This document shows, piece by piece, positions 1 through 43,263 of a stretch of 43,263 nucleotides of DNA. Both the position numbers and the translations under genes were made by a program. A model generated the notes under the pieces. It was given only the letters and a program-made list of their open reading frames with translations, ran no database searches and had not been told where the DNA came from. Each line of letters starts with the position of its first letter. Within the stretch, counting starts at the first letter, position 1. Source of the stretch: a virus. The stretch lies in IMG/VR virus record IMGVR_UViG_3300009431_000882. One strand, 5' to 3'.

Positions 1-8217: not shown

Positions 8218-9575
8218 GATTTCGACAGTACTTAGAACAAGCAGAAGATGCCAAAACGATGCGGGCTCATATCCCCCTCGACCCGGAAGTTTACGTCCTA
8301 AAGAACTTGTTTGACAAGCACGGTCACGATCTGCGAGTAGTCGGCGGGGCAGTACGAGACTTCTTAACACACGTCTACCGAGGCGGTAATGGGTCGAAAT
8401 ATAAGCCAAAGGACATCGATCTAGTGACACCCGCTCCACCAGACGAAATTAAGGCGGTCATCACAAGCCAGGATGCTGAGGAGAAAGGCATCCACGATCT
8501 TCCAATTGGAGCAGCTTTCGGTGTCATAGCAGCGGTCTTTCCTAGACGCACGAATGATCCAAAAGAAAAACCACCTATGTATGAAATTGCCACTTATCGA
8601 AAAGACATAGGCGCTGGACGACGCCCTGATGCAGTAGAATACGTCTCAGATGCAACACATGATGCGAAACGACGTGATCTAGCGTACAATGCCTTATACT
8701 ATGACGTTCCTGATAAGCCCGGCGAGGAAGGGATTCTTTACGATTACAGCGGTGGCCAAGGATTCGAGGACTGTAAAACCGGTTTTCCTCATTTTGTTGG
8801 CGAGCCGCTTGAGCGTTGTAGAGAAGACAACCTTCGTGTGATGCGATACATTCGTTTTCTCTCCAGAGGACACGTGGGCGGACCAGAGGTCGTCGAGAGA
8901 GAAGACGCCAAAGCAGCGGAAGCCCTGCGACAATTTGCCAGTATGCCAGGCGTTTCGTCCGAAAGAATCATAGCCGAGTTTCTATCTGGCCTGAAATCAG
9001 CACTTGATCCGGTCAACTACCTACGTACGCTTCATCATTTTGGCATAATGGACCGCATGTTCTCCAATCTTCAAGTTAACACCAAGTTTCAGAACCTCAG
9101 AACGCTTGGTTCAGGAGACATGGTAAGGAATCCCCGGATCGTTTTGGCCTACATCCTAAAAGACAATCCACCTGAGACCCTAGGCCAGGCGCTACAGACG
9201 CTCAAATTCAACAGTCCCCAAGAAGCTGGTAGATTGGTAGAAGGCATTGTGTTTCTAGTAAGTTTGCAAAATCTCAGCACCGACACGGCTACCGGTCTTT
9301 CAAAGACTAGAGACAAACTACGGCCAGATGTAAGGATGCCTGATCCTAAAGCTAGAGAGAGCTTTATCTCTCAACACAACGACGAAATGAGAGCCTGGGC
9401 CGCTCTACTTAAACTAGATCAGAATACAATGGCTGACTTCACTCGCTATGAACGAACTATCAGAGGAACCGACCCTCGATTCGCCGGTTTGCAAGGCAAA
9501 GAGTTAGGAAAAGCAATCAAAGACGCTGAGCAAGAAGCCTTTGTTGCGTTGTCGAAAAAGAAGAAAAAGAGGTAG
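8214..9575 (+). CDS. CCA-adding tRNA nucleotidyltransferase / poly(A) polymerase family protein (class II head domain)
   Basis: Motifs LRVVGGAVRDFL...DIDLVT, YEIATYRKD, RRDLAYNALYYD and EDNLRVMRYIRFLSRG match the class-II nucleotidyltransferase head and neck. The start is reassigned to the ATG at 8214, which overlaps the upstream stop. The track ORF begins at 8118. Confidence 0.75.
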   Translation: MRFRQYLEQAEDAKTMRAHIPLDPEVYVLKNLFDKHGHDLRVVGGAVRDFLTHVYRGGNGSKYKPKDIDLVTPAPPDEIKAVITSQDAEEKGIHDLPIGAAFGVIAAVFPRRTNDPKEKPPMYEIATYRKDIGAGRRPDAVEYVSDATHDAKRRDLAYNALYYDVPDKPGEEGILYDYSGGQGFEDCKTGFPHFVGEPLERCREDNLRVMRYIRFLSRGHVGGPEVVEREDAKAAEALRQFASMPGVSSERIIAEFLSGLKSALDPVNYLRTLHHFGIMDRMFSNLQVNTKFQNLRTLGSGDMVRNPRIVLAYILKDNPPETLGQALQTLKFNSPQEAGRLVEGIVFLVSLQNLSTDTATGLSKTRDKLRPDVRMPDPKARESFISQHNDEMRAWAALLKLDQNTMADFTRYERTIRGTDPRFAGLQGKELGKAIKDAEQEAFVALSKKKKKR

Positions 9576-9576
9576 A

Positions 9577-10296
9577 ATGTTCCGTAGGTATTTTGTCACA
9601 GAGGAAACTCGAAAAGAAAACATCGTAAAGATCGACATCTTTGATTTCGATGACACTCTGGTCTACACCCCTACCGAAGACAAGGCCGCTCGAATCATAG
9701 CTCGCTATAATCACAAAGCTCAGGATCAAGGTAAAAGGCAGTTCAAACTCAAAGAAGATGAATACTACTGGTACAACCCACAATCGTTAGAACCACCAGT
9801 GGTGCCTAAGCCTACGCCATGTGCTATGTTGAACCAAAAAGTGGCACAGGAATTCTATGCTTCGCAACGAGACCCTAGCTGCCTCACTGTACTACTCACA
9901 GGCAGACCACCAGAATTGCGAAAACACATACAACGGGTTCTTGATGACTTCAAACTAAAGCCAGATCGTTTCTACCTGATGCTTAAAGGCCACCAGGTAA
10001 TGCGAAAAAAGGTCGACCGGATCGCTAAACTACTCGATGAGTTCCCACAGATAGAAGAAATCGCACTGTGGGATGATAAAGGCCCAGATCGAGCTAAACT
10101 GATTGGGAATCCCGATGAGAACCATATAGCGGACTTCAGACGATTTCTTAACATCTGCAAGGCAAAACGGGAGCGGCGAGACCCAAATTGGAAACTCAAA
10201 ATCAAAGTAAATGAAGTGCCGCCCCGTGATGAAGAGTCAGTGAAACTGCTACTACAACAGAACCCTGACTACGGAAACGCAGAAAAGAAGCGCTAG
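9577..10296 (+). CDS. HAD-superfamily phosphatase, resembling the T4 polynucleotide kinase phosphatase domain
   Basis: Motif I DIFDFDDTL (DxDxT), motif II LLTGR and motif IV WDDKG, in the same order as T4 Pnkp (FDVDGTL, VSGR, IDDR). The ATG lies 1 nt after the stop of the CCA-enzyme gene. RBS AAGAGG. Confidence 0.6.
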   Translation: MFRRYFVTEETRKENIVKIDIFDFDDTLVYTPTEDKAARIIARYNHKAQDQGKRQFKLKEDEYYWYNPQSLEPPVVPKPTPCAMLNQKVAQEFYASQRDPSCLTVLLTGRPPELRKHIQRVLDDFKLKPDRFYLMLKGHQVMRKKVDRIAKLLDEFPQIEEIALWDDKGPDRAKLIGNPDENHIADFRRFLNICKAKRERRDPNWKLKIKVNEVPPRDEESVKLLLQQNPDYGNAEKKR

Positions 10297-10652
10297 TCTT
10301 CTTCTTCCAAGCAGTGGCCTTTGATCGATGAGTACATCACCATACCACGCTTGCGGCCTTCGCTAGAGAACTTATAGTCGCCGTAGTTGGGAGCAAAATG
10401 AATCGCCCCGTCGATAAAGACCCTATGCCCCACTTCAACCCCAACTCCTTCCGGCACTTGTGGGCCAACATCGAGAACATAGGCTTCGTGAATGGCTAAA
10501 TTACTATCCCCAGTGAGCTTCAACTTAGTATTAAGAACTTCCTGTGCTGACAGCACTTCCACAAAGATATAACTGCCGTAGGCTTTGACATCGACGATTT
10601 TACGCAGTGGCGACCGATCCTCTACCACTTCTTCTCTTAACAACACAGTCAT
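10293..10652 (-). CDS. GroES/Hsp10-like small protein (co-chaperonin fold), 119 aa
   Basis: VLDVGPQVPEGVGVEVGHRVFIDG resembles the GroES core VVAVGPG...VKVGDKVLF. Low-stringency similarity only. Confidence 0.4.
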   Translation of the reverse strand: MTVLLREEVVEDRSPLRKIVDVKAYGSYIFVEVLSAQEVLNTKLKLTGDSNLAIHEAYVLDVGPQVPEGVGVEVGHRVFIDGAIHFAPNYGDYKFSSEGRKRGMVMYSSIKGHCLEEED

Positions 10653-10703
10653 TACTTTCTCCTTCAGATAAGGTTGGCTTATCTAAAGAAGAGTAATGGC
10701 TGG

Positions 10704-11021
10704 TTATCCTTTGCCTAACAATCGCCAAATAGTAGCCCTATCAAGAGAAATCGCCCGGTGGATTTCCACCGGGCGATTTCGTTGGATTTCGTTGATTGCT
10801 TGAAGGATGTCATCAAGGTCGTGTCCGTGGTTGCCTCCGCTGTTCAGCCAAATAAAGTATGCTCGTGTTTGGATATCGTCCCATGATTCACTCAGAGCAA
10901 CTGGGCAGAAACCAAAGCGGTCAGCAAATCTCAGCGTCCTAGAGAGAGCGTACCAGCGGGCTTTGATGTTATCCCCGTGGCGGCGCTTTCGAGTACCGTC
11001 AGGGGCTAAGTTGGGTGTCAT
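10704..11021 (-). CDS. hypothetical protein, 105 aa
   Basis: ORF with normal composition. Same orientation as the GroES-like gene. Confidence 0.4.
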   Translation of the reverse strand: MTPNLAPDGTRKRRHGDNIKARWYALSRTLRFADRFGFCPVALSESWDDIQTRAYFIWLNSGGNHGHDLDDILQAINEIQRNRPVEIHRAISLDRATIWRLLGKG

Positions 11022-11132
11022 GGCTACACCTCACCTCTGGGCGGCTTCTGGGTTGTCTTCTCTATCTATAACTTCGGCAACAGAATCGCTCAATATGAAT
11101 TTTTTGCGGCGCTTGCTAGCATAAATACCCAC

Positions 11133-11357
11133 ATGAAACGGTTTCGCAAATGGCTTGAAAGCAATGCCGACTACGACCAGGCATTGAATCGTCCTCAATT
11201 CATGTCCCCTCGTTTCGACCCTAGGAAACGGGGTTCGCATAGGATTGGGGAAAAGCAAGAAGACCCGATGTACCACACCCTTCACAAGCGGCGCAAATCC
11301 CGTGCTGCCACGAAGAGCCCCGCCGACGAACTTTTCGGTTTTATAAATAAATCCTAA
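11133..11357 (+). CDS. hypothetical small basic protein, 74 aa
   Basis: ORF. The motif TGCTAGCATAAAT lies 12 nt upstream of the ATG, so the mRNA may be leaderless. Confidence 0.4.
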   Translation: MKRFRKWLESNADYDQALNRPQFMSPRFDPRKRGSHRIGEKQEDPMYHTLHKRRKSRAATKSPADELFGFINKS

Positions 11358-11432
11358 AGGCCCTCAAGTGCTAGTACCGATACTGCTAGTACGAGCCCGC
11401 ATCTTGTAATTGACCGATGTTTTTGGATCACT

Positions 11433-12179
11433 ATGCTTATACTAGATTCCCTCGCATACACGGCAAAAGTAGCTCAACGGACACGTGTAACAGCAATGCC
11501 AAAAAAAAAAGCAGTACGAAAAGCCGCATCAATGTCTACACTCAAACTGAGGCTCCAAGACGATCAACTCAAACGGGAACGCCTTGAGCGAAAGAAATGT
11601 TTCCGCATTGAGCCTATGAATGTTTTCAACGACGACGAAGTTATCACGGGCGAGATACGGTTGTTGTCTGAAGATAGTTACTGGGAAGTCCACTACAAAA
11701 CTACTGGAGGAAGTTGGACTTCATGGCAGGGCTTAGATACGTCTTCTTATCAGGATGCTAGGGCATTGGCGACAGATTACATTCTTCGCCAATATCTCTA
11801 TAGGCAGTCACAGCAAATAGATCGGGAGCGAAAAGTAGTTGATGGTATCAACCGGCTATCTCTTCCAATGTTACATCGCATCAGGGACACGGTCGCCCGG
11901 CGATTATCTTATCTCTTTGCTTTCCAGACTCGTGTTCTCTTTTCGGAACACGAACTCAACGAATCGGAACAATCGTACGTCGGCGTAGTCCTAATACAAA
12001 GGCAGTTGAAAGAAGCCCAAACGGCGCTTGCCTCAGCAGAAGAAAAGTACAAGCTCCTCGTGGATAGGACAAAGAACGAGGTTCGAGAAGGTAAATGCGA
12101 AGCCGTAGCCGAACAAATCAAAGAGATTGAGCGTAGTGAAGAAGACGGAGTGAAGAAGAATGTCATTAACACGTGCTGA
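11433..12179 (+). CDS. hypothetical protein, 248 aa (alternative start at 11496)
   Basis: Long ORF. An A10 run at 11501..11510 encodes KKK. The C-terminal region is coiled-coil. Confidence 0.5.
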   Translation: MLILDSLAYTAKVAQRTRVTAMPKKKAVRKAASMSTLKLRLQDDQLKRERLERKKCFRIEPMNVFNDDEVITGEIRLLSEDSYWEVHYKTTGGSWTSWQGLDTSSYQDARALATDYILRQYLYRQSQQIDRERKVVDGINRLSLPMLHRIRDTVARRLSYLFAFQTRVLFSEHELNESEQSYVGVVLIQRQLKEAQTALASAEEKYKLLVDRTKNEVREGKCEAVAEQIKEIERSEEDGVKKNVINTC

Positions 12180-12498
12180 CATCGACTATTTCGCAAAAGC
12201 ACTCGAAAGTTCCTCGACAGCAAAAGTTCGGGAAATGCGGCGTTTGCTGGAAACCGAACTCGCTCTACGCACAAAAAGGGTACTTACCAGCTTTATCGCA
12301 GACTACGATTTAAGACCGGTTGAGATTGCTTATATTCAGCGACTTTTGCTCGACAACCAATTGCGCACAGTCAGCAACGAGCAAGCTAATGTCCGCCGTA
12401 CGTATGACCGGATTCGTAAGAAGGCAATGGTGATGATCCGGGAAGACGTATGCCGCATCGTCGCCGACCGCATGTCACAGGCTTTCGCAAGAGGCTAG
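12160..12498 (+). CDS. hypothetical protein, 112 aa, possibly a helix-turn-helix (sigma region-4-like) protein
   Basis: ORF that overlaps the upstream gene. Weak HTH-like pattern EIAYIQRLL...RRTYDRIRKKA. Confidence 0.4.
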   Translation: MSLTRADIDYFAKALESSSTAKVREMRRLLETELALRTKRVLTSFIADYDLRPVEIAYIQRLLLDNQLRTVSNEQANVRRTYDRIRKKAMVMIREDVCRIVADRMSQAFARG

Positions 12499-12499
12499 A

Positions 12500-13015
12500 A
12501 TGCCCAAACACATAGAAGTAGATCAGGTAGAACTTGAATCCGCCATTGAGCTTGTAGAAGAGAACGGACCTCTTCCAAGTCTTCTTGCTTTGTCCACTCA
12601 AGTTTCAGAAACGATGGGTGGATATCCTCCTCCCTACATCGTCAAGTCACGCATTGAAACTTGGCAAATTGAAGTCAAAACAAAATCTGGGCGCAAAAGG
12701 AATGCTCGGCCGAGCGTAGATAATCCGTCACCATCACCTTCAGTAGGTCGCAACATGACGATTATCTACACACCATCGGGTCCATGCCCGTACAAATTAC
12801 TTGGTACCGACAAGAAAATGGTCGAGGTTTGGGTTGAAAAAATCACAACAGACGGGTACACCAGAAATGTCTGGTACTCAAAGAACGCCCTCGCTTATTA
12901 TGTCCGCCAGTTCTATGATATTTTCTCGCCTGAATATGAAGCTGTGAGGGAAGTTATCAATAGGCTTCCGCTCGATTACCCACCTGAAGAAGAAGAGATT
13001 GACGAAAGTGCATAG
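12500..13015 (+). CDS. hypothetical protein, 171 aa
   Basis: ORF that starts 2 nt after the upstream stop. Confidence 0.5.
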   Translation: MPKHIEVDQVELESAIELVEENGPLPSLLALSTQVSETMGGYPPPYIVKSRIETWQIEVKTKSGRKRNARPSVDNPSPSPSVGRNMTIIYTPSGPCPYKLLGTDKKMVEVWVEKITTDGYTRNVWYSKNALAYYVRQFYDIFSPEYEAVREVINRLPLDYPPEEEEIDESA

Positions 13016-13023
13016 ATACCCAC

Positions 13024-13800
13024 ATGGGTAAAGCACTAGCCAAAATTTTTGGTCTGTTGGTCCTCTTCCCCGCCATCGCTAACGCTTACCAGGACGGCAC
13101 CCTTTTGGTAATCAAACACGGCCACCGGGCTGTAGAGCGACACACTGACAGCCCTTTCACGCATGTTGCCATCATCTTTCGGGATGGAGACGGTCTCAAC
13201 GTTTACGAATCAGCGTACCCAGGGGGCGTTCGTAGAGTCCCAATCGACACCTATGTGGAGATGATATCTGCCGAACAGAGGCAAAAAGGAAGGCCGCAAC
13301 TGTATCTCATGCGTCCCAAGCGGCCGTTCACGGCTCGCCAGAGAGAACTCATGCGACATTATGCCCGCTCACAGTTGGGTCGTCGCTATTCAATACGAAG
13401 TTTCCTTACCGGTCGTGTTGGAAGTGGAATTCACTGCTGTGAGTTCATCGGCAACGTACTTTCAATTGGCGGTGTGCTCCCAAGATGCAACACGACACGG
13501 CTGGCACCAAAGGATATTATCACCGTGTTAGACGATTGGTATGAAGAAATGGAATTGGTGATGAATCCTATACCAACAGCTTCTTCATCTTCTCGAAACC
13601 CTCAATCGCAGACTTCATACGAGCGTCGGCTTCCTCCTGACTCTTTATTCGATGAGCCTCCCATTGAGTCACTGCCTGCCGCCTCGCCTCTATTGTTAAC
13701 CCCTGGTCATTCTTTTCAGCGACTCGCTTGCGATTCGCACACATCTGTGAAGTCTTCAAGTACTTCTCATATTCTTCCATTGACTTGCGGAACTGGTTAA
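13024..13800 (+). CDS. permuted papain-fold peptidase (YiiX/YaeF/DUF830-like; NlpC/P60 superfamily), with a signal peptide and a low-complexity tail
   Basis: Signal-like N-terminus MGKALAKIFGLLVLFPAIANA. His motif THVAIIF. Cys motif GIHCCEFIGNVL, as in the YiiX/poxvirus G6 family. The S/P-rich tail 13560..13800 is antisense to gene 13568..13849 and may not be translated. Confidence 0.5.
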   Translation: MGKALAKIFGLLVLFPAIANAYQDGTLLVIKHGHRAVERHTDSPFTHVAIIFRDGDGLNVYESAYPGGVRRVPIDTYVEMISAEQRQKGRPQLYLMRPKRPFTARQRELMRHYARSQLGRRYSIRSFLTGRVGSGIHCCEFIGNVLSIGGVLPRCNTTRLAPKDIITVLDDWYEEMELVMNPIPTASSSSRNPQSQTSYERRLPPDSLFDEPPIESLPAASPLLLTPGHSFQRLACDSHTSVKSSSTSHILPLTCGTG

Positions 13801-13849
13801 GGGAGTAGTAGAACTGCTCGACCTTCTGCTGCTTTGTCAATCTGGCCAT
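13568..13849 (-). CDS. hypothetical coiled-coil protein, 93 aa
   Basis: K/E-rich ORF with normal composition. Overlaps the 3' tail of the plus-strand peptidase ORF. Confidence 0.4.
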   Translation of the reverse strand: MARLTKQQKVEQFYYSLNQFRKSMEEYEKYLKTSQMCANRKRVAEKNDQGLTIEARRQAVTQWEAHRIKSQEEADARMKSAIEGFEKMKKLLV

Positions 13850-13874
13850 ATCGCCTCCTTTTGACGTATCAGAG

Positions 13875-14249
13875 TCAATCCCACGTGATTCTCACCTGGC
13901 CATCTTGCTTGGACGGTATGTAGCCCATGTCTAAGCCGTTGATCTCCATTACGTCGTAGCCACGTTCCAGGTAAGCGATCTTTAACTCCTCGGCGATCTC
14001 GTCCAGCCGTTTTCCGGCTGCGCCTACGTTGGGGTAACGAGTGTTCGCTAAGTGCTGCCTTAGCCCAATGACAGGACTGGAGAAGAACGCCTGCACGGGC
14101 GTCGTGTCTGGCGGACACCAGACATCCAGATTGCCGAAGAAGGCGTCCAGATCGGAAATTGCCCAGCTTGACAGGCCATCGGGTAGTTCGTCAAAGAGGC
14201 CATAATATAGTGCAGCCACTCGACGGTTGCGGTAAGCGTCGTAGTTCAT
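13875..14249 (-). CDS. hypothetical protein, 124 aa
   Basis: ORF with normal composition, upstream of gene 13568 on the minus strand. Confidence 0.45.
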   Translation of the reverse strand: MNYDAYRNRRVAALYYGLFDELPDGLSSWAISDLDAFFGNLDVWCPPDTTPVQAFFSSPVIGLRQHLANTRYPNVGAAGKRLDEIAEELKIAYLERGYDVMEINGLDMGYIPSKQDGQVRITWD

Positions 14250-14385
14250 GTGATAGCGTCCCCTGTGCTAGCAGAGCAATCCGGTCGGGAAATTGCCGTT
14301 CCCCCGCTCCAGCTTTGACGATATACTTATGGCCGACGTGAACAGGATTTCGTCCCCGTTTCCAGATCGGATGGAGGTGTTTTCG

Positions 14386-14988
14386 ATGATTGAGTTGACC
14401 ACATTGCTGAAACTGTTGTGCCTGAGTCTTGGCGGTGCTGTCTTCTTCCTCTGGGAGAGACAGAACTACAAACGAGAAATCCGAACCGGCCTGGCAACCG
14501 CCACCGGTTTGTTAACAATCATCTGTGGCAATGAATGGGGTCTCTTCGGGTTACTGACCCCGATTCTCGCAAGCGGCATCGGATTTTCGCTGTACTGGAT
14601 CAGTGCTGAAGGCATCACCTGGGGCCAGGAAGCTGCCTTTGAACGACGAGGACTTACCGCCGACATCTATATGAAGATGCATCCGGCAAGCCAATACGTC
14701 ATGGCTTGGGGACTGAATAAAACAACAAACACATTCCTCAAGACACAACTTGGAGAAACCTATCCAAAACAGCGTGGCGGGTACGTATTTCCGCCAAACC
14801 TCATCGAGTCGATTATGCACCAATTCATGCAAGCAGGTCTCACGGTGGCCACGCATCCAAACTTGGAAGGACTTGTTCCCGACGACACGCCCGGTTGCGA
14901 AGCTGCTCCCTATCCAATGCCCCCGGTAAAACAAAGGGAACCAAAGAAACCCAAAGTCGGCTTCTACCAGCCGACAAAGTCTGTGTAA
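14386..14988 (+). CDS. hypothetical membrane protein (3-4 N-terminal TM helices), about 200 aa
   Basis: Start chosen at the ATG at 14386, which has GGAGGTG 6 nt upstream. The track ORF begins at a TTG at 14293. Confidence 0.5.
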   Translation: MIELTTLLKLLCLSLGGAVFFLWERQNYKREIRTGLATATGLLTIICGNEWGLFGLLTPILASGIGFSLYWISAEGITWGQEAAFERRGLTADIYMKMHPASQYVMAWGLNKTTNTFLKTQLGETYPKQRGGYVFPPNLIESIMHQFMQAGLTVATHPNLEGLVPDDTPGCEAAPYPMPPVKQREPKKPKVGFYQPTKSV

Positions 14989-15098
14989 CCCCCACAGTGA
15001 AGAGACCATAGGGTCGGGGTCGAAATAATTGCCCTTGTTTGGTTTTCGGTTTCTTCGTAAAAAATGCGTTGTCGTTACGCCCAAACGGAGAAACCGAA

Positions 15099-15530
15099 AT
15101 GAGTAGTGTGAGCCAAGAATACCAAACAGGGCAGCTAGCGTTGAAGTGCCTCGCTGCTACCCTATGCGCCCTCATCATCACCATAGGTTCTTGCCAAACC
15201 ATCGCCAACAGAGCACGCTACGAGTATCTACAAGAGACGGACCCTCGTATCTTGTTGGCCGAGATGGCGCTGAGTCTTGAAGCAAGCGAAGAATCTGGCT
15301 TCCGCCATCTATGGGATCGGGCTAACGATAGAGAATGCGATCAACTAATCGAATACCGGCGTCTGTTGCTGATGAGTCGGTTGCTGCGCTATAAGATGGC
15401 GCTCTCAGTGGGAGATGAAAAACAGTTCAAGGAAGCAATCAACTCGCTACCTATCAAGCTACCCACGGACATGACGGACTTGGAAGAGCAAATCTCCCAA
15501 CTCAAGACACAGTTCAAAGAGGAGGAGTAG
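15099..15530 (+). CDS. hypothetical protein with one TM helix
   Basis: ATG at 15099 with GGAGAAA upstream. The track ORF begins at a TTG at 15039. Confidence 0.5.
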   Translation: MSSVSQEYQTGQLALKCLAATLCALIITIGSCQTIANRARYEYLQETDPRILLAEMALSLEASEESGFRHLWDRANDRECDQLIEYRRLLLMSRLLRYKMALSVGDEKQFKEAINSLPIKLPTDMTDLEEQISQLKTQFKEEE

Positions 15531-15545
15531 CCCCTTCGCAACCAG

Positions 15546-15588
15546 CGCCCCGCTCGGCAGCAGCCGAGCGGGGCGTTCCCACTTTGAT
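15546..15588 (+). terminator. intrinsic terminator (12-bp stem CGCCCCGCTCGG/CCGAGCGGGGCG, then TTCCCACTTTG)
   Basis: Perfect inverted repeat 16 nt after the stop of gene 15099..15530, followed by a T-rich run. Confidence 0.45.
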
Positions 15589-15603
15589 GACGGGACGAAT
15601 AGG

Positions 15604-15966
15604 ATGTTTGAAGCCGACTCGGAAATCATCTCGCTTGGGAAGATGGCGGTATTCTATCTGCCCGCCAAGAAGCTCAAAGAACACCCTGACGTACAGACTC
15701 AACTCGAACACACCCTCATCTCAGAGTACCAGGGCTGGACAAAGCATACCGAACATATCGTAGGTGGTTATCAGCAAGGAAGCGCCACTGTCACCGACGA
15801 TCACGTAAGATACGAAGTCAGCTTCGCCGGAAAGGATCGTGTTGCGCCCTTCGTAGCAATGCTCAAACAGGTCTGTCGTGACCTGGAAGAAGTGAGCATC
15901 TACTTGACGATGGGAGAACAATCTTTCCTGGTGCAACCGAAATCAGAAGGAGCAAAAGATGTATGA
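15604..15966 (+). CDS. hypothetical protein, 120 aa
   Basis: ORF. Its end overlaps the next gene. Confidence 0.5.
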   Translation: MFEADSEIISLGKMAVFYLPAKKLKEHPDVQTQLEHTLISEYQGWTKHTEHIVGGYQQGSATVTDDHVRYEVSFAGKDRVAPFVAMLKQVCRDLEEVSIYLTMGEQSFLVQPKSEGAKDV

Positions 15967-16411
15967 TGATCTCGATAGCCCAATAGCGCCTCTCATCGCC
16001 GCTGTTTGTGTAGCGGTACTTTTGATCGGCATGTTAGTCTTATGCATCACTCGTAGTGCCCACAAGCGAATAGCCAGGCAGGAAGAAGCCCAGGCAGTAC
16101 ACGAAGCCAAAGAAACAAAGCGATCAGCCGTGGTTGGCGTTGTTGATCGCTACGAGTTCCTCGGCCAAGGGGAAAGGCTTGCCATCTACTTTGACGACGG
16201 CAATTCTCTCCTCGCTTGGATCGAGTGGCCCGAATCCGGCCATCACCAGTTGATGATTCCACTGCATCAAAAAGTCACCATCGTTCGCAATGATTTGGGT
16301 TATCTAGTCCCTGATCCAGATTGGATACCACAACAAGCCATTGATCTAGGCCCACAGGAATTTCGTTTTCGTATTACTGTAGACGCCAAACTAACGGAGC
16401 AAGAGCTATGA
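15959..16411 (+). CDS. hypothetical membrane protein, 150 aa
   Basis: GGAG upstream. TM helix IAAVCVAVLLIGMLVLCI. ATGA overlap with the next gene. Confidence 0.5.
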   Translation: MYDDLDSPIAPLIAAVCVAVLLIGMLVLCITRSAHKRIARQEEAQAVHEAKETKRSAVVGVVDRYEFLGQGERLAIYFDDGNSLLAWIEWPESGHHQLMIPLHQKVTIVRNDLGYLVPDPDWIPQQAIDLGPQEFRFRITVDAKLTEQEL

Positions 16412-16971
16412 AGAGGAACACCGTAATAACCTTGGTTGTTTTGGCAGCAGTTACTGCCGCCGTTGTCTGTGCACTAACATTCAGTTGTCTCTGGTGGCTC
16501 TACAACCCCGGCCGTTCCCTCGGCGATCCCGTGTACAAGGAGGTGACGGGCACGATTGAAGATGTTTTCTGCTGCCAGGATCAAGAGACAGTGAAGTTCC
16601 GCTTCGATGATGGTAGGGTCATCACTTTGAAGGCTCCCGACTTCATTCAGTACCTGGAAGAAACCAATCAGCGTGCCTTCTGGTACAACGAACAAGGCAA
16701 GTTGATCGAACTAACAATACGCCAAGACGACACCGGCGACTACCTCGACTCGTTTATACTCAAGCCGCCACCAATTGATATAACAAAGTTCACACGAGAG
16801 GAACTGGCACGAGCAAAACGAGATCAAGAGAACGCCCTTGGCCTGGCGGCCGAGGCTGCCAGGAAAGAGTGCTCCGAGCAAGGAATCGACCCCGATTCCC
16901 CCGAGGGCGAGCAGTTTATTCTGATCCGGGTGGACGAGGCAATCCAGGCAAAGCCGTACCCTCCCCGGTAG
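16408..16971 (+). CDS. hypothetical membrane-anchored protein, 187 aa
   Basis: SD GGAGCAAGAG. N-terminal TM helix. Confidence 0.5.
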   Translation: MKRNTVITLVVLAAVTAAVVCALTFSCLWWLYNPGRSLGDPVYKEVTGTIEDVFCCQDQETVKFRFDDGRVITLKAPDFIQYLEETNQRAFWYNEQGKLIELTIRQDDTGDYLDSFILKPPPIDITKFTREELARAKRDQENALGLAAEAARKECSEQGIDPDSPEGEQFILIRVDEAIQAKPYPPR

Positions 16972-16997
16972 GCCCTGAAAAATTGCTCCAGATAGGC

Positions 16998-17025
16998 TTG
17001 ACACGGACTCCGGGATCGCTAGAAT
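16998..17025 (+). promoter_or_regulatory. sigma70 promoter P1: TTGACA-N16-TAGAAT
   Basis: Consensus -35 at 16998..17003. -10 TAGAAT at 17020..17025. Confidence 0.55.
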
Positions 17026-17067
17026 CGGTCGAGTCGCCTGCGGGTGACGGATTTTTTGGAAACAGGC

Positions 17068-17095
17068 TTGACAACAGGCCAACAACCCTTAAAAT
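17068..17095 (+). promoter_or_regulatory. sigma70 promoter P2: TTGACA-N16-TAAAAT
   Basis: -35 at 17068..17073. -10 at 17090..17095. Confidence 0.5.
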
Positions 17096-17289
17096 CGGAG
17101 GTGGATTGACAAAGGTTCTTGCCGCCCGCCCCGCACCCAGTGACGGGGCGGGCGGCGGCGGAGTCAATCAGACCTGGGTTTTCTAGTCATCCGGTCAATA
17201 AGGAGTCTTTCAGCTTCATGGATGCGAAGGCAACAGCCACCTAACTAAACCTTTAATCACGGTGGGCTGAAAACAAACGCTTTCAGGGC

Positions 17290-17318
17290 TTGACTCCAAC
17301 TAGACAGATCGCTAGAAT
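17290..17318 (+). promoter_or_regulatory. sigma70 promoter P3: TTGACT-N17-TAGAAT
   Basis: -35 at 17290..17295. -10 at 17313..17318. The flank GATCGCTAGAATC is shared with P1. Confidence 0.55.
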
Positions 17319-17405
17319 CCCTGGTGTCAATGAGCGGAGAACAAACGCTCACGACGCTAGTAGGTTGTTAAGAAGACGGACGGGAAGAAAGTTGTTCGTG
17401 ACCTC

Positions 17406-17434
17406 TTGACAACCTAACAACACAACGCTAAGAT
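17406..17434 (+). promoter_or_regulatory. sigma70-like promoter P4: TTGACA-N17-TAAGAT
   Basis: -35 at 17406..17411. -10 at 17429..17434. Confidence 0.4.
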
Positions 17435-18541
17435 TAACGAACACATGTGGCCCCTGGGAGTTGGGACCGTTGGAGCGCAAGCAACGACCTAACCACTCCC
17501 TGGGCCGCTTTTGATCTTTGACAATTTGGTGAAGCGAGTCCCAACATCATAATGCTCTTCAGCATATGATGGCCTGGCAAACTGAGATTTGTGGGACACT
17601 CGATTGGAAAGAAAGACTGGGCTGCTCCAGTGGGTCAGTTTTTTCAACCTCATCCAGGGTGATGAGCCCAAAGGTGAGTAACCAGCGAGGACAAAACCCT
17701 AATCCGCAAGAACGGGGTGGGAGAACTGTCAAGGTTCTATGTTGAAGGATATAAGCGGTCCTTCCGTAAGGATTGATTGTCGAAACCAGCAACGGAACTC
17801 ACAAACAGGCATCGATCAGTTAAGGGCGGCAGAAGGCTATAAAGTTGCCATCATAAGAAGGACCAGAAATGGCCTGGAACGATGTTGGTTGTGGAAAAGC
17901 CTCCAAAAGAACTCGGACACAAGCAGTATTGCTAAGCAGCGACAAAGAGAGTCTCCAAAGCCAATCCGGCTAAACTTGTTCTGGTAACAGAAAAATCGGT
18001 GTCGGAACGGTGCCGATTTTCTCCTAAGTTGCTCTGCGGGAAACAGCGAGGACACGTCGGCCCTAACAGACGGACAGGAAAACGTGGAAACCGCATCTAT
18101 ACGTCGAGCGGCCAACACGCCCTCCCAGAACGATGGGATGATACTGTAGCAAGTATCGAAAGTCTGTGAGCCTAGTGGACATCAACCACTTAGAAACGAG
18201 GTAGAAACCTAACTACCAAAAAACAATAGGAGGTTGTGGGAACTCATAGTTTGGGTACGAGCGGATGGCAGCAACTTCGGGACAAAGGCCCGACCCCTTG
18301 GTGACAGAGGGAATCGGCTTGACTACCGGAGAAGTGAAAATCCAATCACAACCAAAACACGAGCCACAGCTATGCCACTGGCAGGTACCACGGTCGTACG
18401 CAGCGGCCGTTATACGGTGGCCTCAAAAGGGCCAGCAGACAGACCTGGCAGTAATGACGTATTGGACAAAGCGCATGGGACTCACGATACTTGATTTGTA
18501 GGTGGATCAAACTGTCTGTGGATCGAGTAACTGTCTGCGAG

Positions 18542-18579
18542 AAAGCCCCGGCACTTCGGTGTTCGGGGCTTTCTTTTTG
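18542..18579 (+). terminator. intrinsic terminator (AAAGCCCCG-gcacttcggtgtt-CGGGGCTTT, then CTTTTTG)
   Basis: GC stem followed by a T-tract, on the plus strand only. Confidence 0.65.
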
Positions 18580-18709
18580 CGCCGACCGCAATGCTAGCAC
18601 AGTCATAAGTGCTTGTGGCAGCCGTTCTTAACTCGCCTTGACCGAATTTTCATTTTCTGCGATGATGCTGCCAATAAGCACCTAACAACCACGGGAGGGA
18701 GACCAGGAA

Positions 18710-18952
18710 ATGACTAGCGACGATATCCGGTCACGATTGGTCCAGGTCTGCACAGACAATCTGGGCATTGATGAAGATTAACTGACCACCACCGGCGCAA
18801 CATTCAAGTCTCTGGGGGCCGACTCCCTAGACCTGGTGGAAGTTTTCATGGAGACGGAAGAAGAGTTCGACATCAACATCCCCGATGATGATGCCGAAAA
18901 AATCACGTCCTTCGACCAACTCCTCGCATACGTCCAGGAAAAGTCCGAATAG
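18710..18952 (+). pseudogene. acpP: acyl carrier protein (ACP) gene interrupted by an in-frame TAA at codon 24
   Basis: RBS GGGAGGGA 9 nt upstream. The translation [79 protein letters not shown] carries the DSL phosphopantetheine site and an overall ACP fold pattern. The single TAA at 18779..18781 sits where E, K or Q is expected. Confidence 0.6.
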
Positions 18953-18966
18953 GAGCAGAGAACCAA

Positions 18967-19386
18967 ATGGCTGCGGATTTTGCAGAACGATCACAAACAG
19001 TGTTGCAAGTGGCCCAGCGGTTATTCGACACCGATCCAAAACCGGATTGGGTCACGTTCTTCCGTGAAATCATGGGAGTCGAAGGGGCCATCGTCAAAGA
19101 ATTTCCTGGTGCAAATGAAGCACGGCAATTCGAGCAGACTGACGCATACAGTCAGATTCAGGGCATGGTGGGCCAACTTCGCACCGACGAGTTGGAACAA
19201 ACCGCTGGCGAAAAAACCCAAACGATTACACCACGGGTACCCGTTAGCCTCCATGTGGCTCTCAAGGCGGAGGTAAAGCAATTGAAGGATAATGGGCGTC
19301 CGGGTATGAGCCTCAACAGGCTCGTGATTACCAAATGCCTCGCTCCGACGAGGCCCGAGTTATTGCCGCCCAAAGCTAACAGCTAG
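18967..19386 (+). CDS. hypothetical protein, 139 aa
   Basis: SD AGGAGCA. ORF with normal composition. A stem-loop follows the stop at 19383..19417. Confidence 0.5.
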   Translation: MAADFAERSQTVLQVAQRLFDTDPKPDWVTFFREIMGVEGAIVKEFPGANEARQFEQTDAYSQIQGMVGQLRTDELEQTAGEKTQTITPRVPVSLHVALKAEVKQLKDNGRPGMSLNRLVITKCLAPTRPELLPPKANS

Positions 19387-19454
19387 TTAGTCGTCGTCGT
19401 CCCAAACGACTAGCTGTGTGTGATTAAGCGACCCAAAGTACAAGGAGCACCTCT

Positions 19455-19787
19455 ATGCGCTTGCTGTCTTATCTTGCGCAGCGACAGGCGCTGCACCTCA
19501 CCTTCCGCTTTCAATGGTTTGACAACTGGCAAGCCACTCAAAAAGATGACCACCCTCCTGTTCCTCTTTGTGTCATCGCTGTCATCCTGTTCCTAATCGT
19601 TGCCGTTGTCTTGCCTTTCGGCAGCATCATCGGCATCTTTGCCGCCGTAACCTGGTTTGCCTCCCAGCCAGACAACCCAGCTTCGTCGGCAACATTAGCG
19701 GTTCTCGTCTTGATTTTCTGCTCAACATTTCCTGGAGTCATCTGGGCTTTCAATAATCCAGACGAAAACAAATGGCCCACGTGGTAA
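19455..19787 (+). CDS. hypothetical membrane protein, 110 aa
   Basis: SD AAGGAG. Two or three TM helices. Confidence 0.5.
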   Translation: MRLLSYLAQRQALHLTFRFQWFDNWQATQKDDHPPVPLCVIAVILFLIVAVVLPFGSIIGIFAAVTWFASQPDNPASSATLAVLVLIFCSTFPGVIWAFNNPDENKWPTW

Positions 19788-19824
19788 ACCCGTCGTTACG
19801 TCCCAAACACAAGGAGAACCGATT

Positions 19825-20355
19825 ATGCCATTGGTCGCCCCCTCACTCGAAACCGTAGCCTGCGCTCTCACGGTCGCCGTCGTCCTTCTTTGGGTATGGG
19901 GTTGGGCAAAGAAACACATCAACGCACAACCCATAATCAAGGAACGATTCAACAACTTTGGTCCCTATTGGGTGATGGCCGCCCTCGGCTTCGGCTTTAC
20001 GGCCTTCGTCATGTACTACGGCAGCCACGTGCCGCCAACCGACTACCAAGAAAGACACCACAGCATCCAAACGCAGATCAGCCAAATCCACCATTGGGCG
20101 GACCATACCAGTTTGGGGCAAAGGCTCTTCGTCAATGACGACGAGCGACTCGAACTGGCCAACGAGATTAACACGGAATTGCTCGCCGCCATAGAAGAAT
20201 ACAATCAACTCATGCGGGACTACCAAACCCGTGACCCAATCCTGGAAGCATATCAGCGGACAACTTTGATTGCCGTATTATGGATCGTCGGCATTTGTGG
20301 TGTGATCTTCGGCGCATTTGGAGTAATCGCCGGGATCATTGCCATCGATGACTAA
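19825..20355 (+). CDS. hypothetical membrane protein, 176 aa
   Basis: SD AAGGAGAA. TM helices at both the N- and C-terminus. Confidence 0.5.
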   Translation: MPLVAPSLETVACALTVAVVLLWVWGWAKKHINAQPIIKERFNNFGPYWVMAALGFGFTAFVMYYGSHVPPTDYQERHHSIQTQISQIHHWADHTSLGQRLFVNDDERLELANEINTELLAAIEEYNQLMRDYQTRDPILEAYQRTTLIAVLWIVGICGVIFGAFGVIAGIIAIDD

Positions 20356-20365
20356 GGAGTTCAAC

Positions 20366-20812
20366 ATGGCAGAATTCATAAACGTACTAGGCATCGTGCC
20401 TGTGCTCATGTTGGGCTTGATGTTGTTCTACTGTCTTGACCTTCTGCGTAAAAACAAAACGATGAAAGTCGAGGCAAACAAGGTGCCTGATCTGGAGGCT
20501 CGGAACGACAGGCTAAACGACTGGTTGGGTAAGAAGCAGAAAATGCTCGACCATATGCAGAGAGAGGCCGAACAACAACGAGAGGCGTTTAATGCCCTCG
20601 CCGAGGCCAACGCCAAACTGCGAGAGTCGGAGGCCCACGCTAGGCGAGAGTTTGAACGAGCCGCTCGGGCGCACGCAGAAGCCTGTGTTTGCCTGATGTC
20701 CGCCAATGCCACCATTGATCGAGCAACGAAACAAATCAAGTCTCTCAACAGACAAGTGACTGCGAACAACGGGCATCTAGCTCGTCTGCGAAGAGCCACA
20801 ATGCTCTACTGA
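20366..20812 (+). CDS. hypothetical membrane-anchored coiled-coil protein
   Basis: ATG at 20366 with TAAGGAGT 5 nt upstream. The track ORF starts at a TTG at 20339. Confidence 0.5.
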   Translation: MAEFINVLGIVPVLMLGLMLFYCLDLLRKNKTMKVEANKVPDLEARNDRLNDWLGKKQKMLDHMQREAEQQREAFNALAEANAKLRESEAHARREFERAARAHAEACVCLMSANATIDRATKQIKSLNRQVTANNGHLARLRRATMLY

Positions 20813-20962
20813 ACAACCGAAGGACGAGAAGCAAGAGGAACTGGGAGATGACGGGAACTAGCATCACACGTGCTAGCATAAATCGCAACCCTCCCTCGCT
20901 GGAAAGGCCGCCCTCACGGCATCGCCGTGGGGGCGGCTCAACCCCTCTGCGAAAAAGTCGCC

Positions 20963-20991
20963 TTGACCCACTTTTAGGATTTCGTTAGAAC
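20963..20991 (+). promoter_or_regulatory. sigma70 promoter TTGACC-N17-TAGAAC
   Basis: -35 at 20963..20968. -10 at 20986..20991. It lies upstream of the small ORF at 21043 and the gene at 21186. Confidence 0.45.
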
Positions 20992-21042
20992 GTGCGGTAA
21001 GTCGTTACGTTCACGCAAAATCCGCATGTAGGGAGGTTTGTC

Positions 21043-21186
21043 ATGCGGTTTCGCCATCTTATGGAAGGCGTCATGTTGACGTTTCTTCTCCCGTTAGGTT
21101 TACTCGCCTGGACCATCCATTTGATGAATCCAGCGTCGATGGACATGATTACCCGTGTCACTTTCATGGAGTTTCTCGTTGAGTAA
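21043..21186 (+). CDS. candidate small membrane protein, 47 aa
   Basis: GGGAGG 7 nt upstream of the ATG. Hydrophobic core LTFLLPLGLLAWTI. Its stop TAA overlaps the ATG of gene 21186 (TAATG). It falls below the ORF-track length cutoff. Confidence 0.35.
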   Translation: MRFRHLMEGVMLTFLLPLGLLAWTIHLMNPASMDMITRVTFMEFLVE

Positions 21187-21527
21187 TGGGAGAGTTCAAA
21201 CGGCGGATCATTCTGGAGGCCCTCAGAAAGGGGACTGCTAGAGAACTGGAGGAATTGGGGGAGCAAGATGGAAGGGACGCTTTAGGGGTTTACGACCTTA
21301 TCGACGTGGAAATGGTTCCCCTGGAAACTGAAGTTAAGAAGACATTGAGGAAGAGACGACAAACGCATCATACGATAACAATTCTCTCACGCATGTTCGC
21401 CCGAATGGTCTTGTTGGCGGAAAGGTGCCTTACCGATCAGGAGGCAACAGAGTTAATGACTCGGTTGGGCATGAAACGAACCTCACCCAACGCAGTGTTG
21501 GATAGTACGGAAGAGGCCACTGATTAA
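21186..21527 (+). CDS. hypothetical protein, 113 aa
   Basis: ORF, coupled to the upstream small ORF. Confidence 0.5.
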   Translation: MGEFKRRIILEALRKGTARELEELGEQDGRDALGVYDLIDVEMVPLETEVKKTLRKRRQTHHTITILSRMFARMVLLAERCLTDQEATELMTRLGMKRTSPNAVLDSTEEATD

Positions 21528-21542
21528 CGGAGTGTTGAACCG

Positions 21543-22106
21543 ATGACTACCCCAGAACCATATGCTGTATTTCAAGTTCAAATTCGTGTCACCAAAGGCA
21601 AAGCTAAATTCGAGCGCCCTTTACCCAACGGCCTGACAGAGCTTAGTCCGAGCCAGGGTTGGGTAGCCCTTGAGCCAGCATTTTCTGGCGAAAGGGCAGG
21701 ACCAAAACAGCATCTCGAATTCTTACTTGGCCAGGTCGAGTTGCTGTTTGATTTGTACGGGAGACCGAACCAGCCACTCGCAACCGCTGCCAAGGTCGAG
21801 GCAATTCAACTACTCTTGAAGGAAGCCGCTCCCGTACTTCGAGATTTGAGCGAAACCGACGATGAGAGAACACATCCAAACTGTTCACTCGACCAGGCGA
21901 AAGAGGCTTTTTGTCGTCATCAGCAAACCACAATCAAAACCCTGGAGTCGCAAGGGTGCAGCGCCAGGTTAAGATTGATTTCCTTTAGAAAAGACGAGGT
22001 CTTGCAGGAAACTGATAGAGGTTATGGCGTCGACATTCTAGCCAGAACTAGAGCCGGTAGGACCGGCTCACCCACTATTCCACGGATGACTATGCCAGTA
22101 GGCTGA
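21543..22106 (+). CDS. hypothetical protein, 187 aa
   Basis: GGAG 10 nt upstream. ORF with normal composition. Confidence 0.5.
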   Translation: MTTPEPYAVFQVQIRVTKGKAKFERPLPNGLTELSPSQGWVALEPAFSGERAGPKQHLEFLLGQVELLFDLYGRPNQPLATAAKVEAIQLLLKEAAPVLRDLSETDDERTHPNCSLDQAKEAFCRHQQTTIKTLESQGCSARLRLISFRKDEVLQETDRGYGVDILARTRAGRTGSPTIPRMTMPVG

Positions 22107-22119
22107 AAGGTAACAAATC

Positions 22120-22686
22120 ATGCGCTGGAGATATACGCTGCTTGTAGCGCTCGTGTTCCTCGCTGGTTGCGAACACAGCATCATCGGTGTAATCACCAAC
22201 TCGAAAGAAGTCATCTGCAAAAATGTCAACGGTGACTATGAGACGGTCACACTCATCACCGTTGAAGACGAACAAAACGAAGACCATTCTGTCATACTTG
22301 CCTGGCAGGAGTGTAATGACCCGTGTTCGGGCAAACGCTACGTCATCAAGTACACTACAAACTGTAAGATTGGTGGCTTTCCCTCAGTTCAGAAAGCAAA
22401 TCAAACCGACGCCCCTTTCGTTGGAGACATGGAGACTGCCAAAGAAATGCTGGCACCTGCGCCAGGAGAGTTGTTGATTGATCTCAAGCTGGATAAACGC
22501 CAACTAACCAAACAACTCGGCGAAGAGTGTGTTGTTCAACACTTGGGACAAGACAAGGCATTTGTCATCCACGCTACAGACAAAGGCTGCACAAAGTTGA
22601 CCACAGCAAACATCGGAGAAGATGGCCTAGTCACAGATGACGTATCCTTCACGCACGATCCAATCGTGATTGTGCGAAGTCAGTGA
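22120..22686 (+). CDS. putative lipoprotein, 188 aa
   Basis: The N-terminus MRWRYTLLVALVFLAGCEHS reads as a signal peptide with an LAGC lipobox. Confidence 0.55.
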   Translation: MRWRYTLLVALVFLAGCEHSIIGVITNSKEVICKNVNGDYETVTLITVEDEQNEDHSVILAWQECNDPCSGKRYVIKYTTNCKIGGFPSVQKANQTDAPFVGDMETAKEMLAPAPGELLIDLKLDKRQLTKQLGEECVVQHLGQDKAFVIHATDKGCTKLTTANIGEDGLVTDDVSFTHDPIVIVRSQ

Positions 22687-23634
22687 TTATGGGCAATCAG
22701 TGCAGTCGGGCTCAATCAAATCAGCATCAGTCAAGGTGTAGGGTTCTTCCGTAATCTGTATCGGGTTAGACCCTGCACCACCCGTTCGCACGTAACAAAT
22801 CCTACGGCCGACTTCTCCGGCACTTGCGCCTGCGTGGTATTCGATGATCTGCGCAATATCCCCGTTCACATCCAGGCAGATGTTCTGGAATGTGAATAGA
22901 CCAGACCGCCCTCTCAAGAGTTGCCAGTCACCTTGAATGGTGGCAGAATCGAATCCTTTCGTGTTACCTCGTTCATCTACGGCATCATCGATGATATTAG
23001 CATGAACGTTACTGCCGGTGGGATTACTCGTGTAGTCATAAGGATCGAGGCGGACTAGGTGATTTGTGACAGTCAAGTGGCCGCTATCATCCTTGTACTG
23101 GTCAATTGCCGCTGCGGAAGCAAACTGGTGCAATACCTGGTGCCTATCAAAGTACGTGGGCAGTTCAGCTACCCCAGCACGCCTGTTAAACTGCAAAGAG
23201 GGTTCGGCATGGGTTAAATCCACATAGTAGCGGAATTCCGTGCCTGGTTTATTTGCTCGAATTTGCGTGCGATGGGTCTGTGGGTTCTGGCTTGCCGTAA
23301 ACCAAGCGGTGAAGTTCACATCAGCGTTCAGCGACGAAACAACCTCTGCATGAGTGACCGCATTGGCGGCGGCTGCCTGAGTGGTGACATCAACCTCTAA
23401 CAACGCCCAGCGTTCAAAAGGTACGTGCAAGGTATAGTAAATTCTCAGAGTGTCGCTGGCGTTGCCATCTACGTCAGCGCCTGATAAGTCAAACGGTCCA
23501 TTTTCCCACGAGATAATCAATTCATCGCCACGACCTGCATTACGAGGACAGAACAACGAAAGACTTTGGTGACGATCTGCTAACACCCAATTTCCCTGAA
23601 AGTCTTCACAGAACGGATTGAGGTAATAGGCCAT
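22687..23634 (-). CDS. hypothetical protein, 315 aa
   Basis: Long ORF with normal composition. Convergent with the lipoprotein gene. Confidence 0.5.
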   Translation of the reverse strand: MAYYLNPFCEDFQGNWVLADRHQSLSLFCPRNAGRGDELIISWENGPFDLSGADVDGNASDTLRIYYTLHVPFERWALLEVDVTTQAAAANAVTHAEVVSSLNADVNFTAWFTASQNPQTHRTQIRANKPGTEFRYYVDLTHAEPSLQFNRRAGVAELPTYFDRHQVLHQFASAAAIDQYKDDSGHLTVTNHLVRLDPYDYTSNPTGSNVHANIIDDAVDERGNTKGFDSATIQGDWQLLRGRSGLFTFQNICLDVNGDIAQIIEYHAGASAGEVGRRICYVRTGGAGSNPIQITEEPYTLTDADLIEPDCTDCP

Positions 23635-23668
23635 ATCTTTTCCTGTTATGATTGATTGCTTAGGTTAT

Positions 23669-24547
23669 TTAGTCAGCGATGACATTTTTGATGTAGTCTT
23701 CCAGACGATGTGTTGGTTCCCAGCCTAAAGTTTCTTTCGTGTACTCGATATCGGCCAACGTATGATCTGCTTCGCCCGGCCTGGCTGGGATATATTCGAT
23801 CTCGCACCCCTCGAACAGTGTCGCCACTTCATTGATTGAATGGTTGCGGCCCGTACCAAGGGCAAAGACCTCTGCTCTCCACTCATCTCTACGCAAAAAC
23901 TCCTCAATGGCGATCAGCCCATTTACAATATCCGCCACGTGAGTGAAATCACGCCGCTGCTCACCAGTCCCTGTGATTGTGAGAAGTTTTTTATTTCGGC
24001 GCTGTTGCTCGAAAACCCCTATAACCGTCGAAAAAGGACCAGTCTCAATTTGACGAGAGCCGAAGACATTGAAGAAACGAGCTACTCCTGTACGTAGATC
24101 ATAGACTTTGTTGTACATCTTGCACGCTTCTTCGCCCAACCATTTCGCAAAAGCATAAGGATTGATGTACGGATCAAAGTAGAAGGTACTCGATCCAGAG
24201 TAGATGAACCGAGCATCCATCTTCCTTGCTACGTCCAACATGGCCACTGTTCCGAAGGCATTATTCCAATATGTCTTAACAGGGTCATCAAAACTCGGCT
24301 GGATGCGTGCCATCGCTGCTAAGTGGAAGATTGCATCATACTTGTCTGGCAACTTATACAATTCATCAACGAATTGCATGGGCTCAATGATGAGTTGAAA
24401 GTTATCTGACTCTTTAGCTTCGGTGAGATTCTCTTCTTTTCCCGTAGACATATCGTCTAGTGCATGAACAACATGGCCCTCCGCTAGCAACTTGTCTACT
24501 AGATGACTGCCAATGAAGCCCGCCCCACCAGTTACCAAATATTTCAT
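23669..24547 (-). CDS. NAD-dependent epimerase/dehydratase (extended SDR family)
   Basis: N-terminal Rossmann motif MKYLVTGGAGFIGSHLV. YAFAK (YxxxK). The start is set at the ATG at 24547, with GGAGGAG 6 nt upstream. The track ORF continues upstream to 24895. Confidence 0.8.
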   Translation of the reverse strand: MKYLVTGGAGFIGSHLVDKLLAEGHVVHALDDMSTGKEENLTEAKESDNFQLIIEPMQFVDELYKLPDKYDAIFHLAAMARIQPSFDDPVKTYWNNAFGTVAMLDVARKMDARFIYSGSSTFYFDPYINPYAFAKWLGEEACKMYNKVYDLRTGVARFFNVFGSRQIETGPFSTVIGVFEQQRRNKKLLTITGTGEQRRDFTHVADIVNGLIAIEEFLRRDEWRAEVFALGTGRNHSINEVATLFEGCEIEYIPARPGEADHTLADIEYTKETLGWEPTHRLEDYIKNVIAD

Positions 24548-24661
24548 GCAAATCTCCTCCATCCTATCATAGTGCTGTTTTGCTCTTCCTTGGCGCAGAG
24601 TTTTCTGTAGAATCGGCACGCACAATGGCCACTTTTTATCCGTAAACCTCGGAGTTAAATC

Positions 24662-25933
24662 ATGCACGGTCCAACCGAACTGCGACAAGTGAAGAACTTT
24701 ACCGTTGCCCTCACCCCATTTTCCACACCCGTTATCGATGCTCGTGTGATTGTCAATGCCGGGTCCGCCGACGAGGCCGCCGACCAATGGGGCACGGCTC
24801 ACTTCCTCGAACACATGTTCTTCAAAGGAACCACAAAACGAGATTACAAGGCTATTAACAAGGTCACGTCTCGACTTGGCCATGTGAACGCCCATACGTC
24901 AACACATGGCACGGCGTATGAAATTCAGTTCCTACTAGGCGACATCGCCGAGGCGATTGAAGTTCTCATGGAAATGGTGTTCCTCCCATCCATGCCCGAG
25001 GAAGAAGCGAAAAAGGAAACCGGCGTCATCGTCGAAGAGTGTCAAATGTATCTCGACGACCCACACGCCTTCTTCTGGAACAATACAGAACAACATATCC
25101 TCGGAGACCAACATGGGCATTCCGTCATCGGTACCATCGAGAGCATCCAAGCAACCACCGTTGAAAAGATGCGCCAGTTCCGCACAACACATTACACGCC
25201 GGGTAATATGTTGATCTCAGTCGTCGGCAACATCGACTTCGATGAACTCGCCGCCATCCTTGAACAGCATTTACCCGACCTGCCTGACGGTGAACGCAGC
25301 CAACGGTGGGAACCAACCTTCGACTGGGATGACCACGACTTCACCCATAAGGCCAAACAAGCGATTGTCGCCCTCGTCGCCAAAGGGGCCACGCTTGAAG
25401 AATGTATTGCCAACAAGTGGGCAGTGGATGTCTTCCGCAACGCTCTCGGCGGTGGGGCTCACTCTCTGCTCTTCGACCGACTGCGAGAAGAACTCGGTCT
25501 GTGTTATCATGTGGGCGCAAGCCACTGGTCAAAGGGCAACCTGGGCCTGTTCGTTGTGCTGACAATGCTGGATGAAGACAACATCCAACTCGCCGTCGAC
25601 GAAATCAACAAAATCATCGCCAAGGTACGACAAGAGGGCTTCACCGATGAAATCCTCGAAATCTCCAAGACGAACCGGCTGTTCACCGTGGCCAGAGCAA
25701 TGCAGACCAGTACAGCCATCAACTACGCCGTCGAGGACTATTTCCATCTTGACAACACCTCGTTGACGGAGTACCTGTCATTTGCCGACCGACGCACGGC
25801 CATCGAACTGCTCACCAACGACGATATGATTGAGGTGGCTCGTACCTTGTTAGGCGAAGACGAACCCGTGAAACTGTGTCAGATGACACAACTTGCGCCG
25901 GAAAGAGTTTACGTCGACCCAGACGATAAGTAA
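24662..25933 (+). CDS. peptidase M16 (pitrilysin/insulinase) family zinc metallopeptidase
   Basis: The inverted zincin motif GTAHFLEHMFFKGT (HxxEH) is present. The downstream architecture and the 423-aa length fit M16. SD GGAG. Confidence 0.8.
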   Translation: MHGPTELRQVKNFTVALTPFSTPVIDARVIVNAGSADEAADQWGTAHFLEHMFFKGTTKRDYKAINKVTSRLGHVNAHTSTHGTAYEIQFLLGDIAEAIEVLMEMVFLPSMPEEEAKKETGVIVEECQMYLDDPHAFFWNNTEQHILGDQHGHSVIGTIESIQATTVEKMRQFRTTHYTPGNMLISVVGNIDFDELAAILEQHLPDLPDGERSQRWEPTFDWDDHDFTHKAKQAIVALVAKGATLEECIANKWAVDVFRNALGGGAHSLLFDRLREELGLCYHVGASHWSKGNLGLFVVLTMLDEDNIQLAVDEINKIIAKVRQEGFTDEILEISKTNRLFTVARAMQTSTAINYAVEDYFHLDNTSLTEYLSFADRRTAIELLTNDDMIEVARTLLGEDEPVKLCQMTQLAPERVYVDPDDK

Positions 25934-25999
25934 CAAGTAGCACGAGCGCCATGAACCTTTCCGGCCGATAGCCCGTCTCTCAGAGTAGGGACATCGGCC

Positions 26000-26647
26000 A
26001 TGAATAAGAAAAAGAAGAACAACAAGCATGGGGCGAAGAGCGAAGGGATTATCGCCGCCATCTTCGGAAAGAACACGCCACCGCTGGGGCGATCCCCAGC
26101 GGTGGCGTTGTGGAATCCCAAGTTCGCTCATAACGTTGGGACGGCGCTCAGGGCCTGTTCTTGCTTCGGCATCAAGCAACTATGGTTTAGCGGGGACCGG
26201 GTAGAGATTGACTTGGGCGGCAAGAAACGCTTGCCCAGAGAAGAGCGCATGAGAGGTTATCGAGATGTCGAGCTTCGGCAATTCGACACCTTCTTTGACC
26301 AATTCGACAATGCGGTTCCCGTAGCCATCGAACTTCGTGATAGCGCCGAACTTCTCCCCGATTTCCAACATCCCAACAATGCCCTCTATGTCTTCGGCCC
26401 GGAAGATGGTAGTCTACCAGGTGTAGCACTAGGTCACTGTCACCGCTTCGTAGTGATCCCCACCCACCACTGTACCAACCTGGCCGCTGCGGTTTACATT
26501 GTGTTATACGACCGCCTCGTGAAGCGGATCGCCGAAGGCAAGGAGGAGAAGCGGACCCTCAAGGAATTCCTGCATGAGCACCGAGGTTTCGTACAGGCGG
26601 GGGATGATGTTGCCTGGCAGAAGGGAATCAGAGAAACCAGATGCTAG
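26000..26647 (+). CDS. SpoU/TrmH-family (SPOUT) RNA 2'-O-methyltransferase
   Basis: Motifs NVGTALRACSCFG, LYVFGPEDGSLP and IPTHHCTNLAAAVYIVLYDR match the three SPOUT motifs. Confidence 0.75.
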   Translation: MNKKKKNNKHGAKSEGIIAAIFGKNTPPLGRSPAVALWNPKFAHNVGTALRACSCFGIKQLWFSGDRVEIDLGGKKRLPREERMRGYRDVELRQFDTFFDQFDNAVPVAIELRDSAELLPDFQHPNNALYVFGPEDGSLPGVALGHCHRFVVIPTHHCTNLAAAVYIVLYDRLVKRIAEGKEEKRTLKEFLHEHRGFVQAGDDVAWQKGIRETRC

Positions 26648-26782
26648 CGAACCTTTGCTAGCTTGCCAAATCCCCCAAAAACAAGCGAAAATTGCCGTTG
26701 TGTGATTTTGACCGATCTAGTATGCTAGGGACGCTTCAAGGATTGACTGTGCTATACTTAGCACGAGAGAAACCATCCTTCC

Positions 26783-27781
26783 GTGTCAAACATGGAGGTT
26801 GCCTACCAATGCTCGAATTGCAACACGCTCCACTACGGCAGTGGAGTTGTATCTATGTGGCGGCTCGATCTCCGCCGTTTACCGTGGATACATCGTGCTG
26901 GAACCAGGGCAAAGCGATGCGACTGTTGCATCGCCCCCGCTTCCCGCCGCCCGGTGGTCTACCGATGGGTTTGGGATGAACCCGACCCCACAAAACTGAC
27001 ATTGGCTGCTATTTCGGTGATGTGGCGAATTCGCCCTTTTTTACAGCGGCCTTCAATTATCGTGGCTGGTCTCTTAGGACTACTTACACAACAACGAAGA
27101 GCAGGTCACGTTGAGATACAAGTTGTTACGTATGAGGAGTTCACTTGTGTCGGACGGGGCGACAAAACATCGATAAGAGAAATCGACGCTCGCCCTTGGC
27201 ACATCCTACTATCAACAAACGAGGAGACAGAAAGCATGTCAAATCAACAGGCCCCACCACAACCCGCAAAGCCGCCTGAAGGTCAAATTGGCGGCAAAGC
27301 CTATCTGTGGGTCATTGGAGCAGTTGTACTGCTGATTATCGGTATCGTTATCGTGAAGAACCGTAGCGGCGATGATACCGAGGTATTGCCAAGTGGCGAG
27401 ACGACGACCACAACGACCGATGACACCGGCACCGGCACTACGGAAACGCCCGCTACGGATGCAGGTACGACACCTGCCACGGGTACGCCAGCGTATACGG
27501 CACCAGCGACCACAACGCCAGGTACCACTACCACGCCAGCGGAGACGACGCCAGCAGTGACCACGCCAGCAGTGGCCACGCCAGCGGAGACGACGCCAAC
27601 ACCGGTCACGCCAACGGAGACGACGCCAGCACCGGCTACGACTCCGGCACAACCGGTAACGACACCGGATAACACGACTCCCTCGACCGAACCGACTACC
27701 GAGGAACCGGTTATCACGTTGCCGGACAATCCCACACCCATCACGCCACCGACTGAGAATCCCACGGGGCCGAGCGGGTAA
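26783..27781 (+). CDS. TM-anchored protein with a Thr/Pro-rich repeat C-terminus (alternative start at 27236)
   Basis: The track ORF begins at a GTG at 26783 with a Cys-rich N-terminus (CSNCN...CDCC). An internal ATG at 27236 has GAGGAG upstream. It is followed by the TM helix AYLWVIGAVVLLIIGIVIV and then TP-rich repeats. Confidence 0.5.
   Translation: MSNMEVAYQCSNCNTLHYGSGVVSMWRLDLRRLPWIHRAGTRAKRCDCCIAPASRRPVVYRWVWDEPDPTKLTLAAISVMWRIRPFLQRPSIIVAGLLGLLTQQRRAGHVEIQVVTYEEFTCVGRGDKTSIREIDARPWHILLSTNEETESMSNQQAPPQPAKPPEGQIGGKAYLWVIGAVVLLIIGIVIVKNRSGDDTEVLPSGETTTTTTDDTGTGTTETPATDAGTTPATGTPAYTAPATTTPGTTTTPAETTPAVTTPAVATPAETTPTPVTPTETTPAPATTPAQPVTTPDNTTPSTEPTTEEPVITLPDNPTPITPPTENPTGPSG
27400..27700. 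repeat. imperfect tandem DNA repeats encoding the T/P/A-rich segment
   Basis: Repeated ACGCCAGC(A/G)G and GAGACGACGCCA(G/A)C units are visible. Confidence 0.5.
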
Positions 27782-27930
27782 CTCGCCACGTCACACAGTT
27801 CTGGGAGGTCTTTTCACGTAACCCGCCCCTCGCCGCTCGGCGAGGGGCGGGTTTTTTCGTGTTGGAGGGAAACAGCAAACCTGCTATATTTCTTGTCAAC
27901 CCCAAAACCCTTAGAGAAGGAACCCCAATC

Positions 27931-28491
27931 GTGAAGAAATCCATCGTATTCCTACTTGGACTCGCCGCCGTCAATGTGATGTTCTTCTTCGTGGCCTTGA
28001 GCTACGATAACGCCGAGATCGAACTGCGCAACACAATCCTGGCTAAGCAAAAGACCAACGAAGCGTCGTTTGACACAATGTGGAAGATACTCAAACAACA
28101 GGCCAGCATTCCCGATAAGTACAAGGAGGACTTCAAGGAAATCTGGCCCGACCTGATCCGGGGCCGCTACGAGCAAGGCAGCGGCAAGATGATGAACTGG
28201 ATTCAGGAGCATAACCCCGAGTTCAAAGGCGGGGAGATGTACATGAAGTTGATGGACAGCATCGAGGCCGAGCGTAAGAGGTTTCTGCGAGATCAAGAAG
28301 AACTCGTCCAACTCAACACCGAACGCAACAACATGATCCAGAAGAAGGTGCCCAAGTTCTTCCTGGGCCTCGTCGGTGGTGAAGAATCCCTCAAGCCCAT
28401 CGAGATCGTCGTCATCACATCCGAAGTCACGGAGCAGACCTTCGAGAGCGGGAAGGAAGACAACGTAGACTTGTTCAGTTCACCGGGGTAA
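27931..28491 (+). CDS. hypothetical membrane-anchored protein
   Basis: GTG at 27931 with GAGAAGGA 9 nt upstream. N-terminal TM helix. The track ORF begins at 27859. Confidence 0.45.
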   Translation: MKKSIVFLLGLAAVNVMFFFVALSYDNAEIELRNTILAKQKTNEASFDTMWKILKQQASIPDKYKEDFKEIWPDLIRGRYEQGSGKMMNWIQEHNPEFKGGEMYMKLMDSIEAERKRFLRDQEELVQLNTERNNMIQKKVPKFFLGLVGGEESLKPIEIVVITSEVTEQTFESGKEDNVDLFSSPG

Positions 28492-28495
28492 AGAA

Positions 28496-29095
28496 ATGCC
28501 ACACGGCACGGCAGCATACATCAGCGACCCCGTCGCCAACGCATTTGATCTGACGAGAGACCTACAACAGTGTAAGGTACTGTTTGTCACAGGCGAGAAC
28601 TGCGATTCCTCCTATTATCTTATGGCTCCCAAGTTGGCAAAATACATCCGCTTCACGGCCCCCGGCACTCACTATCCACTACACGGCCTGTCAGTAGCCT
28701 GGCGTTCTCCCGAAGGTGACGAAGACCCAGCAGAAGCGTTGATATGGGTAGAGAACCGTTTGCCTGATGCCAACCACTTGAAGTTCAACGGTTTCCCAGA
28801 GAAATGGGATTTCAAAGCACGTTTCGCACAAGAGACGCAAGAACTCGACGGAATGGTGAGACAAGGCGCAGCCCATGTTGTCGCTAATCGAAAACGCTTT
28901 GAAACGTTGCTGTGCCTCCCAGATGTCGCTCTGGATAGGTATCATTCCATGTTAGCGGAGGATTACTCCGGTCTTACGTTGGCCGACGACGAAATCACTG
29001 ACTTGCAACTATCCGATGACAGCGACCAAACCCTACGTGCCCTAAACCTCTCTGACGAAATGATCGCACGCATTCACCAACTAAAACAGCCATGA
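28496..29095 (+). CDS. hypothetical protein, 199 aa
   Basis: ORF. Its stop overlaps the next start (ATGA). Confidence 0.5.
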   Translation: MPHGTAAYISDPVANAFDLTRDLQQCKVLFVTGENCDSSYYLMAPKLAKYIRFTAPGTHYPLHGLSVAWRSPEGDEDPAEALIWVENRLPDANHLKFNGFPEKWDFKARFAQETQELDGMVRQGAAHVVANRKRFETLLCLPDVALDRYHSMLAEDYSGLTLADDEITDLQLSDDSDQTLRALNLSDEMIARIHQLKQP

Positions 29096-30282
29096 TAATC
29101 TACTCGCTCTTCCTAATCCCTTTCTTCGTAGCTGCTGTCTTGTGGCTGCTGTGGGGCGAGCGCACAGCCTGGTGGGAAATGCTCATCATATTGATCGTGA
29201 GCACGCTCCTCATCATCGGGACCAAGTTTGGCGTTGAATACACCCAGGTATCCGACATCGAATACTGGACGAACAAAGTAACCAAAGCCGAGTACCACGA
29301 AGGATGGACCGAAGAGTGGTACACCAACGAAGACATCAAAGACAGTAAAGGAAGGGTCACGGGCACCAGGCGAGTGCGCCATACCAAACGCCACCCGCCT
29401 GAATACTATCTCATTCTCCATCCCAGCGGCAAAACGTCCGTCAGCCGCTCCGTCTACCGGAAAATGGCCAGCAAGTTCGGGAATGAGAAAGAGAAAGACT
29501 TGTACCACTCCGGTCAGTGCTCGTGGGGCGACGGTGATATGTACTATTCGGTCTTTCGTGGTGCCCGAGATAAAATGACCGTTGCCACCACCGAACACCG
29601 ATACGAAAACCGGGTACGAGTTGCCAAGACTGTCTTCGATTTTCCAAAGGTCACGGACAAGCAGAAGAAAGACTACCGGCTTTTCGATTATCCCAAAATC
29701 AACGACCCCACTACCATCCCTAGCATCTTAGGCAATGGTGGACCAACCCTGGTTGCCGCCAACAAAGAATTGTGCCGCCTCAATGCCGAACTTGGTCCAC
29801 GTGGTAATCACCGACAGGTGCGCCTGTGGGTACTCATCTGGCAGAACCAGTCTCTCGACGCCGGTATGCTTCAAGAAGGGTATTGGTTTGGCGGCAACAA
29901 GAATGAATTGGTGGCCTGCATTGGCACCGACAGTGAATACAACGTGAAGTGGGCTTATGTCTTCTCCTGGTCGGAAGAGGAAAACCTGAAGATCGATATC
30001 CGCAGCTTCATACGCAAACAGAAGAAACTCGACCTAGTGCCCATTGTCGATATGATGGGAGAAGAAGTCGAGAAACAATGGATTAGAAAACAGTTCAAAG
30101 ACTTCAGCTATCTCACCGTCGAGCCGCCGTTGTGGGCCTTCTTCACATCTGGGGGTGTGATCTTACTTATCAACATCGGTATCAGCCTGTGGGTCGTTCT
30201 TAACAGCTACGATGCCGACGGCCAACGACACCGCTTCCGTTACCAGCCACGATGGAGAAGAAGGAGAATACGAAGGTGGTGA
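29092..30282 (+). CDS. hypothetical membrane protein, 396 aa (two N-terminal TM helices, one C-terminal)
   Basis: Long ORF, translationally coupled to the upstream gene. Confidence 0.5.
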   Translation: MIIYSLFLIPFFVAAVLWLLWGERTAWWEMLIILIVSTLLIIGTKFGVEYTQVSDIEYWTNKVTKAEYHEGWTEEWYTNEDIKDSKGRVTGTRRVRHTKRHPPEYYLILHPSGKTSVSRSVYRKMASKFGNEKEKDLYHSGQCSWGDGDMYYSVFRGARDKMTVATTEHRYENRVRVAKTVFDFPKVTDKQKKDYRLFDYPKINDPTTIPSILGNGGPTLVAANKELCRLNAELGPRGNHRQVRLWVLIWQNQSLDAGMLQEGYWFGGNKNELVACIGTDSEYNVKWAYVFSWSEEENLKIDIRSFIRKQKKLDLVPIVDMMGEEVEKQWIRKQFKDFSYLTVEPPLWAFFTSGGVILLINIGISLWVVLNSYDADGQRHRFRYQPRWRRRRIRRW

Positions 30283-30348
30283 AGGAATATTCATCCTGAA
30301 GGAGATCAGTCTTTTCGTCGCATCATTTCCCGAGTGCGGCCCGCTTCA

Positions 30349-30382
30349 CCGCCCGCCTGGCCGTTGGCCAGGCGGGCGGTTT
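30349..30382 (+). terminator. terminator-like hairpin (14-bp perfect stem CCGCCCGCCTGGCC/GGCCAGGCGGGCGG, then TTT)
   Basis: Perfect GC stem 67 nt after the stop of gene 29092..30282. The U-tract is short. Confidence 0.4.
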
Positions 30383-30401
30383 CCGTGCGCCGATTTCAGA
30401 A

Positions 30402-30430
30402 TTACGTATAAAACTGGCGGTTGCTACAAT
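30402..30430 (+). promoter_or_regulatory. promoter TTACGT-N17-TgcTACAAT (extended -10)
   Basis: A near-consensus -10, TACAAT, with a TGc extension sits 9 nt upstream of the ATG at 30440. The mRNA may be leaderless. Confidence 0.4.
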
Positions 30431-30439
30431 GCCTTCATA

Positions 30440-31204
30440 ATGGCTGATACGTATATCATCTTCTTTGACAACAAACGACAAGAGAAGACAGCTTCTACTC
30501 GCAATCAAGCTGTAGCGGGATTGTTCGGTTTTCTGGAGGAGGCCACTCGGGCATGGTTCGTGGGCTTTCCCTCAGCCAATGCCTGGATTGTGTGCAATGA
30601 ACCAGATCAAGCGAAATTTACGAGTGATCTCAAGAACTGCTCCAAGACTCATGCAGAATGGTTATTAGACGTTTATGATAAGGTTGAGCTTTACGCCGAG
30701 AGCATGAACCTGGGTGTCTTTGCCAGCGCTGCGGCGTTCAGTGCTAAAGAACTGGAAAGGACCATGCAACCGGCAGAAACTATGACTCGAATAGCGGCTA
30801 CTGAAAAGGCAGAACAGATCATCGTCCGAATGTTATCACATGATGACGACGCTATTGCTGATGCCTGGCAACCAGGGGAAATCGACCCTATCAAAATACT
30901 CCAGGCCGCCGAGGTACGTATCTTCGCCTTCAATCTACATCAAGTTCTTAACAAAACGCCATTGGGTATGGAAGCGGTTGATCGTATGTGTGGCTTCACA
31001 CCAGGTACGACATTGAAGATGATCCACGCTGTCGACCCGCTCCGCCCAACCAGCAAAATGGTAGACAAGCTGGCTCGGAATTTACGGGTGGAACCTACGA
31101 ACCTATGGATCGATCTTGTGTCGATGTACCTGGAAAAGACTGGCAAGTGGGCCGAATACACGGAGACTGGCGATGGACGTTACACTCACCCTTCCAGATG
31201 CTAA
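30440..31204 (+). CDS. hypothetical protein (about 254 aa from the ATG at 30440)
   Basis: The track ORF starts at 30212 but overlaps gene 29092..30282 in another frame. The internal ATG follows the terminator and the promoter. Confidence 0.45.
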   Translation: MADTYIIFFDNKRQEKTASTRNQAVAGLFGFLEEATRAWFVGFPSANAWIVCNEPDQAKFTSDLKNCSKTHAEWLLDVYDKVELYAESMNLGVFASAAAFSAKELERTMQPAETMTRIAATEKAEQIIVRMLSHDDDAIADAWQPGEIDPIKILQAAEVRIFAFNLHQVLNKTPLGMEAVDRMCGFTPGTTLKMIHAVDPLRPTSKMVDKLARNLRVEPTNLWIDLVSMYLEKTGKWAEYTETGDGRYTHPSRC

Positions 31205-31586
31205 GTTTCAACCTGGCGACATCGTAAAGCTACCCAACAAGGCAAATGAGTTCGCCGTCTTCGTTTGCATTGAACGACGAGTAGCTCACGGTGATTTCAG
31301 AATTGCCAATGACCGGCCACAAGTCGAAGTTGGCAATGATGCCTATCACATCACGATCCAGGACGGCAGCGTTTTCAATACCGCCAACGCAAAAGAAGAT
31401 GAAATCATCCGTCCAGGTACCTTTCTTGTCATGGACCGTTCAGAAGTAGACGCACAAGGCGAGAAGATCACATGGAGCAAGCACATCTACTCTGCTGATG
31501 CACCTGATAATCTCATGGAGCGTTGGGAGAAATGGGATGGTAAGGCATATCATTGGAAAGAAGTGCTCTCTCAACAGGCTTTGTAA
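31173..31586 (+). CDS. hypothetical protein, about 137 aa
   Basis: ATG at 31173 with GGAG 7 nt upstream. Overlaps the upstream gene by 32 nt. Confidence 0.45.
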   Translation: MDVTLTLPDAKFQPGDIVKLPNKANEFAVFVCIERRVAHGDFRIANDRPQVEVGNDAYHITIQDGSVFNTANAKEDEIIRPGTFLVMDRSEVDAQGEKITWSKHIYSADAPDNLMERWEKWDGKAYHWKEVLSQQAL

Positions 31587-31616
31587 TTTAGCAAGAACTA
31601 AGGATTGGATACGAAA

Positions 31617-33638
31617 ATGACTAGGACAAAACGTCGACTATTGTTGGAGTCGCTGGAAAAACGGGAGTTGTTGACGGGAGCGACGTATCACTACGACACT
31701 AACGGAGACGATCTAGTTAATACGTTAGATATCGTTGCGTGTATTAAGGAGATTGATGAAAACGGTATTGGCCCTGTCGAAGAAGCAAATAATCCACTTG
31801 TTGATATCAACCAGGATAGAGTAATATCAACGCTTGATGTACTGGTGGGTGCGACGGAGTTAGGTCGAAGACATCACAATCCAATAGAAGTCGAAGCTAG
31901 AATCTGGGGCGAGTTGTACGAAGATAATAATGGTATACCAGGAGAACCACTGCCGTTGACACCGAAGCCGGGGGATTATGCAGTGCGGGTAGGGGATTCG
32001 TTCTTTCTAGCTGTGATGGTGCAAGAGAACTCAGACATCAACGGATTTAACCGGATTCATCTCAACCTGGAGTGGTACAATGAGTCGCTTCGGGCAAAGG
32101 CTGTAGATGAGGTAATTACAGAACATTTTACGGAAGACCACACCGGCAGTGTTAACAATCATGTAGGAGTAAGTGGCGTAGTTCTAAACCTCGGCGCATC
32201 GGCTGGCGAAAACGGCAGACCGATTGGCGACAACCAACCTGAAGTGTTTGCGATGTTGCAGTTCGAGGTGGTAGGCATTGATCCGGCAGGGCTGACGCCA
32301 ATTTGGTTGACCGAGGGGGAGGACGGGATAAACCCAGACCTCGAAATAGAGTTCGATCATCCGATTATTCGAGCCGAAACTACAAGGACCAATGATGACA
32401 TTTGGGAAGTACCTCAGTATTACAAAAATGCTCCCCCGCCTTACGATTCATCACATTGTGTAGACTGGGGCAACTTCTTCGTAAACCTTTGGACAGACGA
32501 AGATGGTCGTCCAGGAGAATGGATTGCTGACGATACAGTCAAACCTGGCGATCTATTTTGGGTCCAAGTTTTGGCCCGTGAATGCGATCCGATGCGAAGT
32601 GGTTTTCAGGGCTTGGCAATGCATTTCAGATGGGATAGTGAAATCTTAGAATTATACTATCCATTTGATCCTCAGTATGTGTTGGACAAAAAACACATTT
32701 ATCCTTCTCACCCCCGTGTTTCTACATGGCTTTCTGAAGATCAAACCGGCGTGCTTGATAATGAAGCCGGAACGCTAGCTAATCTCGGCGGCCAGCCTCC
32801 GCAAGGCAAAATGTTTGCCGATGATATCCAAGGAGACCCAAAGAGAGTGGCGACGTTGCTATTTGAGACTATTGCCACTGGAGACACTGGGATTACCATT
32901 ACCGACGTAACAACCAACCCAACGCCTGATACGTTAGATATTCGGGACATTAGTTTTACCATTATCGACAGCGAAGTCCCCGAACAGCCCAACCCGCCCA
33001 CGTATTACCCCAGACCAGGAGCGCCGCCTAATGAAGTGTATCTTCAAGCATATGAATATACGGTTCCTTGGTCTACTGGAATAACAGCGGGTGAACGTCC
33101 AGGGTATCAAATTCTCAATGGTCAAGTCGGACTTGGTGAGAAGTTTTATGTAACTGTGCTGGCCAACCATGCGGATGTTGGTTTTGATGATTTTCGTGTA
33201 TCTCTTCAATGGGACGCTACCAAGATAAAAAACATCAATGATTCATTTGAGGCGTCCAAAGCAATTACTCCGCATTTGCCTTTGTTTGATTTCGCACGCA
33301 GATATTATCATTCCCGAAGAGACGGGATATTAGGAAATCTTGGCGGCTCTGCATTTACTGCATTTGGGGTTGGTAGAACCATTGGTAACTTAACGCCAGA
33401 ACCGTTTGTTTGGTTGCCGTTTCGAGTGAAAGAAGATTTACCAGAAGGCCCATCTTTCCAAGTTCGCAGTTACACTGATCCTTTCACGGTTTATAACAGC
33501 TATTGGGAAGATGACGTTTTAGTTACACCGTTTCACATGAACAGGGGCGCAATTGTTCCGCAACCCGTTGCTAACTGGCACCGAGAGCAGTTGTTCCTTG
33601 AAGATCAACTTATCCGAATAGAGATGTGGGAAGAATGA
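31617..33638 (+). CDS. secreted protein with a Planctomycetes-type N-terminal motif and dockerin-like repeats, about 673 aa
   Basis: The N-terminus MTRTKRRLLLESLEKRELLTG is the Planctomycetota secreted-protein leader. Two dockerin-like repeats follow: DTNGDDLVNTLDIVACI and DINQDRVISTLDVLVGA. Confidence 0.6.
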   Translation: MTRTKRRLLLESLEKRELLTGATYHYDTNGDDLVNTLDIVACIKEIDENGIGPVEEANNPLVDINQDRVISTLDVLVGATELGRRHHNPIEVEARIWGELYEDNNGIPGEPLPLTPKPGDYAVRVGDSFFLAVMVQENSDINGFNRIHLNLEWYNESLRAKAVDEVITEHFTEDHTGSVNNHVGVSGVVLNLGASAGENGRPIGDNQPEVFAMLQFEVVGIDPAGLTPIWLTEGEDGINPDLEIEFDHPIIRAETTRTNDDIWEVPQYYKNAPPPYDSSHCVDWGNFFVNLWTDEDGRPGEWIADDTVKPGDLFWVQVLARECDPMRSGFQGLAMHFRWDSEILELYYPFDPQYVLDKKHIYPSHPRVSTWLSEDQTGVLDNEAGTLANLGGQPPQGKMFADDIQGDPKRVATLLFETIATGDTGITITDVTTNPTPDTLDIRDISFTIIDSEVPEQPNPPTYYPRPGAPPNEVYLQAYEYTVPWSTGITAGERPGYQILNGQVGLGEKFYVTVLANHADVGFDDFRVSLQWDATKIKNINDSFEASKAITPHLPLFDFARRYYHSRRDGILGNLGGSAFTAFGVGRTIGNLTPEPFVWLPFRVKEDLPEGPSFQVRSYTDPFTVYNSYWEDDVLVTPFHMNRGAIVPQPVANWHREQLFLEDQLIRIEMWEE

Positions 33639-33974
33639 AATGACAGGTGCCCGCAGGGTATTGGGGGCACACCCCGAAACCCGTAATAAACGAACCTTCT
33701 TTACCAAACGCTACATTCCCCCTATTTCCACCACGAATTTCTCGCATAAAAATGCCGGGAATGCCATTGCACCCCGAAAGCCTTTTTGCTAGTCTGCTCC
33801 CATCGCTCATCACGGTCAGCGATCACCAGTCGAAAGGCTGCTCGTTGACTGATGCGTGTAGCGCTTTACAGAGAATTGCGGGCCTTCGGCCTATGGCAAG
33901 TGGGCAATGCCCACTTGCCACCAGTAGGACGCCCACTCACGAACTCTGACCTGCGGACCCCCGCCGCCGTGCGG

Positions 33975-34012
33975 ACCACCGCAAGCGTTGCAAGCATCCG
34001 GTGGGCGGTTTT
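33975..34012 (+). terminator. terminator-like element (CCACCG...CGGTGG stem, G-rich, then TTTTT)
   Basis: Stem plus a T5 tract, about 340 nt after the stop of gene 31617. Confidence 0.35.
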
Positions 34013-34264
34013 TGAGAAATCACCCTGATCGCTGAGGCCGCCATTTGGCTCTCGCACGATCTGCCGCCTATGTGTGGATTTCGGATCGAGCACACGCCTC
34101 GTGCCCCAGCGATCAGGGTTCTTTCATATCCTGATGGATTGCATCCCAATCGTCGGCGCAGGCCCCCCGGCCCACGCACACCTGCTTCGCCATTGGCGAA
34201 GCAGGTGTGCCCATTTGATAACAAGCGACCATCCGTTCCTTTCGCCACGGCCGCTTCGTCCCCT

Positions 34265-34307
34265 GCCCGTTTCCTCGGATTTCCCGAGGAAACGGGCTTT
34301 TCTTTTT
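34265..34307 (+). terminator. strong intrinsic terminator (13-bp perfect stem CCCGTTTCCTCGG/CCGAGGAAACGGG, loop ATTTC, then CTTTTCTTTTTT)
   Basis: Textbook rho-independent terminator on the plus strand. Confidence 0.7.
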
Positions 34308-34556
34308 TCTCTCCTGTCAGGATCAGCCCTTCAGCGGACTATAGGCATGGTAGCCATTCCCGGTGAATCATCCTGCTAGCGTAGAATCGCTAGCGAGCGC
34401 AACTCCAGGAATCGCAAGGCATATCGAAAACGATAGTATTCAAACGCCCACTAGCTAGCATTACGAAACGCCAGTACTGCTAGCTGTGGTATTCCCAGGG
34501 TTCTACGCACATTTGTGTTTCACCGGGAATTGCTGTAGGCATGGGAGGGTGTCTAT

Positions 34557-34763
34557 ATGCATCATCGCTGCTACGCTGGGGCGACGTTTACCATCAGCTT
34601 CCTCGGCCGTATCCTACACGCTGACGGCCCAGCCTACTACGACGAGGAACACAACGAACTTGTGATTCCCCTCGCCAATGCGGCTGTCCACCTGGACCAG
34701 AGCTTTACAGGACGAATCGCAGATGGACGAGAGTACGGCACAGATTACTTGGTGGAATTATGA
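34557..34763 (+). CDS. hypothetical small protein, 68 aa
   Basis: GGGAGGG 8 nt upstream of the ATG. Normal composition. Confidence 0.35.
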   Translation: MHHRCYAGATFTISFLGRILHADGPAYYDEEHNELVIPLANAAVHLDQSFTGRIADGREYGTDYLVEL

Positions 34764-34826
34764 GACTCCTTCTTCAGTTTACCCTCCCTGCATGTCGATA
34801 TCTTCAAAAACAGCGGAGATATCCCC

Positions 34827-43263: not shown

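Follow-up and report, generated by a model that had tools for sequence, protein, structure and literature searches.

The locus at positions 16972-18709 of the window (the whole stretch of viral DNA analysed, 43,263 nt, IMG/VR record IMGVR_UViG_3300009431_000882) raises the question of what is produced by a long segment that lacks genes yet carries promoters and a terminator of its own. A preliminary description had proposed a novel large noncoding RNA. We conclude that the region is probably a dedicated gene for an untranslated RNA of ~1.07 kb, headed by a boxA-type element, carried by a huge phage and belonging to no Rfam family.

No coding signal was detected in any frame, which bears out the earlier description of the region as ORF-free. 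The longest ORF lying wholly inside it is 93 aa (minus strand), none of 94 aa or more occurs on either strand, and ORFs of 105 and 124 aa touch it at the 5′ edge only. Log-odds of codon usage, for which the genes of the contig itself served as training set, were at most ~7 bits per 50 codons in the six frames, compared with 10-22 bits for neighbouring genes. The six-frame translation gave no Pfam match, the three plus-strand frames gave no tblastn match to phages, and no convincing pair of ribosome-binding site and start codon was found in the region. A gene written in an alternative genetic code was considered and rejected: reading TAA, TAG or TGA as sense opened no long ORF and no region-spanning frame. 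All three stop codons are present in every frame of the region, and each also terminates genes elsewhere in the window. A frameshifted gene spanning the region, named in the preliminary description as one of the findings that would overturn it, was thus sought by codon usage, Pfam, stop reassignment and tblastn, and none was found.

Conservation in related genomes, also named there as a test, was observed at two loci. A boxA-anchored scan recovered two true homologues, one on a 527-kb huge phage (L140) and one on a second contig (L165). L140 has three tandem promoters (11/12 consensus matches), boxA, an ORF-poor body of ~1.03 kb and a strong terminator with a 14-bp stem. L165 has boxA, an ORF-poor body of ~1.03 kb and a strong terminator; its promoters are out of view because the contig begins 154 nt before boxA. 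A profile alignment of window, L140 and L165 covers the full length of the unit. Between L140 and L165 the identity is 85%, with 161 mismatches split 59/55/47 across the three codon phases (p = 0.50) and 19 indels, mostly of 1-2 nt. This substitution pattern is noncoding, without codon periodicity, and no ORF is common to the three sequences when they are compared. The proposal that a large noncoding RNA extends from the tandem promoters as far as the terminator is supported by this conservation and by the noncoding pattern, and the region has the attributes of an independent RNA gene: promoters and a terminator of its own, no coding signal, and noncoding conservation in relatives. Scans with body-derived patterns returned L140 and L165 as sole matches, and an nhmmer search of 1.3 Mb of loci with a profile of the three-way alignment returned no further full-length member. 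No match was obtained when the region was compared by blastn with INPHARED phages and PLSDB plasmids, when the L140 RNA was compared in the same way with phages, or when IMG/VR and a metagenome collection (evidently without the source contig) were scanned for the promoter motif.

The contig represents part of a huge-phage genome, not of a bacterial chromosome, and the phage probably infects a bacterium of the Planctomycetota. The preliminary description had suggested checking whether the region keeps its place between the upstream membrane-protein operon and the ACP gene. It does not: in L140 and L165 the unit adjoins homologues of window genes 283-9575, and the genes after the unit are convergent, on the opposite strand. 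In both of these AT-rich loci the G+C content of the RNA gene is 6-7 points above that of its surroundings, and the lineages that carry the unit differ by 10-14 points. For the 139-aa protein encoded downstream in the window, only distant chromosomal relatives were found in Planctomycetota, without synteny, together with one 64%-identical relative on a 545-nt contig, which shows that the ACP-to-139-aa-gene junction is conserved and nothing more. Matches to the ACP query were dominated by bacterial ACPs, and the flanking proteins were absent from IMG/VR and GTDB genomes. Neither LR756511 (595 kb) nor the ±10 kb about the 49% homologue in the 527-kb phage showed synteny to the region.

The four sigma70-type promoters described earlier (P1-P4) were all found in place on the plus strand (Table 1), as was the context GATCGCTAGAATC common to P1 and P3. 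Sites that agree with the consensus at 10 or more of its 12 positions number five on the two strands of the 43-kb window, and four of these are P1-P4. The window contains the pattern TTGAC-N16-18-TANAAT three times, always in this region (0.31 expected). Unit A (P1/P2) and unit B (P3/P4) have the promoter core alone in common. The hairpin between P1 and P2 (17033-17057) most likely serves to terminate the upstream operon, which ends at 16971. Contigs from three other samples end at the hairpin downstream of P2 (17104-17168). The last leader hairpin (17447-17508) occupies the boxB position of an rrn leader; L140 and L165 have a hairpin with a conserved G(C/U)GCAAGC loop stretch at the equivalent place, directly 5′ of boxA. 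T-arm-like hairpins were also seen in the L140 leader.

Table 1. Features of the proposed RNA gene, in window coordinates.
Feature	Position	Strand	Description
P1	16998..17025	+	TTGACA-16-TAGAAT, 11/12; GGCTTGAC...GATCGCTAGAATC in common with P3
Small hairpin and U6	17033..17057	+	-10.4 kcal/mol, z -2.6; very start of any P1 transcript
P2	17068..17095	+	TTGACA-16-TAAAAT, 11/12
Very stable GC-rich hairpin 3′ of P2	17104..17168 (core 17121-17156)	+	-48 kcal/mol, z -4.8
P3	17290..17318	+	TTGACT-17-TAGAAT, 10/12; P1 paralogue
Long hairpin in P3 leader	17361..17416	+	z -4.4; P4 -35 box within 3′ arm
P4	17406..17434	+	TTGACA-17-TAAGAT, 10/12
Leader hairpin, GCAA loop	17447..17508	+	-35.8 kcal/mol, z -4.1; directly 5′ of boxA
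Candidate boxA-type anti-termination element	17510..17530	+	TTTGATCTTTGACAATTTGGT; core TGATCTTTGACAA at 17512-17524
Noncoding RNA body	17531..18541	+	purine-rich (58%), C-poor; homologous along its length to L140 and L165
5′ conserved block	17588..17724	+	helix 17588-17594/17682-17689; ACAAAACCCUAAUCCGCA...GGGGUGGG at 17691-17724
Most conserved block	18167..18245	+	67-69% identity to L140; hairpins 18172-18178/18187-18193 and 18200-18204/18213-18217
Long-range helix 18232-18239/18364-18371	18232..18371	+	encloses ~125-nt subdomain; paired in 3/3 sequences
Hairpin GGCCU-CAAAA-GGGCC	18419..18433	+	GAGGU-UAAAA-GCCUC in L140
Intrinsic terminator, end of unit	18542..18579	+	14-bp stem, UUCG loop, U-run; -27.4 kcal/mol, z -5.4

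Tandem promoters had been remarked upon as typical of rRNA genes, and the likeness went further than expected: the promoters are followed by a candidate boxA anti-termination element in rrn-type placement, recognised from its sequence. All 21 of its nucleotides are identical in L140 and L165, and an exact TCTTTGACAA begins at 17515 in the window. It lies 3′ of all four promoters, immediately after a hairpin, at the head of the untranslated RNA; the same order of hairpin and boxA is found in L140, in L165 and in Escherichia coli rrnB. In the rrnB leader a hairpin ending in GCGGC is followed by AC and TGCTCTTTAACAATTTATC, and in the window a hairpin ending in GCCGC is followed by TTT and TGATCTTTGACAATTTGGT. 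The boxA flanks, TG...ACAATTT, agree with rrnB. When compared with the boxA consensus GYTCTTTAANA (10.1101/091223), GATCTTTGACA matches at 9 of 11 positions and has the C at position 4 (taken as critical), where the consensus is gamma-proteobacterial and the comparison with Planctomycetota consists of one locus. That locus is a Phycisphaera MAG with GGTTCTTTGACAAGTGG between a promoter and 23S rRNA; the G at position 8 of the window boxA is common to this 23S leader (GTTCTTTGACA).

The unit measures ~1.07 kb from boxA to terminator and 1.14-1.55 kb with leaders. An insertion of ~80 nt at 17600-17680 sets the window apart from both homologues. The two hairpins of the most conserved block show compensatory substitutions in their stems and have similar loops, and the hairpin at 18419-18433 differs from that of L140 by three pairs altered on both sides with pairing kept. 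The strong intrinsic terminator reported earlier was confirmed; only on the plus strand does it look like a terminator, and terminators are present at the equivalent position in L140 and L165. The interior hairpin and U-tract at ~17990-18022 was likewise found in the window, which has such sites at 17509-17512 and 17612-17647 as well. These internal sites could truncate transcripts. On the RNA strand of the L140 and L165 units, no internal terminator-like site was detected, the 3′ terminator being the only one.

Fold z-scores, measured against shuffled sequences, were -3.8 (sense) versus -0.9 (antisense) for the window, -10.3 versus -3.5 for L140, and -5.8 (sense) for L165. At a scale of 300 nt, the window body folds no better than the coding background, and 17101-17700 is the sole exceptionally structured part of the region. 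To obtain an independent test of helices, a structure was derived from L140 and L165 only and then checked in the window, with sixteen slid controls. Four of the 36 helices were fully paired in the window (slid-control mean 0.19), two of the 36 were fully paired with at least two compensatory pairs (slid-control mean 0), and 54% of the predicted pairs were kept (35-45% in slid controls). Most predicted helices are not demonstrably conserved; the number conserved in the RNA appears to be at least four to five. Note that covariation statistics are weak because there are three members only, two of them 85% identical, and that high RNAalifold counts are circular because the structure is drawn from the same alignment. 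Projection of a single-sequence MFE structure gave no more than a weak signal, and an rRNA-like leader-trailer processing stem was sought and was not significant. The earlier term “structured” has strong thermodynamic support in the homologues, and support from covariation for a handful of helices only.

Four other explanations were weighed. A protein gene in decay or broken by a frameshift, or an mRNA for small proteins, might be suspected from an in-frame TAA in the adjacent ACP gene, a hint of local decay, and from the ORFs of 59-93 aa that tile the region. This is scarcely credible given codon usage that is not coding-like, the lack of Pfam and tblastn matches and of a convincing ribosome-binding site and start, stops that open no frame on reassignment, and aperiodic substitutions, 1-2 nt indels and no ORF shared by the three sequences. 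We also think it very unlikely that the region, instead of being a separate gene, serves the ACP gene and those following it as a long 5′ leader under regulation (by attenuation or anti-termination). The flanking genes are co-directional on both sides, and boxA and several terminator-like hairpins lie upstream of the ACP gene, but the unit is shut off by the strong intrinsic terminator, 130 nt short of the ACP start, and separate promoter-like motifs lie past this terminator (GCTAGC at 18593 and TTGACC-17-GATGAT at 18638). Furthermore, the ACP-to-139-aa-gene junction is kept in a relative while the RNA unit stands elsewhere in L140 and L165, where the convergent genes after the unit rule out a leader role for genes downstream.

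Alternatively, the products may be several short RNAs (for example ~83 nt from P2 and ~72 nt from P4, each finishing at a hairpin and U-run), with the 1-kb body as minor read-through. Stable hairpins with U-runs do follow P2 and P4 and also occur at 17612-17647 and 17990-18022, and the part that is exceptionally structured at the 300-nt scale is 17101-17700 alone. It is, however, the body that is conserved in three contigs (17691-17708, 18167-18245 and the full-length profile alignment), in L140 and L165 the RNA strand past boxA carries one terminator-like site, the 3′ terminator itself, and a boxA past the P4 hairpin is sensible only if transcription is to go on; we therefore regard short RNAs as unlikely. 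The unit might instead be mainly a decoy whose promoters and boxA, a close imitation of a stable-RNA operon leader, absorb host RNA polymerase and Nus factors and shut down host rRNA synthesis, the body being largely a spacer. A spacer would not retain sequence blocks, compensatory hairpins or a fixed length of ~1.03-1.07 kb, nor would strong sense-strand folding be kept across lineages 10-14 G+C points apart, and this explanation is quite improbable.

The dedicated RNA gene that we favour has no counterpart among known families. At the gathering score, Rfam 15 gave zero matches in the whole window; at E ≤ 10, three chance-level matches were obtained in 16900-18750 (SNORD37 and, on the terminator, ctRNA and asX2), and at E ≤ 1 the L140 and L165 RNAs gave none. 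The models included OLE, GOLLD, ROOL, raiA, HEARO, RNase P, tmRNA, SRP, 6S, group I/II introns and SSU/LSU rRNA, and these covariance models agree with the earlier description, in which the region could not be matched by eye to rRNA, RNase P, tmRNA, SRP RNA or a group I or II intron. A protein sponge of the CsrB/RsmZ type, for which dense and conserved GGA motifs in hairpin loops would be expected, was considered and dropped: the window body contains eight GGACA and L140 and L165 none, and GGA density is 18-29 per kb.

Among known systems, the leader of E. coli rrnB (P1-P2, boxB-boxA-boxC) is similar in its tandem strong promoters followed by a hairpin, in TG-N-TCTTT-R-ACAATTT two to three nt past that hairpin in both (~15/19 match), and in the long untranslated RNA that comes after boxA in rrn operons. 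Anti-termination of rrn operons uses NusB, NusE, NusA and NusG, together with SuhB. The window differs in that its cargo has no SSU/LSU match even at E ≤ 10, it has four promoters rather than two, the gene is phage-borne, and neither a clear boxC nor a long leader-trailer stem was detected. In CRISPR arrays, too, a boxA heads a long untranslated transcript, which it shields from Rho termination (Stringer et al. 2020, PMC7665894), but the window is without repeats or spacers, its cargo being a single conserved RNA. Like the lambda nut sites (boxA-boxB, N-dependent), this would be a phage-encoded boxA RNA element acting on host RNA polymerase; unlike them, it has the order hairpin then boxA, as in rrn, its boxA is similar to the rrn consensus, nothing implicates an N-like protein, and it precedes a noncoding RNA rather than genes. 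GOLLD, ROOL, OLE and raiA are similar in size class, in strong predicted folding and in conserved hairpins with covarying stems, and GOLLD and ROOL are, like this RNA, often phage-associated. Neither the window nor either homologue matches their covariance models, and to our knowledge none of them has an rrn-type boxA leader.

We propose the following working, in which the mode of expression has good support from the sequence. Host sigma70 RNA polymerase would start at the four tandem near-consensus promoters; as sites of this kind are confined to the unit within the 43 kb, it is probably host-RNAP-dependent and strongly expressed. Transcripts from any of P1-P4 would pass the GCAA-capped hairpin and boxA, in the order and spacing of rrn boxB-boxA. 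By analogy, boxA may recruit NusB/NusE with NusA/NusG and yield a Rho-resistant polymerase; boxA anti-termination is the known answer for long RNAs unprotected by ribosomes, such as rRNA and CRISPR arrays. The polymerase would then cross ~1 kb of purine-rich, C-poor, ORF-free sequence, halt at the strong intrinsic terminator, and release a folded RNA in which the sequence blocks and helices described above are conserved. Our best guess, held with low confidence, is that this is a structured RNA or RNP component in phage takeover of RNA or translation metabolism, since it travels with a tRNA nucleotidyltransferase (CCA-adding enzyme) gene block and has a boxA in common with phage tRNA arrays.

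Huge phages are known to carry tRNAs, tmRNAs and translation proteins. We know of no large dedicated noncoding RNA in them, and a full-text literature search returned no paper linking boxA with huge or jumbo phages. The chances seem evenly balanced that huge phages encode a new class of large structured RNA (~1.05 kb), of which this would be the first member to be recognised. Its rRNA-operon-like cassette of stable-RNA-type tandem promoters, boxB-like hairpin and boxA would borrow host anti-termination to make an abundant RNA, perhaps for tRNA or translation remodelling. If so, a new large RNA family would stand beside GOLLD, ROOL and OLE, and phages would copy the logic of the host rRNA leader, with boxA as an anti-Rho device, for untranslated RNAs. 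The order of consensus promoter, then hairpin, then TTTGNTCTTTGACAATTTGG would provide a handle for more phage RNA genes. The same boxA expression logic would apparently extend to phage tRNA arrays. No tRNA was predicted in the window, L140 or L165, unlike these arrays; the identical 20-mer TTTGATCTTTGACAATTTGG, read on the tRNA strand, lies inside or heads tRNA arrays at seven viral loci on other contigs, including the 527-kb phage.

The preliminary description, of an ORF-free segment (16972-18709) that opens with tandem promoters and closes with a strong terminator, is borne out by the sequence: no ORF of at least 94 aa lies within it, the four promoter-like sites are confirmed and greatly exceed chance expectation, and positions 18542-18579 fold into a 14-bp UUCG-capped stem ahead of a U-run, terminator-like on the plus strand only. 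Its proposal of a novel RNA is also supported, in that the region matched no Rfam family. Coding potential was profiled as codon-usage log-odds in bits per 50 codons, using the contig's own genes as the training set; flanking genes scored 10-22 bits and 16972-18700 at most ∼7 bits in all six frames. Treating TAA, TAG or TGA as sense opened no spanning frame across the region, and each of the three ends genes elsewhere in the window, where no stop-codon reassignment is evident. Six-frame translations of the region matched no Pfam family (E ≤ 1), the three plus-strand frames had no match in 50,697 phage records, and a convincing ribosome-binding site is absent from every small ORF in the region.

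Sites that agree with the consensus at 10 or more of its 12 positions number five over both strands of the window, and four of these (P1 to P4) are plus-strand sites clustered at 16998-17434. The pattern TTGAC-N16-18-TANAAT was observed three times versus 0.31 expected, in the window only in this region. Species-representative genomes were scanned for the motif of P1 and P3, TTGAC-N11/12-GATCGCTAGAATC, yielding 33 matches (loci L080-L112), close to chance expectation by our own estimate; 12 are from Acidobacteriota and 8 from Planctomycetota. The motif is upstream of same-strand ORFs in all ten loci with downstream ORFs listed. Some matches precede tRNA genes, and one precedes the 23S rRNA in a Phycisphaera MAG. 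A GC-rich 16-bp hairpin (17121-17156) is bracketed by the ends of contigs from three other metagenome samples, all of which match the window at or close to 100% identity; two of them stop at 17108 and 17132, and the third begins at 17152. These breaks are likely due to sequencing or assembly dropout, local variation being the alternative.

The hairpin in the P4 leader is followed directly by a probable boxA-type element, TTTTGATCTTTGACAATTTGGT. The E. coli rrnB leader consists of P1, P2, the boxB hairpin (...GCGAAGCGGC), AC and then TGCTCTTTAACAATTTATC; order and spacing are the same in the window, and ∼15 of 19 bases are identical. The gamma-proteobacterial boxA consensus is GYTCTTTAANA, with a critical C at position 4 (10.1101/091223). 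The window element agrees with it at 9 of 11 positions, including this C. The Phycisphaera MAG 23S leader carries ATTTGGTTCTTTGACAAGTGG between hairpin and rRNA, and has the position-8 G in common with the window. The exact 10-mer TCTTTGACAA is present in two copies in the window versus 0.08 by chance (our estimate) and in three copies in 860 kb of other loci, one of the three being the Phycisphaera 23S leader. The second window copy (30462-30471) lies inside the gene 30212-31204, ∼20 nt past an ATG, where it would encode F-F-D-N, and is probably a coincidence.

Complexes of boxA with NusB/NusE are known to protect long untranslated RNAs from Rho, namely rRNA and also CRISPR arrays (PMC7665894). 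Scanning IMG/VR with boxA as the anchor turned up 56 loci. In seven of them (L115, L119, L120, L144, L148, L150 and L168) a boxA-like 20-mer, TTTG-N-TCTTTGACAATTTGG, is on the tRNA strand inside or heading phage arrays of 4 to 32 tRNAs, which suggests that phages apply rrn-type anti-termination to tRNA arrays too. One boxA-bearing array is on the same 527-kb phage (IMGVR_UViG_3300005613_000001) as L140, one of two loci without tRNAs at boxA in which homology to the window extends beyond it; the other, L165, is a 21.9-kb contig.

Conservation in related genomes, raised in the preliminary description, was thus found in L140 and L165, and the three-way alignment covers the whole unit. L140 has three tandem 11/12 promoters, boxA, ∼1.03 kb without convincing ORFs and a 14-bp terminator. 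The L165 contig begins 154 nt before boxA and has a terminator 1.03 kb 3′ of it. The boxA block is identical in all three at 21 of 21 nt; the other conserved blocks are at window 17691-17708 and 18167-18245. A profile of this alignment run against 1.3 Mb of DNA found only these three sequences. L140 and L165 are ∼85% identical. Their 161 mismatches divide 59/55/47 by codon phase (p = 0.50) and their 19 indels are mostly of 1-2 nt, so the divergence follows a noncoding evolutionary mode. The G+C content of the RNA gene is 6-7 points above that of its own locus in both AT-rich relatives, and all three RNA bodies are purine-rich (56-58%) and C-poor.

In the L140 leader (5560-6250, minus strand), a promoter unit of ∼89 nt is duplicated, and there are two T-arm-like hairpins, GCAGG-UGAGAAU-CCUGC and GCAGG-UGCAAGC-CCUGC, each followed by an acceptor-like CUGUUC. 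Such elements could be processing signals of tRNA origin; ARAGORN called no tRNAs in this leader. GGACA occurs in eight plus-strand copies in the window RNA body (17594-18464), where its complement has none, and is under-represented over the whole window (60 observed versus 97 ± 9 expected). It is missing from L140 and L165, so chance or a lineage-specific origin probably accounts for the cluster.

In L140 and L165 the unit is flanked by homologues of window genes 283-1245, 5467-6003, 5961-7277, 7261-7758 and 7807-8217, and a homologue of the CCA-adding enzyme (8118-9575) is also near the unit in both. The 527-kb phage that carries L140 also has a 49% homologue of the protein encoded at window 22687-23634. 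Because of these shared neighbors the three phages are related, with the RNA gene loosely linked to the block. In L140 and L165 the RNA gene is convergent with the block, a single gene separating it from the CCA-enzyme gene; in the window it is 7.4 kb from the CCA-enzyme block. Since the next genes are convergent in both relatives, the unit cannot act as the leader of genes 3′ of it, which contradicts its being the leader of the ACP operon. The homologue data also contradict three other readings: that the region yields several small RNAs, that it is a decayed gene, and that it is a decoy for Nus factors or polymerase with a spacer as its body.

The reading with the best support is that of a phage gene dedicated to a long untranslated RNA, with boxA and terminator ∼1.07 kb apart; its sequence anatomy and the conservation of that anatomy are seen directly in the aligned units. 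Host-type tandem promoters would start its transcription, the rrn-type hairpin-boxA leader would make transcription Rho-resistant, and the intrinsic terminator would end the RNA; promoter activity, Nus-factor recruitment and RNA abundance we infer from established knowledge of rrn anti-termination. This expression logic has precedents in rRNA operons, CRISPR arrays and lambda nut. The RNA cargo and phage setting appear to be new, and a full-text literature search for boxA and huge or jumbo phages returned no paper joining both. Two features, the linkage to the CCA-adding enzyme block and the recurrence of this boxA in phage tRNA arrays, weakly suggest a role in RNA or translation biology.

Whole-body folds were each compared with 20 dinucleotide-preserving shuffles. 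Sense z values were −3.8 for the window body (antisense −0.9), −10.3 for L140 (antisense −3.5) and −5.8 for L165, versus −2.1 and −0.9 for two window coding controls. At the 300-nt scale the window leader (17101-17700) is exceptional (z −6.9 and −4.0) and the body ordinary. RNAalifold on the three sequences gave 277 pairs, 76 with compensatory change (shuffles 32 ± 4, slid controls 12-18), a circular comparison because the structure comes from the same alignment. For an independent test, structure was predicted from L140 and L165 alone and checked in the window, where 54% of pairs were kept versus 35-45% in slid controls. Among helices of at least 5 bp, 4 of 36 were fully paired in the window, two of these with at least two compensatory pairs; across 16 slid controls, fully paired helices averaged 0.19, and none of them had compensatory pairs. 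With three members, covariation supports only part of the molecule. Other 300-nt segments predicted to fold very strongly (z −5 to −6.5) start at 10501, 34201 and 34801, two of the three on both strands; that at 34201 includes a long terminator-like hairpin (∼34268-34300).

Positions of leader, structural and GCTAGC features in the window
Feature	Position	Strand	Remark
P4 leader hairpin	17447-17508	plus	immediately 5′ of boxA
boxA-type element	17509-17530	plus	directly 3′ of P4 leader hairpin
Conserved hairpin	18172-18178/18187-18193		among clearest elements
Conserved hairpin	18200-18204/18213-18217		window GGUAG...CUACC, L140 CGUGG...CCACG
Conserved long-range helix	18232-18239/18364-18371		among clearest elements
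Conserved hairpin	18419-18433		window GGCCU-CAAAA-GGGCC, L140 GAGGU-UAAAA-GCCUC
GCTAGC intergenic sites	11115, 14267, 18593, 20872, 26657, 34375, 34389, 34454, 34479, 35747		GCTAGCATAAAT common to 11115 and 20872

By its genes, the complete 43,263-nt metagenome contig is a huge-phage fragment. Its products include a virion structural protein (phrog_1383, E 3e-36) and a member of phrog_2087 (E 8e-43); for both, tblastn placed the best relatives in a 595-kb uncultured phage, Lak megaphages, Tenacibaculum jumbo phages and Bacillus phage G. Also encoded are the CCA-adding enzyme, an RNA-repair HAD domain, a SpoU methylase, an M16 peptidase, aspartate carbamoyltransferase and ACP. Homologue searches with flanking proteins gave almost no relatives and no syntenic ones, and DNA searches of the region against phage and plasmid collections were empty. 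A Planctomycete signal-peptide motif and the Planctomycetota relatives of a 139-aa protein (18967-19386) suggest a planctomycete host. This protein, encoded 3′ of the ACP gene, is similar to proteins from Planctomycetota chromosomes that are annotated as HicB-family antitoxins, and it had no Pfam match; by our reading the C-terminus resembles a ribbon-helix-helix DNA-binding domain, in which case the protein would be a candidate regulator of nearby promoters. The ACP gene (18711-18952), directly 3′ of the RNA unit, has an in-frame TAA (18780-18782) at a conserved position (…GIDED*LTTTG…), identical in L001, a contig from another sample. Despite the TAA its codon usage is strongly coding-like, and it could be a recent pseudogene or contain a read-through site. 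The 953-aa protein at 2518-5379 has a major-vault-protein shoulder domain (PF11978, E 4e-13), unusual in a phage. The palindrome GCTAGC has 15 copies in the window, 10 of them in the ∼14% that is intergenic and typically just upstream of gene blocks; it may serve as a promoter or operator element specific to the phage, and differs from P1 to P4, which are of sigma70 type.

Follow-up and report, generated by a model that had tools for sequence, protein, structure and literature searches.

Predicted promoter cluster and candidate short non-coding RNAs in a gene-free stretch of a putative huge-phage fragment

Short RNAs of the promoter-proximal kind are already known from other phages. In lambdoid phages, the late promoter PR' fires constitutively and its transcripts are terminated at tR'; the product, an abundant and discrete non-coding RNA, is the lambda 6S RNA (PMC7547250). 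In Shiga-toxin phages, the short RNA of the PR'-tR' unit is StxS, an Hfq-binding regulatory RNA which acts in trans, and phage small RNAs of the StxS type can regulate both phage and host genes (PMC7547250). Eleven small RNAs shorter than 250 nt, each with a start site followed by a close termination site, were described in the giant phage 201phi2-1 (PMC11512511). The jumbo phage PA5oct possesses four ncRNAs (ncRNA001-004) of 236-619 nt, two of them abundant, whose functions are unknown (PMC7318152). The two abundant ones showed no GenBank match except in the near-identical isolate MIJ3, and two highly expressed non-coding RNAs of PA5oct are located in the terminal repeat (PMC7318152). The locus analysed here is similar to lambda 6S and StxS in having a strong predicted promoter with a proposed intrinsic terminator within ~200 nt (~190 nt for promoter P3 and ~76 nt for promoter P4). 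Like the small RNA loci of 201phi2-1 and PA5oct, it lies in an ORF-free region of what appears to be a very large phage genome.

The contig and its gene-free stretch

The window, i.e. the whole stretch of DNA analysed, is a complete JGI metagenome contig of 43,263 nt. It possesses about 45 ORFs, most of them without any family match. A 210-aa protein (27859-28491) is related to PHROG 1383 "virion structural protein" (E = 3e-36) and the adjoining 396-aa protein (29092-30282) to PHROG 2087. The best relatives of these two proteins were found in the 595-kb uncultured phage LR756511, Lak phages of ~540 kb, Bacillus phage G and Tenacibaculum jumbo phages. For the M16 peptidase, the closest viral relatives come from IMG/VR contigs 511 kb and 315 kb in length. 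On the basis of these family matches, which indicate a very large phage, the contig is regarded as part of the genome of an uncultured huge phage. There are weak hints of a planctomycete or poribacterial host side. The contig also encodes a CCA-adding enzyme, a HAD "Swiss Army Knife" RNA-repair domain, a SpoU methylase, an MVP-shoulder protein and an acyl carrier protein, and no tRNA or tmRNA was found. Three other contigs with identical proteins represent the same strain, and their sole difference from the window is one base at 27940. Since these assemblies are identical across the region, population variants were uninformative.

The stretch from 16972 to 18709 (1.7 kb) showed no coding signal, and TAA, TAG and TGA were all frequent in all six frames. 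A gene hidden by stop-codon recoding was rejected, as all three stops are present in every frame and all three also end normal genes. The gene upstream of the stretch encodes a 187-aa protein with no Pfam or PHROG match. Downstream of it, eight co-oriented genes (ACP-like, HicB-like and others) occupy 18710-22686. An ORF-free unit of 1.25-1.55 kb closes within the stretch at a canonical intrinsic terminator, and the candidate short RNA forms the front end of this unit (Table 1). The ~1 kb between hairpin H3 and the closing terminator had folding z values of -2.3 (+ strand) and -1.6 (- strand), compared to -0.2 in a coding control. Two weak sites consisting of a hairpin and a U-run were also observed in this segment (~17611-17644 and ~17996-18021).

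No match to 16900-18400 was obtained when 50,697 phage records were searched with blastn, and the flanking proteins had no relatives in IMG/VR, JGI metagenome contigs and GTDB genomes. A search of 5.8 billion proteins revealed a single diverged relative of the upstream gene with 61% identity, located on a contig of 1837 nt from JGI sample 3300042731. According to the gene table of that contig, the 1237 nt downstream of the relative contain no called gene, which is consistent with a conserved gene-free region without being proof of it. The relatives of the downstream gene are located either on tiny contigs or in a non-syntenic region of a Bremerella chromosome. The contigs of 511 kb and 315 kb carrying the M16 peptidase, as well as LR756511, match the window in single genes without synteny, and no neighbouring genes were common to them and the window.

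Table 1. Position and properties of the predicted features of the gene-free stretch
Feature	Position	Strand	Properties
P1	16998..17025	+	TTGACA-16-TAGAAT; sigma-70-type, 11/12 matches
Small hairpin	17033..17057	+	GUCGCC/GGUGAC, then GGA and UUUUUU; -11.3 kcal/mol, z -1.9
P2	17068..17095	+	TTGACA-16-TAAAAT; 11/12 matches
Very stable hairpin	17104..17170	+	-50 kcal/mol, z -5.0
P3	17290..17318	+	TTGACT-17-TAGAAT; 10/12 matches; -35 at 17290-17295, -10 at 17313-17318; predicted start ~17324-17327
H1	17326..17355	+	5' end of predicted P3 transcript; core GAGCG...CGCUC; -15.2 kcal/mol, z -4.45
H2	17361..17416	+	Two-tier; 13-bp outer stem, inner stem rich in G-U pairs; z -5.74
P4	17406..17434	+	TTGACA-17-TAAGAT; 10/12 matches; inside candidate RNA; predicted start ~17441
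H3	17447..17508	+	62-nt imperfect hairpin; GC-rich basal stem GUGGCCC/GGGCCGC, apical GCAA tetraloop; proposed intrinsic terminator stem
U-tract	17509..17520	+	UUUUGAUCUUUG; directly 3' of H3; 3' ends predicted at ~17514-17518 by rules for intrinsic terminators
Read-through segment	17521..18540	+	ORF-free, purine-rich, modest structure
Closing terminator	18541..18579	+	GAAAGCCCCGG-CACUUCGGUG-UUCGGGGCUUUC then UUUUUG; canonical intrinsic terminator, cUUCGg loop; -27.5 kcal/mol, z -3.8
Promoter-like site	18638-18666		Separate; 3' of closing terminator, 5' of first downstream gene

Promoter cluster and hairpins at the predicted starts

Promoters were defined by TTGACA and TATAAT hexamers at a spacing of 16-18 nt with at least 10 of 12 matches. 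In 86.5 kb, representing both strands of the window, five such sites were found, and four of the five are P1-P4. All four are positioned on the + strand within 440 nt (16998-17434). Dinucleotide shuffles of the window (100) contained 4.2 +/- 2.3 sites of at least 10/12 each, with a maximum of 2 per 500 nt on one strand. As this maximum was exceeded in 0/100 shuffles, the presence of four sites in 440 nt indicates clustering above chance. The initial annotation had placed a transcription start at about 17326, downstream of P3. The near-consensus sigma-70 hexamers of P3, its 17-nt spacer and its predicted start agree with this position. P4 was absent from that account and represents a fourth promoter.

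Beyond the hexamers, P1 and P3 have both the -35 and the -10 regions in common (GGCTTGAC and GATCGCTAGAATC), while CTTGACAAC is common to P2 and P4. From their sequences, the four promoters look duplicated. Tandem duplication of the whole module was rejected, as only the promoters align and the modules as wholes do not. The promoter pattern common to P1 and P3 gave 0 matches in metagenome and viral contigs and one match, probably by chance, in a Poribacteria MAG. A search with the tandem-promoter pattern matched 36 viral contigs, all of them unrelated. P1-P4 are predicted promoters and would presumably be used by host RNA polymerase, whose recognition of these sites is assumed. A cluster of four promoters would imply very high early expression.

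A stable hairpin is positioned 0-6 nt from the predicted start at all four promoters. The small hairpin behind P1 begins at about +1. It is a weak terminator-like site and may also end the transcript of the upstream gene. The very stable hairpin behind P2 begins about 2 nt past the predicted start. It is composed of a perfect all-GC core of 13 bp (17121-17133/17144-17156) and an outer stem GAUUGAC/GUCAAUC. The perfect 13-bp GC stem noted earlier at 17121-17156 is therefore present. It had been combined with a following U-rich stretch into a possible second short hairpin RNA from P2. This second part was borne out less well, since a UUUU does exist at 17179-17182 but lies 22 nt beyond the stem and does not make a canonical terminator. 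At this distance from the stem, classical termination is not possible.

Candidate short RNA and the H3 hairpin

The interval 17326-17520 (195 nt) is non-coding and strongly structured, and its + strand folds better than its - strand. RNAfold gave -76 kcal/mol for the interval (z = -5.64 compared to shuffles) with the centroid identical to the MFE structure, and this fold is composed of three independent hairpins, H1, H2 and H3. The self-complementarity claimed for the region corresponds to H2, except that the pairing arms are not exactly those quoted before; they are TAGGTTGTTAAGA (17361-17373) and TCTTGACAACCTA (17404-17416), which are complementary at 12 of 13 positions. The stability of H2 is -25.6 on the + strand vs -17.6 on the - strand. 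H3 folds with -35.8 kcal/mol (z = -3.97; 0/200 shuffles fold as well), while its complement on the - strand gave -29.4 kcal/mol and z -1.8. For both H2 and H3, the + strand RNA is thus favoured over the complement by 6-8 kcal/mol because of G-U pairs, an indication of selection acting on the RNA.

A hairpin at 17449-17506 followed by a T-run had been proposed as an internal terminator. Both arms were found at these positions, GGCCCCTGGGAGT at 17449-17461 and ACTCCCTGGGCC at 17495-17506. As RNAfold adds two further stem pairs (17447-17508), the U-tract UUUUGAUCUUUG directly adjoins H3. H3 therefore has the arrangement of an intrinsic terminator, in which a GC-rich stem directly adjoins a U-tract. 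When the + strand of the window was scanned uniformly for hairpins next to T-runs, H3 ranked first in stability, on a par with the clear terminator at 27820-27853. The U-tract of H3 has only four consecutive U, and the hairpin was not listed by a consensus terminator scan with loops of 3-8. H3 extends over 62 nt with internal loops, compared to 33-34 nt for the clear terminators of the contig (18541, 27820, 34265). Being much longer and more interrupted than these, H3 would probably terminate only part of the transcripts. In the fold of 17326-17520, the upstream AAGAUUAA is able to pair with the U-tract, and this modelled pairing may lower termination at H3.

The RNAs predicted to end at H3 have a length of ~190 nt from P3 and ~76 nt from P4. 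As the predicted P4 start at ~17441 lies 6 nt 5' of H3, the ~190-nt species and a nested RNA of ~76 nt, consisting essentially of H3 and the U tail, are equally likely. The earlier proposal of one discrete RNA of ~185 nt is thus partly supported with regard to its sequence features, as P3 is followed at ~190 nt by a GC-rich hairpin with U-tract and the interval between is non-coding and structured. It missed the predicted nested P4 product and the read-through unit. Regarding Hfq, the tail carries only four consecutive U, and the region showed no enrichment of (ARN)3-5 tracts.

Proposed function and relation to known phage RNAs

The sequence features of the candidate locus are confirmed as real. 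The reading tentatively preferred, with a confidence somewhat short of even, is a gene-free transcription unit read by host RNA polymerase, in which partial termination at H3 releases short non-coding RNAs acting as phage small RNAs. Transcription, termination efficiency and action in trans are here deduced from the sequence. P1-P4 would fire rightwards, presumably through host RNA polymerase, and each transcript would meet a stable hairpin 0-6 nt past its start. The transcripts from P3 (~17325) and P4 (~17441) would then reach H3 and UUUUGAUCUUUG, where partial termination would yield the structured RNAs of ~190 nt and ~76 nt. Polymerases reading through would transcribe a further ~1 kb lacking ORFs before stopping at 18541-18579. 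By analogy with lambda 6S, StxS and the small RNAs of giant phages, the most likely role of the short RNAs would be that of phage small RNAs arising from promoter-proximal termination. The modest structure of the central 1 kb (z = -2.3) is a point against the preferred reading, which leaves the purpose of this segment unexplained.

The locus could instead be a cis-acting gate, in which the promoters and the serial terminators (H3 and 18541-18579) block the downstream genes until a phage antiterminator is made, the ~190-nt RNA being a by-product. Such a layout resembles lambda PR'-tR' with Q, where the short RNA is made constitutively (PMC7547250). The presence of several terminator-like sites in series, the lack of any strong sigma-70-type promoter group other than P1-P4 in the 43 kb and the eight co-oriented genes at 18710-22686 agree with a gate of this kind. 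However, an ORF-free spacer of ~1 kb is not needed for gating, the first downstream gene is preceded by its own promoter-like site (18638-18666), and no antiterminator-like protein was recognised, the 187-aa upstream protein showing no Pfam or PHROG match. On balance a gate is considered unlikely.

Unrecognised small-protein genes or remnants of decayed genes might also occupy the stretch, with the hairpins being ordinary intergenic terminators. Very small, atypical genes are common among the early genes of phages, and JGI called an ORF of 40 aa at 18372-18494. The in-frame TAA (18779-18781) in the neighbouring ACP-like gene indicates that gene decay occurs in the neighbourhood. Against this, the codon score was positive in no frame across 17000-18600, while the flanking genes scored +0.1 to +0.26, and no small ORF had an AAGGAG-type ribosome-binding site at the spacing usual for genes of the contig. 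Pfam gave no match in any of the six frames of the stretch, and no protein homologue of the + strand frames was present among the 8000 candidates listed, which is a weak test. On these two results a pseudogene remnant was rejected, and hidden or decayed genes as a whole are held to be quite improbable.

A function at the DNA level, such as a genome end, a packaging site or a transcription-activated origin with early promoters, would give the hairpins a role as DNA structures. In three independent assemblies of this phage, the sequence breaks off at 17108, 17132 and 17152, i.e. at the all-GC hairpin, which counts in favour of such an element. The breaks are not at one exact coordinate, and differing coordinates are explicable by poor sequencing of the GC hairpin. 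In T7 and T5, strong early promoters adjoin the genome end, and this likeness also speaks for a DNA element. The same is true for the location of the two highly expressed ncRNAs of PA5oct in its terminal repeat (PMC7318152). On the other side, the + strand RNA of H2 and H3 clearly folds better than the complementary strand. The region also contains no iterons or tandem repeats and no AT-rich unwinding region, and neither GC skew nor gene orientation switches here. A DNA-level role was rated slightly lower again, as improbable.

The whole unit (~17030-18580) might represent a large non-coding RNA of a new kind in huge phages, which would be produced in large amounts at an early stage of infection and serve as a scaffold or decoy, with the 190-nt and 76-nt species as processed or terminated sub-forms. 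It could, for example, capture host proteins that bind RNA or act in defence, or work together with the RNA-centred MVP-shoulder, CCA-adding, HAD repair-domain and SpoU proteins of the contig. This possibility was given very little weight. Like GOLLD and ROOL, the unit would be long (1.25-1.55 kb) and non-coding and would have promoters and a terminator of its own in a phage genome. Unlike them, it has no Rfam match and no adjoining tRNA genes, and its central 1 kb is only modestly structured. The large phage-associated RNAs GOLLD, ROOL, HEARO and OLE were each rejected, as no covariance-model match was obtained.

Rfam gave no family match to the region at the gathering score. A sponge of the CsrB/RsmZ type was rejected, since GGA is enriched (35 vs 19 +/- 5) but AGGA/ANGGA is not (7 vs 5) and no Rfam match was found. 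The initial annotation had likened the candidate to 6S RNA by its size class. A phage homologue or mimic of 6S RNA that sequesters host sigma-70 RNA polymerase agrees with the predicted length (~190 nt) and the strong promoter only, and is scarcely credible, as no 6S match in Rfam was obtained even at E <= 10 in a search space of 641 nt and the three separate hairpins have neither the 5'/3' closing stem nor the central bubble of the rod-like 6S architecture. The locus thus falls in no defined RNA family and is most probably not a 6S RNA mimic.

If the RNAs are real, the 1.7-kb gene-free stretch would be a dedicated unit for host polymerase, and huge phages, from which very few such loci have been described, would gain an orphan, highly promoted ncRNA locus. 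The promoter cluster together with a gene-free unit of this size is notable in a huge phage. The locus is a well-formed prediction rather than a discovery, and has no bearing on a long-standing open question.

In comparison with known systems, the likeness to bacterial 6S RNA (SsrS) is confined to the predicted length, while the covariance-model match, the rod-like fold and the central bubble are lacking here. The locus differs from lambda 6S and StxS in several respects. Neither a gene for a Q-like antiterminator nor a qut-like site was recognised, and no sequence similarity was found. Instead of a late operon, a gene-free segment of ~1 kb and then another, stronger terminator follow the proposed H3 terminator. 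Four predicted promoters are present vs one, in a putative huge phage and not in a lambdoid prophage. The small RNAs of 201phi2-1 and PA5oct were observed as transcripts, whereas the present locus was predicted from sequence and shows no similarity to any phage record. In contrast to the loci of these two phages, the unit described here carries a dense cluster of four consensus host-type promoters.

Promoter-like sites and the GC hairpin

Apart from the cluster of four predicted sigma-70-type promoters (P1-P4) in the gene-free stretch, a single site matching the sigma-70 consensus at 10 or more of 12 positions was found when the whole window was scanned on both strands. By chance, about four such sites are expected per whole window. 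The scarcity of these sites suggests that most genes of the phage probably use other types of promoters, or that strong host-type promoters are avoided.

Three contigs of the same phage from other metagenomes (samples 3300013120, 3300009314 and 3300009320) start or end at 17108, 17132 and 17152, and all three ends are situated at the hairpin downstream of P2 with its 13-bp all-GC core. These breaks could represent dropout of sequencing or assembly at the GC hairpin. They could also mark a variable junction or a physical end of the genome. Between this hairpin and P3, an AAGGAG motif is followed after 12 nt by a mini-ORF of eight codons (MDAKATAT, stop). This arrangement probably arose by chance, because the spacing is longer than that in the real genes of the contig.

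Genes downstream of the gene-free stretch and other features

An acyl-carrier-protein (ACP)-like gene carries an in-frame TAA at the position normally occupied by glutamic acid in ACPs, and the JGI gene call covers only a C-terminal piece of 34 aa. Recoding was ruled out as the cause, since TAA ends 16 normal genes of the contig. The codon is therefore either a nonsense mutation, which would make a pseudogene or split gene, or a site of programmed read-through. The coordinates of these and other features are listed below.

Features of the contig other than promoters P1-P4
Feature	Coordinates	Details
953-aa protein with major-vault-protein shoulder domain (E = 4e-13); CCA-adding enzyme/tRNA nucleotidyltransferase; protein with a HAD 'Swiss Army Knife' domain for RNA repair; SpoU methylase (RNA-centred genes)	2518-5379, 8118-9575, 9541-10296, 26000-26647	
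Overlap of CCA-adding enzyme and HAD protein genes	9541-9575	35 nt
Sigma-70 consensus site	6205-6233	strand opposite to overlapping gene
Overlapping gene	5961-7277	- strand
AAGGAG and mini-ORF	17200-17244
ACP-like gene	18710-18952	Pfam PP-binding E = 8e-11; PHROG ACP E = 1e-15; DSLD motif
In-frame TAA	18779-18781
139-aa protein	18967-19386	HicB-family antitoxin-like
ORF with tandem repeats	26783-27781
15-nt tandem repeats	27483-27650	encode pentapeptide repeat; nine overlapping 45-nt copies, ~eleven 15-nt units
677-aa protein	31605-33638	N-terminal 'Planctomycete extracellular' motif; dockerin domain
9-nt repeats near contig end	43113-43157	GTCTTCCTG, ~five copies
cpYpsA SLOG domain (match among the contig's ORFs)		E = 2e-31
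DUF2934 domain (match among the contig's ORFs)

Similarities to bacterial sequences

The -35 and -10 pattern common to P1 and P3 had only one exact match among 185,579 species genomes, at 1999-2031 of locus L055 from the Ca. Poribacteria MAG JAJRTO010000172.1. This promoter-like site precedes, by about 180 nt, an ORF that starts at position 2210 of L055. The first residues of the ORF, MLLAIDVGNTN..., suggest a type III pantothenate kinase (coaX)-like gene. The site also has ACTCC within its spacer in common with P1, with 85% identity over 34 nt. The match may be meaningless, because about 1.6 matches are expected by chance in such a search, or may hint at the host group. The planctomycete motif and dockerin domain of the 677-aa protein are a weak hint of host lineage. 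The 139-aa protein showed 42% identity to a protein of the planctomycete Bremerella cremea, named HicB-family antitoxin by NCBI and encoded in a non-syntenic chromosomal region; the antitoxin-like phage gene could have an anti-defence function.

Follow-up and report, generated by a model that had tools for sequence, protein, structure and literature searches.

A gene for an acyl carrier protein (ACP) that carries one stop codon within its reading frame raises the question of whether the stop is real and, if it is, whether the codon is translated, whether it has been given a new meaning throughout the genome, or whether it has disabled the gene. The gene lies at positions 18,710 to 18,952 (plus strand) of a 43,263-nucleotide stretch of viral DNA (IMG/VR record IMGVR_UViG_3300009431_000882), the whole of which we refer to as the window. 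An original prediction, made from the letters alone, had offered three candidates: a sequencing error, a very recent nonsense mutation in one of several ACP paralogs, or programmed read-through. The second is the best supported, and the TAA is probably a genuine ochre nonsense mutation, recent and fixed in the sampled population, in an accessory ACP of a large phage.

The interrupted gene encodes a complete ACP

In translation the open reading frame (ORF) comprises 81 codons, and its sole interruption is a TAA at codon 24 (18,779 to 18,781); with this stop masked, the product is an ACP of 80 residues. The ribosome-binding site is strong, as had been predicted: a Shine-Dalgarno sequence, GGGAGGGAG, occupies 18,693 to 18,701, 8 to 11 nt 5' of the ATG, and its equivalent in the closest syntenic relative, L137 (JGI 3300037110), is GGAGGA. 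Farther upstream, a weak sigma-70-like promoter candidate at 18,638 to 18,666 (TTGACC, 17 nt, GATGAT, with a TG), proposed on a match to 9 of 12 consensus positions, sits 3' of an intrinsic terminator at about 18,540 to 18,580. Codons 1 to 23 (18,710 to 18,778) encode helix I, MTSDDIRSRLVQVCTDNLGIDED, in codon usage that favors the ACP frame, and this N terminus is homologous to that of the L137 ACP, MESDAIRDRLMKIC. The TAA follows, with C as the next base, and is identical in L001/L128 and L129. Beyond it, codons 25 to 80 (18,782 to 18,949) specify helices II to IV and the Asp38-Ser39-Leu40 motif, a segment that would reach protein only by read-through of the TAA, and the natural TAG stop of the gene (18,950 to 18,952) falls where homologues end. 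The predicted phosphopantetheine attachment site, Ser39 (codon TCC, 18,824 to 18,826), is 3' of the TAA, so the frame is broken before it reaches the serine. No in-frame ATG, GTG, or TTG occurs between the two; the first is a GTG at 18,836, past Ser39. We therefore rejected reinitiation or an alternative start as a source of a fragment containing Ser39, the nearby ATG at 18,771 being out of frame and followed by a stop after 4 codons.

The identification of the product as an ACP is secure. With X at the stop, it matches the PP-binding family PF00550 over profile positions 2 to 67 of 67 (42.5 bits against a curated cut-off of 20.8; E = 7.8e-11), and with Glu at the stop it scores barely over the cut-offs of TIGR00517 (74.2 against 70.45 bits) and NF002148 (76.7 against 71), whereas ordinary AcpPs reach 104 to 129 bits. 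The DSL motif is present, in a column that is invariant in alignments both of generic homologues and of phage orthologues. Thirty-one homologues align without gaps through the position of the stop, where they carry E (19), K (9), or Q (3), and at 83 other ACP loci the residue in this position is K (45), Q (29), D (4), E (3), R (1), or A (1), with an in-frame stop in none of the 83. Everything that had been proposed for this gene, from its coordinates and length to its motif and the residue expected at the stop (Glu, Lys, or Gln), is thus borne out. Both halves of the ORF match the codon usage of the genome in the ACP frame, the C-terminal half having a codon bias at the 99.9th percentile of real-gene windows, and the noncoding DNA beside the ACP scores under every gene-like value. 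An ACP domain in frame on both sides of the stop, together with this codon usage, makes a chance ORF impossible.

The protein resembles ACPs of the AcpP type (TIGR00517/PF00550) in its length of about 80 amino acids, its DSL serine motif, its acidic helix II, and its full PP-binding match. It differs from them in the stop, in a set of clade signatures, in its pairing with a ribbon-helix-helix (RHH) gene, and in the absence of fab or other partner genes nearby: domains of FabD, FabG, FabF, phosphopantetheinyl transferase, adenylating enzymes, and acyltransferases were not found in the scanned ORFs of the 43-kb window. Among the matches listed, its closest homologues (46 to 54% identical) are housekeeping AcpPs in fabG-acpP-fabF clusters, and a metagenome scan with the ACP likewise yielded generic ACPs only among the matches listed, which did not include the source contig, so that the scan does not bear on nearly identical strains. 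A phage origin of the ACP sequence itself was considered and set aside, since catalogued phage ACPs, among which we compared those of Achromobacter phage Motura and Brevundimonas phage Bajun, are 36 to 50% identical to it and no nearer than cellular AcpPs.

The contig probably derives from a large phage

Several lines of evidence point to the contig being a fragment of a large uncultivated phage, an assignment that we consider probable. Eleven genes of the window are collinear with a 136-kb contig classed as viral (L141; IMG/VR UViG_3300028840_003924). A 396-residue protein encoded at 29,092 to 30,282 matches phrog_2087 (E = 7.7e-43); its relatives at 94% coverage come from a 595-kb uncultured phage, Lak megaphages, and Tenacibaculum phage pT24, with further matches in Erwinia jumbo phages and Bacillus phage G. 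Phage G encodes an M16 peptidase as well, a family also present in the window, where relatives of the peptidase are graded in identity (67% [P0244], 52%, 48%, and so on). The best match of the window PyrB among 5.8 billion proteins is 47% identical, and its profile score of 239.4 lies close to the cut-off of 236.95; most other window enzymes fall far under their curated cut-offs. Further products of the window include a CCA-adding enzyme, an RNA-repair HAD domain, and a SpoU methylase. We found no capsid, portal, or terminase gene among the ten largest ORFs searched against PHROGs or the ORFs scanned with Pfam, an exact-pattern search of IMG/VR did not recover the contig itself, and with no virion or packaging gene recognized in the window the phage assignment is probable rather than proven. 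The term "jumbo" denotes phage genomes of at least 200 kb, while the window is 43 kb long and the contigs of its syntenic relatives measure 136 and 137.7 kb.

We also considered a Planctomycete chromosome, in view of a weak Planc_extracel/dockerin match and of RHH homologues in 44 Mariniblastus/Pirellulaceae metagenome-assembled-genome (MAG) contigs, and rejected it on the basis of the low PyrB identity (only 47%), the synteny with viral DNA, and the jumbo-phage marker; these Planctomycete affinities may point to the host. The idea that the gene is one of several ACP paralogs presumes a cellular genome and does not carry over to a contig that is most likely phage, in which the ACP, an accessory gene, has the RHH gene as its partner.

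The ACP is intact in related phages and is paired with an RHH gene

Comparison with orthologues, which the original prediction had recommended, places the interrupted ACP in a conserved setting. Directly downstream of it, at 18,967 to 19,386 (plus strand), is a gene for a 139-residue protein with an RHH/Arc-like C terminus; the pairing of the two genes is conserved within the phage clade, and an RHH homologue stands directly 3' of the ACP in L137 (48% identity), L222, and L224. Together with L138 (Logan SRR11596275), which is identical to it, L137 is syntenic with the window from the noncoding region through the ACP, the RHH gene, several small genes, and the M16 peptidase gene to PyrB. Its ACP, the nearest orthologue at 38 to 39% identity (tblastn and alignments), is intact, is 111 amino acids long (ATG at 1,583 of L137), and has GAG (Glu) at codon 24. 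The L224 ACP is also intact (83 amino acids), with ATC (Ile) as the aligned codon, and an 81-residue ACP gene is called at the edge of the extracted locus in L222, a 137.7-kb scaffold. L141 has the RHH gene and lacks the ACP.

The ACP and RHH genes overlap in the relatives, which suggests translational coupling there. In the window, 14 nt lie between them and the RHH gene comes with a GGAG of its own, so that a loss of ACP translation need not silence it. The window, L137, and L224 ACPs share Cys14, a core Phe moved one position before the GxDS motif (Phe32), and [ST]-F at positions 67 and 68, features absent from canonical AcpPs; since these odd residues are common to L137 and L224, most departures of the window protein from the canonical sequence are signatures of the clade and not of decay. 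Searching GTDB genomes with the RHH gene as an anchor was unproductive as a route to further orthologues, the 44 loci recovered showing no ACP within 6 kb, no synteny, and no DNA similarity, and an RHH profile search of IMG/VR for further members of the clade returned only the L141 contig.

The stop codon is reproducible across contigs

The TAA at 18,779 is real and is reproduced across contigs. It recurs identically in Ga0117909_1016378 (sample 3300009320) and Ga0117908_1096896 (sample 3300009314), and a 34-residue fragment of the broken ACP, as produced by a gene caller, is found on 4 contigs. Ga0117909_1016378 differs from the window by a single mismatch in 11.8 kb, at 27,940, a difference showing that the assemblies are separate. 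Three or more assemblies, drawn from two or more samples in addition to that of the window, thus agree on this base. None of the six intact variants that a single substitution would restore (E, K, Q, Y, L, or S) occurs among about 15 billion proteins, and no homologue above 54% identity appears among the matches listed.

These results speak against the simple sequencing error that had been put forward first, on which account the codon would in truth be GAA, AAA, or CAA and the gene intact. A systematic, context-specific miscall would recur in all the assemblies, and the sampled population is nearly clonal and the samples may be related ones of a single project, so that the "independent" assemblies represent one lineage. 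Yet the local sequence, GATGAAGATTAACTGACC, contains no homopolymer and no extreme GC content, the real single-nucleotide difference at 27,940 was resolved, and an intact version is missing from the protein collection. The recurrence of the TAA across samples and the lack of any intact variant make a random sequencing or assembly error very unlikely, and we hold the same view of error in general, although an intact version may persist as a minor allele.

TAA is an ordinary terminator in the window

Within the window TAA is an ordinary stop codon and has not been reassigned. The 44 main ORFs end in TAA (16), TGA (15), or TAG (13), and TAA terminates conserved genes just past their domains, including an epimerase that stops 4 residues beyond its domain end (profile position 331 of 332) and the M16 peptidase. 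The context TAA-C found in the ACP closes 5 of the 16 ordinary genes that end in TAA. Back-up stops after TAA are in no excess over chance in the window, and ORF statistics reveal no gain specific to treating TAA as a sense codon. In a stop-masked six-frame tblastn comparison with L137, L139, and L141, the stop at 18,779 was the only one to break a same-frame alignment that a relative reads through. Two other places that had the look of read-through did not hold up. At the RHH terminus (TAG at 19,384), where tblastn extends past an amber codon, the similarity seen by blastp does not reach the stop, and there is a second stop 8 codons farther on; at the same-frame junction at 21,525, L137 has a TGA followed by a GTG start, an ordinary gene boundary.

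That TAA codes for an amino acid throughout this genome is thus extremely improbable; the original prediction had judged such a reassignment unlikely. Its one piece of evidence is the in-frame TAA of the ACP itself, against which stand the 16 of 44 ORFs that TAA closes, conserved enzymes at their domain ends among them, ORF statistics that gain nothing from a sense reading, and the lack of a second alignment running through a TAA. Phages that recode stops are known to read TAG as Gln ("code 15") or TGA as Trp ("code 4") with the help of suppressor tRNAs, Lak megaphages and crAss-like phages being examples (bioRxiv 10.1101/2021.08.26.457843; PMC9523058; PMC13037316). Recoded phages to date use TAG or TGA (bioRxiv 10.1101/2021.08.26.457843), and not one of 10,754 jumbo phages in a published survey recodes TAA (PMC13037316). 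The window shares with such phages a large-phage lineage, a protein with Lak relatives, a relative (L137) that has a CUA suppressor tRNA, and an in-frame stop through which homologues align. In recoded phages, however, in-frame stops are many and the recoded codon is avoided as a terminator, whereas the window has a single one, in the ACP, and its TAA is the commonest terminator, not a depleted one. The codon concerned is moreover TAA, which is unreported as recoded in phages (PMC13037316), and a cognate suppressor was not found in the 43 kb.

Read-through, suppression, and decay as alternatives to a recent nonsense mutation

In phage Q-beta, read-through of a UGA extends the coat protein. Programmed read-through, in the cases known, involves a leaky UGA or UAG whose identity and context are conserved and whose short and long products are both functional. 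The ACP locus resembles this arrangement in that its stop lies inside a continuous frame with a meaningful protein encoded beyond, but its stop is UAA, is not conserved (orthologues have GAG in L137 and ATC in L224), and would release a product of 23 amino acids without a plausible function. In bacteria UAA is reported to leak less than the other stops, and UAA followed by U to be the strongest termination signal (PMC5289835). We found no stimulatory structure 3' of the stop either, the region from 18,760 to 18,880 folding no more stably than shuffled controls (z = 0.46). With the least leaky of the stops, an unremarkable 3' context, and orthologues that have sense codons at the position, programmed read-through, the third candidate of the original prediction, lacks support here and seems unlikely.

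A broader possibility is that the TAA is decoded usefully by other means, through an ochre suppressor tRNA of the phage or through near-cognate tRNA-Gln, tRNA-Lys, or tRNA-Glu, so that full-length ACP would appear only under some conditions, such as late in infection. We regard this as unlikely, and give the same low likelihood to its corollary, that the locus shows stop-codon recoding by a large phage at an early stage or as an isolated instance. The proposal draws on the biology of the relatives. L137, the closest syntenic relative, has a tRNA with anticodon CUA, and hence a suppressor (Rfam tRNA score 58 bits against 29), which places suppression within the biology of the lineage; more distant relatives carry arrays of 14 to 23 tRNA genes per 21-kb stretch; and the window has its own CCA-adding enzyme, RNA-repair HAD domain, and SpoU methylase. 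The gene is otherwise pristine, with TAA the only allele seen, and gaining a suppressor tRNA has been suggested to be one stage on the way to recoding (bioRxiv 10.1101/2021.08.26.457843). The L137 suppressor is specific to TAG, however, and does not read TAA, and L137 itself still closes 5 of its 29 genes with TAG (TGA 15, TAA 9). Neither ARAGORN nor Rfam detected a tRNA gene in the 43-kb window, no other window gene has an in-frame stop, and the stop is conserved in no orthologue. Coupled with the terminator usage of TAA described above, the survey in which no jumbo phage recodes it (PMC13037316), and the low leakiness of UAA (PMC5289835), these findings count against suppression. The specific version in which an ochre suppressor tRNA (anticodon UUA) elsewhere in the phage genome reads the TAA, with ACP produced only when that tRNA is expressed, seems to us quite unlikely. 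Were it true, this would be the first ochre (TAA) recoding in a phage, caught at the stage of a single gene, and would offer a view of how recoding starts.

The opposite alternative is that the gene has long been a decaying pseudogene, or was an ACP-like relic already without function, and that the stop is just one sign of long-relaxed selection. The ACP is an outlier, with a mean identity of 47% to homologues that are 65.5% identical among themselves; it departs from them in 3 of their 27 invariant columns and in 3 of the 5 that are nearly invariant, barely passes the AcpP cut-offs, and has no partner enzymes in the 43 kb. The odd residues, though, are shared with the intact orthologues of L137 and L224 and so are features of the clade, and other proteins of the contig are equally divergent, the best match of PyrB being 47% identical. 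The gene has a single lesion and no frameshift, retains its Shine-Dalgarno sequence, its ATG, and 24 of the 27 columns that are invariant among the 31 homologues, and has a C-terminal half as biased in codon usage as almost any real-gene window (the 99.9th percentile noted above). Long decay is accordingly a decidedly improbable account.

Proposed origin and consequences of the probable nonsense mutation

The preferred reading, a recent nonsense mutation, rests on the reproducible stop, on the normal use of TAA as a terminator, on unbroken orthologues that carry a sense codon in place of the TAA, and on a window gene that is undamaged apart from its stop. We propose that a divergent AcpP-type ACP, paired with the downstream RHH-type gene, is an accessory gene of this phage clade and that codon 24 changed to TAA in the lineage of the window, probably from a sense codon one substitution away, for which GAA, AAA, and CAA are the likeliest candidates. 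Ribosomes would then initiate at the intact Shine-Dalgarno sequence and ATG and terminate after 23 residues, releasing a short peptide that lacks Ser39. Functional carrier protein would presumably not be made, except for the trace read-through expected at any UAA, and the RHH gene, with its own ribosome-binding site, would stay expressible. We infer the loss of function from the position of the TAA; the mutation is likewise taken to be recent, and is undated, with a nearest ACP orthologue that is just 38 to 39% identical.

The locus is like an ordinary ochre pseudogene in having one premature stop, one substitution from sense, with intact orthologues and no recoding signal. Dead genes tend to be purged from phage genomes. 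The ACP is unlike the ordinary case in that the window belongs to a probable large phage, where dead genes are usually short-lived, and in that the TAA is the sole allele across samples. The presence of the TAA as the only allele in all four contigs would also fit a gene that is tolerated or still useful, which speaks against a knockout. Taken on its own, the mutation is a minor matter, a clean premature stop for which pseudogene is the proper annotation, to be neither "corrected" nor taken for a new code. Its greater value lies in its context, a barely sampled large-phage clade with a conserved ACP-RHH pair, which in two members adjoins a conserved putative noncoding RNA (ncRNA) of about 1.1 kb and one member of which has an amber suppressor tRNA.

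A conserved putative ncRNA upstream of the ACP

The ACP lies directly downstream of a putative ncRNA locus, as the original prediction had noted; the proximity is real, and the arrangement is conserved in one relative, the order ncRNA-ACP-RHH being common to the window and L137. The locus is a conserved, ORF-free region of about 1.1 kb at 17,441 to 18,585 (plus strand), preceded by four near-consensus tandem promoters and closed by the strong intrinsic terminator at about 18,540 to 18,580. We considered whether the upstream 1.7 kb could consist of decayed fab genes and rejected this, as six stop-masked frames gave no Pfam match (E up to 1) and the plus strand has no coding signal. The region has no Rfam match, a permissive threshold included, and a search of a phage database with it gave none. 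Both of its ends exceed shuffled controls in predicted structure, with fold z scores of -3.3 for the 5' part and -2.6 for the 3' part. It is collinear with the corresponding region of L137 in short, highly conserved blocks, while the flanking proteins are just 38 to 52% identical, and we regard the region as a good candidate for a large phage RNA of an undescribed kind.

Nature of the contig

Rather than part of a bacterial chromosome, the window is probably one fragment of the genome of a large uncultivated phage. Eleven of its genes are collinear with the 136-kb IMG/VR contig UViG_3300028840_003924 (L141), and it encodes a jumbo-phage marker protein (29092-30282; phrog_2087); no phage structural genes were recognized within the window. 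Its enzyme genes are strongly divergent, among them PyrB (34827-35741), a CCA-adding enzyme (8118-9575), a HAD RNA-repair domain (9541-10296), a SpoU methylase (26000-26647), and an M16 peptidase (24662-25933, plus strand).

A putative noncoding RNA upstream of the ACP gene

An ORF-free region on the plus strand at 16998-18585 likely encodes a previously undescribed phage ncRNA about 1.1 kb long. The region contains four near-consensus sigma-70 promoters arranged in tandem (16998, 17068, 17290, and 17406) and a strong intrinsic terminator at about 18540-18580, with fold z-scores of -3.3 for its 5' part and -2.6 for its 3' part. A collinear counterpart lies at about 390-1524 in the closest syntenic relative of the window (L137), with conservation concentrated in short blocks of high similarity, even though the proteins flanking the region share only 38-52% identity between the two contigs. 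Searches against Rfam and catalogued phages returned no match, no protein-domain remnants were found in the region, and no counterpart was found in L141, in L224 (a relative with an ACP-RHH gene pair), or in the examined part of L222 (another such relative).

Four metagenome contigs from three samples break inside one 60-nt interval near these promoters (window 17108-17166), with contig ends at 17108 and 17132 and contig starts at 17152 and 17166. A GC-rich inverted repeat (GCCGCCCGCCCCGC...GCGGGGCGGGCGGCGGC) lies within the interval, and the breaks probably represent an assembly or coverage gap at a strong hairpin.

The ACP-RHH gene junction and a suppressor tRNA

The ACP and RHH genes overlap in all three relatives that carry the pair, by 65 nt in L137 (1854-1918), 14 nt in L222 (56-69), and 1 nt in L224 (7823), which suggests translational coupling. 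The ACP of L137 is extended at its C terminus by about 30 amino acids, and this extension spans the RHH gene start. At the junction in the window (18950-18967), the two genes do not overlap but are separated by a 14-nt gap, and the GGAG ahead of the RHH gene overlaps the ACP stop codon.

L137 also encodes a suppressor tRNA with the amber anticodon CUA (17871-17942, plus strand; Rfam tRNA, 58 bits), which ARAGORN labels "tRNA-Pyl." Despite this tRNA, TAG still terminates 5 of the 29 called genes in L137, and no in-frame TAG was seen in its conserved genes. L137 may represent an intermediate state of "standard code plus suppressor."

Possible host

Homologues of the RHH-type gene (18967-19386, plus strand) occur at 38-50% identity in 44 MAG contigs assigned to Mariniblastus, Pirellulaceae, and other Planctomycetota, none of which (0/44) carries an ACP close by or is syntenic with the window. 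These homologues, along with a weak Planc_extracel/dockerin match to another window protein (31605-33638), may indicate a planctomycete host.

Other genes of the window

The longest epimerase ORF (23669-24895, minus strand) shares 234 nt with the beginning of the M16 peptidase gene, which lies on the opposite strand; the epimerase product called by JGI is shorter, at 297 amino acids. Conservation of the first 74 epimerase residues in L137 and L139 is only apparent: it mirrors, in antisense, the conserved coding sequence of M16, and the true epimerase start is therefore probably internal. L139/L140 (JGI 3300041085 and 3300041077) represent a relative that also bears M16 but is more distant (48% identity; GC, 40%) and shows no synteny with the window. 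Their gene layout is typical of phage: many small genes all on the same strand, a 103-amino-acid product matching Pfam Gp23, and a set of five tRNA genes that includes four for tRNA-Arg.

The "shoulder" domain of major vault protein (PF11978; E, 3.6e-13) occurs in a 953-amino-acid protein (2518-5379, plus strand) that has identical copies in two further samples. SLOG domains are frequently associated with nucleotide signaling or conflict systems, and the window encodes a circularly permuted YpsA SLOG-family protein (42246-42755; PF12694; E, 1.8e-31) adjoining a TrkA-C-domain protein (41297-41992), both on the plus strand.

Follow-up and report, generated by a model that had tools for sequence, protein, structure and literature searches.

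A hairpin-rich noncoding spacer between two plus-strand gene clusters of a huge-phage-like contig

In the early mRNA of phage T7, RNase III sites are located between genes, and cleavage at these sites leaves a protective hairpin at the 3′ end. In some bacterial phyla, "I-shaped" hairpin terminators lacking a U-tract have been reported. The genomes of huge phages bear palindromes that are longer than 25 nt, form perfect hairpins, and are unique in each genome (Al-Shayeb 2020 supplement, PMC7162821). Nearly all of these palindromic hairpins are intergenic, only some resemble Rho-independent terminators, and it has been guessed that they serve as terminators or modulators of translation (PMC7162821). 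Aside from hairpins, very large phages may encode small RNAs: 11 sRNAs, 3 of them intergenic, have been described for phage 201phi2-1 (PMC11512511).

The window considered here is the whole stretch of viral DNA that was analysed (43,263 nt). Its proteins suggest that it is a piece of a huge-phage genome: the matches of two of them are mainly or exclusively to phages of 0.2-0.74 Mb. This assignment draws on 2-3 of ~38 proteins in a 43-kb fragment. The 396-aa protein (29092-30282) matches phrog_2087 and has its best tblastn matches in LR756511.1 (595 kb), Lak megaphages, and jumbo phages; the matches of the MVP-shoulder protein are limited to phages of 462-735 kb. LR756511.1 also provides the best match of PyrB among records deposited as phage genomes, with no synteny to the window, while the nearest PyrB homologue anywhere is 47% identical and belongs to a contig ending 77 nt upstream of the gene. 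Neither a capsid nor a terminase gene was seen in the 43-kb fragment. Relatives with PyrB identity above 47% were absent from IMG/VR, the phage records, and the GTDB genomes searched: IMG/VR scans with the PyrB and dockerin-protein queries gave no match, the GTDB genome scan with PyrB gave a 37% Muribaculaceae match alone, and no homologues of the dockerin protein were found. Exact-protein look-ups led to contigs that match the window identically over the covered part and differ from it only in 12 nt inserted at 36140, a position that is not within the spacer.

The spacer (Table 1) separates two gene clusters of the plus strand. The upstream cluster (~27859-33638) is closed by a gene whose product carries weak Dockerin_1 and Planctomycete-extracellular motifs. 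The downstream pyrB cluster is opened by a 68-aa ORF that looks coding and for which weak similarity to Listeria-Bacteroides repeat units and nothing stronger was detected. A split gene or an intron was considered and rejected: the 68-aa ORF shows no relationship to the protein encoded before the spacer, and no intron family was found.

Table 1. Features of the spacer and its flanks (plus-strand numbering of the window; z, folding score relative to shuffled sequences)
Feature	Coordinates	Strand	Score or remark
Upstream flanking gene, 677-aa ORF (JGI call: 664 aa)	31605..33638	+	+0.116 bits/codon
Noncoding spacer, 918 nt	33639..34556	.	no coding potential; no Rfam/tRNA match; no similar phage-record DNA (blastn of the 918-nt spacer, no match)
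Imperfect 10-bp hairpin, 18 nt past the stop codon, no T-run	33656..33682	+	z -1.16, shuffles as good
Small GGCC-UUC-GGCC hairpin, 4-5 bp stem, triloop	33881..33891	+	
Perfect palindrome, 13+1+13 nt (RNA: 12-bp stem, 3-nt loop), no T-run	33894..33920	.	
GC-rich segment with TTTTT end, "first terminator"	33945..34016	+	z +0.09
Long imperfect hairpin, 110 nt	34016..34125	.	-52.9 kcal/mol, z -5.5
Perfect palindrome, 17+1+17 nt (16-bp stem, 3-nt loop), no T-run	34176..34210	.	-33.1 kcal/mol, z -9.4
Canonical intrinsic terminator	34265..34307	+	terminator scan, z -7.4
MITE-like insertion (probable)	34342..34544	.	z -4.0; inverted ends plus direct repeat in 1/200 shuffles of the window
Four GCTAGC palindromes	34375, 34389, 34454, 34479 (34375..34484)	.	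arms of two hairpins within the MITE-like element
Downstream flanking 68-aa ORF	34557..34763	+	+0.14 bits/codon, JGI-called, GGGAGGG ribosome-binding site

Coding potential was evaluated by training a 3-periodic Markov model on the genes of the 43-kb window; under this model, 35 of 37 real genes score from +0.03 to +0.25 bits/codon. All spacer ORFs of at least 30 aa have negative scores, and the six frames read with stops ignored remain at background, near or below ~0.1 bits/codon. The original prediction, made from the sequence before this analysis, was thus right in seeing no convincing ORF at 33639-34556 and in treating the small ORFs at 34070..34379 as spurious: those at 34070..34366 and 34074..34379 score -0.18 and -0.25 bits/codon and are not preceded by a ribosome-binding site. 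Known RNAs were not recognised either. ARAGORN detected neither tRNA nor tmRNA in the spacer. An Rfam scan, which had been proposed as a check, matched no family: Rfam 15 gave 0 matches for the whole window both at the gathering score and at E<=0.1, and at E<=10 it returned for the spacer noise alone, e.g., miRNA and DsrA-like hairpin matches. Moreover, the spacer has no similarity to the rest of the contig, so it belongs to no repeat family and has no paralogous ncRNA there.

The expectation that the spacer is rich in potential RNA structure was borne out. The segment 33860-34310 folds with a z of -9.0 (contig mean -0.95, sd 1.56), and its windows belong to the most strongly structured ones of the contig. 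The plus and minus strands of the spacer fold equally strongly, and assignment of a strand by folding was dropped because the two are equivalent.

Individual hairpins are partly different from what had been described. A perfect palindrome does exist at 33894, but it comprises 13+1+13 nt instead of a 9-bp stem; it is present in a single copy in the contig and, together with the small hairpin preceding it, folds with -29.9 kcal/mol (z -4.3). This small hairpin, taken at ~33879..33890 for a UUCG tetraloop, bears a triloop and not the cUUCGg tetraloop. Likewise, the hairpin near 34178..34206 is indeed perfect, but it exceeds the 13 bp ascribed to it and, at 34176-34210, represents the longest perfect palindrome of the window. 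The 13-bp inverted repeat ACCCTGATCGCTG / CAGCGATCAGGGT is not only present but forms the perfect 13-nt core of longer, 23-nt arms (34016-34038 / 34103-34125), which are complementary at 20 of 23 positions (87%); the 64 nt between the arms pair further, and the resulting 110-nt hairpin has a z of -5.0 on the minus strand. The supposed third copy, CAGCGATCA (33817-33825), is at chance level: ~3 repeat pairs of 9-mers are expected per 918 nt, and several others are found in the spacer.

The two proposed terminators fared differently. The one at 34265..34307 deserves the name of a textbook intrinsic terminator: a perfect 14-bp stem (71% GC) with a 5-nt loop (34265-34297) is followed by the U-tract TTTTCTTTTTT, and only one more strong canonical terminator has been found on the plus strand in 40 kb. 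Judging by this sequence, plus-strand transcripts should end at ~34305. The terminator-like element at 33975..34012 was not called by the terminator scan, and shuffled sequences fold as well as the segment 33945-34016; the T5 run alone is real. The element at 34265-34307 thus shows every sequence hallmark of intrinsic terminators, and it is the only one in the spacer where a GC-rich stem and a short loop adjoin a U-tract. The other spacer hairpins are likewise GC-rich, stable, and short-looped, but 33894-33920 and 34176-34210 lack the U-tract, and their perfect 12-16 bp stems exceed the length typical of terminators.

Perfect hairpins of this sort are distributed all over the contig. Those with a stem of at least 13 bp number 12 in the 43-kb window, where the calculated chance expectation (loop <=10 nt) is ~0.007, and the adjoining 9.5 kb add another 4; all of them are of unique sequence within these ~53 kb. 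In the window, they are mostly placed just behind genes or in ORF-poor blocks: 9-10 of the 12 are outside genes when gene starts are corrected, as are all four in the extension with respect to called genes. About seven are situated 11-66 nt past a stop codon on the coding strand, and two are arranged in tandem behind one gene. The spacer accommodates three of the nine intergenic perfect hairpins in 10% of the intergenic DNA (calculated binomial P ~0.06), so that its description as packed with hairpins overstates their density.

Such features are those of the palindromes reported by Al-Shayeb and colleagues. In the spacer, 33894-33920 (27 nt), 34176-34210 (35 nt), and 34265-34297 (33 nt) exceed 25 nt and have 100% complementary arms; uniqueness, almost exclusively intergenic position, terminator-like appearance of only some members, and a huge-phage-like context are shared as well. 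In three related huge-phage genomes, sampled as stretches of ~36-42 kb, such hairpins likewise occur outside long ORFs. The contig differs in a higher density, 12 per 43 kb versus 2-8 per 36-42 kb in these three stretches, and in the presence of three hairpins in one 918-nt gene-free block and not directly behind genes. The spacer hairpins are further examples of a class already described for huge phages.

With moderate confidence, we consider the spacer as a noncoding boundary, with a terminator and RNA 3′ ends, between two plus-strand clusters of a huge-phage fragment. An ordinary operon boundary appears the most likely explanation because the hairpins are of a described kind, one of them is a textbook terminator, and a transposon-like insertion is probable. 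This reading builds on direct observations, namely, the sequence features, their improbability by chance, the lack of coding signal, and the contig-wide distribution of the hairpins. According to it, transcription of the upstream cluster (~27859-33638) would enter the spacer, where the hairpins 33894-33920, 34016-34125, and 34176-34210 would form in RNA and might work as U-tract-less terminators, pause sites, 3′-end protectors, or processing structures. The terminator at 34265-34307 would then halt the remaining transcription, insulating the downstream cluster (the 68-aa ORF, pyrB, and later genes). The T7 RNase III sites resemble the predicted spacer structures in being unique stem-loops that lie between genes of a polycistronic phage transcript, but they are irregular stems with internal loops, whereas the spacer palindromes are perfect. 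Against the boundary, the upstream operon would have to be read 630 nt past its stop codon, and a 3′ UTR of this size is long for a phage; this reading also gives no role to the 250 nt between 33683 and 33880. Against a role at the RNA level, two of the three strong hairpins have no U-tract and are equal on both strands.

A scan for sigma-70-type promoters on the plus strand gave none in 33000-35200, phage-specific promoters being outside the reach of this model, and all five clean TTGAC-N16/17-TAnnnT promoters of the window are located outside the spacer. The missing promoter is weak evidence against an internal start, since most genes of the contig also have no recognisable sigma-70 promoters.

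Ultra-small mobile elements exist in viral genomes, as exemplified by the MPME elements of mycobacteriophages. Repeats reported to invade pithoviruses provide another example (PMC10664404). The last 200 nt of the spacer are probably a MITE insertion, judged by its sequence, in a single known copy. A 9-bp perfect direct repeat TAGGCATGG (34342-34350 and 34536-34544) brackets an ORF-less body of 185 nt with imperfect inverted ends of ~20 nt (34351-34370 / 34516-34535) matching at 17 of 20 positions. Hence, the element at 34342-34544 has in common with viral MITEs and MPME a short ORF-free body whose terminal inverted repeats are imperfect and which is flanked by a direct duplication of the target-site type. 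It differs from them in being known as one copy, and the searches revealed neither a parent transposase or other autonomous relative nor an empty site. A second copy turned up neither in the ~53 kb available from this genome nor in IMG/VR. A JGI metagenome scan with the TIR pattern yielded 49 matches sharing the 19-mer only; as a test for copies it is weak because the source contigs were missed as well. The TIR-pattern matches from IMG/VR and JGI were rejected as copies: they share 19-27 nt, and the inspected ones lie in coding sequence, e.g., encoding an FVFHRE motif. An empty site would read GGACTATAGGCATGGGAGGGTG, without 34351-34544, and further copies would be marked by AGCMATTCCCGGTGAAWCA pairs ~150 nt apart. 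Without the element, ~55 nt would separate the terminator from the next start codon, a gap that the insertion may have widened later. The hexamer TGCTAG is the most enriched in intergenic DNA (13 vs 3, p 3e-7). Considered as a promoter motif, TGCTAG/GCTAGC neither keeps a fixed distance from gene starts nor extends into a longer consensus.

Instead of a boundary, the spacer might encode an independent structured plus-strand phage RNA of ~290-600 nt, with an unrecognised phage-specific promoter in 33700-34020 and an end at 34265-34307, which we regard as unlikely. Its strong fold, among the top windows of the contig, would suit such an RNA, as would a strong terminator with 630 nt of noncoding DNA upstream and the intergenic-enriched TGCTAG at 33787. 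Giant phages do encode sRNAs, and the spacer resembles those of 201phi2-1 and phiKZ in being a structured noncoding segment of a very large phage genome with a terminator at its end (PMC11512511). However, the sRNAs of these phages are shorter than 250 nt and were defined by mapped 5′ and 3′ ends (PMC11512511). The version put forward in the original prediction, a 250-300-nt sRNA starting after 34012 and bracketed by two terminators, found no support. Its upstream terminator is at chance level in comparison with shuffles. Two attributes of an sRNA gene were looked for and not encountered: the sigma-70-like scan (33000-35200, plus strand) revealed no promoter-like site for a primary 5′ end of its own, and Rfam 15 revealed no described family, even at E<=10 beyond noise. 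Moreover, a few perfect palindromes account for the fold signal; they are equal on the minus strand and belong to a generic contig-wide class. No relatives that could reveal conservation were found in the collections searched. It is decidedly improbable that ~33880-34307 forms one multi-hairpin ncRNA of ~430-600 nt, with the palindromes and the 110-nt hairpin as its domains and no counterpart in Rfam.

The palindromes might also act as DNA, being cruciform or hairpin targets or protein-binding sites in the initiation of replication or recombination, in packaging, or as operators. Such a role, which we rate as distinctly improbable, would agree with the exact perfection of the palindromes, two of which (33894 and 34176) have one unpaired central base and no U-tract, and with the equivalence of the two strands. 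The intergenic-enriched GCTAGC palindromes clustered nearby and the minimum of cumulative GC skew a few kb downstream (36-37 kb) point in the same direction. However, this minimum is off the spacer, in a contig that is merely a fragment, and the palindromes have no common protein site because their sequences all differ. Neither the sequence nor the repeat list contains iterons, DnaA-box clusters, or AT-rich unwinding elements. Finally, hairpins of the same class are found elsewhere 11-66 nt past stop codons, indicating a role at transcript ends.

In E. coli, the ORF of the pyrL leader peptide reads through the pyrBI terminator. By analogy, the spacer may be thought of as a cis-regulatory leader or attenuator for the operon of the 68-aa ORF and pyrB, e.g., with nucleotide-sensitive termination of the pyrBI type at 34265-34307. 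The terminator does lie upstream of pyrB on the same strand, the ORFs 34070..34366 and 34074..34379 cross it in the manner of pyrL, and the segment past it is structured too (z -4.0). However, a riboregulatory leader, also suggested in the original prediction, is very unlikely: 260 nt separate the terminator from the next start codon, and pyrB follows it at a distance of 520 nt. Much of this spacing is the probable MITE insertion, and no upstream promoter was detected. The ORFs crossing the terminator have negative coding scores and no ribosome-binding site, and Rfam at E<=10 gave no PyrR-binding or riboswitch family. Thus, neither a PyrR motif nor an adjoining terminator with a translated leader peptide, as in known pyr attenuators, was found.

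A hidden protein gene (a small protein, a decayed pseudogene, or a gene with a recoded stop as in Lak-type phages) is scarcely credible and was largely ruled out by the coding-potential scans: although stop-recoding huge phages appear ORF-poor (PMC7162821), the plus-strand frame shared by the two flanking genes contains TGA-only stops over 33641-34364, and JGI calls a 50-aa gene at 33640-33792, the halves of that frame score -0.11 and -0.18 bits/codon, the 50-aa ORF scores -0.07, no frame exceeds background with stops ignored, Pfam has no match for the longest ORFs, and the remaining contig reads normally with table 11.

A discrete structured RNA, if it existed, would add a new ncRNA to a phage lineage without close relatives, and a single RNA covering all the hairpins would make a new class of large phage ncRNA. 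If the preferred reading is true, the spacer is an ordinary operon boundary. The locus then serves as a well-dissected example of the unexplained class of unique perfect palindromic hairpins, and it is a convenient test case for reporter assays since three hairpin types, a canonical terminator, two palindromes devoid of U-tracts, and a long imperfect hairpin, stand side by side. If real, the MITE-like insertion would be one of the rare indications that transposons are active within huge phages.

The 918-nt spacer at 33639-34556 is best read, with roughly even confidence, as a boundary between two clusters of + strand genes, marked by a terminator and RNA 3' ends, that a MITE-like insertion later made longer. 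Repeat and fold tools bear out most of the features of the original prediction, several of them in corrected form. Both short hairpins are real and larger than was thought, a supposed 9-bp stem and a supposed 13-bp hairpin being perfect palindromes (Table). The 13-nt inverted repeat is present, but only as the core of longer arms that close a 110-nt hairpin, and the downstream terminator is indeed a textbook one. What was described as a GGCC-UUCG-GGCC tetraloop is actually a triloop (GGCC-UUC-GGCC, 33881-33891), and the terminator-like element at 33975-34012 was not picked up by the terminator scan, its surrounding segment folding no better than its shuffles (z, the fold score against shuffled sequence, +0.09). 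A third copy of CAGCGATCA exists, at the chance level for 9-mers in 918 nt.

Features of the spacer, its flanks and the promoter and motif sites (window positions)
Feature	Position	Strand	Remarks
677-aa ORF	31605-33638	+	upstream neighbour of spacer; weak Dockerin_1 and Planctomycete-extracellular motifs
First palindrome	33894-33920		13+1+13 nt, perfect
110-nt hairpin	34016-34038 / 34103-34125		23-nt arms (20/23); z -5.5
Second palindrome	34176-34210		17+1+17 nt, perfect
Terminator	34265-34297	+	followed by TTTTCTTTTTT; z -7.4
MITE-like element	34342-34544		TAGGCATGG at 34342 and 34536; inverted ends 34351-34370 / 34516-34535 (17/20)
68-aa ORF	34557-34763	+	downstream neighbour of spacer; ribosome-binding site GGGAGGG
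pyrB	34827-35741	+	next after 68-aa ORF
Four best sigma-70-like promoters of window	16998, 17068, 17290, 17406	+	GGCTTGAC-N16/17-TAGAAT or TAAAAT
Perfect 13-bp hairpin	17121-17156		inside block 16972-18966
TGCTAG/GCTAGC sites (examples)	11114, 14266, 18592, 20871, 26642, 26656, 33787, 34374, 34478, 35746		

Since only about 0.007 perfect stems of at least 13 bp are expected by chance per 43 kb (our calculation), the three strong spacer hairpins are no accidents. The segment 33860-34310 folds with a z of -9.0 on the + strand, and 300-nt windows covering the spacer (z -3.9 to -5.9; contig-wide mean -0.95, sd 1.56) are among the most structured of the contig, alongside other ORF-poor blocks and the pyrB 5' end. 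The most structured one of all, 34801-35100 (z -7.3), covers the start of the pyrB coding sequence and contains, inside the ORF, a perfect 13-bp hairpin (34941-34972); a second perfect in-gene hairpin, of 14 bp, is found at 36812-36842. An exact copy of the 12-mer TGGCAAGTGGGC, which forms one arm of the first palindrome, is also present at 31141-31152, some 20 nt before the start (31173) that JGI calls for a 137-aa gene; this second occurrence is compatible with chance (BLAST E-value 1.9).

Two terminators had been proposed to bracket an sRNA of 250-300 nt; the upstream one is lost, and no promoter has been found. Giant phages do encode sRNAs (PMC11512511), and an independent structured sRNA ending at 34305 is the foremost alternative, though an unlikely one. 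All five clean TTGAC-N16/17-TAnnnT sites in the window are intergenic and on the + strand, four of them in 16972-18966 and none in the spacer, and a generic promoter scan of 33000-35200 gave no + strand site. This is a weak argument against an internal start because most genes of the contig likewise have no such promoter. The block 16972-18966 itself, about 2 kb, ORF-poor and devoid of coding potential in any frame, has the look of several short noncoding transcription units in a cluster.

The same 33860-34310 segment reaches a z of -8.5 on the minus strand, the individual spacer elements fold equally well on both strands, and + strand polarity is given only by the T-run after 34297. Palindromes with DNA-level roles are nevertheless a less probable explanation than an sRNA. 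Of all hexamers, TGCTAG/GCTAGC, often as TGCTAGCA, shows the strongest intergenic enrichment (13 intergenic against 3 genic, p 3e-7); GCTAGC occurs 15 times in the window against 6 expected, and the spacer carries the motif once at 33787 and another four times in 34375-34484. Neither a fixed spacing to genes or gene starts nor an extended consensus was found; the motif may serve as an operator or promoter element, or be related to methylation or restriction.

In Rfam 15, the whole window has no hit at the gathering score or at E<=0.1, and at E<=10 the spacer region gives only hairpin noise; tRNA and tmRNA genes are absent as well. The spacer matches no known RNA. A pyr-type attenuator is very improbable.

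Coding potential was scored by a 3-periodic Markov model trained on the window's own genes. In leave-one-out tests, 35 of 37 genes scored +0.03 to +0.25 bits per codon, and wrong frames were negative; the 68-aa ORF scores +0.14, and all ORFs within the spacer -0.03 to -0.25. The longest of the latter have no Pfam match. A sliding scan ignoring stops found no coding frame in the spacer either, which rules out a gene that reads one of the stop codons as sense. The spacer is noncoding, and a hidden gene is the least credible explanation of all.

The MITE-like element had escaped the original prediction. The window has exactly two occurrences of its 9-bp TAGGCATGG, a perfect direct repeat directly bordering imperfect inverted ends of about 20 nt, and the 185-nt body contains four GCTAGC palindromes that form the arms of two hairpins. 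When the window was shuffled 200 times with dinucleotides preserved, such a configuration of target duplication and inverted ends arose once. The element is followed immediately by the ribosome-binding site that serves the 68-aa ORF, and its removal leaves about 55 nt from the terminator to the start codon at 34557. Searches of about 53 kb of this genome, of IMG/VR and of JGI metagenomes gave no second copy; the metagenome result is a weak negative, since that scan also missed the source contigs. The distal 200 nt of the spacer look, by their sequence, like a MITE insertion. Under the boundary reading, the upstream operon would read into the spacer, the hairpins would act in RNA, and the insertion would later have extended the boundary between the + strand clusters.

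The window is a complete JGI metagenome contig of 43,263 nt, and other JGI contigs are identical to it over the part of the region covered. The sole difference in one of them (L004), a 12-nt insertion (CTGCCG x2) at 36140 inside a 146-aa ORF (35753-36193), is a polymorphism of a hexanucleotide repeat at the strain level. Roughly three in four ORFs lack a Pfam domain. The 396-aa protein (29092-30282) matches phrog_2087 and, best, proteins of the 595-kb phage LR756511.1, Lak megaphages, and Erwinia and Tenacibaculum jumbo phages. The 953-aa protein (2518-5379) has a major-vault-protein shoulder domain (Pfam E 3.6e-13), and its homologues in the phage collection come only from huge phages that are uncultured and measure 462 kb and 735 kb. 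Out of 5.8 billion proteins, the one closest to PyrB shares 47% identity with it; among records deposited as phage genomes the best match is LR756511.1, which shows no synteny with the window around it. No closer relatives were found in GTDB genomes, IMG/VR or phage records, and the window is probably a fragment of a huge phage without close relatives. A few genes past pyrB, the Logan contig with the 47% PyrB (L005, SRR33375158) carries an ADP-ribosylglycohydrolase gene, as this phage also does (contig L060, which runs beyond the window), and it may come from a distant relative with partial synteny. At 8118-10296, a gene for a CCA-adding/poly(A) polymerase-family tRNA nucleotidyltransferase adjoins one for a HAD_SAK_1 'Swiss Army Knife' RNA-repair domain protein; the 1.1 kb that come next (10297-11432) are ORF-poor and contain a perfect hairpin of 16 bp (10747-10780).

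Counting perfect hairpins whose stem reaches 13 bp or more, there are 12 in the window and 4 more in the adjoining 9.5 kb of the same phage, and all 16 differ in sequence. About seven are on the coding strand, 11-66 nt past a stop codon; one separates convergent genes, two stand in tandem behind a small gene, and the remainder fall in ORF-poor blocks; clear T-runs accompany only 27820-27853 and 34265-34297. The four on L060 (18076-18848 and 20458-20488), some 7-9.5 kb past the end of the window, have stems of 14-18 bp; three are clustered in 770 nt, between small genes of the minus strand, two of these in tandem right after one stop codon. The spacer, 10% of the intergenic DNA, holds 3 of 9 intergenic hairpins, a density only marginally above expectation (P about 0.06, our calculation). 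Three related huge-phage genomes carry 2-8 such hairpins per stretch of about 36-42 kb sampled, mostly outside long ORFs, and the class has already been described for huge phages (Al-Shayeb et al. 2020, supplement, PMC7162821). The spacer is a fresh instance of this already known kind.
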